Below are positions 1-64,000 of a stretch of 64,000 bases of DNA, piece after piece. This stretch comes from Octopus vulgaris (Eukaryota): assembly GCA_951406725.2 (NCBI GenBank), contig OX597816.1:86118001-86182000 (forward strand), given 5' to 3'. Position 1 is the first letter of the stretch, and each line of letters begins with the position of its first letter. The notes beneath the pieces are model-generated. The model searched no databases and had not been told where the DNA came from. It was given only the letters and a program-made list of their open reading frames with translations. The translations under genes were made by a program, and so were the position numbers.

Positions 1-428
1 CCTTTGTGTAACGTGCTGCAATATTCCATGCTGGCAACGTATCATTCCTGGCTAGTAGCCATCTACGTTCAGGTTGATATAGATCCCAACTCGCCCTGTA
101 GTGTTAAAATTTATCCAGCAGGAGAACGTTTTACGCACACTAAATTGCACTATCGAGCCATGCACCGAGAATCTTCCGAGCTAAAAAAAGTAGACTAAAT
201 AAGGTTTTAGGAAGTTTGACTTGAAAATGCATTCAAAAAGCTTTCATCACTTGATTAAAATTATTATTAGCTTTCTCAATTTCATCAGCTGAGAATTCTG
301 TCAAATATAGCTATAGTTTGGCAAAGCCGCTCAATTTCAGTACACAACCACTCCCAGTGACAGCTAACATGAACAAGAAAAACAGCAGCAACAACAAGAA
401 AAGCAGCAACAGCAACAACAGCAACAGT

Positions 429-612
429 GGAGGCGCAATAGCCAAGTGGTTAGGGCAGCGGACTCACGGTCGTAAGAACGCGGTTACGTTCCCAGACCGG
501 GCATTGTGAGTATTTATTGAGCAAAAGCAACTAAGCTCCTACGTGGCGCCGGCGGGGGGTGGGGGTGGTGTTGAAACCCGCTGTACTCTTTCACCATAAC
601 TTTCTCTCCCTA
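429..612 (+). mobile_element. tRNA-derived SINE, family A
   Basis: Head GGAGGCGCAATAGCCAAGTGGTTAGGGCAGCGGACTCACGGTCG with A-box-like and degenerate B-box motifs; colinear with the copy at 23340. Confidence 0.8.
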
Positions 613-812
613 GTATGCATTGTGAATCCTCTGTACCCCAGGATGGTTCAGCTTTCCACCCGTTAAAAGGCACCGTTTACGGAAAGAGGATAACAAACTA
701 GTTTTCGCACCCGTGCAACCGCCAGTCTATAGTTTGTGGTTGGTGAATCTTCAAGTTGCCACATGCATTCTTGGTAGCTTAGAGTAGGCTCGAATTAGAA
801 ATTGTTCTTTGT

Positions 813-816
813 GGAA

Positions 817-863
<47 letters not shown>

Positions 864-887
864 AGAAGAAGAAAAAGAAGAAGAAGA
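813..887. repeat. (GAA)n microsatellite
   Basis: Directly visible; source of the poly-K/poly-F ORFs. Confidence 0.95.
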
Positions 888-1669
888 ACAACAATAGCAA
901 CGACATCAACAGCAACAACAACAGAATGAACACGACGGACTATTTAACATGCAAGAACATTGCTATGAAAATTACTCAAAAATATCCGATGAATCCGGAG
1001 AAAGAAAGCAAGAAGTGACGAGATGCTGCGAACAGGACGTTGTAGACACTATTTTTTGATATTCATTTCGTGTATATAATATATTAAAATTGTTTACAGA
1101 TTCTAAATTCGCGGCCATCGAAAAAGAGTTCATATGAACACCTCACTGCACCCACCATCACTAGCAACAAGTTCAAAAATGGCAGATAAGTGAAATATAT
1201 TTGCACCGAACTTCCTTAAACAGAGCACGCGTACTTGAAATTTAATACAAATCATATTGATACTGACTCGTGCAAAATTCTTCAGCTACAGCAGGTACGA
1301 TTAAACGGCGGAAATTTTGACGGTCAATTTCAAGTCTCACTGCACAAATGGACACGAGAGTATAGTGTCCATATATAGAGTATATTCTAGATCCATAATT
1401 TGCTGGGGAACTCCACCCACAAAAGATTGCTATGCAAGTAGCGTACGTAGATCAATCTCACCTAAATTAAAATACATTCTTGATATGGAGGATTTAAAAT
1501 CAGCACTACCCAACTTGATTTGAGAGGAGGGGATATCAAGGTAATAGTAGAAATCTAAGGGTTTATAGAAGGCAATGTTTTTTGCGAATACAGTAGGGGC
1601 GGGATATCGTTTCCTATAGACGCCTGTTACATCAGAGCAAAGATAACTATCGTAGCAGTTATCTATATC

Positions 1670-1902
<233 letters not shown>

Positions 1903-2268
1903 TCTATATATGCATTTGTTTTTTATCAGCATTCGTTAAGCGAACACATTTTACACCACTTATTATTTACGCAGCCTGCTCAATATATCTCACAGAAATT
2001 TTCATTTTGAAATGGAATAGCAGAGCTTATAGAGCTTGGAGTAAATATCAGTAACATTTATATACACAGCCATTTATCACTTTCCTTCCAATTTTTGAAG
2101 AAACAAAATACAAGTCGAAATATGGCAGCTCAGAATATAAATATAAAACATAGTCAACGGTTCAGTATATTTAGATACAAAAACCTATTACAATACCATT
2201 TCTCATTCGTTTTATTCGTACGTGTCTTATATACATATGTATATATGTAAGATAAAAGTGTAGTATAT

Positions 2269-2299
<31 letters not shown>

Positions 2300-2300
2300 C

Positions 2301-2338
<38 letters not shown>

Positions 2339-2644
2339 AGGAAAATTGTCTCGTCAAAAAAATCAAAATGTCGTATATTACACCATCTTGTCTAGTGCAT
2401 CAATAAAGCAAACTTATGATTTATTTATATCTATAAACATTTGCAATTAAAGGGTGAAACTGTTTAACTTGAGTTAATTTACTTGGGTGAACATTTCTGC
2501 TGTAAGGTTAATGTAGGTTTTCGTATCAATCAAATTCGGCGAGCGGTACACCTCGCATTCTCACACATAAGCCCATAACAAAGCACACACGGAGAGTCAT
2601 GAATGTATGTATACTTGTGTTTACATTTATATATTTTTATGTAT

Positions 2645-2711
<67 letters not shown>

Positions 2712-3399
2712 TGTATGTATGTATGTATGTATGTATGTATGTATGCATGTATGTATGTATATATATATATCTTTATGTATGTATGTATGTATATATATAT
2801 ATTTATATACGTGTCTAAATATGAATATATATATATATATAGTATAAATACTTATTTATTGATGGTAGTGTGTATATGTGTGTGTATGTATTTATGTATG
2901 AAATGTATTTGTGTGTCGATTCTGTGTCCGTCAATATATGATTTTATGCGCCAAAGAATACATATATTTATGTAGACATATACTTGTAATGTTGTTATGG
3001 CGATGCTCGTTTGTCTAGAAATGTCTGTGAATATTAGTCACTGTATGTATCTGTACGTTTAGAAGAAAATATAGGAATGATAAATATACTAATTCGCAGA
3101 TATTGAAAAGCTAGAGTAAAAATATTGGATAATGAGAAAAAGTGAAAGAAGAGTAAAAGGACTAAAAGTGTGTAATGAAAATTTTTAAACAGCTGTCAAA
3201 GGTTTTCTTATTCATAATTGCACATTGTCACACATATTTGAAAAGCTCGTTTATCTTTAGAGAATAACATGTTCGCTGAACCTTTTTGAACAGTTCGTAG
3301 ATACGTAGTCGCACAAGTCAACATAATTTCGTGTATATGCATATAAATAGACATGATCATAAGAATATAAATTTTTTACTTCTACACACAGGCGAACAT

Positions 3400-3450
<51 letters not shown>

Positions 3451-3454
3451 TAGT

Positions 3455-3520
<66 letters not shown>

Positions 3521-5259
3521 CATATTCATGTCTCATTGCTCTATGATTCGATCTGACGATCGTGTCAAACAATTGACGAAAGAGGATAATTTAATATAAT
3601 ATATCACAACAATTTTGGGAAACGGATTTCGGACAGAAAGAAGAGTTAATGAAAAATATATTGAGGGAATGAGGATATTTTTTGGAGAAACCTAAACTAT
3701 TCCAAAGTAAAAGAATTTTATTATAAATTATGTTCAGAGGTGTGGAAATTAATTTAAACTATGAAGAGTTTACTCAATGTACAAATAAACAAAGAAGCCC
3801 AAGAAAGAAGAAAAAACAGATTTTCACAAAGTTAAAAGGATATTGTACAAAAGAAAGCTTTTTGAAATTGGGAAGAATTATAATGCATGAAGGTCATTCA
3901 AATATGTGTAAATATGCGAAACAACTGTGAAATATAGTTTTGAGAAGGCGATAACATCATAAATAAATTTGCTCGTCGTATTGATTATATGAACTGAAAT
4001 GCAAATAGCAACTATGATATACAACCTTTACACATTCTATAATAACATTACGAGTTGACAAAGCTATTTACACTTGAAGTTTTCAAATATAACATTGATT
4101 AGTCTCATCTACAAAAGCATATTTAGTTTTACTAAACATATACGAAAAATATATCTGGACTATAATTGAGAATTCATATCTATTTCAAACAGGGTAAAAA
4201 TAAGGGCAAAAATGTAGTTCTTTGGCATTTGAAGGCATAACTGTGTTTCGTCACTATTGATGAATTTTGATAAAATTACATCAAAGTCGAGAAAAGTAAT
4301 AACAGCCGCCAAACTAATATAAAGTCTTCAAACTGAAAATTCTGTCACATAGCAACACACAACCAGCCTGTGTGATATTCATAAGACAAACTATTACAAA
4401 TAAATACGTTCTATCACGGGCTGCAATAAAAATATAAATAAAAAAGGAATTGAAATGCAATCAAGTATAAATGTTGCCCTCATGACGGATTAAACACAGA
4501 ATATTTAACACTGCATGATATAACGGAGCCAATGATATGCAAAGTTTCATATTTTTAAAGCGATCCGTCATCAAAGGGATATATCCAACAAAAATCAATA
4601 CTGCAAAAGGTTACTAAATTAAGCTAAAAACAATTTAAATAAGTATATCTCTCCCGTCTCTGACAGAAAGTTCGTTTCTATCCATGATTATTCCTCCGTT
4701 AAATTCTTGATTTCTTTCTTTCTATTATTCTTCCTGAACTGATAACAATTAGCACTGTTTCTTTTCTTCTCGCATTCTACTCCTTAGAACAATACGAATG
4801 AATTAAGATACTAATTAAGATACAGTATATTAAGATACAGCTTATACGTTTTGATATACCGATCACTGTCTGTCGATAACAACTAAAATTTATTCCGCCT
4901 GCCGGCAAAATGCGACATTGTTGACATTTCAGTCCTTATTTAAATATATTTCCTAGCAGCTGATTATCGCTTAGTGAACAGTGCTACATATGAAGCTCAA
5001 AAATGTAGAAGTGCGTATTTAACAATGCTGCTAGCGCTACTGTGTAAAGTTCGCCTGCTGCTAATATATTTCAGTGTTTTTGATAAGAGGATGAGATTAT
5101 CGAGTGACTATGAATAAGTGATGCTAAAGGTATGATGTGCATGCAATAATTTCAAACCTTCCTATCAATAACCACACCATTTTTGTTGTTCTTTTTCGAG
5201 ATAAATTGACATCTGACTCTTCAAAGAAGATTTGAATAGTAACTGGTAGCGAATTCTCT

Positions 5260-5545
5260 TGAAAATAGACAAAATTTGGCATCGTGTTGGTTTCAAGTAC
5301 CTGTAGAAAAAGGGTTTAGCTCTCGAAGGCATTGATATGGGAATGGCTGTTACATTTGGGGATGACTCACCAGCTTTATCAACAGTGCAAAATTGAGCAG
5401 CTGAATTTAGGAGTGTATTCTTGAAGATGGCCCAAGTTATGGATGCCCTGCAGCTGCCATCACCAAGGAAAACTTATGTTAATGGAGGACAGGCTATTGA
5501 GCATAATTCAAATAGTCAATACAAGTAGTATATCCTGTGAGATAT
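5260..5545 (+). mobile_element. Mariner transposase N-terminal (HTH) relic
   Basis: Manual translation through stops and frameshifts: DKIWHR..KYL*KKGL..GDDSPALSTVQN*AAEFR..LEDGPSYGCP..MEDRLLSIIQI, typical of the mariner N-terminus. Confidence 0.75.
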
Positions 5546-5749
5546 TCTTCTATTATTTTACTTGTTCCTGTCATTACACTGCAGCCATGCAGTTGAGAAT
5601 AGTTGAGAAAATCCTATGAGCTTTCAAATCGAACCTCATAATATAGGTCGTGGGAGATGCTTTCACGGGATGAAAATACTAGTTTAGAAGGCACTCAACA
5701 GACTATATGCTTTAACTATGATATACAGATCGGTAACATGTACTTACGT

Positions 5750-5876
5750 ATATGTCATCATTCAGTTTTATTTCAATATTTCTTGATAATAGAGTAAGAA
5801 CCGCTTTCTAACCTACATCCAAGGCTCCTTCACTGGAATTTCAGCATCAGCAACTGAGTATTTTTGTATGCAATAT
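5750..5876 (-). mobile_element. 3' UTR fragment of the RLE-LINE family seen at 30.8-32 kb
   Basis: Reverse complement matches 31880-31990 (GAAATTCCA..GGAGCCTTGGAT.TAGGTTAGAAA); abuts (TATG)n. Confidence 0.75.
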
Positions 5877-6200
5877 GTATGTATGTATGATTTTTCTTCG
5901 AGTTTTGATAAAGAGATTTTTGAAAGAGCTCAAGCTGATCACTAAGAAAGCAACCAGCTTTTGAGTAGAGAGCGTTAATATGTGGTTGAGGTGGTGTGTT
6001 ATTTGAATGTTCGATTTATGCACCTAAGTGTGTGCATCTATTCAAATAAGAGTTTCACATGAAGAAGTATTGAAATGTCTTACACATACATTTTAACAGT
6101 GCCGTTAACACACTGGATCTGGAAAATCTGCATCTGTTTTCTTTTTTGCTCTTTATCCATGAAAACGAGTACTTCCAGATTTCAGAGCAACTTTTTATGC

Positions 6201-6204
<4 letters not shown>

Positions 6205-6233
<29 letters not shown>

Positions 6234-6329
6234 TGTATGTATGTATGTATGTATGTATGTATGTATGTATGTATGTATGTATGTATGTATGTATGTATGT
6301 ATGTATGTATGTACGTATGTATGTATGTA
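6205..6329. repeat. (TATG)n microsatellite
   Basis: Directly visible. Similar arrays at about 2683-2760, 31742-32160 and 58700-58987. Confidence 0.95.
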
Positions 6330-7485
6330 GGAACCTAATTCGTGTTTCATAGAGTTATGCATAAGTATCCGCTGTTACTAAATTCCCTTCGCCAGTCATG
6401 TGCTTGTGAGCATAGTACAGTCCTACTGAACGGAAAACTAATGTAGAAGTGATTACTACATTAAGCATTAATCCCTCAGTTCCTGCTCACCGAAGTATGA
6501 CAGCAGAAAGTTCGAGAACGCCCGTCTGCTATAAACACAAAAATGCACACATACGTATATATACATACGCGTAGGCATCGTAAGGTAAGAGTGGTAAACT
6601 ATAGTAAATTATATTTTCTATAGTGTAAAAATTGTCTTATATGCTACTCATCACGTAGGTTAATGTAAAAACAGTGCGTATATTAAATCAAAAGATGGCA
6701 ATCTACTGTCAGTTTTGCCAAAACTTGAGCTGTTTGTCTTGGTTGTCACAAGCGTAACTGGAAGCAAAAGCCAAAGTTAATTGTCATACTTTGAAGTAGT
6801 AAGAACGTTTGATGAGGGGTGAAACAAGAAAGTGCGTAGGGGGAGAAAAGAGGAATTTATATACTAAAAAGAAGATAGTCATATAGCACTCTGATACGTT
6901 CATTGAAATGAGGGTAAGTTTTAATAACTGCAATTTCCTGGAATATTCATTTCATTGTGCAACAGAAAACCGGAAAACATGAATGTATTAAACATTTGGA
7001 GCAGATTACGATTGTAATGTATCTTTAAATAAATGTGACTTTTTCTGTATCTGAGAGCATTATAATCATTAAGAATACAGAACTAAGTATAAAGATACTT
7101 TTCCTTGAAATTCATTAGCGTACAGTTTATATTTTGTCAATCGTTTAACAACTAAATGTGTCTTAATACTTCTGAAATGCCTATGCTGTCTCCTATCGTA
7201 CATCTACTGTGCATGTATTTTGCATTTATTCTTTATCAATGTTTTGGTGTCATCAGAAGTGTAATGAACTGTATTACCCATTTTGCAAATTAGAAGTCTG
7301 AGGACTTGTATGGTTGTATATGTATATATGTATATATTTATGTATAAATGCATGTACGTATGTGTGCATGCATATGTGAATGTATACATACATATGCATT
7401 TATGAATGTATATATATATATATGTATGTATGTGTGTGTGTATGTTTATATATATTGACATATAAATATATACAAATATATATCT

Positions 7486-7560
<75 letters not shown>

Positions 7561-8321
7561 ATTGTATATATGCGTCTATCTATGTATATATCTAATTGTG
7601 CACACGTTTCTGATATTCTTTGTGAATGTGTGCGATATTGTTTCATTATTATATGAGAAAGAAGAGTATGTTACAAGAAGAATAACAAATAATATTTCCG
7701 GAAAATGTTTCTTCTTTACTCGCTATTATAAAAATATCATACAGAAAACACACGTTTACTTTAATTTTTGTTTTCTATTGATATTTCTTCACGCATAAAC
7801 GCATATAACATTTTCTCAATATCATCCATAGCTCTCACATATGCTAGTTCTACTGCTTTTCTTACTCTTTCTTCGAGGCTCTTAATTTCACTTTCTGTTT
7901 TTCACGCATACCTTTTTTGTTTCTTTTTTTTCTTTCACTGCGTGTTTTTTTGCCTCAATCACTCCATTACACTCGATCATTAATTTCAGCATGTTTGAAA
8001 ACACAAAACAAATCTAAACAAATAATTAGATGACTAAACCCTACTTTATATTCGTTTCAAATATTGACACGAACCAGAAAAGTATTATGAAGAGAAAAAC
8101 GTATTATTTGGTAACTTACTTCATATATATATATATATTATATATACAGAGAGTGAGAGAGAGAGAGAGATATATGCATATGTTCGTACATATACGTATA
8201 TATATGTATAAACATGTGTATTTATATATACATATACACATACATATATATAAATATTTATAGAAACACACACACAATATATATATATGCACACATGCAT
8301 GCATACATGCATGTATATATT

Positions 8322-8380
<59 letters not shown>

Positions 8381-8829
8381 ATATGTACATGTACACATGC
8401 ACGTATATGTTATTGATGTATAGATTTGTTTTGGATTTTTCATAAAGTCTTTGTCCTGTGTTGCCGTTGTTGTCGTCACAACTGGTTTTTCTGACCACAT
8501 TTATTGTTTTTCTTTCCATTTTGATCTCCGAGATTATTTTTTCAGGAACATGAATATGCATATTTATGATGAATGACATGCCTCGTCACGAATCTTCTAC
8601 CTCTGTGTCTATATTTATGTATTCTAATAGATTTAACTCCCATTTTTCTCTTTATGTTACATTTCTGTCTTTACTTTCCTGATTTCTCCCCTCTCGTTTT
8701 CCAGTATACGCATATGTGCTATATGCTTATTTGTATATATTAATATGCACCTCACTTACATGAGCTTATATATCTGCTCATATTCGCACATATATGCAAT
8801 ATATAGACCTATGTACTAACAGTTATGAC

Positions 8830-8864
<35 letters not shown>

Positions 8865-9204
8865 CATACATATAAATATATACATATATATATATATATA
8901 TATACATACATATAAATATATACATATATATATATATACACATACATATAAATATATACATACATATACATAAATATTTACAAATACATACGTATGTATA
9001 TATGTATATACAGATATATGCACATATGTAAGGATGTAGATTTTAAGGGATGTATAAATGTGATTAAAAACAGCATTGTAGGAATAGCAACAAGAGAAAT
9101 GAACAAATAAAACATAAGAAATATAAGTTGAAATAGCGGAAGCAAAATAACCTACGCAGGAATTGTGCATGTATATGCATATACATATGTACGTACGTAT
9201 ACAC

Positions 9205-9310
<106 letters not shown>

Positions 9311-9682
9311 ACGTATCTGTACATACATATAAATACATATATACATATATATACACATGCATTTATACGTATATATATATATATATATATGAATTTATAT
9401 TTATATATATGTACGTATTTACACACACATACATGTGTGTATCTGTGAGTGTGTGCTGTTTGAGTGTGTGCTGTGTGAGTGTGTGCGTGCTTATGTGTAT
9501 GTGTATATATAAATATAAATATAGTTATATGTATATAGTTATCTATTTATATGTACTTAGGTATATATAAATAAGTTTGCATATATGTATGTATGTATCT
9601 ATCTATACGTATGTATATATATATAAATATATACTGATCTATATATACATATATAGATATATATGTATGTATGTATATATAA

Positions 9683-9725
<43 letters not shown>

Positions 9726-9752
9726 TATGAATATTTATCTATCTATCTATAT

Positions 9753-9823
<71 letters not shown>

Positions 9824-11864
9824 TGTGTGTATATATTCTTCCATTCCTACTCTTCTAATTTTTTTGTTTTCCTTTGTCTTTTATACTCAGTGTTTTTGTT
9901 CGCATATTTCATGTACTTGATTTGTGTTTGTTGTATTCTTTCATCACACATATTTTCCTGACCGAAAGCTGTGTACTAAAGGATAAATCTATAAGTCGCT
10001 TTTAACAAATATAACAGCATGTGATGTTCTTATGCATGTTTTTGTCGCTTTTACTTTGTGTGTTGTATGAATGCTTTCACAATGTATCAACATCACAAGA
10101 TCCAATCGTGACACATTGTTCATCACTAAAGGGGAGCAACGTGTCTTTTGTATGATGTTTTGTGTAAATGCGTGTCTGCAGTTTATATTCTATTTTTATG
10201 TAGCTTTGCTCTTCTTTTTTTCAAAATTCGGGTGATTTTCTGTGCTTATTATATATACATATTTATGTATAGGCATATATTTGTCTTTCGTGTTTATAAA
10301 ATTGCCTCCATTATTTTCTTGTTATTTCTTATTGGTTATATTTATATTTCATATTTCTTTTCAATTCAATGTTGTCGAATTTTCTCTGTTAGCATTACAA
10401 CGTTATAATATCTTCGGAATCACATGTTCTGCGCATATTTAAATCATTCTTAATGGTTTTAATAATAAAAAAAGCTAAGTAAACTCGTAGAAAAAGTATA
10501 ATAAATCATTTAAAATATAGCATAATAAAGCGCAGTACTTCCCACACATAATCGGTTATTACGTACGATTTTTACGATCAATTACAATGTCTGTATGTAT
10601 AAATATATACAAAACAGCTCACACATGCATATATATATATATATGCGCGCGTGTGTGTGTGTGTGTGCATGTGTGTTTGTTTATCATAGCTGTGGTTTCC
10701 TTGCAAATATTGCTTCATATCATGTAGCACATTCTCCCTAATTGCTTTGGTGTCTATGCATTCAATATCAGGTATAAGACATAGGAGCACTCTTGCCTTA
10801 CAAATTTGATGAAGTTATATAGACCGCTTACTCAAGAACATTTTCATTGAGGGTTTCAGAAAACTGGACCCTACCCGCTCGCACGTATATAGATATACGA
10901 ACACTGTCATGGACACACATACACATAACATAAATATTATATACACTTATACATGTAAATTAGCTTTCATACATGTTATACATTTAATACACCTAAGACA
11001 AATGAATTTATTGAACTTTTACAGAAACTAAATTTCGTAGTATTTCAAAAAGTTTTTTCTAACAATCTGTAGCATCCTACTGTGGTTTAAAATACATCTC
11101 GCTGAACATTCTTAGTATATAAAAGACAACAGTTTATTCTGCGTTGCTGAACATAATTCCATGTAATTACTTTTTTCCATGTGAATACACAATTCATTTT
11201 ATGTGCACAAGAACTGAGTAACGTATATCCAACTGCTATGTCGCATACACGTTGGATATACATGATCTTATTGTCACTTAATCCAACATGTATATATTTC
11301 ACTTAGTCAATGAAATCAATAAATAATATATATCAGTGATAATTACTTTATTTCTCCATATTGATTCCTTAAACTTACATAATATTTAATGTTTCGAAGT
11401 GCTCTGACATTGTTCATTTTTAGAAGTTACTCTAGCTTTTCTGAATATAGGACAGGCCTCTTTATTACTGACTTCTATTAGTAATTTGATATAATATTGT
11501 GAGCTATTATGAAGTATTCCTAAAATTTCCAATTATTGGAAATGATTTGATTGTAGCATCTTTACTTTATATTGTTTTCCTTGTTGGAAGTGTATAATAT
11601 TCTGCTATGTTTTCGAAAATATACATATTTTCTGCAATCCAAGAAATCTAAATATTTGTGCTAAACTATTGTAAATTACTTTTTTCTTCTTGAAATGAGT
11701 GATCCTAAATCCAACTAAGATTTTACTGTGAAATGGTATCATCAGAAACATTTCAACCAAAAGAATCTCATCCTATTTTGTCTTTTAAAACCGTAGCTCG
11801 GAGTACATGTGTAAACGAATGGCCGGATGGATTGTGAGAAAGTACAGAAAAAAGGGATCAAGAA

Positions 11865-12452
11865 AACTATGCTGGTCTATGGTGGACATTGGACTCAGAC
11901 ATCTGGACTACTGTTCAGAACTGAGGTCATCCCCACGGTCAAATTAATAGCAGAACTTGAGGAGGTTCAGCTGTGCTACACCAGGAAAATAGCATCAATG
12001 TAACAGATGAGCTACTGGTGCGAAGAGAGGAGAGGAGAAAGTGATATTCGCATGGAATATCCTGGAGGAGTTGGCACCAAACTTTGTCATCAAGGACTTT
12101 ACTAATCTAAGAGCAGAACGTCATTGCAATGTTCCAAACGTTCCAGTTATGCCGTCTAAATTGAGGACTATGTACTACTGTAGCTTGGGATTAAATATCA
12201 CACAGCTATATAATGCTTTTCAAAATATCTGAGGGATCTTCATGGAGTAGGGGGTAGATGTTTACCAGGAAAAATGTGATCACCTGCTTTTTAAGATCTC
12301 AGATGACCAGATATCAAGTCAAAAGAGTGCAGTTGTGTAGAACTCCGTCTTTCACCAAACACCAATCGCATAGCAATAACCACTGAAAAGGTGATCATAC
12401 TTGCAGTGCTCCAGCATAGCTGCAGCCTTTGGGCTCGAACAGATAAAAAAAA
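11865..12452 (+). mobile_element. CR1-group LINE 3' relic with tail
   Basis: Translates to HLDYCS..KLIAELEEVQLCYTRKI..MSYW..IFAWNILEELAPN, homologous to the ORF2 C-terminus at 37580-37800; ends GTGCTCCAGCATAGCTGCAGCC. Confidence 0.75.
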
Positions 12453-12486
12453 ATATAAGATATATATATATATATGTGTGTATATG

Positions 12487-12579
<93 letters not shown>

Positions 12580-12775
12580 TTCTCTACCATTTACGGATTC
12601 ATTTGGATACTTACCCTCCGGCTGCACCTCTCCTACACACGGATCACAGTGGACTCTACCCTTGATGAGAAATCCTTGCAATACACCACGACGTTTAAAA
12701 GCTTTTGAACTTTAGGTAAAACTGCTGCAATTATTGTCATTACTTTATTTCTATCTCCTTGCTTTTTCTGTGTCC

Positions 12776-12900
12776 CTTTCTGTAGAAGAGCGTAGGCTCG
12801 AAACTTAAAAGACTTTTTCTATTCCTGAGCGTTATACTAATACATATGTTTGTTTTGTACACCACCTGTCCTCGTTTTTTGTTATTTTCGTAAACCCTCC
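12776..12900 (+). mobile_element. Penelope pLTR-like repeat with a minimal hammerhead-like motif
   Basis: CTTT-CTGTAGA-A-GAGC(GTAG)GCTC-GAAAC-TTA-AAAG: stems I and II pair; the core deviates from CUGANGA/GUH. Related decayed copy at about 54820-54925. Confidence 0.55.
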
Positions 12901-12942
<42 letters not shown>

Positions 12943-13351
12943 GGTATGTGAATTGCACGTGGTTGAATATACCAGGAAAGGAATAAGAGGAAAAACGGAA
13001 CATTTAAGCCAGAATTAAATTATAAACCCATAATTCTATTACGTATAAGAAGTAGAAGTGATATAAATATATTTTGGGGTTGATGTTACTGTAGCCTGTA
13101 GCTACAGAAAGACATCTCCTCCAACTGGATATTGCCACACTATCTGTGCCCTATCAGTATTTGCAAAGGGAAGATATCGTTCCCATTTCCAGCCTGAGTT
13201 GATACACAGCCTGAGGTGATACACTGAGTTTCCGGGTATTGATCCGTTACCAGCGTGTAACAACCACTGGTTGGCGATGGGAAATCATTATCTCTCTTTT
13301 TTTTTCTCTCTCTCTCTCTCTTTATATATATATATATATATATATATATTT

Positions 13352-13485
13352 AGTTGAATGAATTACCTTATTAAGGATAATTCGAAAGATAACCGATACC
13401 TGGGTAGCAAATTCACATCAGAAAGAACACGGTTGAACACGTCCCTAGGGCATAGACTACGTGCTTTCGTGCGGACATTTGTAAG
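13352..13485 (-). mobile_element. Solo fragment homologous to the 3' end of the Penelope element at 40360-40490
   Basis: Reverse complement shares CACGAAAGCACGT..TTCAACCGTGTT..GTGAATTTGCTACCC.GGTATCGGTTA..CATTCAAC. Confidence 0.75.
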
Positions 13486-13536
13486 TTTATTTTAAAAACA
13501 TAAGTTTATAAACTTATATTCTTTCATAAACTTATA

Positions 13537-13630
<94 letters not shown>

Positions 13631-14168
13631 TTTCCAGTGACGAAATATCACTGATCTCAAGAGAGTGGAAACAAGCAATAATAAATCTCTGAGTGAGGTA
13701 TAAACAGGAGCTGCACGACATTGTGAAGTATATTTGCCAAGAGGTTGTATTATCTTTCAACAAATCTATTCATATATAATGTTCTATTGCAATTCGATCA
13801 TCTTGGAATCCTATGTTAAAATGCATCATGTACAAAGCTGAAAACGAAGGAACTATAGACTGAAACCATTTGTTTAGTGAAAATCGAATTTGAACTATTA
13901 GCATATCTTCCACTATTTCTTCTTAAATTCAGAAATATATATTTGCTGGTTACTTAGAATTTAGGAAGTTCATTTTAAAATTATAGATCTGTGCTTGCAT
14001 TTATAGCGCATCCAAATTCTTCATTCTGACTTCAAACCTTGTCTAGAGAAATCTTACTGTTTTCAAAAATTAAAGTATATTATTTCCACTTCTTGTACGT
14101 AATATAATTATGGTTATTGTTTAATAGAAAATACATGTTTGTGTGTGTATGCACACTCACACACACAC

Positions 14169-14209
<41 letters not shown>

Positions 14210-14682
14210 ATGTATCGCTCTCTCTCCCTACGTATACATGTATATAACAGTCATATATATATATTTGTATCGCTCTGTATACACAGACCTGCAAACATAC
14301 GCATACACCTCACACACATGCGAGCACATTCACACACACACCCATTCACATACATACACATATATACGTCTAAAAACATAAACTAACATCAAGCAATGAG
14401 AAATAGTGCAAAACACCATATTGGTGGATAAATATTTTCTAGTTGTTGTTTAACAAGGCTACCGATAGTTTCATGCAGTTAGAAATCTCTCAACAATTAT
14501 TGAAGTAAAAACTGTTACTTTTGCATACAGGGGAAGAATGATCACTCTCTATTGTTTAAAATGTTCACTGTTCATATTATGACCATTTAGTTTACCGGTG
14601 ATACAGAGCTCATATTTTTGGACTGTACCCTTGTATTTCCTAAAATTATTTAAAATGTTTCAGTTTAAACAGGTGTCACTCA

Positions 14683-14733
<51 letters not shown>

Positions 14734-14734
14734 G

Positions 14735-14955
14735 TGTCCATAGCATATTGGAAAAGGTGTATGTCCTTTGGTCTTATCTCTGAACGAAGCCAGATGCTGC
14801 GTATATCTCTCTTGAAGGTGTTTCCCGATATTCCTATGCAGATTTTTGTTTTTCCGTTCAAGTACTTAACATCGACTTTCGACACTAATTCTTTTTCGAG
14901 ACGTCTATTGTCCAATGGACAGCAGTCCGGAAATATACCAAGAGAAAACACGGTG
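14735..14955 (-). mobile_element. Penelope GIY-YIG endonuclease relic
   Basis: ORF 14730-14951: CPLDNRRLEKELVSKVDV..KICIGISGNTFK, then after a frameshift RYTQHLASFR; a decayed CPL..VY..YIG..F..R..H pattern. Confidence 0.65.
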
Positions 14956-15281
14956 AGGTTCCATTAACAGAGTCAATGACTTCGAAACTGAAATGTGTTG
15001 ACTATAAAAATACAAAATTTGTAGTATATGAAGCCAGCAATTTAAAAATGTGAATGAGATCGCTATCTTTGTGTGCTGGCGTAAATGTTCAATCTAGATA
15101 CGATCGAGATACGATATGTAGATGTCCAAATTGACGCATTAGAGAAATCCAGTTGGTACTTTCCATATACCTGGAAATAGCTCAGCAGGTAAACGAGGGT
15201 TTTACAACCAGCTTTTCGACGAGTTTGCAACACACAATCCAACAAAATAACGTTCCTGTTAATCATTGGCATAAAAGAGTG

Positions 15282-15389
15282 AACCATCAGTGCCACTGCG
15301 TGGTACATTGGGCAAGTGTCTTCCACTATAGCCTAGGGTTGACTGAAGTCTTGGGAGTGAATTTGGTAGACGGAAACTACAAGCAGCTC

Positions 15390-15467
<78 letters not shown>

Positions 15468-15695
15468 ATGCGTGTGTGTGTGTGCGTGGGTGTGTATGCT
15501 TGTGTCAGTGTTTGTCCCCTACCATCGTTTGACAGCCGATGCTGGTTTACGTACCAGTAACATAGCGGTTCAACAATAGAGACCGATAAAATAAGTACTC
15601 GTCTTGCAAAGACTAAGTCCTGGGATCGATTTGCTTGACCAAAGCTGGTGCTCCAGCATGCCTGCAGTGAAATGAATGAAACAAAGAAAAGATAA
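15282..15695 (+). mobile_element. SINE family B, 5'-decayed, with internal (TA)n(TG)n
   Basis: Colinear with 54420-54752, including the tail GGTGCTCCAGCATG..CAGT.AAATGA.TGAAACAA. Confidence 0.85.
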
Positions 15696-16049
15696 ACACC
15701 TAAAGAAAACCGGCTTCTGTCAAAGCATGTTTCTTCACTGCTGTTTGTATCCAGTGTGTCGTTGTTGGCAAATGTTCCTTCTGTCAGTTTGCTCCACCCA
15801 CTTTTTGGCTGGTATAAATTTCTCTCTTTTATATTTACATTTTTGTATATTATATATTATCATTTTTTTTCTTCCCCTCATATATTTCATGATGATGGAC
15901 TTTGACGTTGTTGAACAATCAATCCCAACTAGTCAGGATTAATAGCATGGATTGTACTCTTGATCCTTTTGATCACTGAAATCAAAACGTTAGTTACATA
16001 ACCCCCGTTCGGGTGAATTTTTTGAGTTAAAGTTCACCCTCGCACTTTA

Positions 16050-16205
16050 ATCCGTCACTGAGTTACTCATTCTCAGCTGAGAGAACTGAAACAATGGGAA
16101 ATGAAGTGATCTGTTCATGAACACAAAACAGCAGGTTTGACGATCGAAACCACGATCTAGTGATCATAAGTGCAAATCCTCAAATGCTAAGTTATGCACC
16201 TTCAC
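16050..16205 (-). mobile_element. Old tRNA-derived SINE, family D
   Basis: Minus strand GATCGTGGTTTCGATC (B-box-like) followed by TGTGTTCATGAACAGATCACTTCATTTC; similar relic at 32290-32450 (-). Confidence 0.5.
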
Positions 16206-17589
16206 TTTATTGGATACCTGTTGACTCTCCACTCTATGAAGAGTTTTGTTTTTGTCACGCATGATGCTCATTAAATCACCCTTCTCAATAGAAGGCTTCA
16301 TAGATTGATTGGTTTAGTCGCCGATGACCCGACTATATGAGAGGTTGTACTATGTTACATGTTACAGGTAGCGCTTCACAGCATCATCTTTTATCACTTT
16401 ATCCAATCAGGTCCCAGGCGAAGAGAATAATGTCTCGGCTGTCATTATTTTGTTTTATAGTATTTTAGTTGGGAACCTTCAATTGGTGGTGATGAAGCCA
16501 CTCCTGAGGGTGACCTTTCATATGTTGTTTGTCTCGGGTCTATTTGTAGTGATGTTTCTGCTGTTGCTACAACCGTTGCTGCTCATGTTACCGCTACGTT
16601 CGCGGCTGCCGGTTTTAGTTTTGCTGTTGCTGTCATTGTTGCTGCATTGACCGCGTTCTGTCATTGGCTAAGGCGTTGTTTATACTGTTGACATTGATGT
16701 TGATGTGATTATGGTGTCATCAGAATTGCAGACCTATCTTTCCTCTTGTGCTGTGGACAAAGCCTTAAGAAATTGTGTGTCAATGCATAAGTGACAACTT
16801 GATTTCCTGCTCTCAGTAGCCACGTAGAAATTATCCCGCCTGGGATATTATTTGAAGGCACTTTGTATTTGCTGCTATGTTTCTAGTTTTATTTTCAGGT
16901 TTTGAATTCATATAGTTTTATAAGTTTCAGTTGTCAGACTGGATTCTCAACGGATGGATTCTGGAATATTCAATTATATATTGCAGCAGTTCTCGTGAAA
17001 ATATCTGGCAACGTATACCAATAAGCAGTATATGACTACAACCTGGCCTCAATAATTTGAATATTCCTCGCAAAACTGGAAAATAACTTAAGTAAACAAA
17101 CCAAGTAAAATAACAGAGGACTGACAGACAAACTCAAGGATATTGAAAAGCATAGCAATTACTTCTGATGAAACTATTAATCGGAAGCAAATAAATAAAA
17201 CTATCAAAATGAAAGTACCTTGAAAACAACATGTGTATGTAGAAGAACAGAAGTTCGCATTCTCGTGCACAAGAGAGCAAGAATCTTAAGACATACTCTT
17301 GTGATAGATTTGAGAAGACTTGTCGTTACCAAGCCACTAGATATGAATCCAGCTAATAACTATAGCATGAGATTATAATACATTGACAAAAACGACAATA
17401 AATGACATCAACAACAAAACTTAAAATAATAACAATAATAATAATAATAACAGTAATGATGATGATGATGGTGATGATAATGATGTTAACAAATGAAATG
17501 TTGACGTCAGGACATCGAGTTCTGTGGTGGTAGAAGTCAAGTATGTCAACATCATGCTCAACATATTTTATGGAAACCGATATGAAGCA

Positions 17590-17870
17590 GAGCAAAGCCA
17601 AATTTGATTTAATATACACTGAGAACGTGAAGGTTCGGAAGAAATGCTGCGATGCATTGTGTCCAACTCGCTAATGATTCAGCCAGCATAATATTAATAG
17701 CTGTTTCAATTAGGGGCACAATGCCTGAAATTTGGGGGTGGGGTCGTTAATTACACGAAAATCGGTATATCACTGGTAATTTGCTTTATCGAAACCGAAA
17801 TGATGAAAGATATTCTTAACTCTGAACGTAAATAGCCAGAATCAGTATCAGTGAGCGTTTTCTACCAGAT
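17590..17870 (-). mobile_element. SINE family C, two decayed pieces
   Basis: Degenerate matches to GAAAGGATGAAAGGCAAAGTCGACC..GAACTCAGAACGT of the 24375-24770 copy. Confidence 0.55.
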
Positions 17871-18513
17871 CTAACACATCCAATGCTAATGTGTTTGATA
17901 TATATGTATATGAAAAGAAATTTCATTTGTTTAACGTATTACGCAAAAAGATCAGTTATTCATTGACATTGCTTTATGTTATTCATTCATGATTACATGA
18001 ACTCATATTTTATTCATCTTCTAATGAGATAGATCCTAATTTGAAAGTTATCCGTGTGCTATTTGTAACTGATTGAGCATTATTCGTGGATTCTTCGGGG
18101 AATTTTAACTAGATGAAATATGTTCCTGCTTTCAAAGTGCATGTGATGTTATTTATTTAAACCTCTTACTATAAATATAATAAACAAATAATGGAGAGAA
18201 TTTTAATTTCATAACACCGTTTCTGTTATTCTTGTTACATCTATGTGTCATGTAATAAATTTCTTTTATCTATGTGCACAATGACCAAGAGCAGTTCACA
18301 TAACAAAGGAATTTCAATGAACATTCTCTAAATACACATCCAAATAACTGTTCTTGGCAAGATAAAATTGGAACGCTTTATTAAATATCAACATCCAATT
18401 ATGAGTTTCGATATGTGTGTGTAGCCGCATGCATGAGTGGGCATAGCTATATGCATGTCTATATATCTACATAATTATCTAGCTATATATGTTTATATAT
18501 GAATATATCTATA

Positions 18514-18602
<89 letters not shown>

Positions 18603-20069
18603 ACATATATATATATATATGTATATATGTATATGCATATGCATATATATATATATGTATATGTATATGTGTGTATATATAATATATATATCATATACAC
18701 GCATACATATAGATAGATATACAGAGAGAGGGGAGAATTCTTATATATAAATGTATACACGTTTTGATAGTCCTAACATTAACTCTTTCGTACCAAATGT
18801 ATCCTGCTGACCAGAGAGCTGCGTTTTTGAACTTCATTTACGTACAAATTGCATTTTCATCATTTAATGAAAGAGTGCCAATTCAATTTACAATTCTCTT
18901 TAAAAACGTTGATTTCTGTCTGCAGAAACATTTGGTACCTTAGAATAAACTGCTCTTCTGTAAACAAAACAAGAAAAAAGCTAACGAATTATCTGTTTTA
19001 TTTAACTCCTGGCATTGCGTCCTAAATTTGTGTGTTCTTACTTATATCATATCCTAAACCCATGTGTACGACAGAAGCTATTTCTCTTTCGTTTTCCCAT
19101 AGACTATTAAAAATTTTAGAAGATGCCATCAACAGGTGGAAAGCATTTATTATTGATATTTTAAGTTTTCTTTTCTCACTATCGTTAAAGGGATCTTTAA
19201 CTGTGTTTTAACTGTCATTGAGCAATAAATGATCACATTGTCCACTAATTTGTGACTATAATATAAAACCAATTCTTGAAAAGAAAATGATAATAAAGTT
19301 GTTGCAGATGCATAGTTGTAATATCGGGTCATTACCCTTTAGAAACACACCAGCTCCTTCAATAAATATATTCTTCACAAATCCAAAACCACGTTAGATA
19401 AAAGAAATTGAATGTCACTCTTCATTAACATTGAATTCAAAGGGGAGGTTTTGTTTTTAATCTAATGCCTTTGCATAACTGTAGAAACAATAAGTCATTT
19501 TAACTTAAATACTTTTCTTAGTCTCAACTCAGATTACTGTCGTGTTCCATATAAACTGATACCGATCGATGGCTGATTGCGGAGAAGCTACGCTATTAGC
19601 TATGCCACAGGTGATGATGGAGTTCTATAAGGTTCGAATTGTTTATATAATGCACATTAATTTCGTGCTCTTATTTTATGCATTGCATTTATAACTAAGG
19701 ACTTTTTTCAAATGTTGAACATAACAGGCTTACGAGTTTACGTCTGTCGGTGATCTTATACAATCAATACAATATTCCTATTGGATATATATTGTCAGTG
19801 TATGAAATAGTAATTTTGAATTCCCACAGTATTATTGCTGAAATTTATAATACTAATCTCTGTACTGCAACAGCTACTATTATTGTAAAGGACTGAATTA
19901 AATTAATCAATCTTTAATCTTGAGGAATTACATTCGCTTTTAATTATATTGAAGAATTGCAATGTGATAACGTTGGGGTTTTCTGTTACGAGGTCGCGAA
20001 CAACACTCAATGGTGTAGCGATCAGCCTTGTCTTATGAATCCATGTCTAACTGACATTTGTCATCAATA

Positions 20070-20374
20070 TCTATAAAGCTGAAATGCAAAAAAGTTGTTT
20101 GATTTCTTGGTTATTAGTCTCATTTTGGGATGGGAACGGTTTAAGGGACGGTAGATGGGGTCGGATTGGCGCCAAAATTTATACTGGGGGTAGAATGGGG
20201 TGGGCAATGGTTTGGGGGTGGTTGCAAGTCGCCCGGGGTTACCATTTGGTTTCCATGGTGAGGAATATGAGAAAGGCAAAGAAGAGGAACAGAAGAAGAG
20301 AGGGAAAAGGAGACAACACCCACAAAACAACACCACCACCAAAACCCGAGCGAAGCATGGGTCAAAATAGCTAG
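20070..20374 (+). mobile_element. Non-autonomous Helitron-like element
   Basis: Begins A|TCTATAAAGCTGAA; ends with imperfect hairpin CCCGAGCGAAGCATGGG about 10 nt before CTAG|T; no TSD. Confidence 0.55.
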
Positions 20375-21051
20375 TCTATATAAAATATTGATTTTTGAAA
20401 TAATTGTACCTTTATGCTGTCAACTTTATATTTATCCCTACCTATTTAGCTAGATATCTGTCATGCATTTCAGTTACAGTGATAAAAATAAACTTTGCCG
20501 CAGATCCCCACCTATATTCCGATAACGCCTTATGAAATACCGAGCGCCGGAATCACTCTGTAGTTTTCACAAATTCATTTGCGCGATTTACCCGAATCGA
20601 TCTGGCACCGAAGCCACATCAATGGATACTGAAGAATATCTTGAATCGATGTTTTATTTGTTCTATTTAGTAACATTTAGCGCTCAGTTTTATCAAATTC
20701 TATAAACAGTGTCAACAACATCAAAAACGATTAAAAAGAAACTATCAGCGCCAATAATTACGACAACAACAAATAACAAAGCGAGAGTAAATTTAATCGA
20801 TTCTGAGGAACTGATTTTCCCGTAATTTTGTTTGTTTATGATGATATTCTTATTTCTTTTCCAGTCAGATGTCGATCGTTCATGAAAATGGTTATAGTGA
20901 TTCATATATATACATCAGATTTCACTCGCGCACGCTCACTCCCTTTTTCTCTCTATCTTTCTAACCACCTCCTTGCTCAAAATCATACATGTATGCATAC
21001 CAACACAGACATATATGTACACACCCATCCACGCACAACCAACCCATCTCC

Positions 21052-21143
<92 letters not shown>

Positions 21144-23339
21144 AAATAGAGACATGTGCATATACATCTATACATTTATATTTACATACATGCATACATA
21201 CATACATACATACGTAATACGTACCCACCTAACTACCTTTCTACCTACTTATATACTTGCATACATGCATATCTCTGTGCATGTGTGTAATTATGTATAT
21301 GTATATATTTCTTAAAATCTTCAAATCCAAAGTCAAGCGCATAACAACGCAATACTATACACAATTTTATTTATATATATTTTGAAATATTTTGGTATTC
21401 CTTAACTATCTATCATTTTCTTTTATATATTAACTCTCGTTGATTTTACATACATTTCATGAATGAATAATTATAACACTCCATTTTGAAATTCAAATAT
21501 TAAAGAAAATTAAGAAAAGGCTAAATAAAACGAGAAAATCCAAAATGAAATATAAAATTCACCAGAAATTTCATAACGGAAATATTTCTCTCACAGAATA
21601 TTTCCACGTCTGAAAATATAGTTTTATTTATTTCTGAGTGAGAAAATTACTATATATTTTCAGAAGTGAGGGAAATGTTTATTTTTAAGATAACTGGATT
21701 TCTCAAACGCATTTCTGAAATGAATAAAGATTAAAGAAAACACGACCAAAGTTATTAAACGTACTCTGCACTTGACGATCCCGTAACTTATCTGCTCTAT
21801 ATAAAATGAAAGCATGAACATTTGTTATCGCTTTATACAGAAATTCGAGCAGATTTTGAGCCTATGTCCATTAATTTAGAAATCTTAGATCTTTCTATAA
21901 TTCTTCGTGTTAGAATTGTGTTGAAATAGCTTTAAGCAAATTCAACAGGGATCCAATTTATTAATCATTAACCAGCTGCAACTGTCATGTAGAGGATGCC
22001 GAATTATTTCACGAAACTCATATAAAGATGGCCAATAACTTACTTCCCTTATCTTGCTCAATCAACTCCACAATTTCAAATATGGACATACTTTAATGTA
22101 ATCATATTCAAATATATTATCGAAACGAATTTACAAATTATCTGGAATTATATCGCTTAACACTCATAATGATGCAACTGATGAGATAGCGCGTCAAATT
22201 TAGTTATAAATATTGCCAAATAAACTGCTACCTATGTCTATAAATGCATCTATACATAAGTGTATGTGTGTGTGCCCGCGAGTACGTGTCTATAGTGCAA
22301 GGGGAAAACAAAAGAGATATTTTTAGTAAACGCTTTAACATTTAATATTATTTTATTCACTGTTCGAGTAGTTGGAGGAGACAGTCACACGGCTTGGTCA
22401 TATTTGAACCTCATTGACAAAGCCTAACATTCACATAGTTGCCGATGTAATGAGGAATATTTCACTAATTGCAATTTCATTTAATGACACATGGAAACAC
22501 ACTAGATTAAATAACTCAAAGAGATTTTACATACATATTTAATACATTGTTTTATATAACTATTTCTACATTTATATTTCTAGGTACCTTCTTAATGGTC
22601 CATGAATTATATATTCTCTTATTCGTTTACTTGTTTTAGTCATTTGCCTCAGGCCAAGCGGGAGCACCGAATTAAAAGGTTTTAATTGAAATAATGGACC
22701 CCAGGATTTTAACTGATTCTTTTGCCAAACCATTAAGTTACTATCATAGGATGTCAAGAGATGTCAGAGAGAAAAAAGATATATATATATATATATATAC
22801 ATGCATATTACGGAGATGTACTTGCATAGCATGTGATTTGATTTGAGAGCGTGTGCTGAAACAAAAAGCTTTGCAGCGTGGAAGATATTTGTAAGCCATT
22901 TAAGAACACACAAAAACGTTAGTTCGCTTGAACATTTAAAATTAATTTGTGTCAAAATATTTTCGTCGCTTTGAAACCACGACCTGTTCACTGAAAAAAC
23001 TTCGTGCTGGTTCTTTAAATGGCTCACAAACATCTACCCTTGAAGTTCACTATAGGTCTTCTGAAATAATCCTCATGATAAGTCAATTTTCTTGAGTTTT
23101 ACCTTACTATTCAACAACTGGCTGTTCCCAATCGGTCTATATCGCAACGTATTCAGGCGTGTGCCTCATCTATATATGTAATCTGAAATTCCGAGTATTG
23201 GACTGGTAATACCCAAGACGTATCAGTTCAAACCAATACCGCATATAAATGCTTCCAAAGAGTGTACTACATCTGATATAATCATGCAGCAGATATTGGA
23301 GCTATTCATGCTATACGTAAGCATTATCACCCAGCTGTA

Positions 23340-23690
23340 GAGACGCAAGAGCCCAGTGGTTAGGGCAGCGGACTCACGGTCGTAGGATCGTGGTTTCGAT
23401 TCCCAGACCGGGCGTTGTCAGTGTTTATTGCGCAAAAATACCTAAAGCTCCACGAGGGGTGGGGGCGAACACTGCTGTACTCTTTTACCACAAATTTCTC
23501 TCACTCTATCTTCCTCTTTCTGTCGCACCTGTATTTCAAAGGGCCAGTCTTGTCACACTCTGTGTCATGCTGAATCTCCCTTCAAGAACTACTTTAAGGG
23601 TACACGTGCCTGTGGAGTGCTCACCCACTTGCACGTTAATTTCCGTTGAACGGATCAACTCGTCGTCGTAACCGACGGAGTATCAACAAA
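23340..23690 (+). mobile_element. tRNA-derived SINE, family A (near full length)
   Basis: A-box-like GCCCAGTGG, B box GGTTTCGATTCCC; homologous to 429-612. Confidence 0.85.
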
Positions 23691-24044
23691 ATGTTCATCA
23701 GGAAGACAATTATTATATACCATCAATATTATTATTAATCATTAACGACAGGTTAATCGCTACAGCTTTTCTATATAACTTTAGCCAGCACTGATTTTTG
23801 TTACGACGTTTCCTATCTGAGACGCCTGATACCCTAAACAAGAGATGTAAAGGCCACTGTTAAAGCAGCTGGACACATTATTGACTTATTCAAATATTTA
23901 CAATACTTCATAGTATATTATAGTTGCATAAAGAAATACCCTGACACTACAAATCGTTACCAGCTTGCAGGAATATGTTTAATATGTAAAATTGGTATAT
24001 TCACTAACGTTATACCGCTATATTATTTTTCAGTATTTACAGTT

Positions 24045-24236
24045 AACAGATATTTGTCCTCCTCTTGTTTGTAGTTAACACAATGCTTCGGCTAATACAC
24101 CCTCCAGCCTTCATCAGGTGTCTCATTCCTAACGCATTTTTCGATGTTCTGATTATTATTATTATTATTATATATCGAACTCGGAATCTTGGGGTTAGTA
24201 GCTCGCTCTCTTAACCACTATGCCATATGTCCGTGA
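24045..24236 (-). mobile_element. tRNA-headed SINE with hammerhead-like tail (family E)
   Basis: Minus strand: TGGCATAGTGG (A box)..GAGTTCGAT (B box), (TAA)n, then GACAC-CTGATGA-AGGCT..AGCC-GAAGC-ATT-GTGTT. Confidence 0.7.
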
Positions 24237-24374
24237 TTGTTTACTTGTATATGAAACCAGTTGGAACAGATAAAGATAGCATTTATCTAATTGCTACAAG
24301 CAATCTATACAAAATCAGACAGAGATCAGTAATACGCCGCTTCAGAAACATTTTTACACCAACTCATATAAATA

Positions 24375-24770
24375 TTTTTCTACTCTAGCCACAAGGCCCG
24401 AAATTTGGTGGGAGGGGGCAATCGATTAAATAGACCACAGTAACTGGTACTTAATTTATTGACCCCGAAAGGATGAAAGGCAAAGTCGACCTCGGCGGAA
24501 TTTTGAACTCAGAACATAAAGACAGACGAAATACCTTTTTCTTTACTACCTACAAGGGTCTAAACACAGAGAGGACAAACAAAGACAGACAAACGGATTA
24601 AGTCGATTATATCGGCCCCAGTGCGTAACTGGTACTTATTTAACCGACCCCGAAAGGATGAAAGGCAAAGTCGACCTCGGCAGAATTTGAACTCAGAACG
24701 TAGCGGCAGAGGAAATACTACTAAGCATTTCGCCCGGCGTGCTAACGGTTCTGCCAGCTCGCCGCCTTTA
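24375..24770 (-). mobile_element. SINE family C with internal ~185-bp duplication
   Basis: Head GGCGGCGAGCTGGCAGAA, B box GAGTTCAAATTC; block GAGGTCGACTTTGCCTTTCATCCTTTCGGGGTC occurs twice (about 24463 and 24648). Confidence 0.85.
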
Positions 24771-27700
24771 ACTCATGTAAATATTGTTTAATAAGAGAAG
24801 GCAGTCAGGATTTGGATAAATACTATATTACTATTTATTGAATACTTTCATCATATGTGTATGTGCATATGTGTGCGTGTGTGTATCCCGCATATCTCAA
24901 GAGGACATCAGAAATCACATGGAGTTTCATTGCTCCCATTCACCGCCCTTGCAGACATACTACCAAGTGTAAGTGCCAAGGGAAAGTTGTGACTGCGTCC
25001 ACGTTGCTTATGTATGATTTAACATTCTCGGCACGAGGATTATTCAAGAAATTCTTTAAGAAATCGCTCTTGATTGGTCTATAAGTAATTTTATCTAGGT
25101 AAATAGCAAATAGTACCCTGCTGCCTGAAAGATTTTTATGTGCACATATTTTATTAAATATATGTTGCCGGGGAGAAGAGGAAAATTCTATTACAAAGAC
25201 TAGCAGAAATAGTTTTTCAATATAAGTGAACGTTGTCCGAGAAAGGTGAAATCAAATATATGCACAAAATGAGATCAAATAGATTAATACAAATAGTAAG
25301 TAAAATTACTTACCAATGCATCAAAAACTACTAAAGAACATCATCTTTAAAACTCCAGAAAATACACAAAAGTACAGCGTAAATAACTGTAACAACGTCA
25401 ATGACAATAGCTACAATAAAGAAAAAAATGTACCGTTTTATCTTTTATCCCGACATCAAATATCCAGACAGACTGATACATTTTCAAACGTGACACGATT
25501 TATTAAAAGAAATTTTACGACACAGCACATATATCTAAAAATATTTTATTGAACTAGAATTTTATCTTTAGACATGACATTCACATACCAAAATTTCAGT
25601 AACAAATATTCCAACTTACACTCAGATGACATCAAATAGAACCTATCACAAAAGAGGCAATCTGATTTTATACAAAAATATGTGCACGATGTATATAGAT
25701 AACACAAATAACATTCGGAATCGAATATAAATCACATATTGTAGGCTGAAAGACGATGGAGAAAGAATTCACTTCATAGTCGAATTCCTATTTTAAATGG
25801 AGAAATTACACATAATAAAGTTGATATAAATCCAAAAGAACATACACACAAAGTCATTAATAATCCCAAGTAAAACTTGTTAGCTGCACCACATCACATT
25901 TGGGAGATTCATAGAAATAATTTTAATTATATTCATCCAAACTAAAAAGACAAATGAAATAGGAGGGGGCAATTGTACCTGTGGAACAACAGCGACTTAG
26001 GCAGCTAAGTTACTAATATCGTGATGAAGCATGCATATAAATTAACTCAGCTTTACATTGTATAATTTGGTGGGGAGCTTTTTACCACTCTTCCTGGTGA
26101 AGAAGCTGAAAGCTGGAAGCCTACATTTCATTATATATGCTAACGTCATTGCTATAGCTAGATATTTACCAAAGATCCTTTCTCGTTTGCACGGAGCAAG
26201 GATTGCAGAGATATTGCTGGTTATAATGTGGTTCATCAAAATGAAGTGGGAATATGCATGCTTCAATGCTTATATATTTTTGATACCCTCACAGGTTATT
26301 TCAAAACCAGAGAAATAGGACATAGAGAGATGACGGCTGAGTTATCTCATGTAATTTGAAAGTTTGCAAGTGAGATATGGAAAAAATATTGAATTAAAAT
26401 CTCTTGAGTAGGCCACAGTATTACTGAAGAACCTATTTCTTCACTACTAACTTACATGGCGCGAGAAATATACATCTTGGAGAAAACTGGACGAATACTG
26501 ACAAAAGAGCGACAAAATATTCTTCAGACAATAACTCTGTAGATTAATATCAACAGCAAGGAATCTTTATGGAAGAGGAAATAATCAACTTTATTACTTA
26601 CTTTCAAAGCGTAGACATTAACTCATGCATGTACTGAACACTGTAAATATATAAATGTTCATTTTTTTTCTTTTTGAAAATGTAACCACAAGAGAATCGT
26701 TGACAGTTTTCTTCCCCGTCTTCCCTTCTTTTGGACTTTACTCTGTTTCCGAAGAAGAGCGTCTGTTCGAAAGTTAAATCATCTTTTAGTCCGTGTACTA
26801 AAAGCAATCTGAAAATGTTATCTCTTTCTGCGAAAAAAGAGAAAGAAAGAATGATACTGATTGTTATGCTCGCACTAACAAACTCATTCACAAGGGCTTG
26901 GTCAGTAAAAATGCGACGCAGTGGAGCTGGAATTCAAATATTGCGACTGAGAAACGTATTTCTGAAATACTGAGACACATGAACTTAGGGTTAGCGTACG
27001 GGTAATTCTTCCCAACAGGATGGTAATCCACATCCCGAAATTTTTCAGATATTTACTTATCGACTGATAATAATAATTAGACTACGGTATTAATGAGTAA
27101 TTATATGTTTACAATACTTCTCTCTATTTAGGTGCTTCACATTTTCTGTAGGAAAATAATTAAAGGTATAAGGAATTGCTAACCACAGTGATTTAACTTT
27201 TGTAAATACCTGGTGTATTAACTTTTGTTACTTCTTGAAGTTTGATTTTATGAAGCTTTCTTTCTGTCTTTTTATTCATAGCTACTAGTAAACTTTGAAT
27301 TCCATATCTAATTGGGCCACCTTGCCTCAACGTTTGTACATTATTGTCATCCTACGTAATTCTTCATCGAAACAAATTTGTGATATCCTACGTACATAAG
27401 CTGTAGGGTATATAATCGTAGTTGGAAATTACCGTGGAATTGCATACTCTAATAGATGTAATTGCAATTATCAATGAAATAATAAAAATAGACGTAATTT
27501 TCTTATGTTGGATCTTTTTTCTTCTAAGGTAAATACCTCTTCAAATTGTATTATATTGTTACTTCAAATGTTCTACCGTTAGATTCTAAAGCAATTTGCA
27601 TGTTTTTATATATCTTTGAATCTAGTTATTCTTTTAATCATTAATCGAAGTTTAAACATAGTAATATTACAGAGAATTGGGAAACTAATTGAATTTTCAA

Positions 27701-29156
27701 GAGAGAATACCGAAAACCTATTCAACTATTGTCGCCTGTAGGTTACAATGCCCACCTAAAATGCATATGATGACAAAAAAGAATGAATTTAAAACTAAAC
27801 TATGCCGCTGATGGTATAGGTTAATTTTAAACTACAATCGAATATACAACGCTTTTTATTCACTCTAATGCCGCGAGTTCATACACAACAAACTAACATT
27901 TAAAACTCCAGTACTACAGAACAAGAAATAATTCATTGTTACCTTCTTTTTGCGAATGATTGAACTTATGTGCCCGGAGAATTTTATATGGTAGTAATCT
28001 GTTAACAAAGATTCTCCTACAGACACATAGAAACTGTATATGATAGCTCTCTGAAGTTAGCGATCAGAAATCATTAACGTCAACGAATTGACACTCAAGC
28101 ACACACACACATACACACATACATACACACACATTCACGCTCACACACACATTCAAGGAACTGTTAAGAATTTAGGTTCTATGTGTTCCGATAAATCGAC
28201 TGAAGTTGATGTTTATTTCTTTCCATTGTTTACGTAAAATACGATGTAGTGACAAATAAACTTAACTCGAAATAACTGAAGTTAACGTATGCCTGTATTC
28301 TCTGTGAACCGCATAAGTTATTAAATAGTAAATAATTCACAAAAATCTTGTTTAGTAAAACCTGAAATCTATTTTAAATATATTTCAATTCATTAAATAT
28401 TAATACTACAAAGTTGCACCATATGGACATTGTTAGAATCTCTTACCAAGATCTGATGTGACAAAGTGATATATAGTTCTCTAAAATTTTATCTGCAAAT
28501 AACTGAATAGTTAAAGGCAAATACCCTGATTAAGAGAAGACATATTTCAAACTGTATGGAATAAGTACCTACTTACATTAATATATTTCTTGAAGGCGAG
28601 AGGACAAAATCATGCGAAAATGTAGGAACTTAAGATGAAGTATATTGTCAAGTAGCACAACAGAAAACAATTAGTAAATGATAAGTGATATCGAATGGCA
28701 ACATAGAATCTCAACGTAACTAAAACTACACATCACGAACGAAGTCTTTAACACTTTAGGAACCGGTAAATCGGTCGCACGTATGCAGAAAATAAACTTA
28801 TGAAAATTTCTGGTTTCTCACATCTACACACAGGAAATGTTACCGAATTAATTATTCTTAAATTAATTTCTATTGAATTATTACAAAGAATTGTTGAATT
28901 AAGATACGCAATAATAATAATAATAATAATATAAAAAAAACACAACAATGAATTAATGACTAGATTCCAAATTAGGCATAATACATATTCAGAAATATAA
29001 TATATAATATTTCCTGTCAAATTTCGACAATCAAGATTTAAAGTATCAACAATGTAAGAGACAATAAAAGAATATAAAAAAAATGAAGACTACAATTATG
29101 TTTGTATAAAAGACAAACCGTTTCTGTTAGCAAGTTAAGTAGGATAATCGAAAACT

Positions 29157-29255
<99 letters not shown>

Positions 29256-29334
29256 CTATCTATCTATATATATATATATATATATATCAGACAGCCTATC
29301 TTTCTATTTATATACCAAACTATTAATTATTGAG

Positions 29335-29400
<66 letters not shown>

Positions 29401-29954
29401 GCATACATACTCAGAAATATATAAGCAGACCCTACTTTATTATATAATTTATATCTAAAAGAGTGGCTTCCAGCTAATTCTACAATATACATATTAATAC
29501 AAAACTCATTTATGATGTTAGATTAAATGTACATAGATTGAATTATGAACAATATCAAATTATTTTTTCATATTCTGACTTTATTTTCCTTATTTATCAA
29601 CATTATATTAATATTTAAAGTTTGTTCAAACAAAATATGGGGTTACACAGAATATGGGACATGACTATACAAGTGTAAAGGGACATACATTTTCTTAAGA
29701 CTGAACTTTTTATATTTTTTATTGATTTCCCCATACTACTTCCTAAAATTGACATTTTGAAAGGTCATAAGCCACTGTGAGAAAATGTGTTTATTTACAA
29801 ATATGTTGATAGATATACAATGCGAAGAAAAAAATATAGAAAGGAAAAAAAACAGAAAAATGCTTTGTAATGAAATTTCGATCAAATTGTAAAGAAACCG
29901 TTATCTACCTACCTACTACCTACCTACCTATCTATCTATCTATCTATCTATCTT

Positions 29955-30025
<71 letters not shown>

Positions 30026-30789
30026 CTCTATCAATCTATCAATATATAACTATCTGTCTTTCTGTCTGTCTGTCTGTCTGTCCGTTTGTCCGTTGTCTGT
30101 CAGTCTGTTTGTCTATCTATCTATTCTTTCACCATTGCTTATTATTTTTCCCATTTCTTCATTGTCTTGAAACCTCTCTCTCTCTCTCTCTGTCTATTTC
30201 CCCACCTCTTCGCTTTTCTTTCTTTGTTTACCCCTTTTACCAAAAAACATAAACATTTTTCTCCTCTTCTAAACAAATCAAAAAAATCACCCGATCATCT
30301 GATTCATATAAATAAACAAGGAGACGTTCTGTTATTACCATATTGAATTTGATTTGTCATGACGAATTCAAATAACGAACGAGAGCTCTAATAAAGATTT
30401 ATCCAAAATTCTGACTGTCTCATTTTTCTCAATATACAGTATTTCTCTCTCTCTCTCTACACACACACGCACACACACAAACATATATGTGGTAAGAGCA
30501 GTGGACATAATATTCAGGCAGGAAAATTCCGAGGTTGGCTCCTTCAGATGGTGCGTATTTTTTTTTTTTTTGGCAAACTTCCTTTAGCTCCCATCCGATT
30601 TTACAGATTATTTCCTGGCTACTTAGAGTGAAAAGTACAATATTGATAAGGAGAATGAGGAGAATGAAGAATCTGAACATTCAAGCATTTTGTTTCTTTC
30701 CAGTTAAACGCCGTCTTCGACGGGAGTGTCTATCGTATATGTATACGTGCATACATACACACTTACACGAAGCTGATAATGTTATAAGA

Positions 30790-31990
30790 CTTTGAAGGCA
30801 GCTTCCTGAGCAAAATTCTTTGTCTGATAACCTAGAATACATGTCCAAAGAAATCACACGACTCTACCGCAACGTATCATCTGATGAAAGGTTAAGACTA
30901 TATGAGCAGAAGACTATGCATGGATACGTTAGGAGAAAGATGATAGTAACACTGATCATAAACGCAGTTTATCATGGATCAATAGGCGGATTTCTACCTC
31001 CCACTTTGAAGGATATGCGTTTGCAATCCAAGAACAGGAAATATTAACGAAGTACCTGATACACAAAAGGGATAGATATGCTGGAAAGCAGTGAAATATG
31101 ACAACAAATGCAGACTTTGTGGAGCTAACACAGAAGATATCACCCAAATCATAAGCAGTTATCCGAAAATGTCATAACGGTATTATCTACCGATGATACA
31201 TGACGTTGTAGCTAGGACACACTGTAATGAAATATGTCGGAAGGATAATCACTAGGACAAAAAAATAAGAAACTACAATATGGTAGAATCCATTGCCAGT
31301 CATAATAAAAAAGAATACTGGTGGAATGAACCAGTGAAGACCTCAATAAAATGTAAGCACAGCAGACCTGATATAATGATTTGGGTTAGAGAAGAGAAAG
31401 TGTGCACAGTTGTGAAAATTAGCTGCCCAGCGGACGTTAACATACAGCTGAAGATCAGTGAAAAAGAGAATACCCATGCTGAACTATTGACATACAGATT
31501 CTCTGTCCAGATTATAAGTTCAGATTTATAACTGTAATTATTGGGGTCCTGGGATATGTAACACACTGCCTAAATAACAATCTTGAGAAATTAAGCTTCG
31601 CAAAACCAGGCAGGAGAAGGCTAATTCGAAGATTACAGATACAATCCATGAATCGAACTGTAAAAGTCTGTAAAACATTCCAGATGTTTATCATTTAAAT
31701 ATATATGAGCATGGCTAGATATGCAACTATAAGCTTGAGAATACATACATACATACATACATACATACATACATACATAAATAAATACATACATACATAC
31801 ATACATACATACATACATACGTACATACATACGTACATATATACATACATACATGTATGCATGCATACAAACATACAAGCAAAAGCACTGTAGTTGATGT
31901 TGAAATTCCAATGAGGGAGCCTTGGATCTAGGTTAGAAATCGACTCTTTCTCTATCCGCAAGAAATGTTGAAATAATCTAAATAATGACA
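30790..31990 (+). mobile_element. RLE-type (R4/NeSL-like) non-LTR retrotransposon, decayed 3' portion
   Basis: Zinc knuckle CRLCGANTEDITQIISS, then HDVVA, KHSRPDIMIW..ISCPAD..EKENTHAEL (PD..D/E-type nuclease) and VIIGVLG; 3' UTR embedded in (ACAT)n. Confidence 0.85.
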
Positions 31991-32014
31991 TACATACATA
32001 CATGCATACATACA

Positions 32015-32048
<34 letters not shown>

Positions 32049-32118
32049 CATACATACATACATAAATACATACATACATACATACATACATACATACATA
32101 CATACATACATACATACA

Positions 32119-32149
<31 letters not shown>

Positions 32150-32558
32150 GTACATACATACACGATAGACTCACCCGTCGAAGACGACGTATGTACATTC
32201 GGGTATTGCCGAACGACCTTCACAAATAATTTGTTTACAATGATCGAACGTATGTGCTATACATCAGCACCTTCTCTCCATCAAATCGACGTTGACTGAA
32301 CAGCTGCACGGTGTAACACACGTGAGGTGACGAAGTGATCGCAGAGCAATTTCAAATGAATTATTCTACTCATGAATACAACGAAACACCCAGTCTAGTA
32401 ATTGAAACCGTGATCTCACGATCGTAAATGCATTAGTCTCATCACTACGACACTCATTAATGCTACTTATGTATGTTAGTAATCTTCAGTTATATGTTAG
32501 TATTGGTAAACAATTATATTTTGTCAAGATTTAGATTTTTCGTTTTGATTATATTTTT

Positions 32559-32604
<46 letters not shown>

Positions 32605-33052
32605 AATATAACTTTAAATGTTTTATATAATGCCAAAGCTTTCTGTCTAGTATTTTTATTTGTTTATCATTGCATGTTATTAACTATTTTTGGAACATGA
32701 TCAGGATTCAGAAAACAGTAAAAGAACGGAAAGAAAGAGAAGATAATTTGTCTCGTTAGATATTCAATTTTGTACTACAATCTGAAAGGAACTAGCTTTT
32801 GGATATAATTATTTTTAGTGAAATATACGTAGGAAAGCCCACACACACAAAAAAATTCAGTGAATATGCATGTATTAATACACACAGAATTACACACACA
32901 CATATATACACACAAAAATCTTCATGCATGTATAGATATGTATGTAATATATGTATGTATATATATATAAATGCATAAGTATATACATCTATATAAATAT
33001 ATATATATACATATATACACACACATATATATATAATATATGATATATATAT

Positions 33053-33090
<38 letters not shown>

Positions 33091-33099
33091 TTAGTGAAT

Positions 33100-33380
33100 G
33101 AAGAAATGAGTTGAACGAAGATTGAACAGAAATCGTTTTATTGCATTCTACGTGTTTCGAAAGGCACAATTTACCAAATTCCGATTGAATAAGGAGACCA
33201 TATTGTGTCTTTCTCTTCGGAAGAAATAGAAATCCGTTGAAAAACAAAAACAGAACCGAGGCGGAGCAAAACAAATCGAACGAGGCTCCTAAGAGCCCAT
33301 GGCAAACTGTTTATCAATGTATGTTGAAAAACGGGTGGTGGGTGCGTTGAAGATTTTAACGGGTCTCAACAAGATTATTC
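33100..33380 (-). mobile_element. Penelope pLTR-like solo repeat with a degenerate hammerhead
   Basis: Minus strand CCGAAGA-GAAAGACACAAT...ATTGTGCCTTTC-GAAAC-AC-GTA then AATAAA; long stem II resembles the motif at 40221; lies between (TA)n tracts. Confidence 0.55.
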
Positions 33381-33393
33381 ATCTTTCTATTTC

Positions 33394-33437
<44 letters not shown>

Positions 33438-33830
33438 TACATATATATTCATGTATTATGTATGTATGTAAATATGGCCCTCGGCTGGATTCCACGTTGC
33501 AGACTCAGGTGTTCGAACAACTGAATTGTCACTCGAAATGGTTTGAAACACGATGATCATTCCGCAGGTATGTGCATAACGTAATAGAAGAGCTGACTCA
33601 ACGTGACAGGGTATGCCGTACGTTGGAATGACAAGTTTAATGCATTCAACAAGATTCTTTCTAGCTTCACTATCAAGTTATACGGTGACTTGTGTATATA
33701 GAAAATGAGATTAATGGAAAATGCAATCCCTGAAGGTCGAACCTGAGAAATCGTGCTTGAGAAAGAGGAATTTAAACATTCGGCCGTACTTCTATATGTG
33801 TACATTGCTACTCACGCAAAAGCACGCTGA

Positions 33831-33911
<81 letters not shown>

Positions 33912-33962
33912 GCATATATATATATATGGCTCTCTCTTTCCCAAACAGAAAATCTAAATGTC

Positions 33963-35087
33963 TTGTGTTTGAATGAGATTGCCGAAAAAACATCACAAGT
34001 GGTCAACACACGATCCGTCAAACAGATTCGTAGCAAGTTGAAACATATCGAAGTATCTTTCAAACTGATAAGAGGCCATTATGAAAAGCTTCTACATATT
34101 TTCACAGTTCAAGAACAACAACAGCTAGAAAATCAACAGCCACAACAACAACAACAACAGAATGAGCCACTCCTGGTTCCCAGCACAATGGCTGACCCTG
34201 ACATCGGCCAGGCACAACAACAACAACAACAGCCACAGCAACAAGAACAACAACAGCCACTCCTCAACTCTAGCTTACTAGACGATTCCCTAAATGCCAG
34301 TATCTTTTCACCGCTCTCACAGCAACCACCACAATTATCATCATCATCATCACCACCGCTGCCACCATCGTCTTCTATCACTATATATATATATATATAA
34401 CCAAATAAGAAACCACTGCCCTCTTCCCCCACATCACCACCTCAATACTACTGCAGTAACAAAAACTTAAAGAAACATAGGAAGCAGAATGCGCCCCCCA
34501 CGGCACAAACAAGAAATCCCCAAATATGCCGCTATTCACTGCGCCAGAGACTCTGCACAAATAGTGACTGCATCTTCACGCATCTACCCGGCACTAGACG
34601 CACTACCGGCCAAGGCCAAAGCACGCATCCCACAATAACATCAACACCACCAAATAGTAAATCGAAATTCAAAACACACACAACTCGGAGTCCCAAAATC
34701 TGCCGGTATTCCCAACGTGAGAGAACATGTCTACTGAGTGACTGTCCCTTCACTCATCTTCCAGGGACCCGACGCACAAACAGAAACGGGGCCTCAAGCC
34801 AACACACAAACCTGAATAACAATAAAAATAGAAACACACCATGCTGCAGTAATGCTGGTCCAGTCTTTTCAGGAAGACACAAAAACAACAACAACAAAAG
34901 TGGAAACTATAACCCTATCCAACAGTGCAACCACACCTCCAGCCAAAAACTGCTCCCTAAGCAGGAAAATTCTTTTTTAGCCATGTTGAACATGGCAAAA
35001 GAGATACACAAAAACATTCTAGCCATCACTCAACACCATCCTATGCTATTACCCCAGTGCACCAATTCCCCACATTGCTGCCACTAA
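33963..35087 (+). pseudogene. LINE ORF1 (polyQ/Pro-rich, two CCCH zinc fingers), one in-frame stop
   Basis: The 33963 frame stays open after TAA 34398-34400 (end of a TA run) until TAA 35085-35087; encodes CRYSLRQRLCTNSDCIFTHLPGTRR and CRYSQRERTCLLSDCPFTHLPGTRR. The ORF track misses the second half. Confidence 0.85.
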
Positions 35088-38000
35088 CACACACAAAAAA
35101 TCCAAGCCCCCTGCAACAGTCAAAACCAGCCACTACACTAACCTCCACATTCCTACTCAATGCACAAGGTGTCAGCTCTTCCATCAATGCACAAAAATGG
35201 AAGGTCCAATTCATTGAAGACTGGGTTGGTAACCATTCACACCACATCCCTTTCTTCATTCTCACTGAGACCCACCTTGACAACTCCCACTTGGAAGCCG
35301 AAGTGAGAGTGAAGAATTTCACAACCATCCGCGCGGATCGTATCGGCAGGAGGAAGGGTGGAACTGCCATTTTCCTGCATGATTCATTTACGGCAGATGG
35401 AAATAGTATATTCTCCAACGGCTACTGTGAATCAGTCACCGTGCACAACAAAGCCAATGACCTGATAGTAATTGGGCTCTATAGGCCGCCCCAAACACCC
35501 ATACTGTGCTTCAAAGAATGCCTCAACAGCATTAAGTGCTTTATTCAACAGTGCCATTCTAGCAACATACTCATGATGGGAGACTTCAATCTACCCTGTG
35601 TTGACTGGACTACAAACTGTTTGAAACCAAGCACTACCGCCTCAACCGCTGACAAAGAAGCAGCAGAGTCACTTTTCGACTTTACGAATGAGTTTTTCTT
35701 GTCCCAACTTGTCCTTGCACCAACAAGACATCAGAATATTTTGGACCTAGTGTTTAGTAACCACACTAACACTATACATAACGTTACAGTAGAAAAAACC
35801 CTTCTTTCAGACCATGACATGGTTCTCTGTAACATGAAATTCCACCAGCCGAAAGCTAATCCTTGTGACCTTCCTCCAGCTCACCCATTTGACAACATGG
35901 ATCTCCATAAAGCCAACTGGGATGCAATCAGGAACGAGCTATCAAATGTTGACTGGTCCTTTACACATACACACATCTCCACCAACCATAAAACATCTTG
36001 GCAGATCTTTGTAGACACCGTCACAGACATATGTGCAAAACACTCCCCACCAAGACCTGTGAACAAAAAGTGCAGAATCCCCCAAAACAGAAAAACCATT
36101 ATCAGAAAAATAAAAAGAACAAACAAAAAAATTAACAAACTAAAGTACTGCCAACAGCAACACACACATTCGACGGCTATCGCACTGCTTGAATCCAAAA
36201 AATATAACCTCCAACAATGCATGAAGACCCTCATCAATAACCAAAGATCAGCTGAGGAGAAGTGGGCCATTGAAAAAATCAAACTCAACCCCAAAGTGTT
36301 CTTTTCATTTGCGAGGAAACGCAGGGTCACTGTCTCCACTGTAGGCCCTCTAATTGACGAAACTGGCACTCTCCAAGATAATGCGAAATCCATGGCCGAG
36401 ATACTGCAGAAACAATACTGCTCTGTTTTCAGCAATCCTGATATGGCCGATCTGGGCTGTATCAGTGATGTCAACCCCCAACACACTATATCGGACATAA
36501 CGTTTAGTGCCCCTGATGTCTTAGCGGCGATAAACGAAATAAAACACAATTCAGCAGTAGGCCCCGATAGGTTCCCTGCTTGTGTCCTGAAGGTGTGTCG
36601 ACACCAACTTGCATCTCCCCTTGCTAATATGTGGTGAAACTCACTGGATGCTGGCTATATTCCAAAAAACCTTCTGTCCCAGTCTGTTGTCCCAGTTTTC
36701 AAAAAGGGAAACAAGTCCCTTGCAGTGAATTACCGTCCGATCTCACTCACCTCTCATATCATCAAGGTATTTGAGAGGGTGGTGAGATCTCGAATAACCC
36801 AATTTCTGGAAAGCAACAGACGGCTGATCTCCAACCAACATGGGTTCCGTAATGGAAGGGACTGCCTAACGCAGCTCCTGCATCACTTTGAGGACATTTT
36901 GAGAGCTTTGGGAGAGGGCTCCAACACCGATGTCATCTACCTTGATTTCAGTAAGGCCTTCGACAGGGTCGATCACAAGATCCTATTGAAAAAACTATCC
37001 AACATTGGTGTCTCTGGAAAGTTACTGAAATGGATTAAGTGTTTCCTGACAGACAGATCTCAACATGTTGTAGTTGAAGGGGTAAAATCAAGCCCAGCCA
37101 AAGTCAGTAGTGGCGTTCCGCAAGGCACTGTGCTGGGCCCACTTCTTTTCATCATTTACATTAATGACATTAATGACATCATCAAGCACAGCAACATAAA
37201 AATCTTTGCAGATGACTCCAAGCTACAGAAGGTCATAAATGAGGCGAGTGACCGGACATGCCTTCAGTCAGATCTACTGGCTGTTATCCAATGGGCAGAA
37301 AAAAACAATATGCTGCTGAACGAGGATAAATTTGAGCTAATCCACTTTGGAAAAGAGGATGCCCTGAAACTCCCATACTCCCTTCCTTCAGGTGAAACTC
37401 TCGCGGCGTCCAACAACATCAGAGACTTGGGAGTAATTGTGGATAACAACGTAAGCTGGGCCACTCATATAAACACCAAAGTTGACATGGCCCGCAGAAT
37501 GTGTTCCTGGATTCTCAGAACTTTCCAGTCGAGAGATATCCACACCATTATCCTTCTCTTCTCCACTTTTGCCCGACCCCACCTTGAATACTGTTGTCCA
37601 CTGTGGTCTCCCCACACAATACAAGGTATCATAAAAGTCGAAGCACCTCAAAGGGCAATCACAAAAAAGATAGATGGCATGACAGGCCACGACTATTGGG
37701 GTCGACTAGAAAAGCTAAAACTCTATTCTCTCCAACGTCGTCGTGAGCGCTACATCATCTGCATGATGTGGAAAATATTCCATCAGCATTGCCCAAATGA
37801 TGTTGGCATCACCTTTAAGGTACATCCAAGGCTTGGGCCCCGTGCCATCCGCCCAAAACAAAAATCGCACTCTCATCTCATAACAACAATACGGCACAAT
37901 TATTTCACCTCAATTGGCCCCGCTCTCTTTAACATTACACCAAAACACATTAAAACAGAAACTGACCCTATAGGGTTCAAGAAGTCTTTGGACAGATTCC

Positions 38001-38092
38001 TTCAAGAAATCCCGGATAAACCCCCTACACCCGGATATGTCTCTGTAAACAATAACTCTCTACTTGAGTGGGCCATAGTGCCCAAATTCTGA
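34961..38092 (+). pseudogene. LINE ORF2 (APE endonuclease + reverse transcriptase), single premature TGA
   Basis: APE motifs LTET, GDFN, LDL, SDH; RT motifs NYRPISL, DFSKAFD, GVPQG, FADD. ORFs 35057-36637 and 36725-38092 share a frame, split only by TGA 36635-36637 (plausibly CGA>TGA). Confidence 0.95.
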
Positions 38093-38244
38093 CTTGAAAG
38101 ACTTCACCAGGTGGTGCTATTAAGTTAGACATGGCCTGGGCCAATAATGGCCGAAACCTATCAAAGTATCAAAGTAAAGTATATATATAATATATATATA
38201 TATATTTATATTTATATATATGCATATATATATATATATATATA

Positions 38245-38306
38245 TCCTTAAAACCTTAAAAATGTTTTAGCCCGAAGGCCGCGGCCATGCTGGGGCCCCA
38301 CCACCG
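38245..38306 (-). mobile_element. Isolated 3' tail of a CR1-like LINE or partner SINE
   Basis: Minus strand GGTGGTGGGGCCCCAGCATGGCCGCGGCCTTCGGGCTAAAAC plus TTTTAAGG x2; same tail motif as 12403 and 54707. Confidence 0.65.
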
Positions 38307-38307
38307 A

Positions 38308-38379
<72 letters not shown>

Positions 38380-38420
38380 GAAATAATGGAGTCGAACGAC
38401 GATTTAACAAAATTCCTGTA

Positions 38421-38512
38421 TTATCGACATATGTTTCGAAGACTACATGTTACTAATTTCGAAAGAATAAGGGGTGCATTATGCCGCATTCTCATCAGGA
38501 AAGACAAGGAAC
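38421..38512 (-). ncRNA. Type I hammerhead ribozyme motif (inverted pLTR copy)
   Basis: Minus strand CTGATGA-GAAT..CTTC-GAAAC-ATAT-GTC; core intact, some stem mismatches. Confidence 0.65.
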
Positions 38513-38589
38513 TTATGTCAGCATCATGATGAACAAAAACTTTTAGATACTGCCCACACGGAGTCCATAGTGATAATGGGAGGCAATTA

Positions 38590-39660
38590 GTGGTAAGGGG
38601 AGGCAATCGGCAGCCAACCCCAATTTTCCAGCACAGAAATATTCCCTTTAATGTAAATGGTAACACTCTGAACAATTATAAGTCCACAAAAAACTATATC
38701 TGGTTTGTCATACCTGTCGGAAAACAAATCAAGTCAAACCTTCCTTTACAGATCCGTGAAGCCGTAGCTAGGAACTTTCCCAAGAATTCTAGCTATTACT
38801 CTACTATCAATTCGCATAAGGTAAGGATTGCATTCTCTAACACTAGAAATCTATCGCAAATTATTGCCTCCCATAATAACAAGCTGCTAAATAAGGATTC
38901 TTCACCCGGGAGTTACGACACTGCTCTTACCAGTTCCAACCAAAGATACAATAATAATAATAATAGAAATAGTATTGATAATTGCAACATTCATAGCAGC
39001 GTTGGCATTAACAATGGTAATATTAATAATATTAGTCGGATTATTAACAGTGGTAGTGTTAGTGGTAGTAACGACAACATTTCTAATAACAGTGGTAGTA
39101 TTGGTGATAACAATCCCAGCATTGCTATAGTCAGGGATATTGCCGCCGATAGTACAATTAATAGTAATGACAATAATAGGAATAGTACAGTGGTCAATGC
39201 TAGCAATAATATTAACAGCAATCATAACAATAAAAACTCCGTCTTAGTCTCGGAGGTAAACCCTAACAGATTAAAGTTCTTGTGCAGCAATTCCAAAATT
39301 AGAAATTCCATTTACCAGTGTAAAATTTCTTCCGGTACCGCTGTCTACATTGGGGCGACTACTTCTAAATTATCCCAGAGGATTTCCAATCATTATTCAA
39401 CTTTTCGAGATAAGAGAAAACAACAAATCACAGGACTAAGTAAATTAGTTTGGCGTCTTAAGGACAGCAATATAACTTTCAAGCTGGAATGGTCCATATT
39501 GCCTGTATCCTTTCCGTTTGATAAGGGCAGAACATTTTGTGGCGTCTGTAATTCCGAGCTTTTCCATATACTCTTCGCCAAATTCCCTTTGGTAAACACA
39601 ATGGTAGAAAAATCCTATAGGTGTATGCACTGGAAAGAAACACACCTTTCACTCATATGA
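38590..39660 (+). CDS. Penelope linker + GIY-YIG endonuclease with Asn-rich insertion (no RT)
   Basis: KNYIWF..NFPKN..IIASHNNKLL linker; SIYQC..VYIGAT..RISNH..F; CGVC..E..N..RCMH C-terminus. Confidence 0.8.
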   Translation: MVRGGNRQPTPIFQHRNIPFNVNGNTLNNYKSTKNYIWFVIPVGKQIKSNLPLQIREAVARNFPKNSSYYSTINSHKVRIAFSNTRNLSQIIASHNNKLLNKDSSPGSYDTALTSSNQRYNNNNNRNSIDNCNIHSSVGINNGNINNISRIINSGSVSGSNDNISNNSGSIGDNNPSIAIVRDIAADSTINSNDNNRNSTVVNASNNINSNHNNKNSVLVSEVNPNRLKFLCSNSKIRNSIYQCKISSGTAVYIGATTSKLSQRISNHYSTFRDKRKQQITGLSKLVWRLKDSNITFKLEWSILPVSFPFDKGRTFCGVCNSELFHILFAKFPLVNTMVEKSYRCMHWKETHLSLI

Positions 39661-40210
39661 ATGATGATTAAAATAGATAACCTCATTGAATTTAATAATT
39701 TGGTTCCACTTATACAACACCACCATAGACACATTTTTATACTCCGTTTCATCAAGGACTACTACCAAATTCGTTTGGGTATGTTTTACATTTGTCTCCC
39801 TAACTCACCCTCCTCTCTCTCTCTCTCTTTCCCTCTCTCTATCGTAAGCACAATCTGTCACTTCACCACTGGTTGTTTTGGCATATATCCCCCCACACAT
39901 ACACATACACACACATATACACGAATGCAGTTATATACATACACAAACATAGGCACTCAATCTCATTAGCAAAAGCAAACAACAACACATCACCATACAT
40001 ACGACTTGCACCCAGTCACCTTCATATTCTTAGGAATCTCCCCTTCCAACCTTTTTTGAACTCTTGAACTTTCTAGAATCGTCTCCATTCAACCAATTTT
40101 GACGCCACTGCTTATAACGGAATATTTTAAAGAAACACTCATTATCACTATGGACTCCGTGTGGGCAGTCATCTAAAAGGTTTTGTTCATCATGATGCTG
40201 ACATACGCTC

Positions 40211-40304
40211 CTTGTCTTTCCTGATGAGAAGGTGGCATAATGCACCCCTTATTCCTTCGAAATTAGGAATATGCAGTCTTCGAAACATATGTCGAGAATA
40301 AAGG
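40211..40304 (+). ncRNA. Type I hammerhead ribozyme motif
   Basis: TTTC-CTGATGA-GAAG..(extended stem II)..CTTC-GAAAC-ATAT-GTC-GAGA; intact core, palindromic stem III ACATATGT. Confidence 0.8.
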
Positions 40305-40519
40305 AATTTTGTTAAATCGTCGTTCGCCTCCATTCTTTCATTTATTTATAGTAAAAAAAAACACAAATTTCCACACGAAAGCACGTGATCTCTGCCCTTG
40401 GCATGTAGCTTCAACCGTGTTTTCTGACGTGAATTTGCTACCCGGGTATCGGTTAACCGAATTATCCATACTAGGATAATACATTCAACTACATATATAT
40501 ATATATATATATATTCATG

Positions 40520-40794
<275 letters not shown>

Positions 40795-41333
40795 TGAAGA
40801 TATATACATGGGGCTTGTTTTATGTTTTTTCTATAGTGTGCTAAAAGCAGTGTGAATCGGAATAATTGTGAGGAAATTTGAATTTCAGTAGGACAGAAAT
40901 ACTAATTCAATCACTTTTCACCTGTTACTTTTGTAGGCTCCGTGAAGTGTGAGGTTCTTCCTTTCAGATTAGGTCACGGTTCTTAACATCTCTTCTAAGA
41001 ATATTTAACATGTTTTTCTTTTTGATTTTGGTGTAACTAAGGTTATGCTGTTAGTGGTTCTAATCTTTACGTTTACATATATTTTGTGCACGAGGAGTGT
41101 GAAATTGCAAGACATGTTAATATATGATACATATAAAAAAACCTTCCTGTGTAAGAATTAACAATGTAAAATATTCCTGCGCTTTACATTTGCACTGCGT
41201 CTTTCTAGAAATTGGAAAGGGAACTGCATAAGTTTTATCTCGGGCGGAGCTAATAGTTATACATATTTATGTATATTTGTGTGTCTGTGTGTATGTCTAT
41301 GTATATTTCTGTATACTTATGTGTATGTATGTG

Positions 41334-41438
<105 letters not shown>

Positions 41439-41686
41439 GTATATATAAGAAAAATAAATTATTCGGAGATTTCGATGGTTATACATATACAAATATTTAT
41501 TAACATGTCATATGTTTTTGCAAATCACATGTTTTCATCTACTCTAATAGATTCTTCAGATTTAAATTGCGTGAAGGGATTTGTCTCTTTTTATAGTATT
41601 AGTGAATGGGATGGGTGGAGAGAAAGAGGGGGAGAAAAAGACGAGTAATATGGAGGAAAAGAGGGAGAGGAATGGGGAAATAGTGG

Positions 41687-42747
41687 AGAGAGAAAGTGAG
41701 AGAGAGTGTATGTGTTTTATGTGTGTATGTGTGTGCGCGCGCGCGTGTGTGAGCCTATGTGTCTGAAAGGATGAGTTTTGAACAAGAGATAAAGAAATAG
41801 AATATATATTTCTTATGTAGGTGGCTAGAACAGATGTTTACTGTGGTTCAACTACCTCAGGGAGGTGTCTGAAGGAAAAATGTTTTCAAAGTGAAAAAAT
41901 GTGCAAAATTACTATTGCTCCACCTTTGCCAGCTTCTTTTAAGAATTAAAGAAACAGATTACTGCAAAGAAAGATATTAGAGATTTTTAACAACCAGATA
42001 CACTATAAAGATGAATCAACACACCCGGAGAAAGCAACATTAAAAATATCGGAATATTAGTCAATGAATACCAGGGCTCCTTTACAGACAAGGAGAAAAA
42101 GTATTTATGGAACTCAAGAACCAAAGAAGCAATTATTATGGACTACCTAAAGCACATAAAAGCTCTGAAATACAGAGCCATAAAAGAACAGATTATCCAT
42201 TATATAAGAATACAAAGACCCACGAACCTCACAGTGTGACCAATAGTTGCAGGGCCCCTAGCAACAACACAACTACTACACCACTTCATAGATATACTCC
42301 TCAAACCTTTATGCCCACTGATACCAAGCTACATAAGGGATGACATAGACTTTCTCACACACATTCCAAATACGGTTCCATATTACTAGATGTAGCAAAT
42401 CTATACACGAACATACCACACACCCTGGGTCTGGAGGCGATAAAACACTAGTTAGAAAACTACTGGTAATTGGGTATCAAACTACAGGGAATTCATAGAT
42501 AAACGCTTCAAAACAGATTTTATCACCAAAGCCACCCAATTAATACTTGAAGAAAACATTCACATTTAACAACAAGACATACCGACAGATAAAGGGCACG
42601 ACTATCGGTACGAAATTCGCACCTTCATATGCCAACCTTGTTATGGGTTTCCTTGAGAACAAACTATACGAGGAAATAGGAAAAATCTTCGAACATGACT
42701 TCAGAGAAGACAACAAGAAGACGTGGATTCGCTACCTCGATGAATGT

Positions 42748-42779
<32 letters not shown>

Positions 42780-43299
42780 ATACATAGAGACATTCGTGCA
42801 TCCAGATTTTCCAACCCATACAGACATGAGAATCAAACATTGGACAATGACGATGATGATGATAATAAGTCCAGACAAATGTTTTGAAAAATAACTTTCA
42901 TTATTCATCATCAAAACGGACCCCGCTTAGAGTAACCACCTGGTCTTGCCATTTTCATGGACCAAGAATCAACTTGTCATCTTCTATTGAAGGAACTGAC
43001 CAACTGTATATATATAAACATATTTTTCTCTTTCTTTCTTCTTTCCTTTCTTTGCTTCTCTTTTCCGTTGACATAAAGAAAAAACATTTTTTTACTTTGA
43101 AGCATTTTTCCTTCAGACACGCTCCCGTGAGCTGACTGAACCAAAGTAAGCATCTGTTCTAGCCACCTACATAAAAATATAGATTCCCTTCTTATTTCTT
43201 GTTCAAAACACTTCCTTTCAGATACATAGGCACGCGTGCGCGCACGCATACACACACACACACACACAAAGACACACACTCTCTCTCACTTTCTCCCTC
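41687..43299 (+). mobile_element. Decayed Penelope-like element (RT relic) with inverted terminal copies
   Basis: YYGLPKAHK, YIRDDIDFL, DVANLYTNIP, YRQIKGTTIGTKFAPSYANL and WIRYLDE motifs across frameshifts; 41687-41902 is inverted relative to 43083-43299. Confidence 0.85.
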
Positions 43300-43424
43300 T
43301 CGGATTTCTCTCTTAAAATTTACCTGCAATAAGCGATATAGACTTCAGGGCATGGTTCTAGTATCATTATTATTTGTCACCACCCAAACAGGTTTAAGCT
43401 CACAAGTGAAATCGGACTAATCTC

Positions 43425-44385
43425 ACAAGCTACGCTGATAACACAAAAATATCGATGGTTACCCAAACTCCAGAAGATGCCACCAAACTTCAAAATGTTC
43501 TAAGCCTCATTTATCAATAGGACCATAAAAAGAACGTGAAATTTAACAATTCAGGATTTCAGGTTCGGCAATACGGAGGGAATGCATAGGAACCAAATTG
43601 TCTGACACCAGATTATACTATGATTCAAAGTGCTAATGATATACGGAATTTAGGAGTAATCGTTTCAGTTGCTGCATCTTTCATCAGCTACTTCACTAAA
43701 CTGACCTCTGAATGCAAACTTCTCATCGGATGAGTCCTGCGAACTTTCATCAATAAAGAACCGGTAGTTATGCTGACTCGATGGGAAAAAAATTAGTTCT
43801 GAACAGATTAGATTAATGCTCATCGCTATGGTTTCCAAATTCTTCCGGTATCATAGGAGAAAACGCTCGCTCGTAAAACAAATCTCAAATAAAAGTCTTA
43901 ATTACTACGAACGGCTGCGTCTCTAATCTCTTTGGCGCCGAAGAAAGATATATACTATCATATCCGTATTGAAGATTCTGTGTGTGTGCGCGTGTGTGTG
44001 TAGTGGTGGGGTGCAGATATTCCGAATTTCGGCACTACAGAACACTATCAGCTTGCAGTTATTCCACTTTCGAAATCATAAGCAAAACAAGACTCGTACC
44101 ACTCTGATAGCTAGAGGCCTCAGTTGTTCAACTGTCTACGTAAAGAGATCCAGAAATATCCGGAACCTCTACTGAAACATTCGTAACAATAATTCGATAA
44201 ACTCCTAGCGACGATACATGACCAGTCATCGGTCAAGAATACGCTCAAGAAAGATCAGCTGTTAAAAATTCAATCATACATCAACTGTCAAACATAAAGC
44301 AACGAAAAAAAAACCCAGAAAAACTTTAAATTAAGGCGCTTCACTAGAATGGCTGGAGTTTGAAACCACTAACCCGATAAAAGAA
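43425..44385 (+). mobile_element. CR1-group LINE RT/3' relic
   Basis: SYADNTKI..IRNLGVIV..VLRTF..RLD*CSSLW with many stops. Confidence 0.75.
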
Positions 44386-44479
44386 TATAAATACAAATAT
44401 TTTCCTGCCAAATCTCATGCCACATGCGCAAAAAACTTTGAGTGGGAGGTGCCACCACACTTCCTCTGCATCATGCAAG

Positions 44480-45262
44480 ATTTTCGCACCGGGGAACTGC
44501 GTCAATTCTAGGTTGATATACCTAGAGTACAGAGGTGTAGGGTACGCTCGTAATTTTTTTTTTTTTTAGGAAGATGACTGAATGTATCGTGCAGAGTTAT
44601 TGCATCAAATTTTGACAACATCTGGGTGAGACTCAAGCACAAACCATCCAGAAAATTTAACAAAACTCTAGCGATGATGCCATGGGAAATACTTAGAGCA
44701 GGGATTGGTACAAATACTTCAAACATGGCCGCACCTCAGTGGAGAGCGAGGCATGATCCGGTAGGCAAACCAGAAGCCAAAGGGGAGCCCGCTGAGAAGA
44801 TTTCGTGAATAACAATGGAAGACCGTAGTGCCACAATTCAGGAAATTACTCACGTAGTGAGAATCAAATTAGGATCAGTACCTTTCGTTGTAACGGAGGA
44901 TTTGTGGATACGCAGCTTGGCGACGGAAAATTAAATTAGGATTCTTTTTGAACGCACCTCGTAATCAAAGTTTTACGGATCAAGAGAAACACACAACATG
45001 TCTCAACTGCTCCGGCTTGACCCGTGTAGCTTTTGGTTCTTCTGCAAACTAAAAACTATGCTGAAGTCGAAGGGATTTGGGTTGCGAGGGAGGAAATTAG
45101 GAAAAGGGATGGTAGAGCTCCAGTATGTTACCAGTAATGGCAGTACCGTTTAAACAAGTGTATGAACTTTAAAGGTAAGTATATTTAATGTAATTAAATA
45201 AAATGTGTGCTCTATTATTTTTTGAATGCTCATGGTCGGGTATTTTGAACGCACTCTGTATA
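44480..45262 (+). mobile_element. Mariner relic, internally deleted
   Basis: MTECIVQSYCIKF*QHLGETQAQTIQKI N-terminus; PCSFWFFCKLKTML C-terminal motif (APCDFW-type). Confidence 0.7.
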
Positions 45263-45951
45263 TATACATACATATATAAAGCATGGCAGAGTATTAAATA
45301 TTGTGGGTAAGTATCGTCTGTATATGTGTATGTGTGTGTGTTTGTGCGTGTGTGTATGTATGTGTGTGCACGCCGTGATAAAGGCGTAGTATTGTATATG
45401 CGAAAGAACATTCTTATAGAAAAGAATATTATAGCTATCATCAAAACAGCCAAGTGTTATGACGTGGTATCATATGCACCACACTCATTGTTAAATCGGT
45501 GACGCACATTGAATCAAATTCAGTGAGCGAAATATCTAAACACCTACAATTCCTCACACTAGAATAAGCTGTTAATGTTAGCCTTATACTTATTGTACGG
45601 TAAATGGTAAGATAATCAAAAGTATAATGATCTCTATACGCATATTGAAATAATACTCTACTTGTTGAAAAAGTCCATCAGTAATCAGCATAAATTCAAA
45701 GTAATTTAATGTTTTCTATGAAAATCATATTCCACTTGTCAACAATATGCGGCGCTAAAGTATATGAACATCACTTCATCCAGCATATATCACTTTAAAG
45801 GTCTGGAAATTGTGATGATTTTTGCGAGGTTTCTAGTATTCCAAACTATCGGGAAACGACTCTTAGAAAAATGCGAAAATTTCTCTTTAAAATAGAGGTC
45901 GCAGGCGTACTTTCCAGAACGCACTGTAATATTTCCTTTGAAGTCGGTACA

Positions 45952-46042
<91 letters not shown>

Positions 46043-47194
46043 ATGTGCGCGTGTGTCTACATGTGAGTGTGTTTCAGTTTGAATTGGTGATACACATACG
46101 TTTTATTATAATTAGTGTGATAATATTTACTTTCCTTTCATAGATTTTGCGTATATCGTATAAAATTTCTTTATTTTATAAAATTAGGATGAACGAGTAA
46201 TAAATGCTTTGAACATCCATATCTCTCTGAAAAGTTGAAAGGAATATATATCGTTTAATTGGAGATCAAAATATTCAAGAATTAAATTAATTTCAACAGT
46301 GGCTAGGCGAGGTTTGACCCTTCCGTATATGTGTACATGATTAAGGAAATTGTATGGTGTTAATACAGTCTTGCTACGCCTTGTTTAAAGAAATTGTAAA
46401 CATACATTTGCTGTTCAATGGAAGATTAACAGAAAATAAATTAAACGTAATTGTTGAATTTATTGATCGTAAAGCAGTGTAAATATTCTTGAAAAATCCT
46501 CTAATTGAACGTTACAATTCTCATGTATATAATGATGTAAATCCATGATCCCTGATGTCGCTGAAACTTATTAGCAGCTAATGAATATGAAAGACCAGAG
46601 CCCGTATGCGAGATCTAATGAATACAAGTATATAAGTTGTACAAACCATTAATGAGTGAAGTGCAAAAACTAGCAGATGACATATATTCAGACTTATTCA
46701 TGAATAAGTTCACTCTGAAGTATATCCTTAAAGTACTCTCAGCTCCTATATTTGTTTACTTGTATTAGGATATTTTACAGTGTCCCTATAAAGTATCTGG
46801 CCGACGCGACACCACTCCAATGTTTCTAAAAGCCAAACAGAAGAGGTTTTGATATGATGCCATTGACTAAGCTGCGTGGTGTTCAACTGCTTCTCTTCTT
46901 TTGTAGGTATTTAGGTAAGTTTACAATTGTTGGAATATCATAAATGTTTGAATTACAGAATCGATTATTTTAAACATTAAAAAGTGAAATTTAAAATTCA
47001 ATAAGGATTTAACATTTTCAAAAGTTTATCAACGCGTAAGTGTATCATAATTAATCAACAAATGGAGATGAGCATCTTATAGCTCCGTAAACATCGTACA
47101 TATCCGCAGACTTTACTAACCTGAACAATTTAGGTAGTTTATCTAGACGTTATCACAATTGTGCATTTACATTTATATTATTAATATTTATTTT

Positions 47195-47830
47195 AGGCGG
47201 CAAGCTGGTAGAAACGTTACCACGCCGGGCGAAATGCGTAGCCGTATTTCGTCTGCCGTTACGTTCTGAGTTCAAACTCCGCCGAGGTCGACTTTGCCTT
47301 TCATCTTTTTGGGGTCGATAAATTAAGTACCAGTTACGCACTGAGGTCGACATAATTGACTTAATCCGTTTGTCTGTCCTTGTTTGTCCTCTCTGTGTTT
47401 AGCCCCTTGTGTGTAGTAAAGAAACAGGTATTTCGTCTGCCTTTACGTTCTAAGTTCAAATTCCGCCGATGTCGACTTTACCTTTCATTTTTACGGGGTT
47501 GATAAATTAAGTACCAGTTACGCACTGGGGTCGATATAATGGACTTAATCCGTTTGTCTGTTCTTGTTTGTCCTCTTTGTGTTTAGCCTCTTGTGGGTAG
47601 TAAAGAAATAGGTATTTCGTCAGCTGTTAGGTTCTGAATTCAAACTTTTGGAGAGGAGGCCACATGATTAAATCGGCCCCAGTACGCAACTGGTACATGA
47701 TTTCTTGATCCGAAAGTATGAAAGGCAAAATCGACCTCGGCGCAATTTCAACTCAGAACGTAAAGACAGACGAAATACTGCTAAATATTTCGCGCAGAAT
47801 GCTAAAGTTTCTGCCAGCTCACCGCCTTAA
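47195..47830. mobile_element. SINE family C composite: + copy with 184-bp tandem units joined to a - copy
   Basis: GTATTTCGTC recurs at 47244, 47428 and 47612; 47645-47828 is the reverse complement of the head and body. Confidence 0.9.
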
Positions 47831-48413
47831 ACCAAATAAATATTGAATATAAATTCGTCTTAGAGATTTCAATTATTTTTACCCTGCTGTAGATTAAGAA
47901 GAAATAAGTTTAAAGAGAATGACAAAGCTGATATGATTAAGAAATTTTTGAAGATTGTTCCTTTGATTCCAAAACTAACATGATATAATAGTAGTCCGTG
48001 ATGTATACTATTAACATAGAAAATGATCAATCACCTACAATTCTTTCGATATTATTTATTTTTATGTTTCTCATGCTCTCTCCATAAATGACGATTTCAC
48101 ATTTGTCTTAGAATCTCATTTATTGAAGTGTCATTTAATATATAACATTATAATTGTCATATTCTAGTTAGTCAATGTTACTCCAGACGTAGGAGGAGGC
48201 CAATGATTGCTACGTAGATGGCTGAAGAGAAACAGAAGCAACAATTGTAGTGTTTGAAATTTTCTTGAGCGTATGAAAATTGGATTTGAAACAATGAGAG
48301 GTGTTTCGGGCCAGGGTTAATTAACTATATGATTAATCTAATTCTGCGATGGTTGAAATTTCAAACTAACCAAGGAGTGAGAGGAACAGAGAGAGAAAGG
48401 GAGAGAAAGAGAG

Positions 48414-48444
<31 letters not shown>

Positions 48445-50048
48445 AAGAGCGAAAAATAGGGGGAAATAGACAGTGACTAGGAAAAGGTAATTCAGTTTTT
48501 GATAGCGAATCGGCGTCGAGTGAAAGAGCAAAGAAGAAAATTTGTTGGCTTACATCTTATGCTAATAAGATCGAGAAGTTTCATGTATTTTGCAACAAGC
48601 ATGCCAGAACAATGATAGTAATTGCTAACCGTGGGGTGAAGATCAGAAAAAACATACGCATGGCTATACACACAAACACACACAAACACACACACACACA
48701 CACACACGCACACACGCACAATGAAATGAATTCAAAGAAACGCTAGCTCACACACATGAACACTCACGGACAAACACATACACATACAAACACACGTCAT
48801 ATAAAAACACGCACACAAACATACATATATGTTCTATATGGATATGAAGAAGATTTGTTCTTCAGATATTTTATCGAAGAAATTAGGTAGTACGCACACC
48901 CTCTCTCCTTTTCCCTCTCTTCTTATCTCTTTCCCGATGCCCACTCTCTCTTTCACGTTCTCTCTTCTTGAAAGTAGTATGAAAGACATGAAAGTTTAAA
49001 TTGTTGGGGAACATGAAACAAACAGCTGAGACAAACGCACATGATTTTATACGGAATGTACACAGAAGGTCTGTTGAAAGTTAGAAAAGAAGAAAAATTA
49101 ATACCAGGAGAAATTAGGAGCTAATGAATAGGAAAAATGAAATATTATATGAAAGAAAATCTAAATTGCACAAAAACGTTGAAAGAATAGCACAAATTTT
49201 TAATTACGAATGTGACAAACAAATAATATTTTATTAGATGTGGGACTAGAAAACAAGCACACATTTGTTATAGATATAGAGTACTTATATTCATAATGAG
49301 GTTTGCACAAATATTGGTTTGTGTAGATTTTACCGAAATTAGTTTCAGAATATTTGACAAGAAGGTAACAGAATAGGTGCTTGACTAAAACGATGTCACA
49401 GGAACAAATATATCTTCAGTGAAAAACAACATAAAGAAACGTGAGAAGTAATGAAATATGAAATGGAATTAGTTTAAAATTCAAACTAATATAAAATATA
49501 TCCGTTATCTGTTATATATTATTATATACATTATTTCAGAAAAAAAGTATATCAATGAAAATAGAAGAGGAAATTTAACATAGAATTATAGTGGTGTTAT
49601 ATAGCTATCGACCTCATTTTTACCACGCACGTACATACACACCCACGAATACACATACATAGATTCATTTGTATGAGTATATATAAAAACAATTTGAAAT
49701 TAAACTGAAGAATTAATACTTATTAGCAGATTAATACAGATTTAATAAAAGTTTAGATTGAAACAGTGATTATGCAACTGCTTGTTTGCATAATGAGATT
49801 TAGTTGTGTTTCCTCAGGTGATATACGAGTGTTGTCTCCGTTAGTTTAATATCCAATTTCTTCAATTTTACATCCACGCACAGCTAATGACCAAACTTCA
49901 GCTGTGAAGTATATAATACTACTACTGATAGTACTTGGTAATTCTGAACGTGGCCGTGCTTTATACTGCACACTACCACGTTTCTAACGGAATACGATAT
50001 AACTATATATATATATAGGCGTGACCGTGTGGTAAGAAGCTTGCTTCC

Positions 50049-51219
50049 GCGCATGCATTGTCTAATAGTTGTGTGAATTTGTTGAGAGTCGACGGTTTTA
50101 TCATGCTGCTTAGAAAATGTATTCATACCTTAGCGGGTCTGAGTTGTCTTCAGCAGAGGAGGAGCTGGTAAGAGTGGTCGTAAAGATGGACGGAGTGTTG
50201 GAGAAGACATTCTGAGGTCACGGAGATGATGCGAAGGGAGTTAGACTTGGTAGCTGGTCTGATGGCGTATGAGAAGATGGTACAGAAGGTGGCCGGCGAC
50301 TTCCCCAAAAGGAATTATGGAGCGGATGGAGAGAAACACGATCACCTATAAGGTGTTCTCGTTAAACGGTGTTCTTATAAAAAGGTCAAGCAGGTAGAAA
50401 CTGAAATGGAAAAGGCGCTAAAGGAGTGGTCAAAGGAAATAACATACATAACTAAAAGAAGGAGATATGGGACAATAGTCGTTCAGTTTAGGACAGTAGT
50501 GGTGGCGAGGAGGCTGGCGACTGTAGCGGTGAAAATCGAAGTAGTGCTTCTGCACGCATACATTGGAAGAAAGACTTCCAAGGTAAGGATAGTAGCAGTC
50601 CCACCTGATATAGAAGGGGCTTGGGTGGCGGCGGCTGCCCTTATTAGAAGTGAGGAGATAGTGGCTGTCCTTCAAGCCACAGAAACGGAAAAAGGAGGGT
50701 AGAAAGGGAAGATACTAGAACTAATTATACAGGCGGAGGAACAGCATGTGGAGAGTTTGGAAGAGACGGTGACGTTGGGGGAAATTGTGCTGAGAGTATG
50801 GCTAGAGGGCAGAGTACCATGTTGTTTTAAATGTGGCCAAACGTGTCACATTAGCGCATACTGCCCTCTACAAAGGACAATAACAGAGGAAACACTTGTG
50901 GCGACGGAAGAGAAAAGAGAGGAAGAAAAGACAGACGGAGGTAAGGAGGAAAAGGAGGCAGAATGGAGATTAACAGAAAGTAGAAGGAAGAGACGAAAAG
51001 AAAGAACACGGAGTTTGATGTGGCACCCAGCCCAACTCCATCCCACCCAATACCACTCAGACCCATCCATGTTATCATAATTTTAATTTGATTCCATGTT
51101 CATTTTCATGTGTCATTCATATAATATTATATTTTTAGATATTTCTAATTGTTTAATGTCACCACATATATTGTAGTGTCCCCTATATGTAATGCCTTTA
51201 TGGCAAAAATATTGAAATA
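50049..51219 (+). mobile_element. ORF1-only retroposon copy 1 (decayed), 15-bp TSD
   Basis: AAGAAGCTTGCTTCC at 50034-50048 and 51220-51234; 3' TGCCTTTATGGCA (51193-51205) then GAAATAAA. Confidence 0.9.
50406..51080 (+). pseudogene. ORF1/gag-like zinc-knuckle protein, one in-frame TAG
   Basis: ORFs 50406-50702 and 50748-51080 share a frame; PPDIE..W, W.G (TAG in place of W), LEGRVPCCFKCGQTCHISAYCP (CX2CX4HX4C); aligns with 52894-53763. Confidence 0.8.
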
Positions 51220-52195
51220 AAGAAGCTTGCTTCCCAACCATATGGTTCCGCGATCAGCCCCACTGTGTGGCACATTGGACAAATGTCTTCTGCTATAGCC
51301 TCGGGCCGACCAAAACCTTTTGAGTGGATTTGGAAGACGGAAAGTGTCATTAATATGTGTGTGTGTGTGTGTGTGTATGTTTGTGTATCTGTGTTTGTCC
51401 CTCCATATTCGCTTGACAACTGATGATCGTGTGTTTACGTCCCCGTAACTTAGTGGTTCGGCAAAAGAGACGATAGAATAGTACTAGAATTATAAAGAAT
51501 AAGTCTGTTCGACTAAAGGGGGTACTCCAGCATGGCAGCAGTTATATAGCTTAAACAAATAAAAGAATAACAAGAATAATAGAATACACACACAGACACA
51601 AATATATATATATTTATTATATATGTGTATATATATGTAATAATAGAAATAATATATATATAACTAATGTAGGATAAATATTTATTTTTTTTCGAGAAAA
51701 AAATTTTATCAATGGCCAGCATATCAAAAAATACCTTTAAATGTTAAATTTATAAATAATTTACAAAATGAGGGCAAAAGAAAAATTCTAATGCCAAATA
51801 TGCCGAAAAAAAGACAAAAATTGTCAATAACCATTGTAATTTATGCGTCTCGAAACAAACCGATAGAAATTTCTAAAAAATCCGTTATTACCGTATTGGT
51901 CCCAATTTCGGGGTTAATTCATAAGAATTCTCCCCTCTTCAACGATAAATACGCGAGATATAAGTGAAATACTCATACCCATGGAAAAAGCAAGCACTAA
52001 GTCCTGAGCAGACCTAAGTACCCGAAATATATCTAAAATAGAAAATCTTCGGCACATCTCGAGACACGTGTGATTCGAACTAGAAACTTTCACAGAGTGA
52101 GAGAATCCTGAAGTGAACACTATTAAATTTATAACTAATGTACGATAAATTGATAACTAATGTAGGAGTGGCTGTGTGGTAAGTAGCTTGCTAAC

Positions 52196-54388
52196 GCACA
52201 TTCGCAGTTAGTCAGTTGCTTCCTGTTCAGCCAGAGTGGACGCGAGTCAACCAGCTCCGTCCAATTAAAGAAAAAAGACCAAAAACGGAAAGTTGTCGAG
52301 GTAAGTGATTTTGTTTATTGTGAGTTGGGCATAATTTATTGCGTGCCAATTATTATTTCAGTAAGTTGTGTCCAACTCTGAGACAATTTCGCCTGCTCTC
52401 GGCGGCTGCCGTTTTTGTGTTCATTGAAAAAAAAAAGAAAAAACAGTGGAGGGGCGTATCCTCGGAATTCAATACAGTTACTGTTAAAATTACCGTTGGC
52501 GGTAGCCAGTGCTGTGTTTCGGTTTGTTGAATTTATTCCCTTGTCAGAGTACTTCGCAAGAAAATTATAGAAATAAGCCACTATTGGATTACCTTTCGGA
52601 CCCATTTTTGTGGAGGTTGTGTTGCAGTTGCGGCGTTCCAGATTCAACCCAGGCCGGGAGTACCGCAAGGCCAGAATATTTTTGCTGTGTTTTTTCTGTT
52701 TATTAACTTTCTTTTGAACTTCATTTAACACTCCCTTTTGTTTTTTTTCTTTATTGCGACTTTCCGTTGATTTCTTCCCTTCTGTTGTGCTTTCTCCTTT
52801 TTGTATTTTCAAAAATCTATCAAATTTTATTTGGACTTTTGAACTTTTTTCTTCTTGCTTTTTGAGTTTAATTTGAATATATTTAAAAAAAACATGGCAA
52901 TGAAAAATAACAAAATTTTGGAGTGGGAAATCATACCACCTAAAAAGTGGTTAAAAGACCGTGAAGATAGGACGGTGGTGTTGAGAACCTACTCCAAGGC
53001 ACTCGACACCATCGCCCTATTCGAAAAGACGGCAATTGAAAAGGAGTTGGAAGAGTATTTGCCAACAATTAAATTCATTTCCAGGGGTGTCAAATATGCA
53101 ACGGTGTGGTTGCTATTTGACACCCCTGAAGAGGCTTGCAAATTTGCTAGCAAACCCCGGGAGTGTAGGGAAATCTTATTCCTGCCAACGTACAAAAAAA
53201 AGAAATTGATGAAAGCTTGGATCTGCGGGCTGCCACCCGACATAGAACCCGAGTGGATAGAGGAGACTATCCGCCGGGGTCTGGGTGGCAGCGAAACTAA
53301 GCTCCTTAATGTAAAAGTTCTTCCTGCGGCTGCTTGGGTTGGGTCAAAAACAATTTTGACCCTGTGGACCCAATCAGCCAATCTGGTTCTTCCAGATTTT
53401 TTGAAAATGGCCGGGTGCAGGTACCCGGTGATGCTTGAGGGTCGCCCCCCTAAGTGTCATCGGTGCTTGGAGTCCGGCCACATAAAGAAGAACTGTCCCC
53501 GGGAACAAAATAGGATCCCGGAACAGTTAAGTAAAACCCCTCTAGAAGAGGGAATGATAACGGCCGAGAAAGCAGAGGACTCCTCAAACAGAGGCCGAAA
53601 GAGGAAGGTGAGCAACAATGGGTGCTCACCAAAGGATAATAGGGATGAGGATAAGAAGGCGAATCTTCCAGCCACGGAGGAGACGCACCCTCCCTCAGTT
53701 GAAAAGGGAAAAAAAAGAAAAAGAGGAAGAAAAACGGGACATAGCCGGCTGTCAGTGACATAGCACCGGAATGTCCCGGAACTACGTCGGTTGGGGTTGT
53801 TCCACCGACAAGAGAAGGAATACCGTTGGCGGGAACTGTGCCGCCAACGAAAGAACTGAACGTGTTGGTCCTCTTCTATAGAGGAGGCGAAATTGAAAAG
53901 GTGATGGAAGAGCACCACAAGGGAGCACCTTTAGCCTTCACACAGGACCCCGAATGGCCTCCGCAGGTAGCTGTGGAGGCCGTGGCGTTCGACGTGACGT
54001 TTGGGCTAAAGGAGCTCAATGAAGATTATAACTTGGTCCCGGGCGACGCAAACTCGGAACTTGATTACGTTCTGAGGGAGGCGTGGTTGATGGTGGAGGG
54101 CGCGGGCACAAGCTATTTCGAGGACGATATGTAATTATTGAACTGTTATTATTAGTAATGGACTGCTAAGTCCAAAAATTGGAAAAATTGTAAGAGGTTT
54201 AATACCTCGTTTTGTGTTTATCTTTAAAAAGAACAATGTTTTAGAGAAGCGAAAGTCGGCGGGCGCTTTTTGTCTTCTCCCATCCTTATCATCTTTCTTT
54301 CATTATCATTCACTTCATTAATGTCCTCGTCCAGCCTGCAAAGCTAACTTAATCTGTGTACTGCCTTTATGGCAAATGTTTCGAAATA
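52196..54388 (+). mobile_element. ORF1-only retroposon copy 2, 15-bp TSD
   Basis: AAGTAGCTTGCTAAC at 52181-52195 and 54389-54403; about 700-bp 5' UTR; 3' TGCCTTTATGGCA (54362-54374) then GAAATAAA; no RT or EN motifs seen. Confidence 0.92.
52894..53763 (+). CDS. L1/Tx1-type ORF1-like nucleic-acid-binding protein with CCHC knuckle
   Basis: First ATG at 52894; GLPPDIEPEW, LEGRPPKCHRCLESGHIKKNCP (CX2CX4HX4C), basic KRK clusters. An RRM-like fold upstream is inferred only. Confidence 0.8.
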   Translation: MAMKNNKILEWEIIPPKKWLKDREDRTVVLRTYSKALDTIALFEKTAIEKELEEYLPTIKFISRGVKYATVWLLFDTPEEACKFASKPRECREILFLPTYKKKKLMKAWICGLPPDIEPEWIEETIRRGLGGSETKLLNVKVLPAAAWVGSKTILTLWTQSANLVLPDFLKMAGCRYPVMLEGRPPKCHRCLESGHIKKNCPREQNRIPEQLSKTPLEEGMITAEKAEDSSNRGRKRKVSNNGCSPKDNRDEDKKANLPATEETHPPSVEKGKKRKRGRKTGHSRLSVT

Positions 54389-55048
54389 AAGTAGCTTGCT
54401 AACCAACCACATGGTTCCGGGTTCAGTCCCACTGCGTGGGATCTTGGGCAAGTGTCTTCTGCTATAGCCCCGGGCCAACCAATGCCTTGTGAGTGGATTT
54501 GGTAGACGGAAACTGAAAGAAGCCTGTCGTATATATATCTATATATGTATATGCGTATGTGTGTGTGTTTGTCCCCCTAGCATTGCTTTACAACCGATGC
54601 TGGTGTGTTTACATCCTCGTCAATTAGCGGTTCGGCAAAAGCGACCGATAGAATAAATACTGGGCTTACAAAGAATAAGTCCCGGGGTCGATTTGCTCGA
54701 CTAAAGGCGGTGCTCCAGCACGGCCGCAGTCAAATGACTGAAACAAGTAAAAATATATGCTTGACCGCTAAATCCACGATTTGTTTTTATTCTCTGCCTG
54801 TTTATTTTTTCTTACTTCTTTTGTTGTAGGGCTTAGGATCGAAGCGTAAAATTCTTTTTTACTTTCCTGATCGTCAAACTAATGCGCTTGCTTTTTGTTC
54901 GTGCGCCTGTCTTCATCTTCTTTTTTCTTTAAATTTCAGCTATATATATATATATATATATTCTCCCTTCTCGTCTTTCTTCTTCTTCCTCTTCTTCTTC
55001 ATCATCATCATTATCATCATCATCTTCGTCATAATCATCAACATCGTC

Positions 55049-55130
55049 ATCTTCTTCTTCTTCTTCTTCTTCTTCTTCTTCTTCTTCTTCTTCTTCTTCT
55101 TCTTCTTCTTCTTCTGCCTCTTCTTCTTCT
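55049..55130. repeat. (CTT)n microsatellite
   Basis: Directly visible. Confidence 0.95.
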
Positions 55131-55570
55131 GCTCCACCTTCTACCTCTTAACTTTATCACTAATGCTTTTTAGTATAACACCTACGCAAATTTCATAAAC
55201 AAACCTTTCAATAGAAATATTCTCCTGAATTGAACTGCAACTGTTAGCGGTCACTGACCATTCAAAATACGACAATCAAGGCACTCCCAAATTTTTCCAC
55301 CCCCTCTCCTCATCAACCTTCTTCTTCTTCTACCCTACCAAAAATTCACAACGACCTCGAACACACAAGTGCAAAGAAGGGAGACAGAGAAAGGCAGAAT
55401 GCCACTTATATTAGAACAGTATACAAATATTCCTTTAAAAAAAATTTTCTTTTAATTTTTCTAAACTTAATTATTTAATCGTTACATTTAAAAAGGTCTC
55501 AAAATGACCGAAACCGGTACTGAAATGTTCTTTATAAAATTATTTTAGCATTTTCTATCTTGACTTGTTT

Positions 55571-55618
<48 letters not shown>

Positions 55619-55651
55619 AAGTATATACATATATACATATATACACACATA

Positions 55652-56536
55652 TCTTGCGGTGAATAAATTGTCGTCTAAATTACACAAAAGGGAAATAACA
55701 CTGACATCTCATTTTAACAGATATATTTACTAGCATTACATAAATATATCTTGAAATATGAAGGATTAAATTTATTCAGTAACATCGTCATTGGTTTCAA
55801 TCCCGACATCCAGATGACTTCGGAATTTCCTGCAACTATTCTGCACGGTCTCTTTGTCTAAGTCGGTGAATGATGTCATAATCTTTGCTTTCAGTTCATC
55901 TTTGGTGTTACAAGGCGTTTTGTTGGTCTATTGCTCAACTGCACCCCACACATAATAATCAAGGGTGTTGCAGTTTGTGGAGTTAGAGGGACAGATGTTC
56001 GGAATCAGGTGGTTGCAGAAACTGTCTTACAGCCACGGCTGGGTTCTCTTGATTGTGTGGCATGGTGCACAATCCTGTTGCGAGACATAGGGTCTTCCAG
56101 CGGCCACCCTCTTGACCCAGACATCACTACCTCCTCCAAGCACTTGATTTAGGCCTCCGTGTTGAGTGTGAGGTTATGCGAGAAGATGAATGGAAGCATA
56201 GTGTCGCCATCACTAGTGATTACTCCAAACAACATGATGTTGACTGGACGTTTGATTTTTAATTCTCGGTACATGTCCTCAGATTGCACCGTCCTCAGAT
56301 TGACATCCAAACACTCTGAATTGTTTACACTGGCGATTCTGGTGTGAATGCTAAGCAGCACAGCATGTCATTTTCAAATTTCTGGGAGAGTGAATTGCAT
56401 TCTGGTGTTGATTGACTCACAGACGGTGCCCAAGTAACTCTACAAAACCGTGTAGTCCACAAAATCAAAAAACAAGCAATACGCATGCGTTAAATAAAAA
56501 ATATAAAATGGCGACAATTTTCCGTCGCACACTGCA
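55652..56536 (-). mobile_element. Tc1/mariner (maT/DD37D-like) relic with degenerate TIRs
   Basis: KRPVNIMLFGVITSDGDTMLPFIF, SQQDCAPCHT and PLTPQTATPLIIM (frameshifted P.SPDCNPLDY) segments; ends TGCGGTGAATAAATTGTCGTC / GGCGACAATTTTCCGTCGCA. Confidence 0.8.
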
Positions 56537-57418
56537 TATACATTATGGCCACATAACGTAAAATTACGTAAATAGATACAAATGCGAACACACACACATT
56601 GTGTATGTGTATTTGTGTGATATTTGCTATTTTACGTATATTAAGGAGACCAAAGATTTTCGCGTATTATGTATACATGCAAAGATGCCTCTCAATGATA
56701 TTTCTGATAATTAAAATTTATCTTAATACACTTTCTTTCGTGTTTTCGGCATGATAAATTTTAATCTCCCATAGGATTATTTTATGTGTTTCTTATACCC
56801 ACCGAATTTTTTGCCTACACAAGGATAGTTCAGCCTGCATATTTCCTTGATATAAAAATACTATAGTCTATTTCAATTCAGCCAATTATTTTTTGAATAT
56901 GTATTTAATCTATATTTCAAAGATATTTACTGAATGTTTAACATGATTTCCAAACCCATTCTACAAACTGAAATTCCTATCTCAATAACATTAAAATAAA
57001 ATCAATGAAATACTTTATTTTCTATATACCTATCACTCTGCCTCACCTTACCTTAACTTACTACACAAATTCTCTTCAGGATTTCGCGTGCTACCACTCA
57101 CTGAATTCAATTAAGGCTACCTATATCTCCCAGTTATTATAATTCATGGTGAAGTTAAATCCTAGCTATTTACTTTCCACCCTAGAATCATCCTTAACTG
57201 TTTACTCTATATAACACATCATTAATTGTATTTGCATATCACTTTATTTATTCAAACATTTCTTATTCATATCTATCTCTTATATTTACCGACAACGTCG
57301 ATATTGATACAATTTATTTGAATTACATTTATTTACCATGGAATATTATTTTATATTCTAAATGATTTTTTTTCATGGTAAAGTTTGAAAGTTGTATTGC
57401 AGCTACATTCCCTTAATT

Positions 57419-57470
<52 letters not shown>

Positions 57471-58203
57471 AATTTTTTATTCTTTCATTACTCACTTAAA
57501 GTGTATTCACTACCTTGGAACTTTCTAACATATGCACTGTTTGTCACCGGCATAATTTTCATTAGTAGCTTGCAGAAATGCAATGTTTTCTTGTGTGCTC
57601 GCTTATTTGAAAGGAAATCCTACTATAAATTATTTCACGTGTAACATTATTTAACCACACACACAAACAGAACAACGCACGCACACACATGCGGACACTC
57701 TCACATACATGTGTATATAAATATGCTTAGTTTAGGTAGATGATATCACACACACGACTACTGGAGTATTTTTTTGAATTATCAAATCAGTAGTGTGAAG
57801 ATGATATTAGAATGAGCATCACGTCCAGTGATTAGAAATTTACTTTCGGCATTATATTCCCTACATCATCTCCTCTGCTATAATAGTTATGGAGAATTTG
57901 AAATACTTTTTTGCATTGTATAACATATAACCATGCAAAATTGGTGAATATATTATAAAATACGAAGCTATATAAAAGAAACTGTTTGGAAACGGCCACA
58001 GGAAATATATCATAGAATGAAATAGAATAGAATAGCTACAGTGCTTTAAAACATGTATCTCGAAATCGTTTGGTTAGACTACACCATTGAAGGTCGTGCT
58101 CCCAGCATGCTTGCAGTCCAATGACTAAATAGTATAGTAAAATGAAAGATTTGATTATATACGATATAAATATATAAATATACTTACAAATATATATATA
58201 CAG

Positions 58204-58309
<106 letters not shown>

Positions 58310-60831
58310 ATACAGAGAGAAAGAGAAGGGGAAAGAGAGACAGACAGAGAAGAGCTTAGGCTCAGAAAGTCAAAGGCCTCTGACTATGATAATACATCGT
58401 CTTAGGATCGATGCACTGTTCCGTAATTTCCGACTAGAGCCAAGTATATCAAACTACTCCAAGTCGTTGTTAACTTATCCACAACAGTGGACTCTAGACG
58501 GACTTGTTTGTATTGGTACTGAGTCGTATAAAGTGCAATAATGAAGTCAAGCCAAATAGTAATATTTTGAAATTATTTAATACGTACATTTCAGGTTTGC
58601 GTAATATATAATAGGAAATGCTTCTACTGCAGACGACTTTCCCCAGTTAAAACATTTAAAAATATTTCAGCTGGAGAATTTCTTATATTTGTAAGTATCT
58701 ATGTATGTATGTATGCATGTATGTATGTATGTATGTATGTATGTATGTATGTATGTATGTATGTATGTATGTATGTATGTATGTATGTATGTATGTATGT
58801 ATGTATGTATGTATGTATGTATGTATGTATGTATGTATATATGTATGCATGTATGTATGTATGTATGTATGTATGTATGTATGTATGTATGTATGTATGT
58901 ATGTATGTATGTATGTATGTATGTATGTATGTATGTATGTATGTATGCATGTATGTATGTATGCATGTATGTATGCATGTATGTATGCTTGGCAGCATAT
59001 CATTAGCATTTTTCAAAGGAAGTACTTATTTCTTTCTGCGCCTTTTCGAGTAACTCACCATTTTCGTTATTGCATTTTTCTTTCTTCATATATTCGAGTT
59101 TTAAAACCTGCTGTGTTTAGTAAAAGGGATTATAAAATTCAAATGAGATAATGGACATGAAAATCGTCTTACAAAACCTAGGCTCCTTCTACATTGAATG
59201 TTATTGTTCTGCAAAAAATTGTGACGAGAAGAGCTTGAAAACATATGTAATATGATAAAGTTGGTTGAGGAAAATCCTAATCCTAAAATGCTTTTGAGTG
59301 TCCCGATAACTTATAAAGGAAACAAAAAAAAAGAAAGGAAAGGAATAAAAAATAGTCTGAAAACTGCTGATCAAACCACACTCTTATGTAAACAGAAAGC
59401 ATTCTGCCAACAATCATATTTGAACCTACCGACTATTAGCAGGTCAAAACAGGATTATTAGCTCTTTTCGATTATGGATCTCTCTATCTGGCTCAATGAA
59501 GCTTGTCACATAACGAACAGCAGTTGACAGAAAAGTTCGTACATTATCTGGAAATTAATCAGCTTCAGAAATGTTGTTGAGAACCATAACAAAAACCGGT
59601 TGAAAATTTTGCTCCATAACACTAAAGACTACATATATTACAATGACTATTGCAATGCATGGAAAGAAATTTGATGATATACGAAATAAAGCAATAACGT
59701 CTAAACGAAACTGCGCGGTTTCATAATAATTTTCTGTGAAATCAGATCAATGTTTTGCATAGGATATGGCGCCATGTATCCACTGCAAAATTACTAAAAA
59801 CAACAGTTGAAAAATGAAGGTAACATGAGAATACGCATTTACACGTTCTAAATACTACGCATTTTAGATTTCAAAATGAAATACGTTAATACATTTGGAA
59901 AGCAACCTGCATAATCGTATTGCCCGTAATTTATAGCCTCCGTTAAAACATGCCAGAGGTTTCTTTTAAAATTTCATTAAGAGGGACATCAACACATACA
60001 ACACCGCCTTGTGCAGAATTAACCTTGATAATGCCACAAAATACACATGAGGGTCAAAAAGAAATTCGTTTCTTGCTCCCCAATATTACAATTTACTCAA
60101 TACACCGACATACTATTGATATACTGCAAACAAGCTGCTTCACTACAACGGCAACCTATGTACCATCGTCACATTTCAATTAAATTTCATATTAGAAAGC
60201 AAAACACAAAATTCAAATAACGTTCACTTAGATGACATCTACTAAAGATACAATATAACTACGAAGAGCAGAATAACTTCTGCCGTGCATAGGCATGAAT
60301 AGTCCGTAGCCCACGAAATATATGTGTACAGGGATAAAAGAAATGTAAAGAAGTCTGCATAAAATAAAGTTCTCCACGAAAGCTTCACAATTGTGTTAAT
60401 ATTACATAATCAAAATGTTACTGTATTTGGTTTGCACATAACAAATATAACTTTATGAAAATAGCAAAAGTTACGCTTAGTTGAGATCATATTTGCTGCA
60501 TCACTATGGTGCTAAAAATTTATCTATGAACACGATTTCAAACTAATGCTATATCCAGCTAAATTTGAAGTATTTTCAGTTGGATTTAAGTTATGAAAAA
60601 CAAATCATTCACATAATTTCGAAGCGTTTTTCAAAGATGTCCATCATGGCAAACTAAAATTGTAATATAATGACAAAATGAATTTAGAAAAAAGAAATAT
60701 TCAAATAAATTGTTATATCTATAACTAAAGCAATTTTATCTTCGTTAAATGTCAAAACAACATTGCTCTGAATGTTTGACGCTAATCAAAAAGAAACGTA
60801 AATATTTTAGTACAATGTCTCTATATATGTA

Positions 60832-60912
<81 letters not shown>

Positions 60913-60927
60913 GTCTATATCTCTCTC

Positions 60928-61004
<77 letters not shown>

Positions 61005-61029
61005 GTGTATATATAGATATATATGTATA

Positions 61030-61075
<46 letters not shown>

Positions 61076-62039
61076 TGTGAATATACTTGTGCATATGCAC
61101 ATGTATGTGTGTAAGCGCGTGTTTAGATGCCCTTCTTCTAATGAATTGTCATAGCTTGTTTTTGCTTGTAAAAGTATTCTTGACGTCTTCTGAGAAGTGT
61201 TTTCGTATGTATGTGTGTCTATGGGCATGTGTGTATGTGCGTGTATTATCATATATATACGCGGGTGTGTTTGTGTTTTTACACACACACAAAACGCACA
61301 CATACATGTGTGTTTTGTAGTTGTACATGCGTGTGCATTTTGCTGGATGTCTATGTATAGATTTGAACGTGTACATGTACCTGACTTGGTTCTGAGGATG
61401 TATACGAATGTAAATTTAATAAAAATAGTAGAACGTAAAAAAATAGAGCGTGTTAACGCAATGCTTATGTCACATTGCACTCAAAGTTACTGAATTGAAA
61501 AGAAACTTTTTCATCTCTCTCATTTAACAACAGAGGTCTATTCAAAATGTATCTTGTTTAAAACCAGCTAGCATAAATATAACATTGGAAAATGGATAAC
61601 AACGTTACGGTCTAGAAACTCACCAATTACGTTAACCTCTTAAATAATAATGACTTAAAGCTTTAGCTGGCTACATCGATTATATTGTGGTCTATATGTA
61701 TTATATCTAGAGTGCAGAACATGATTATTTTCTAGTACATGTAGCAAATGTTTTGGGAAATTATTTAGGTCCTTAAATGAAAAATAATGAAAACGTTAAC
61801 TATTCGGTTTACGTGAAATATAAATTGATATACAATTTTAAACACGTAAGACATCATCTGTTAATCATGCTCTTGAGTTATTTCATTCAGCACTAAATTT
61901 GGAAAAACAGCATTTTTTCTTATTTTTTTCTTAATTAGGCGCCAAGTCATGGGGCAACATTTTTTATATTTTCGATATTACAAAGATTATTATTTTCATA
62001 TAACACCCACAAATTAGATTATTGGAAAATAAAAATTCT

Positions 62040-62312
62040 TAACATCGGGTTACAATACGTAACCTTCGAAGGCAAGAACCCGCCTAAGTATCCTAGCACT
62101 CCCTAAGTGTTTCTGTAGCTGTACTAAACTGGGGTTTATGTCTATTTTCTCTATCCATCTGTTCAGATCTTTAGGGATAGGTCCCAATGCACCCATAACT
62201 ACTGGGATACATTTTACTCACACTTTCGATACTCTCTTTAATTCAATGTCTAGGTCCTGGAACTTTGCTATTTTTTCTCTACCCCTCACATTGATTATTC
62301 ATCACTTGGGAC
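62040..62312 (-). mobile_element. RLE-type LINE C-terminal relic
   Basis: REKIAKFQDLDIELKR..CIPVVMGALGPIPKDLNRWI..LQK..LGSARILRRVL. Confidence 0.75.
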
Positions 62313-62334
62313 CCTTTTCGAAGCAAAAATAGAC

Positions 62335-62830
62335 AATGACGGTCGGTGATCCGTTTGCAGTGTAAACTTCCTCCCATGTAAGAATATATGGAATTTATTT
62401 ACTGCGAAGATAACGCCTCTTTTTCAATCTGGCTGTAGTTTCTTTCTGCTGGTAATAGAACTCTCGATGCATGTGCAATAGCTTTAATTTTACCATCATT
62501 GAATTTATGCAATATCACAGCTCCTATACCATATTCACTGGCATCCGATGTCCCAATTATATTTAGATTTCGGTCGAAATGAGTTAATGATAACTTTGAT
62601 GTTAACCGTTTTTTTAATTCCTCGAATGATTTCTTACATTCATTTGTCCAGCTCCATTTTGAGTCCTTCTTTAACAACTTATTCAACGGGGCTCTTAGCT
62701 CATACATTTTAGGTATGTACAACTGGTAATAACTTAGCAAACCTAAAAATGCTTGTAGTGTTGTTTTGTTAGTGGGAGCAGGCATGCTTTCATCACGTCG
62801 ATCCTAGATGGGTCCGGATTTCGTCCGTTT
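62335..62830 (-). mobile_element. Gypsy LTR retrotransposon pol fragment (RT connection/RNase H)
   Basis: LQAFLGLLSYY, SDASEYGIGAVI, AHASRVL..AERNYSQIEKEAL, then GRKFTLQTDHRP. Confidence 0.9.
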
Positions 62831-62834
62831 TCAT

Positions 62835-64000
62835 CGTCTTCTTACTTGACTATTCTTAGGTCAAAGAGGCATGCAGCTGCAGCTATACAGCATATATGGT
62901 ACATCTTGTCCATCACCACTATGTTAGCTTTGTTATGCTCTAGCATCTGATCTGTGTGGATTGGCAAATCTCAGGTAATGTTGCTATTCTCCGACTCTCT
63001 CACTCTCTGCAGTTTGTGCTCATACCACACCTTACCTCTCTCTAGCCCTCACATTTCGTAGTTTCCAGTGTAGCCCTTTCGCCACCTTATCATGTCACCA
63101 GAACTTGTTTGCGGTAAGTCTATGGCATACGTTTGTGATATGGGCAATGTTTTCGTCCACTCAATTATAGATGCGGCACGGCGGAGACACTTGCTCATCC
63201 AAAGAGTTGACTCTCCATGTCGTGACCAAAGCTTTGTCTTGCGCTGCCAGTATAGTGCCCTCGGTCTGCTGTTTTAGTCTTCTTTTCTTCAGGTACTCCT
63301 ACCTATGTTTTCCAGTAACATCTGCTGTGGCTACATGGAATTAAATGTGTAGTCTCTTCTTGCGTAATTCTCCGTCTACGTTTTCTACTTCTTTTGTTTT
63401 TCATTTTTTTCTCTACTTTCAACACTCCCCCGTTCCTAACTGACACCAGCAAAGTTTCCTACTTTTGGGATAGGTATCTCATCAAGCTGTCAATAGGTAC
63501 GTGGTCTTCCACACTTATCATTCTCCTTCTTCCATTTGCTATCTTCATGTAAAAGCGATTAGTGCCATCTGTGGATGATGGCCTCCATGCATCGTTAAGA
63601 GCTCCTCCTTAATCCACTTTAATACTAGTCGCCATACCCAACTCGTGCGACTGCGCGCAAGTTTATTGGCGAAATTATGTTTCTGGCATTCGTCGTTGAA
63701 ACCAATATTTTTCTCACTCGCTACAGGTACCCTTTCTTTGTCTTTTCTTTCATATCGTTGTGTTTTATAGCATCCTCCCTCAAGTATCTGCTGGCATTTA
63801 TATAAAAACAGTTAAGCCCTGGTGTCGATGCAATCGACAATCACATTCCTCCAATCGCTTCAAGCTTCGTGCATCAATTTTATTGAAATTGCGCTGGATA
63901 TGTTTGCATTGTGTATCTATACTCATTTGCATAACATCTAACACACACCAACAAAAACCAGAAGCAATATCAACGGAAAACAATATGGGAAATCCACATA
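62835..64000 (-). mobile_element. RLE-type LINE relic (RT C-terminus, knuckle, nuclease)
   Basis: NRFYMKIANGRRRMISVED (LY..GGRGL-type motif), RHDKVAKGLHW, WYEHK..DLPIHTDQMLEHNKANIVVMDK; heavily decayed. Confidence 0.7.

What the first reader, a model, noticed from the sequence alone, without database searches (positions are those of the whole stretch)
50018..54752. SINE-targeting, RT-less zinc-knuckle retroposons: two divergent members at the identical target position
Seen: two neighbouring family-B SINEs are each interrupted just after ...GTGTGGT-AAG(A/T)AGCTTGCT(TC/AA)C, between the Pol III A and B boxes. Each insert has an exact 15-bp TSD that copies its own host's sequence variant, so these are independent insertions rather than a segmental duplication. 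The inserts (1171 and 2193 bp) are not alignable by eye at DNA level internally, yet encode homologous CCHC proteins (shared EK.L.E, PPDIE..W, W.G, LEGR.P.C..C....H....CP) and share their termini. Neither shows RT or endonuclease motifs. Known: Tx1-clade LINEs are sequence-specific (Xenopus Tx1L in Tx1D, Keno in U2 snRNA genes) and ORF1-only derivatives exist (HAL1). Inference: an old, diversified non-autonomous family that supplies its own RNP protein, borrows a site-specific RT/EN in trans and parasitises a SINE. I do not know of this combination being described.
Basis: partly seen in the sequence, partly recalled or inferred. Interest (0 to 1): 0.92.

Follow-up and report, generated by a model that had tools for sequence, protein, structure and literature searches.

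The report
Half-LINEs nesting inside an octopus SINE
Two jumping-gene families that keep only their RNA-packaging protein insert at one exact spot in a common octopus repeat, apparently using the enzymes of a complete jumping gene that targets the same spot; it is a new combination of known tricks.

Summary
In detail: exact 15-bp duplications flank inserts of 1171 and 2193 bp at the same position in two SINE copies. Both inserts belong to dispersed RT-less families (A about 1.4 kb, B about 2.0-2.3 kb) whose single ORF is a LINE ORF1 (tandem RRM-like fold plus CCHC). The genome has 862 exact filled junctions against 92,537 empty sites. All 100 listed young-B 3' ends abut the target. I found the likely helper: a 5.45-kb ORF1 + APE-RT L1/Tx1-type LINE with near-identical copies, the same target and duplication, and the same 3' hairpin. 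RT-less ORF1s are under purifying selection (median dN/dS 0.23 in B) yet only 28-35% identical to the helper's ORF1. Host SINEs diverge about four times more than the inserts, so SINE plus insert does not move as one unit. Mobilisation in trans is inferred, not assayed. The parts are known (HAL1, TRE5-A.2, target-specific Tx1). A SINE-position-specific Tx1-type LINE with ORF1-only dependants was not found in the papers searched; Repbase and Dfam could not be checked.

The parts
50018..50033 (+). 5' head of host SINE 1, degenerate, with an A-box-like stretch at 50022-50032 (box consensus recalled)
   Evidence: sequence; 81% match to head of host 2 (D10)
50034..50048 (+). left target duplication of element 1
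   Evidence: exact 15-bp repeat
50049..51219 (+). element 1: family-A ORF1-only retroposon, old decayed copy, about 250 bp deleted near 51068 relative to 1.4-kb relatives
50277..51080 (+). broken ORF1 of element 1 (stops and a frameshift; CCHC knuckle near 50823-50867)
   Evidence: 58% identical to the open ORF of relative L059
51193..51205 (+). 3'-terminal 4-bp hairpin of element 1, followed by a GAAATA end and no poly(A)
   Evidence: covariation across 56 ends
51220..51234 (+). right target duplication of element 1
51235..51575 (+). rest of host SINE 1: degenerate B-box-like stretch near 51251, body, (TG)n, tail
   Evidence: 81% (head/body) and 77% (tail) to a young SINE copy
52164..52180 (+). 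5' head of host SINE 2 with A-box-like 52169-52179
52181..52195 (+). left target duplication of element 2
52196..54388 (+). element 2: young family-B ORF1-only retroposon, full length
   Evidence: about 93-97% DNA identity to relatives L022 and L011; 150 scored relatives
52894..53763 (+). ORF1 N-terminal part, 289 aa: two RRM-like domains, CCHC knuckle (aa 187-202), basic linker; ends early after a frameshift
53745..54134 (+). C-terminal piece of the family-B ORF1, in another frame; no family or fold assigned
   Evidence: continuous with the N-terminal part in intact copies such as L004 and L022; no hit
54362..54374 (+). 3'-terminal 4-bp hairpin of element 2
54389..54403 (+). right target duplication of element 2
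54404..54752 (+). rest of host SINE 2: B-box-like 54420-54430, body, microsatellite, tail
   Evidence: 95% and 93% to a young SINE copy

Best explanation
The inserts are non-autonomous 'half-LINE' retroposons from two long-separated lineages, A and B. Each keeps a 5' UTR, one ORF1 (RRM-RRM-CCHC) and a short 3' end, and has no ORF2. SHOWN: dispersed multicopy families, one target position in an abundant SINE, purifying selection on ORF1, and an intact ORF1+APE-RT LINE with the same target, duplication and 3' hairpin. INFERRED, step by step: (1) the element is transcribed from at or just inside the left duplication; (2) its own ORF1p packages its RNA in cis; (3) the helper's ORF2p binds the 3' hairpin and GAAATA end in trans, nicks the SINE just after the A-box-like stretch and primes reverse transcription there; (4) a second nick about 10-16 nt away and pairing of the cDNA end with target-like letters close the 5' junction. 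The result is a three-tier nest of SINE host, site-specific LINE and ORF1-only dependants, in which the dependants outnumber the helper.
For: Target. No ORF2 inside B inserts: 0 of 30 loci (one hit at the edge of L017, outside the insert). ORF is a LINE ORF1: up to 34% identity (pairwise E 4e-30) to ORF1s lying directly before ORF2s in this genome, tandem-RRM fold. Helper: 8 full-length copies of 5.18-5.46 kb plus one tandem-sandwiched copy among 9 fetched; ORF2s 97.7-99.6% identical to L208 (L207 92.7%); EN, RT and zf-RVT domains. Shared 3' hairpin: 92.8% of cells paired, 16 cells with changes on both sides, 0 of 500 shuffles as high. Selection: median dN/dS 0.23 over 64 scorable pairs of 12 B copies and 0.40 over 55 pairs of 11 A copies; in 31 young B copies private variants N:S 389:168 against shared variants 25:39. 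Independent insertion: 31 young B inserts differ by 2.3%, their hosts by 9.0%, Mantel p 0.78; 5'-truncated copies and an off-target copy (L037) carry their own duplications. Donor-derived junction: in 12 of 12 full-length B copies in GTTTAC-type hosts the left repeat does not copy the host variant. Precedent for trans mobilisation of ORF1-only elements: PMC3159450 (passages), PMC5786205 and PMC3627910 (passages).
Against: No experiment shows trans mobilisation. Outside the last 20-45 nt, half elements share no clear DNA similarity with the helper. Their ORF1s are only 28-35% identical to its ORF1 and do not group with it, so descent from this helper is not shown. The hairpin is short: RNAalifold kept only 2 of the 4 pairs, and related sequences inflate covariation counts. 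Similar 3' ends occur in other LINEs of this genome that lack the target. One older full-length B copy (L076) copies its GTTTAC host exactly, and 1 of 3 truncated inserts in such hosts does not. Host distances include some microsatellite letters, which raises them. For the 7 helper copies insert and host distances were weakly correlated (r 0.56, p 0.06).
Confidence: 0.85

Rival explanations
1. Each RT-less subfamily is a separate, recent ORF2 deletion from its own autonomous LINE that I did not sample, so the ORF1 selection signal was inherited from autonomous ancestors.
For: Searches score only the best candidates (150 of 11,050). I recovered ORF1 from only part of the older helper copies.
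Against: All 40 RT loci fetched from the target-linked family form one group by ORF2 identity. The ORF1s recovered from 4 of 6 older copies are of the L207/L208 type. None of the full-length A or B inserts in the 84-insert catalogue holds ORF2. Selection is also seen within the young, uniformly RT-less B family (shared N:S 25:39).
Confidence: 0.08
2. SINE and insert form one composite element that is transcribed and retroposed as a unit, so the apparent site specificity is inheritance from a few founders.
For: Part of the left duplication is donor-derived in full-length copies. Young copies are enriched in GCTAAC-type and GTTTAC-type hosts (against the first 100 empty sites listed).
Against: Near-identical inserts (0.000-0.003 apart) sit in hosts 5-14% apart, with no insert-host correlation. 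Inserts as short as 51 bp, tandem sandwiches and an off-target copy have their own duplications.
Confidence: 0.03
3. The half elements' own ORF1p, not only the helper's endonuclease, guides them to the SINE, for example through Pol III factors as proposed for TRE5-A.
For: ORF1 is conserved although far from the helper's ORF1. The site lies between A-box-like and B-box-like stretches. TRE5-A ORF1p binds TFIIIB in vitro (PMC3159450, passages).
Against: Single-base precision shared by helper, A, B and short truncated copies fits an endonuclease sequence preference, which PMC4494074 gives as the main determinant of target choice (passages). Degenerate old SINEs such as host 1 are also occupied.
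Confidence: 0.1
4. The ORF is a host gene or retrogene family rather than a transposon protein.
For: One relative is annotated as an uncharacterised Octopus sinensis protein (P0002).
Against: Hundreds of intronless dispersed copies with duplications, most of them broken (6 of 30 top B loci keep the whole ORF), and clear homology to LINE ORF1s.
Confidence: 0.01

Closest known systems
HAL1 (half-L1) of mammals
   Same: Non-autonomous, encodes ORF1p only, ORF kept open for long periods, and needs ORF2p in trans (PMC5753468, PMC3627910; passages).
   Different: HAL1 derives from mammalian L1, whose ORF1 is the Transposase_22 type (PMC5203782). Here ORF1 is the RRM + CCHC type, there is no poly(A) tail, and insertion is at one nucleotide position. 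The original HAL1 paper (PMC2923044) was not held.
TRE5-A.2 of Dictyostelium discoideum
   Same: ORF1-retaining derivative with a large ORF2 deletion, mobilised in trans by the full-length element, dependent on a structured 3' end, and targeted to Pol III units (PMC3159450; passages).
   Different: TRE5-A integrates about 50 bp upstream of tRNA genes through TFIIIC/TFIIIB, not at a fixed base inside a SINE. TRE5-A.2 is a direct derivative of its helper, and a 25%-identical foreign ORF1 did not support it. Here the dependants' ORF1s are only 28-35% identical to the helper's.
Target-specific Tx1-clade LINEs (Tx1L in Tx1D, Keno, Kibi, Koshi, crocodilian Tx1-Mar) and SINEU-3
   Same: APE-RT LINEs that insert into a fixed multicopy target, including other transposons; a non-autonomous rider (SINEU-3) shares the target and forms tandems around a duplication (PMC4494074; passages and section 15).
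   Different: The targets named in the passages read are DNA transposons, LTR elements, snRNA and 5S genes, satellites and microsatellites, not a SINE. SINEU-3 is non-coding, whereas the riders here encode ORF1.
HeT-A (Jockey clade), Ag-Sponge (CR1 clade), R2 SIDEs
   Same: HeT-A and Ag-Sponge are ORF1-only LINE derivatives (PMC5786205). SIDEs are site-specific non-autonomous riders of R2/R1 (PMC3414825; passages).
   Different: Other clades and targets. That paper lists ORF1-only derivatives for Jockey, L1 and CR1 only, none for Tx1. SIDEs are short (529 bp for R2Dwi_SIDE) internally deleted elements.

Membership tests
ORF1-present bipartite non-autonomous LINE (HAL1-like) | single ORF homologous to a LINE ORF1 | tested here: met
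ORF1-present bipartite non-autonomous LINE (HAL1-like) | no EN/RT coding sequence between the termini | tested here: met
   0 of 30 B loci; 2 of 30 A loci have an ORF2 hit, both upstream of the element's 5' end
ORF1-present bipartite non-autonomous LINE (HAL1-like) | multicopy family that moves as such, with its own target duplications | tested here: met
ORF1-present bipartite non-autonomous LINE (HAL1-like) | ORF1 under purifying selection | tested here: met
ORF1-present bipartite non-autonomous LINE (HAL1-like) | 3' end shared with an autonomous partner | tested here: met
   last 20-45 nt only
ORF1-present bipartite non-autonomous LINE (HAL1-like) | mobilised in trans by the partner's ORF2p | not testable with these tools
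   needs a retrotransposition assay
HAL1 in the strict sense | derived from mammalian L1 with a Transposase_22-type ORF1 | tested here: not met
   Pfam gives only a sub-threshold zf-CCHC match and no Transposase_22 match; host is an octopus
Tx1 clade (helper LINE) | ORF1 plus ORF2 with APE endonuclease, RT and C-terminal zinc motif | tested here: met
Tx1 clade (helper LINE) | type I (RRM + CCHC) ORF1, as reported for Tx1-like animal elements | tested here: met
   CCHC in the helper; RRM fold modelled for the homologous family-B ORF; PMC5203782
Tx1 clade (helper LINE) | RT groups with curated Tx1 references rather than L1 | tested here: inconclusive
   a database protein named 'Transposon TX1 149 kDa' scores 311 bits against 229 bits for solved LINE-1 ORF2p (different query spans); the RT tree had no curated references
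Tx1 clade (helper LINE) | target-sequence specificity | tested here: met
   98 of 100 listed 3' ends, of 107 found
Named Repbase/Dfam family | match to a catalogued consensus | not testable with these tools
   neither library is available
tRNA-derived SINE (host) | A-box and B-box head, short length, very high copy number | tested here: inconclusive
   92,537 exact 26-nt matches; boxes judged by eye from a recalled consensus; no tRNA or Rfam hit; family name (possibly octopus OR2/CORE type, PMC4758252) not tested

The most novel reading that the evidence does not exclude
An uncatalogued three-tier parasite system. A Tx1-type LINE uses one base position of an abundant octopus SINE as its landing site. 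One or two ORF1-only lineages have kept evolving their own ORF1 to under 35% identity with the helper's while still using its ORF2p, and now outnumber it. If so, ORF1p and ORF2p of this LINE group need not co-evolve, a 40-nt 3' signal is enough to recruit the enzyme, and the pair is a natural assay for what ORF1p does in cis.
Probability: 0.5. Interest if true: 0.68.

Novelty: new variant of a known kind. Interest (0 to 1): 0.55.

Why it matters
It adds a SINE to the targets of sequence-specific APE LINEs and Tx1-type elements to the groups with ORF1-only dependants; neither was found in the literature searched. The helper has near-identical intact copies, so it is probably recently active and offers a compact, highly specific endonuclease-RT with a defined target. 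Because dependants with very different ORF1s share one apparent helper, the system can test whether ORF1p must match ORF2p or only its own RNA, where TRE5-A did not tolerate a foreign ORF1. The elements also cause false gene models (P0002) and give dated, position-fixed markers for octopus phylogeny.

Tried and rejected
Segmental duplication of the two window units: rejected, because the inserts belong to different families. Composite SINE+insert unit: rejected. Retroviral or LTR Gag origin: the PDB profile hits cover only the zinc knuckle, while the whole core aligns with LINE ORF1s. The top 30 zf-RVT loci were other LINE families without the target at their 3' ends, apart from L091, which abuts a target-like stretch; the helper was found through junction sampling instead. 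Single or double origin of A and B: unresolved. C-terminal 105 aa of the B protein: pLDDT under 50, no Pfam hit, no usable Atlas hit; this shows neither novelty nor absence. No tRNA or Rfam family in the window or in 18 LINE loci. Expression: no RNA holder listed as such; four runs laid were contigs only and cover 24-30 of 30 bins, which cannot show a transcript, start or strand. Wider protein homologues: only two Octopus sinensis proteins for P0001 and one for the alignment, so lineage age across octopods was not established. Earlier scan findings: three look-ups, nothing. Literature: 9 searches. None listed a paper on a SINE-targeting Tx1 or a half-Tx1, and the O. vulgaris repeat annotation has 0 occurrences of HAL1, non-autonomous, nested or target in its main text. 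Supplements of these papers were not read and may list such families.
Full report
OBSERVATION. The window carries two SINE copies, each interrupted directly after the GTGTGGT head. Exact 15-bp repeats lie at 50034/51220 and 52181/54389, enclosing 1171 and 2193 bp. The inserts match in DNA only over their last 32 bp, but their ORFs match as protein (tblastx E 5e-8). Neither holds EN or RT sequence. The genome (G000, 2.8 Gb) is an octopus, judged from the only named homologues.

FAMILIES. Element 2's protein core gave 150 scored matches (81-100% identity) of 11,050 candidates. Of the 30 best loci, 28 have SINE head and body on either side of a 2.18-2.28-kb insert. L021 is a tandem behind another copy, and L013 has lost its 3' end. 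None contains ORF2, and 6 of 30 keep a whole ORF of 410 aa or more; intact copies encode 412-414 aa. Element 1 has relatives at 75-84% DNA identity and about 1.4 kb long (40 scored of 387 candidates). Of 30 such loci a 3' end could be located in 21: 19 abut the target and 2 do not; 26 of 30 have the SINE head or target on the 5' side. I call these families A (element 1) and B (element 2).

SPECIFICITY AND NUMBERS. The pattern 'element end + target' occurs 862 times (control 0) and the empty site 92,537 times, so about 0.9% of scorable sites are filled. An exact young-B 3' end occurs 217 times, and 100 of the 100 listed are followed by the target with at most 1 mismatch in 9 (the pattern excluded G at its last place). 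I fetched 60 of the 100 listed junctions. The first 20 (20 of the first 21; one known B copy skipped) gave 13 B, 1 A, 4 helper and 2 unclear. All 60 gave 41, 3, 10 and 6, but the later 40 were picked with a bias against GCTAAC hosts.

THE PROTEIN. The ORF aligns with ORF1s that precede APE-RT ORF2s in this genome (best 34%, pairwise E 4e-30). AlphaFold2 models residues 1-205 well, with block pLDDT mostly 70-89, and the rest poorly. Foldseek's best matches are tandem-RRM proteins (E about 1e-4, low TM-scores). VIA-align gives RRMs at Z up to 8.3 with no single stand-out. Pfam sees only a sub-threshold zf-CCHC. RRM plus CCHC is the type I ORF1p (PMC5203782, passages).

THE HELPER. Three of the first 20 junction loci held ORF2 C-termini right before the target. 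Searching with one gave 150 scored matches, many with 1133-1150-aa open frames. Of 9 loci fetched, 8 are full-length 5.18-5.46-kb elements inside the SINE, 7 of them with 15-16-bp duplications, and one (L207) is sandwiched between two half elements. L208 has an open 467-aa ORF1 and a 1133-aa EN-RT-zf ORF2. Its exact 3' end occurs 107 times; 98 of the 100 listed abut the target. A regex found the target downstream in 32 of 40 RT loci; of the 8 misses one is the tandem L207 locus and seven were not examined. The RT lies in an octopod radiation that includes an Argonauta protein. Tx1 is the likelier clade, but no curated reference was in the tree.

SHARED SIGNAL. Across 56 distinct 3' ends of A, B and helper copies, a 4-bp stem before GAAATA is paired in 92.8% of cells, with 16 double changes (0 of 500 shuffles as high; slid controls 13-53% paired). 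Relatedness inflates this, and RNAalifold kept 2 of the 4 pairs. Beyond the last 20-45 nt there is no clear DNA similarity to the helper.

INDEPENDENT INSERTION. For 31 young B copies the inserts differ by 2.3% and the hosts by 9.0%, without correlation (Mantel p 0.78). The closest insert pairs (0.000-0.003) have hosts 5-14% apart. For 7 helper copies the figures are 1.3% and 7.3% (r 0.56, p 0.06). In 12 of 12 full-length B copies whose host reads GTTTAC or similar, the left repeat ends in CTAAC or CTTACC instead, while 2 of 3 truncated inserts in such hosts, and the older full-length L076, copy the host. I infer that full-length RNA begins within the duplication and that its first letters help form the 5' junction.

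SELECTION AND HISTORY. Median dN/dS is 0.23 across 64 scorable pairs (of 66) of 12 B copies, with dS near 1 between subfamilies, and 0.40 across 55 pairs of 11 A copies. Decay after insertion pushes these values up. In young B, private variants run N:S 389:168 (site ratio 3.3), and variants shared by three or more copies 25:39. In a 45-row ORF1 tree, A (10 rows) and B (18 rows plus the O. sinensis protein) are each strongly supported, and neither is sister to the helper's ORF1; most young B copies and segments under 110 aa were left out. One origin is not rejected (AU p 0.38). Identity to the helper's ORF1 is 28-29% for B and 34-35% for A. ORF1s recovered from 4 of 6 older helper copies are of the helper type.

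MECHANISM. Shown: structure, target, copy behaviour, selection, and an intact candidate helper. Inferred from established target-primed reverse transcription: the helper's endonuclease sets the site, its RT is recruited by the 3' hairpin, and the cis-encoded ORF1p packages the dependant's RNA. Confidence 0.85. Rivals: recent deletions from unsampled LINEs (0.08), ORF1-guided targeting (0.1), composite unit (0.03), host gene (0.01).

COMPARISON WITH WHAT IS KNOWN. It works like HAL1 and TRE5-A.2 and meets every testable feature of an ORF1-present non-autonomous LINE, but it is not HAL1 in the strict sense. What I saw of each paper: PMC5786205, PMC5753468, PMC3627910, PMC3159450, PMC3414825, PMC5203782, PMC4758252 and PMC8967140 as passages; PMC4494074 as passages and section 15; PMC13282606 as part 1 of 3 and a term search; the HAL1 paper itself not at all; no supplements. 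Nine searches listed no paper on a SINE-targeting Tx1 or a half-Tx1. L1-Tx1 families are counted as recently active in O. vulgaris (13 families, 421 insertions), so these elements may already sit, undescribed, in a repeat library that I could not search.

VERDICT. It is a new variant of a known kind; interest 0.55, and 0.68 if it proves uncatalogued and the ORF1/ORF2 independence holds in an assay.

Noticed in passing
window 34961-38089 (+): A separate LINE ORF2 with endonuclease and RT domains, interrupted by one stop at 36635-36637; only 22-29% identical to the Tx1-type RTs, so another clade. A 375-aa open frame follows at 38533-39657 with no Pfam hit.
   Followed up: partly
window 15287-15696 (+), 40520-40652 (-), 1815-1861 (-), 22615-22669 (-), 5546-5590 (-): Further partial copies of the host SINE without these inserts.
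   Followed up: no
L002, L009, L018 (first 350 bp of insert): Young family-B copies with near-identical bodies carry at least three different 5' UTR heads, suggesting 5'-end swapping. One head type resembles the 5' end of older helper copies L219-L221.
   Followed up: partly
window 50049-50058 and 52196-52205; many loci: A GCGCATGCG-like palindrome sits at or near the 5' end of many A and B copies but not of helper copies L208-L214. It resembles an NRF1-type site (recalled), so it is a candidate internal promoter element.
   Followed up: partly
L112, L113, L114: A sister LINE family (closest in the RT tree) ends at a different fixed motif in all three loci, within another repeat, and forms 5.4-kb tandems: probably a second target-specific family.
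   Followed up: no
L119: A related LINE ends in an (ATT)n microsatellite; possible microsatellite targeting.
   Followed up: no
L207, L021, L032, L039, L048, L049, L053, L060: Helper and half elements form mixed tandems around a shared duplication; three helper 3' ends lie about 5.4 kb apart on C9.
   Followed up: partly
L069: A 106-bp insert that joins the extreme 5' and 3' ends of family B: a possible non-coding mini element.
   Followed up: no
L037: A family-A copy at a non-SINE site with a perfect 15-bp duplication that begins with AAG.
   Followed up: partly
P0002, P0003: Two annotated Octopus sinensis proteins are wholly or partly this transposon ORF; P0003 joins about 45 residues of it to an integrase-domain piece.
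   Followed up: no
L208-L214 and young B loci: Young elements favour GCTAAC-type and GTTTAC-type hosts (7 of 7 helper copies GCTAAC; 25 of 32 B copies) although these are about 30 of the first 100 empty sites listed (counted by eye). The cause may be preference or sampling.
   Followed up: partly
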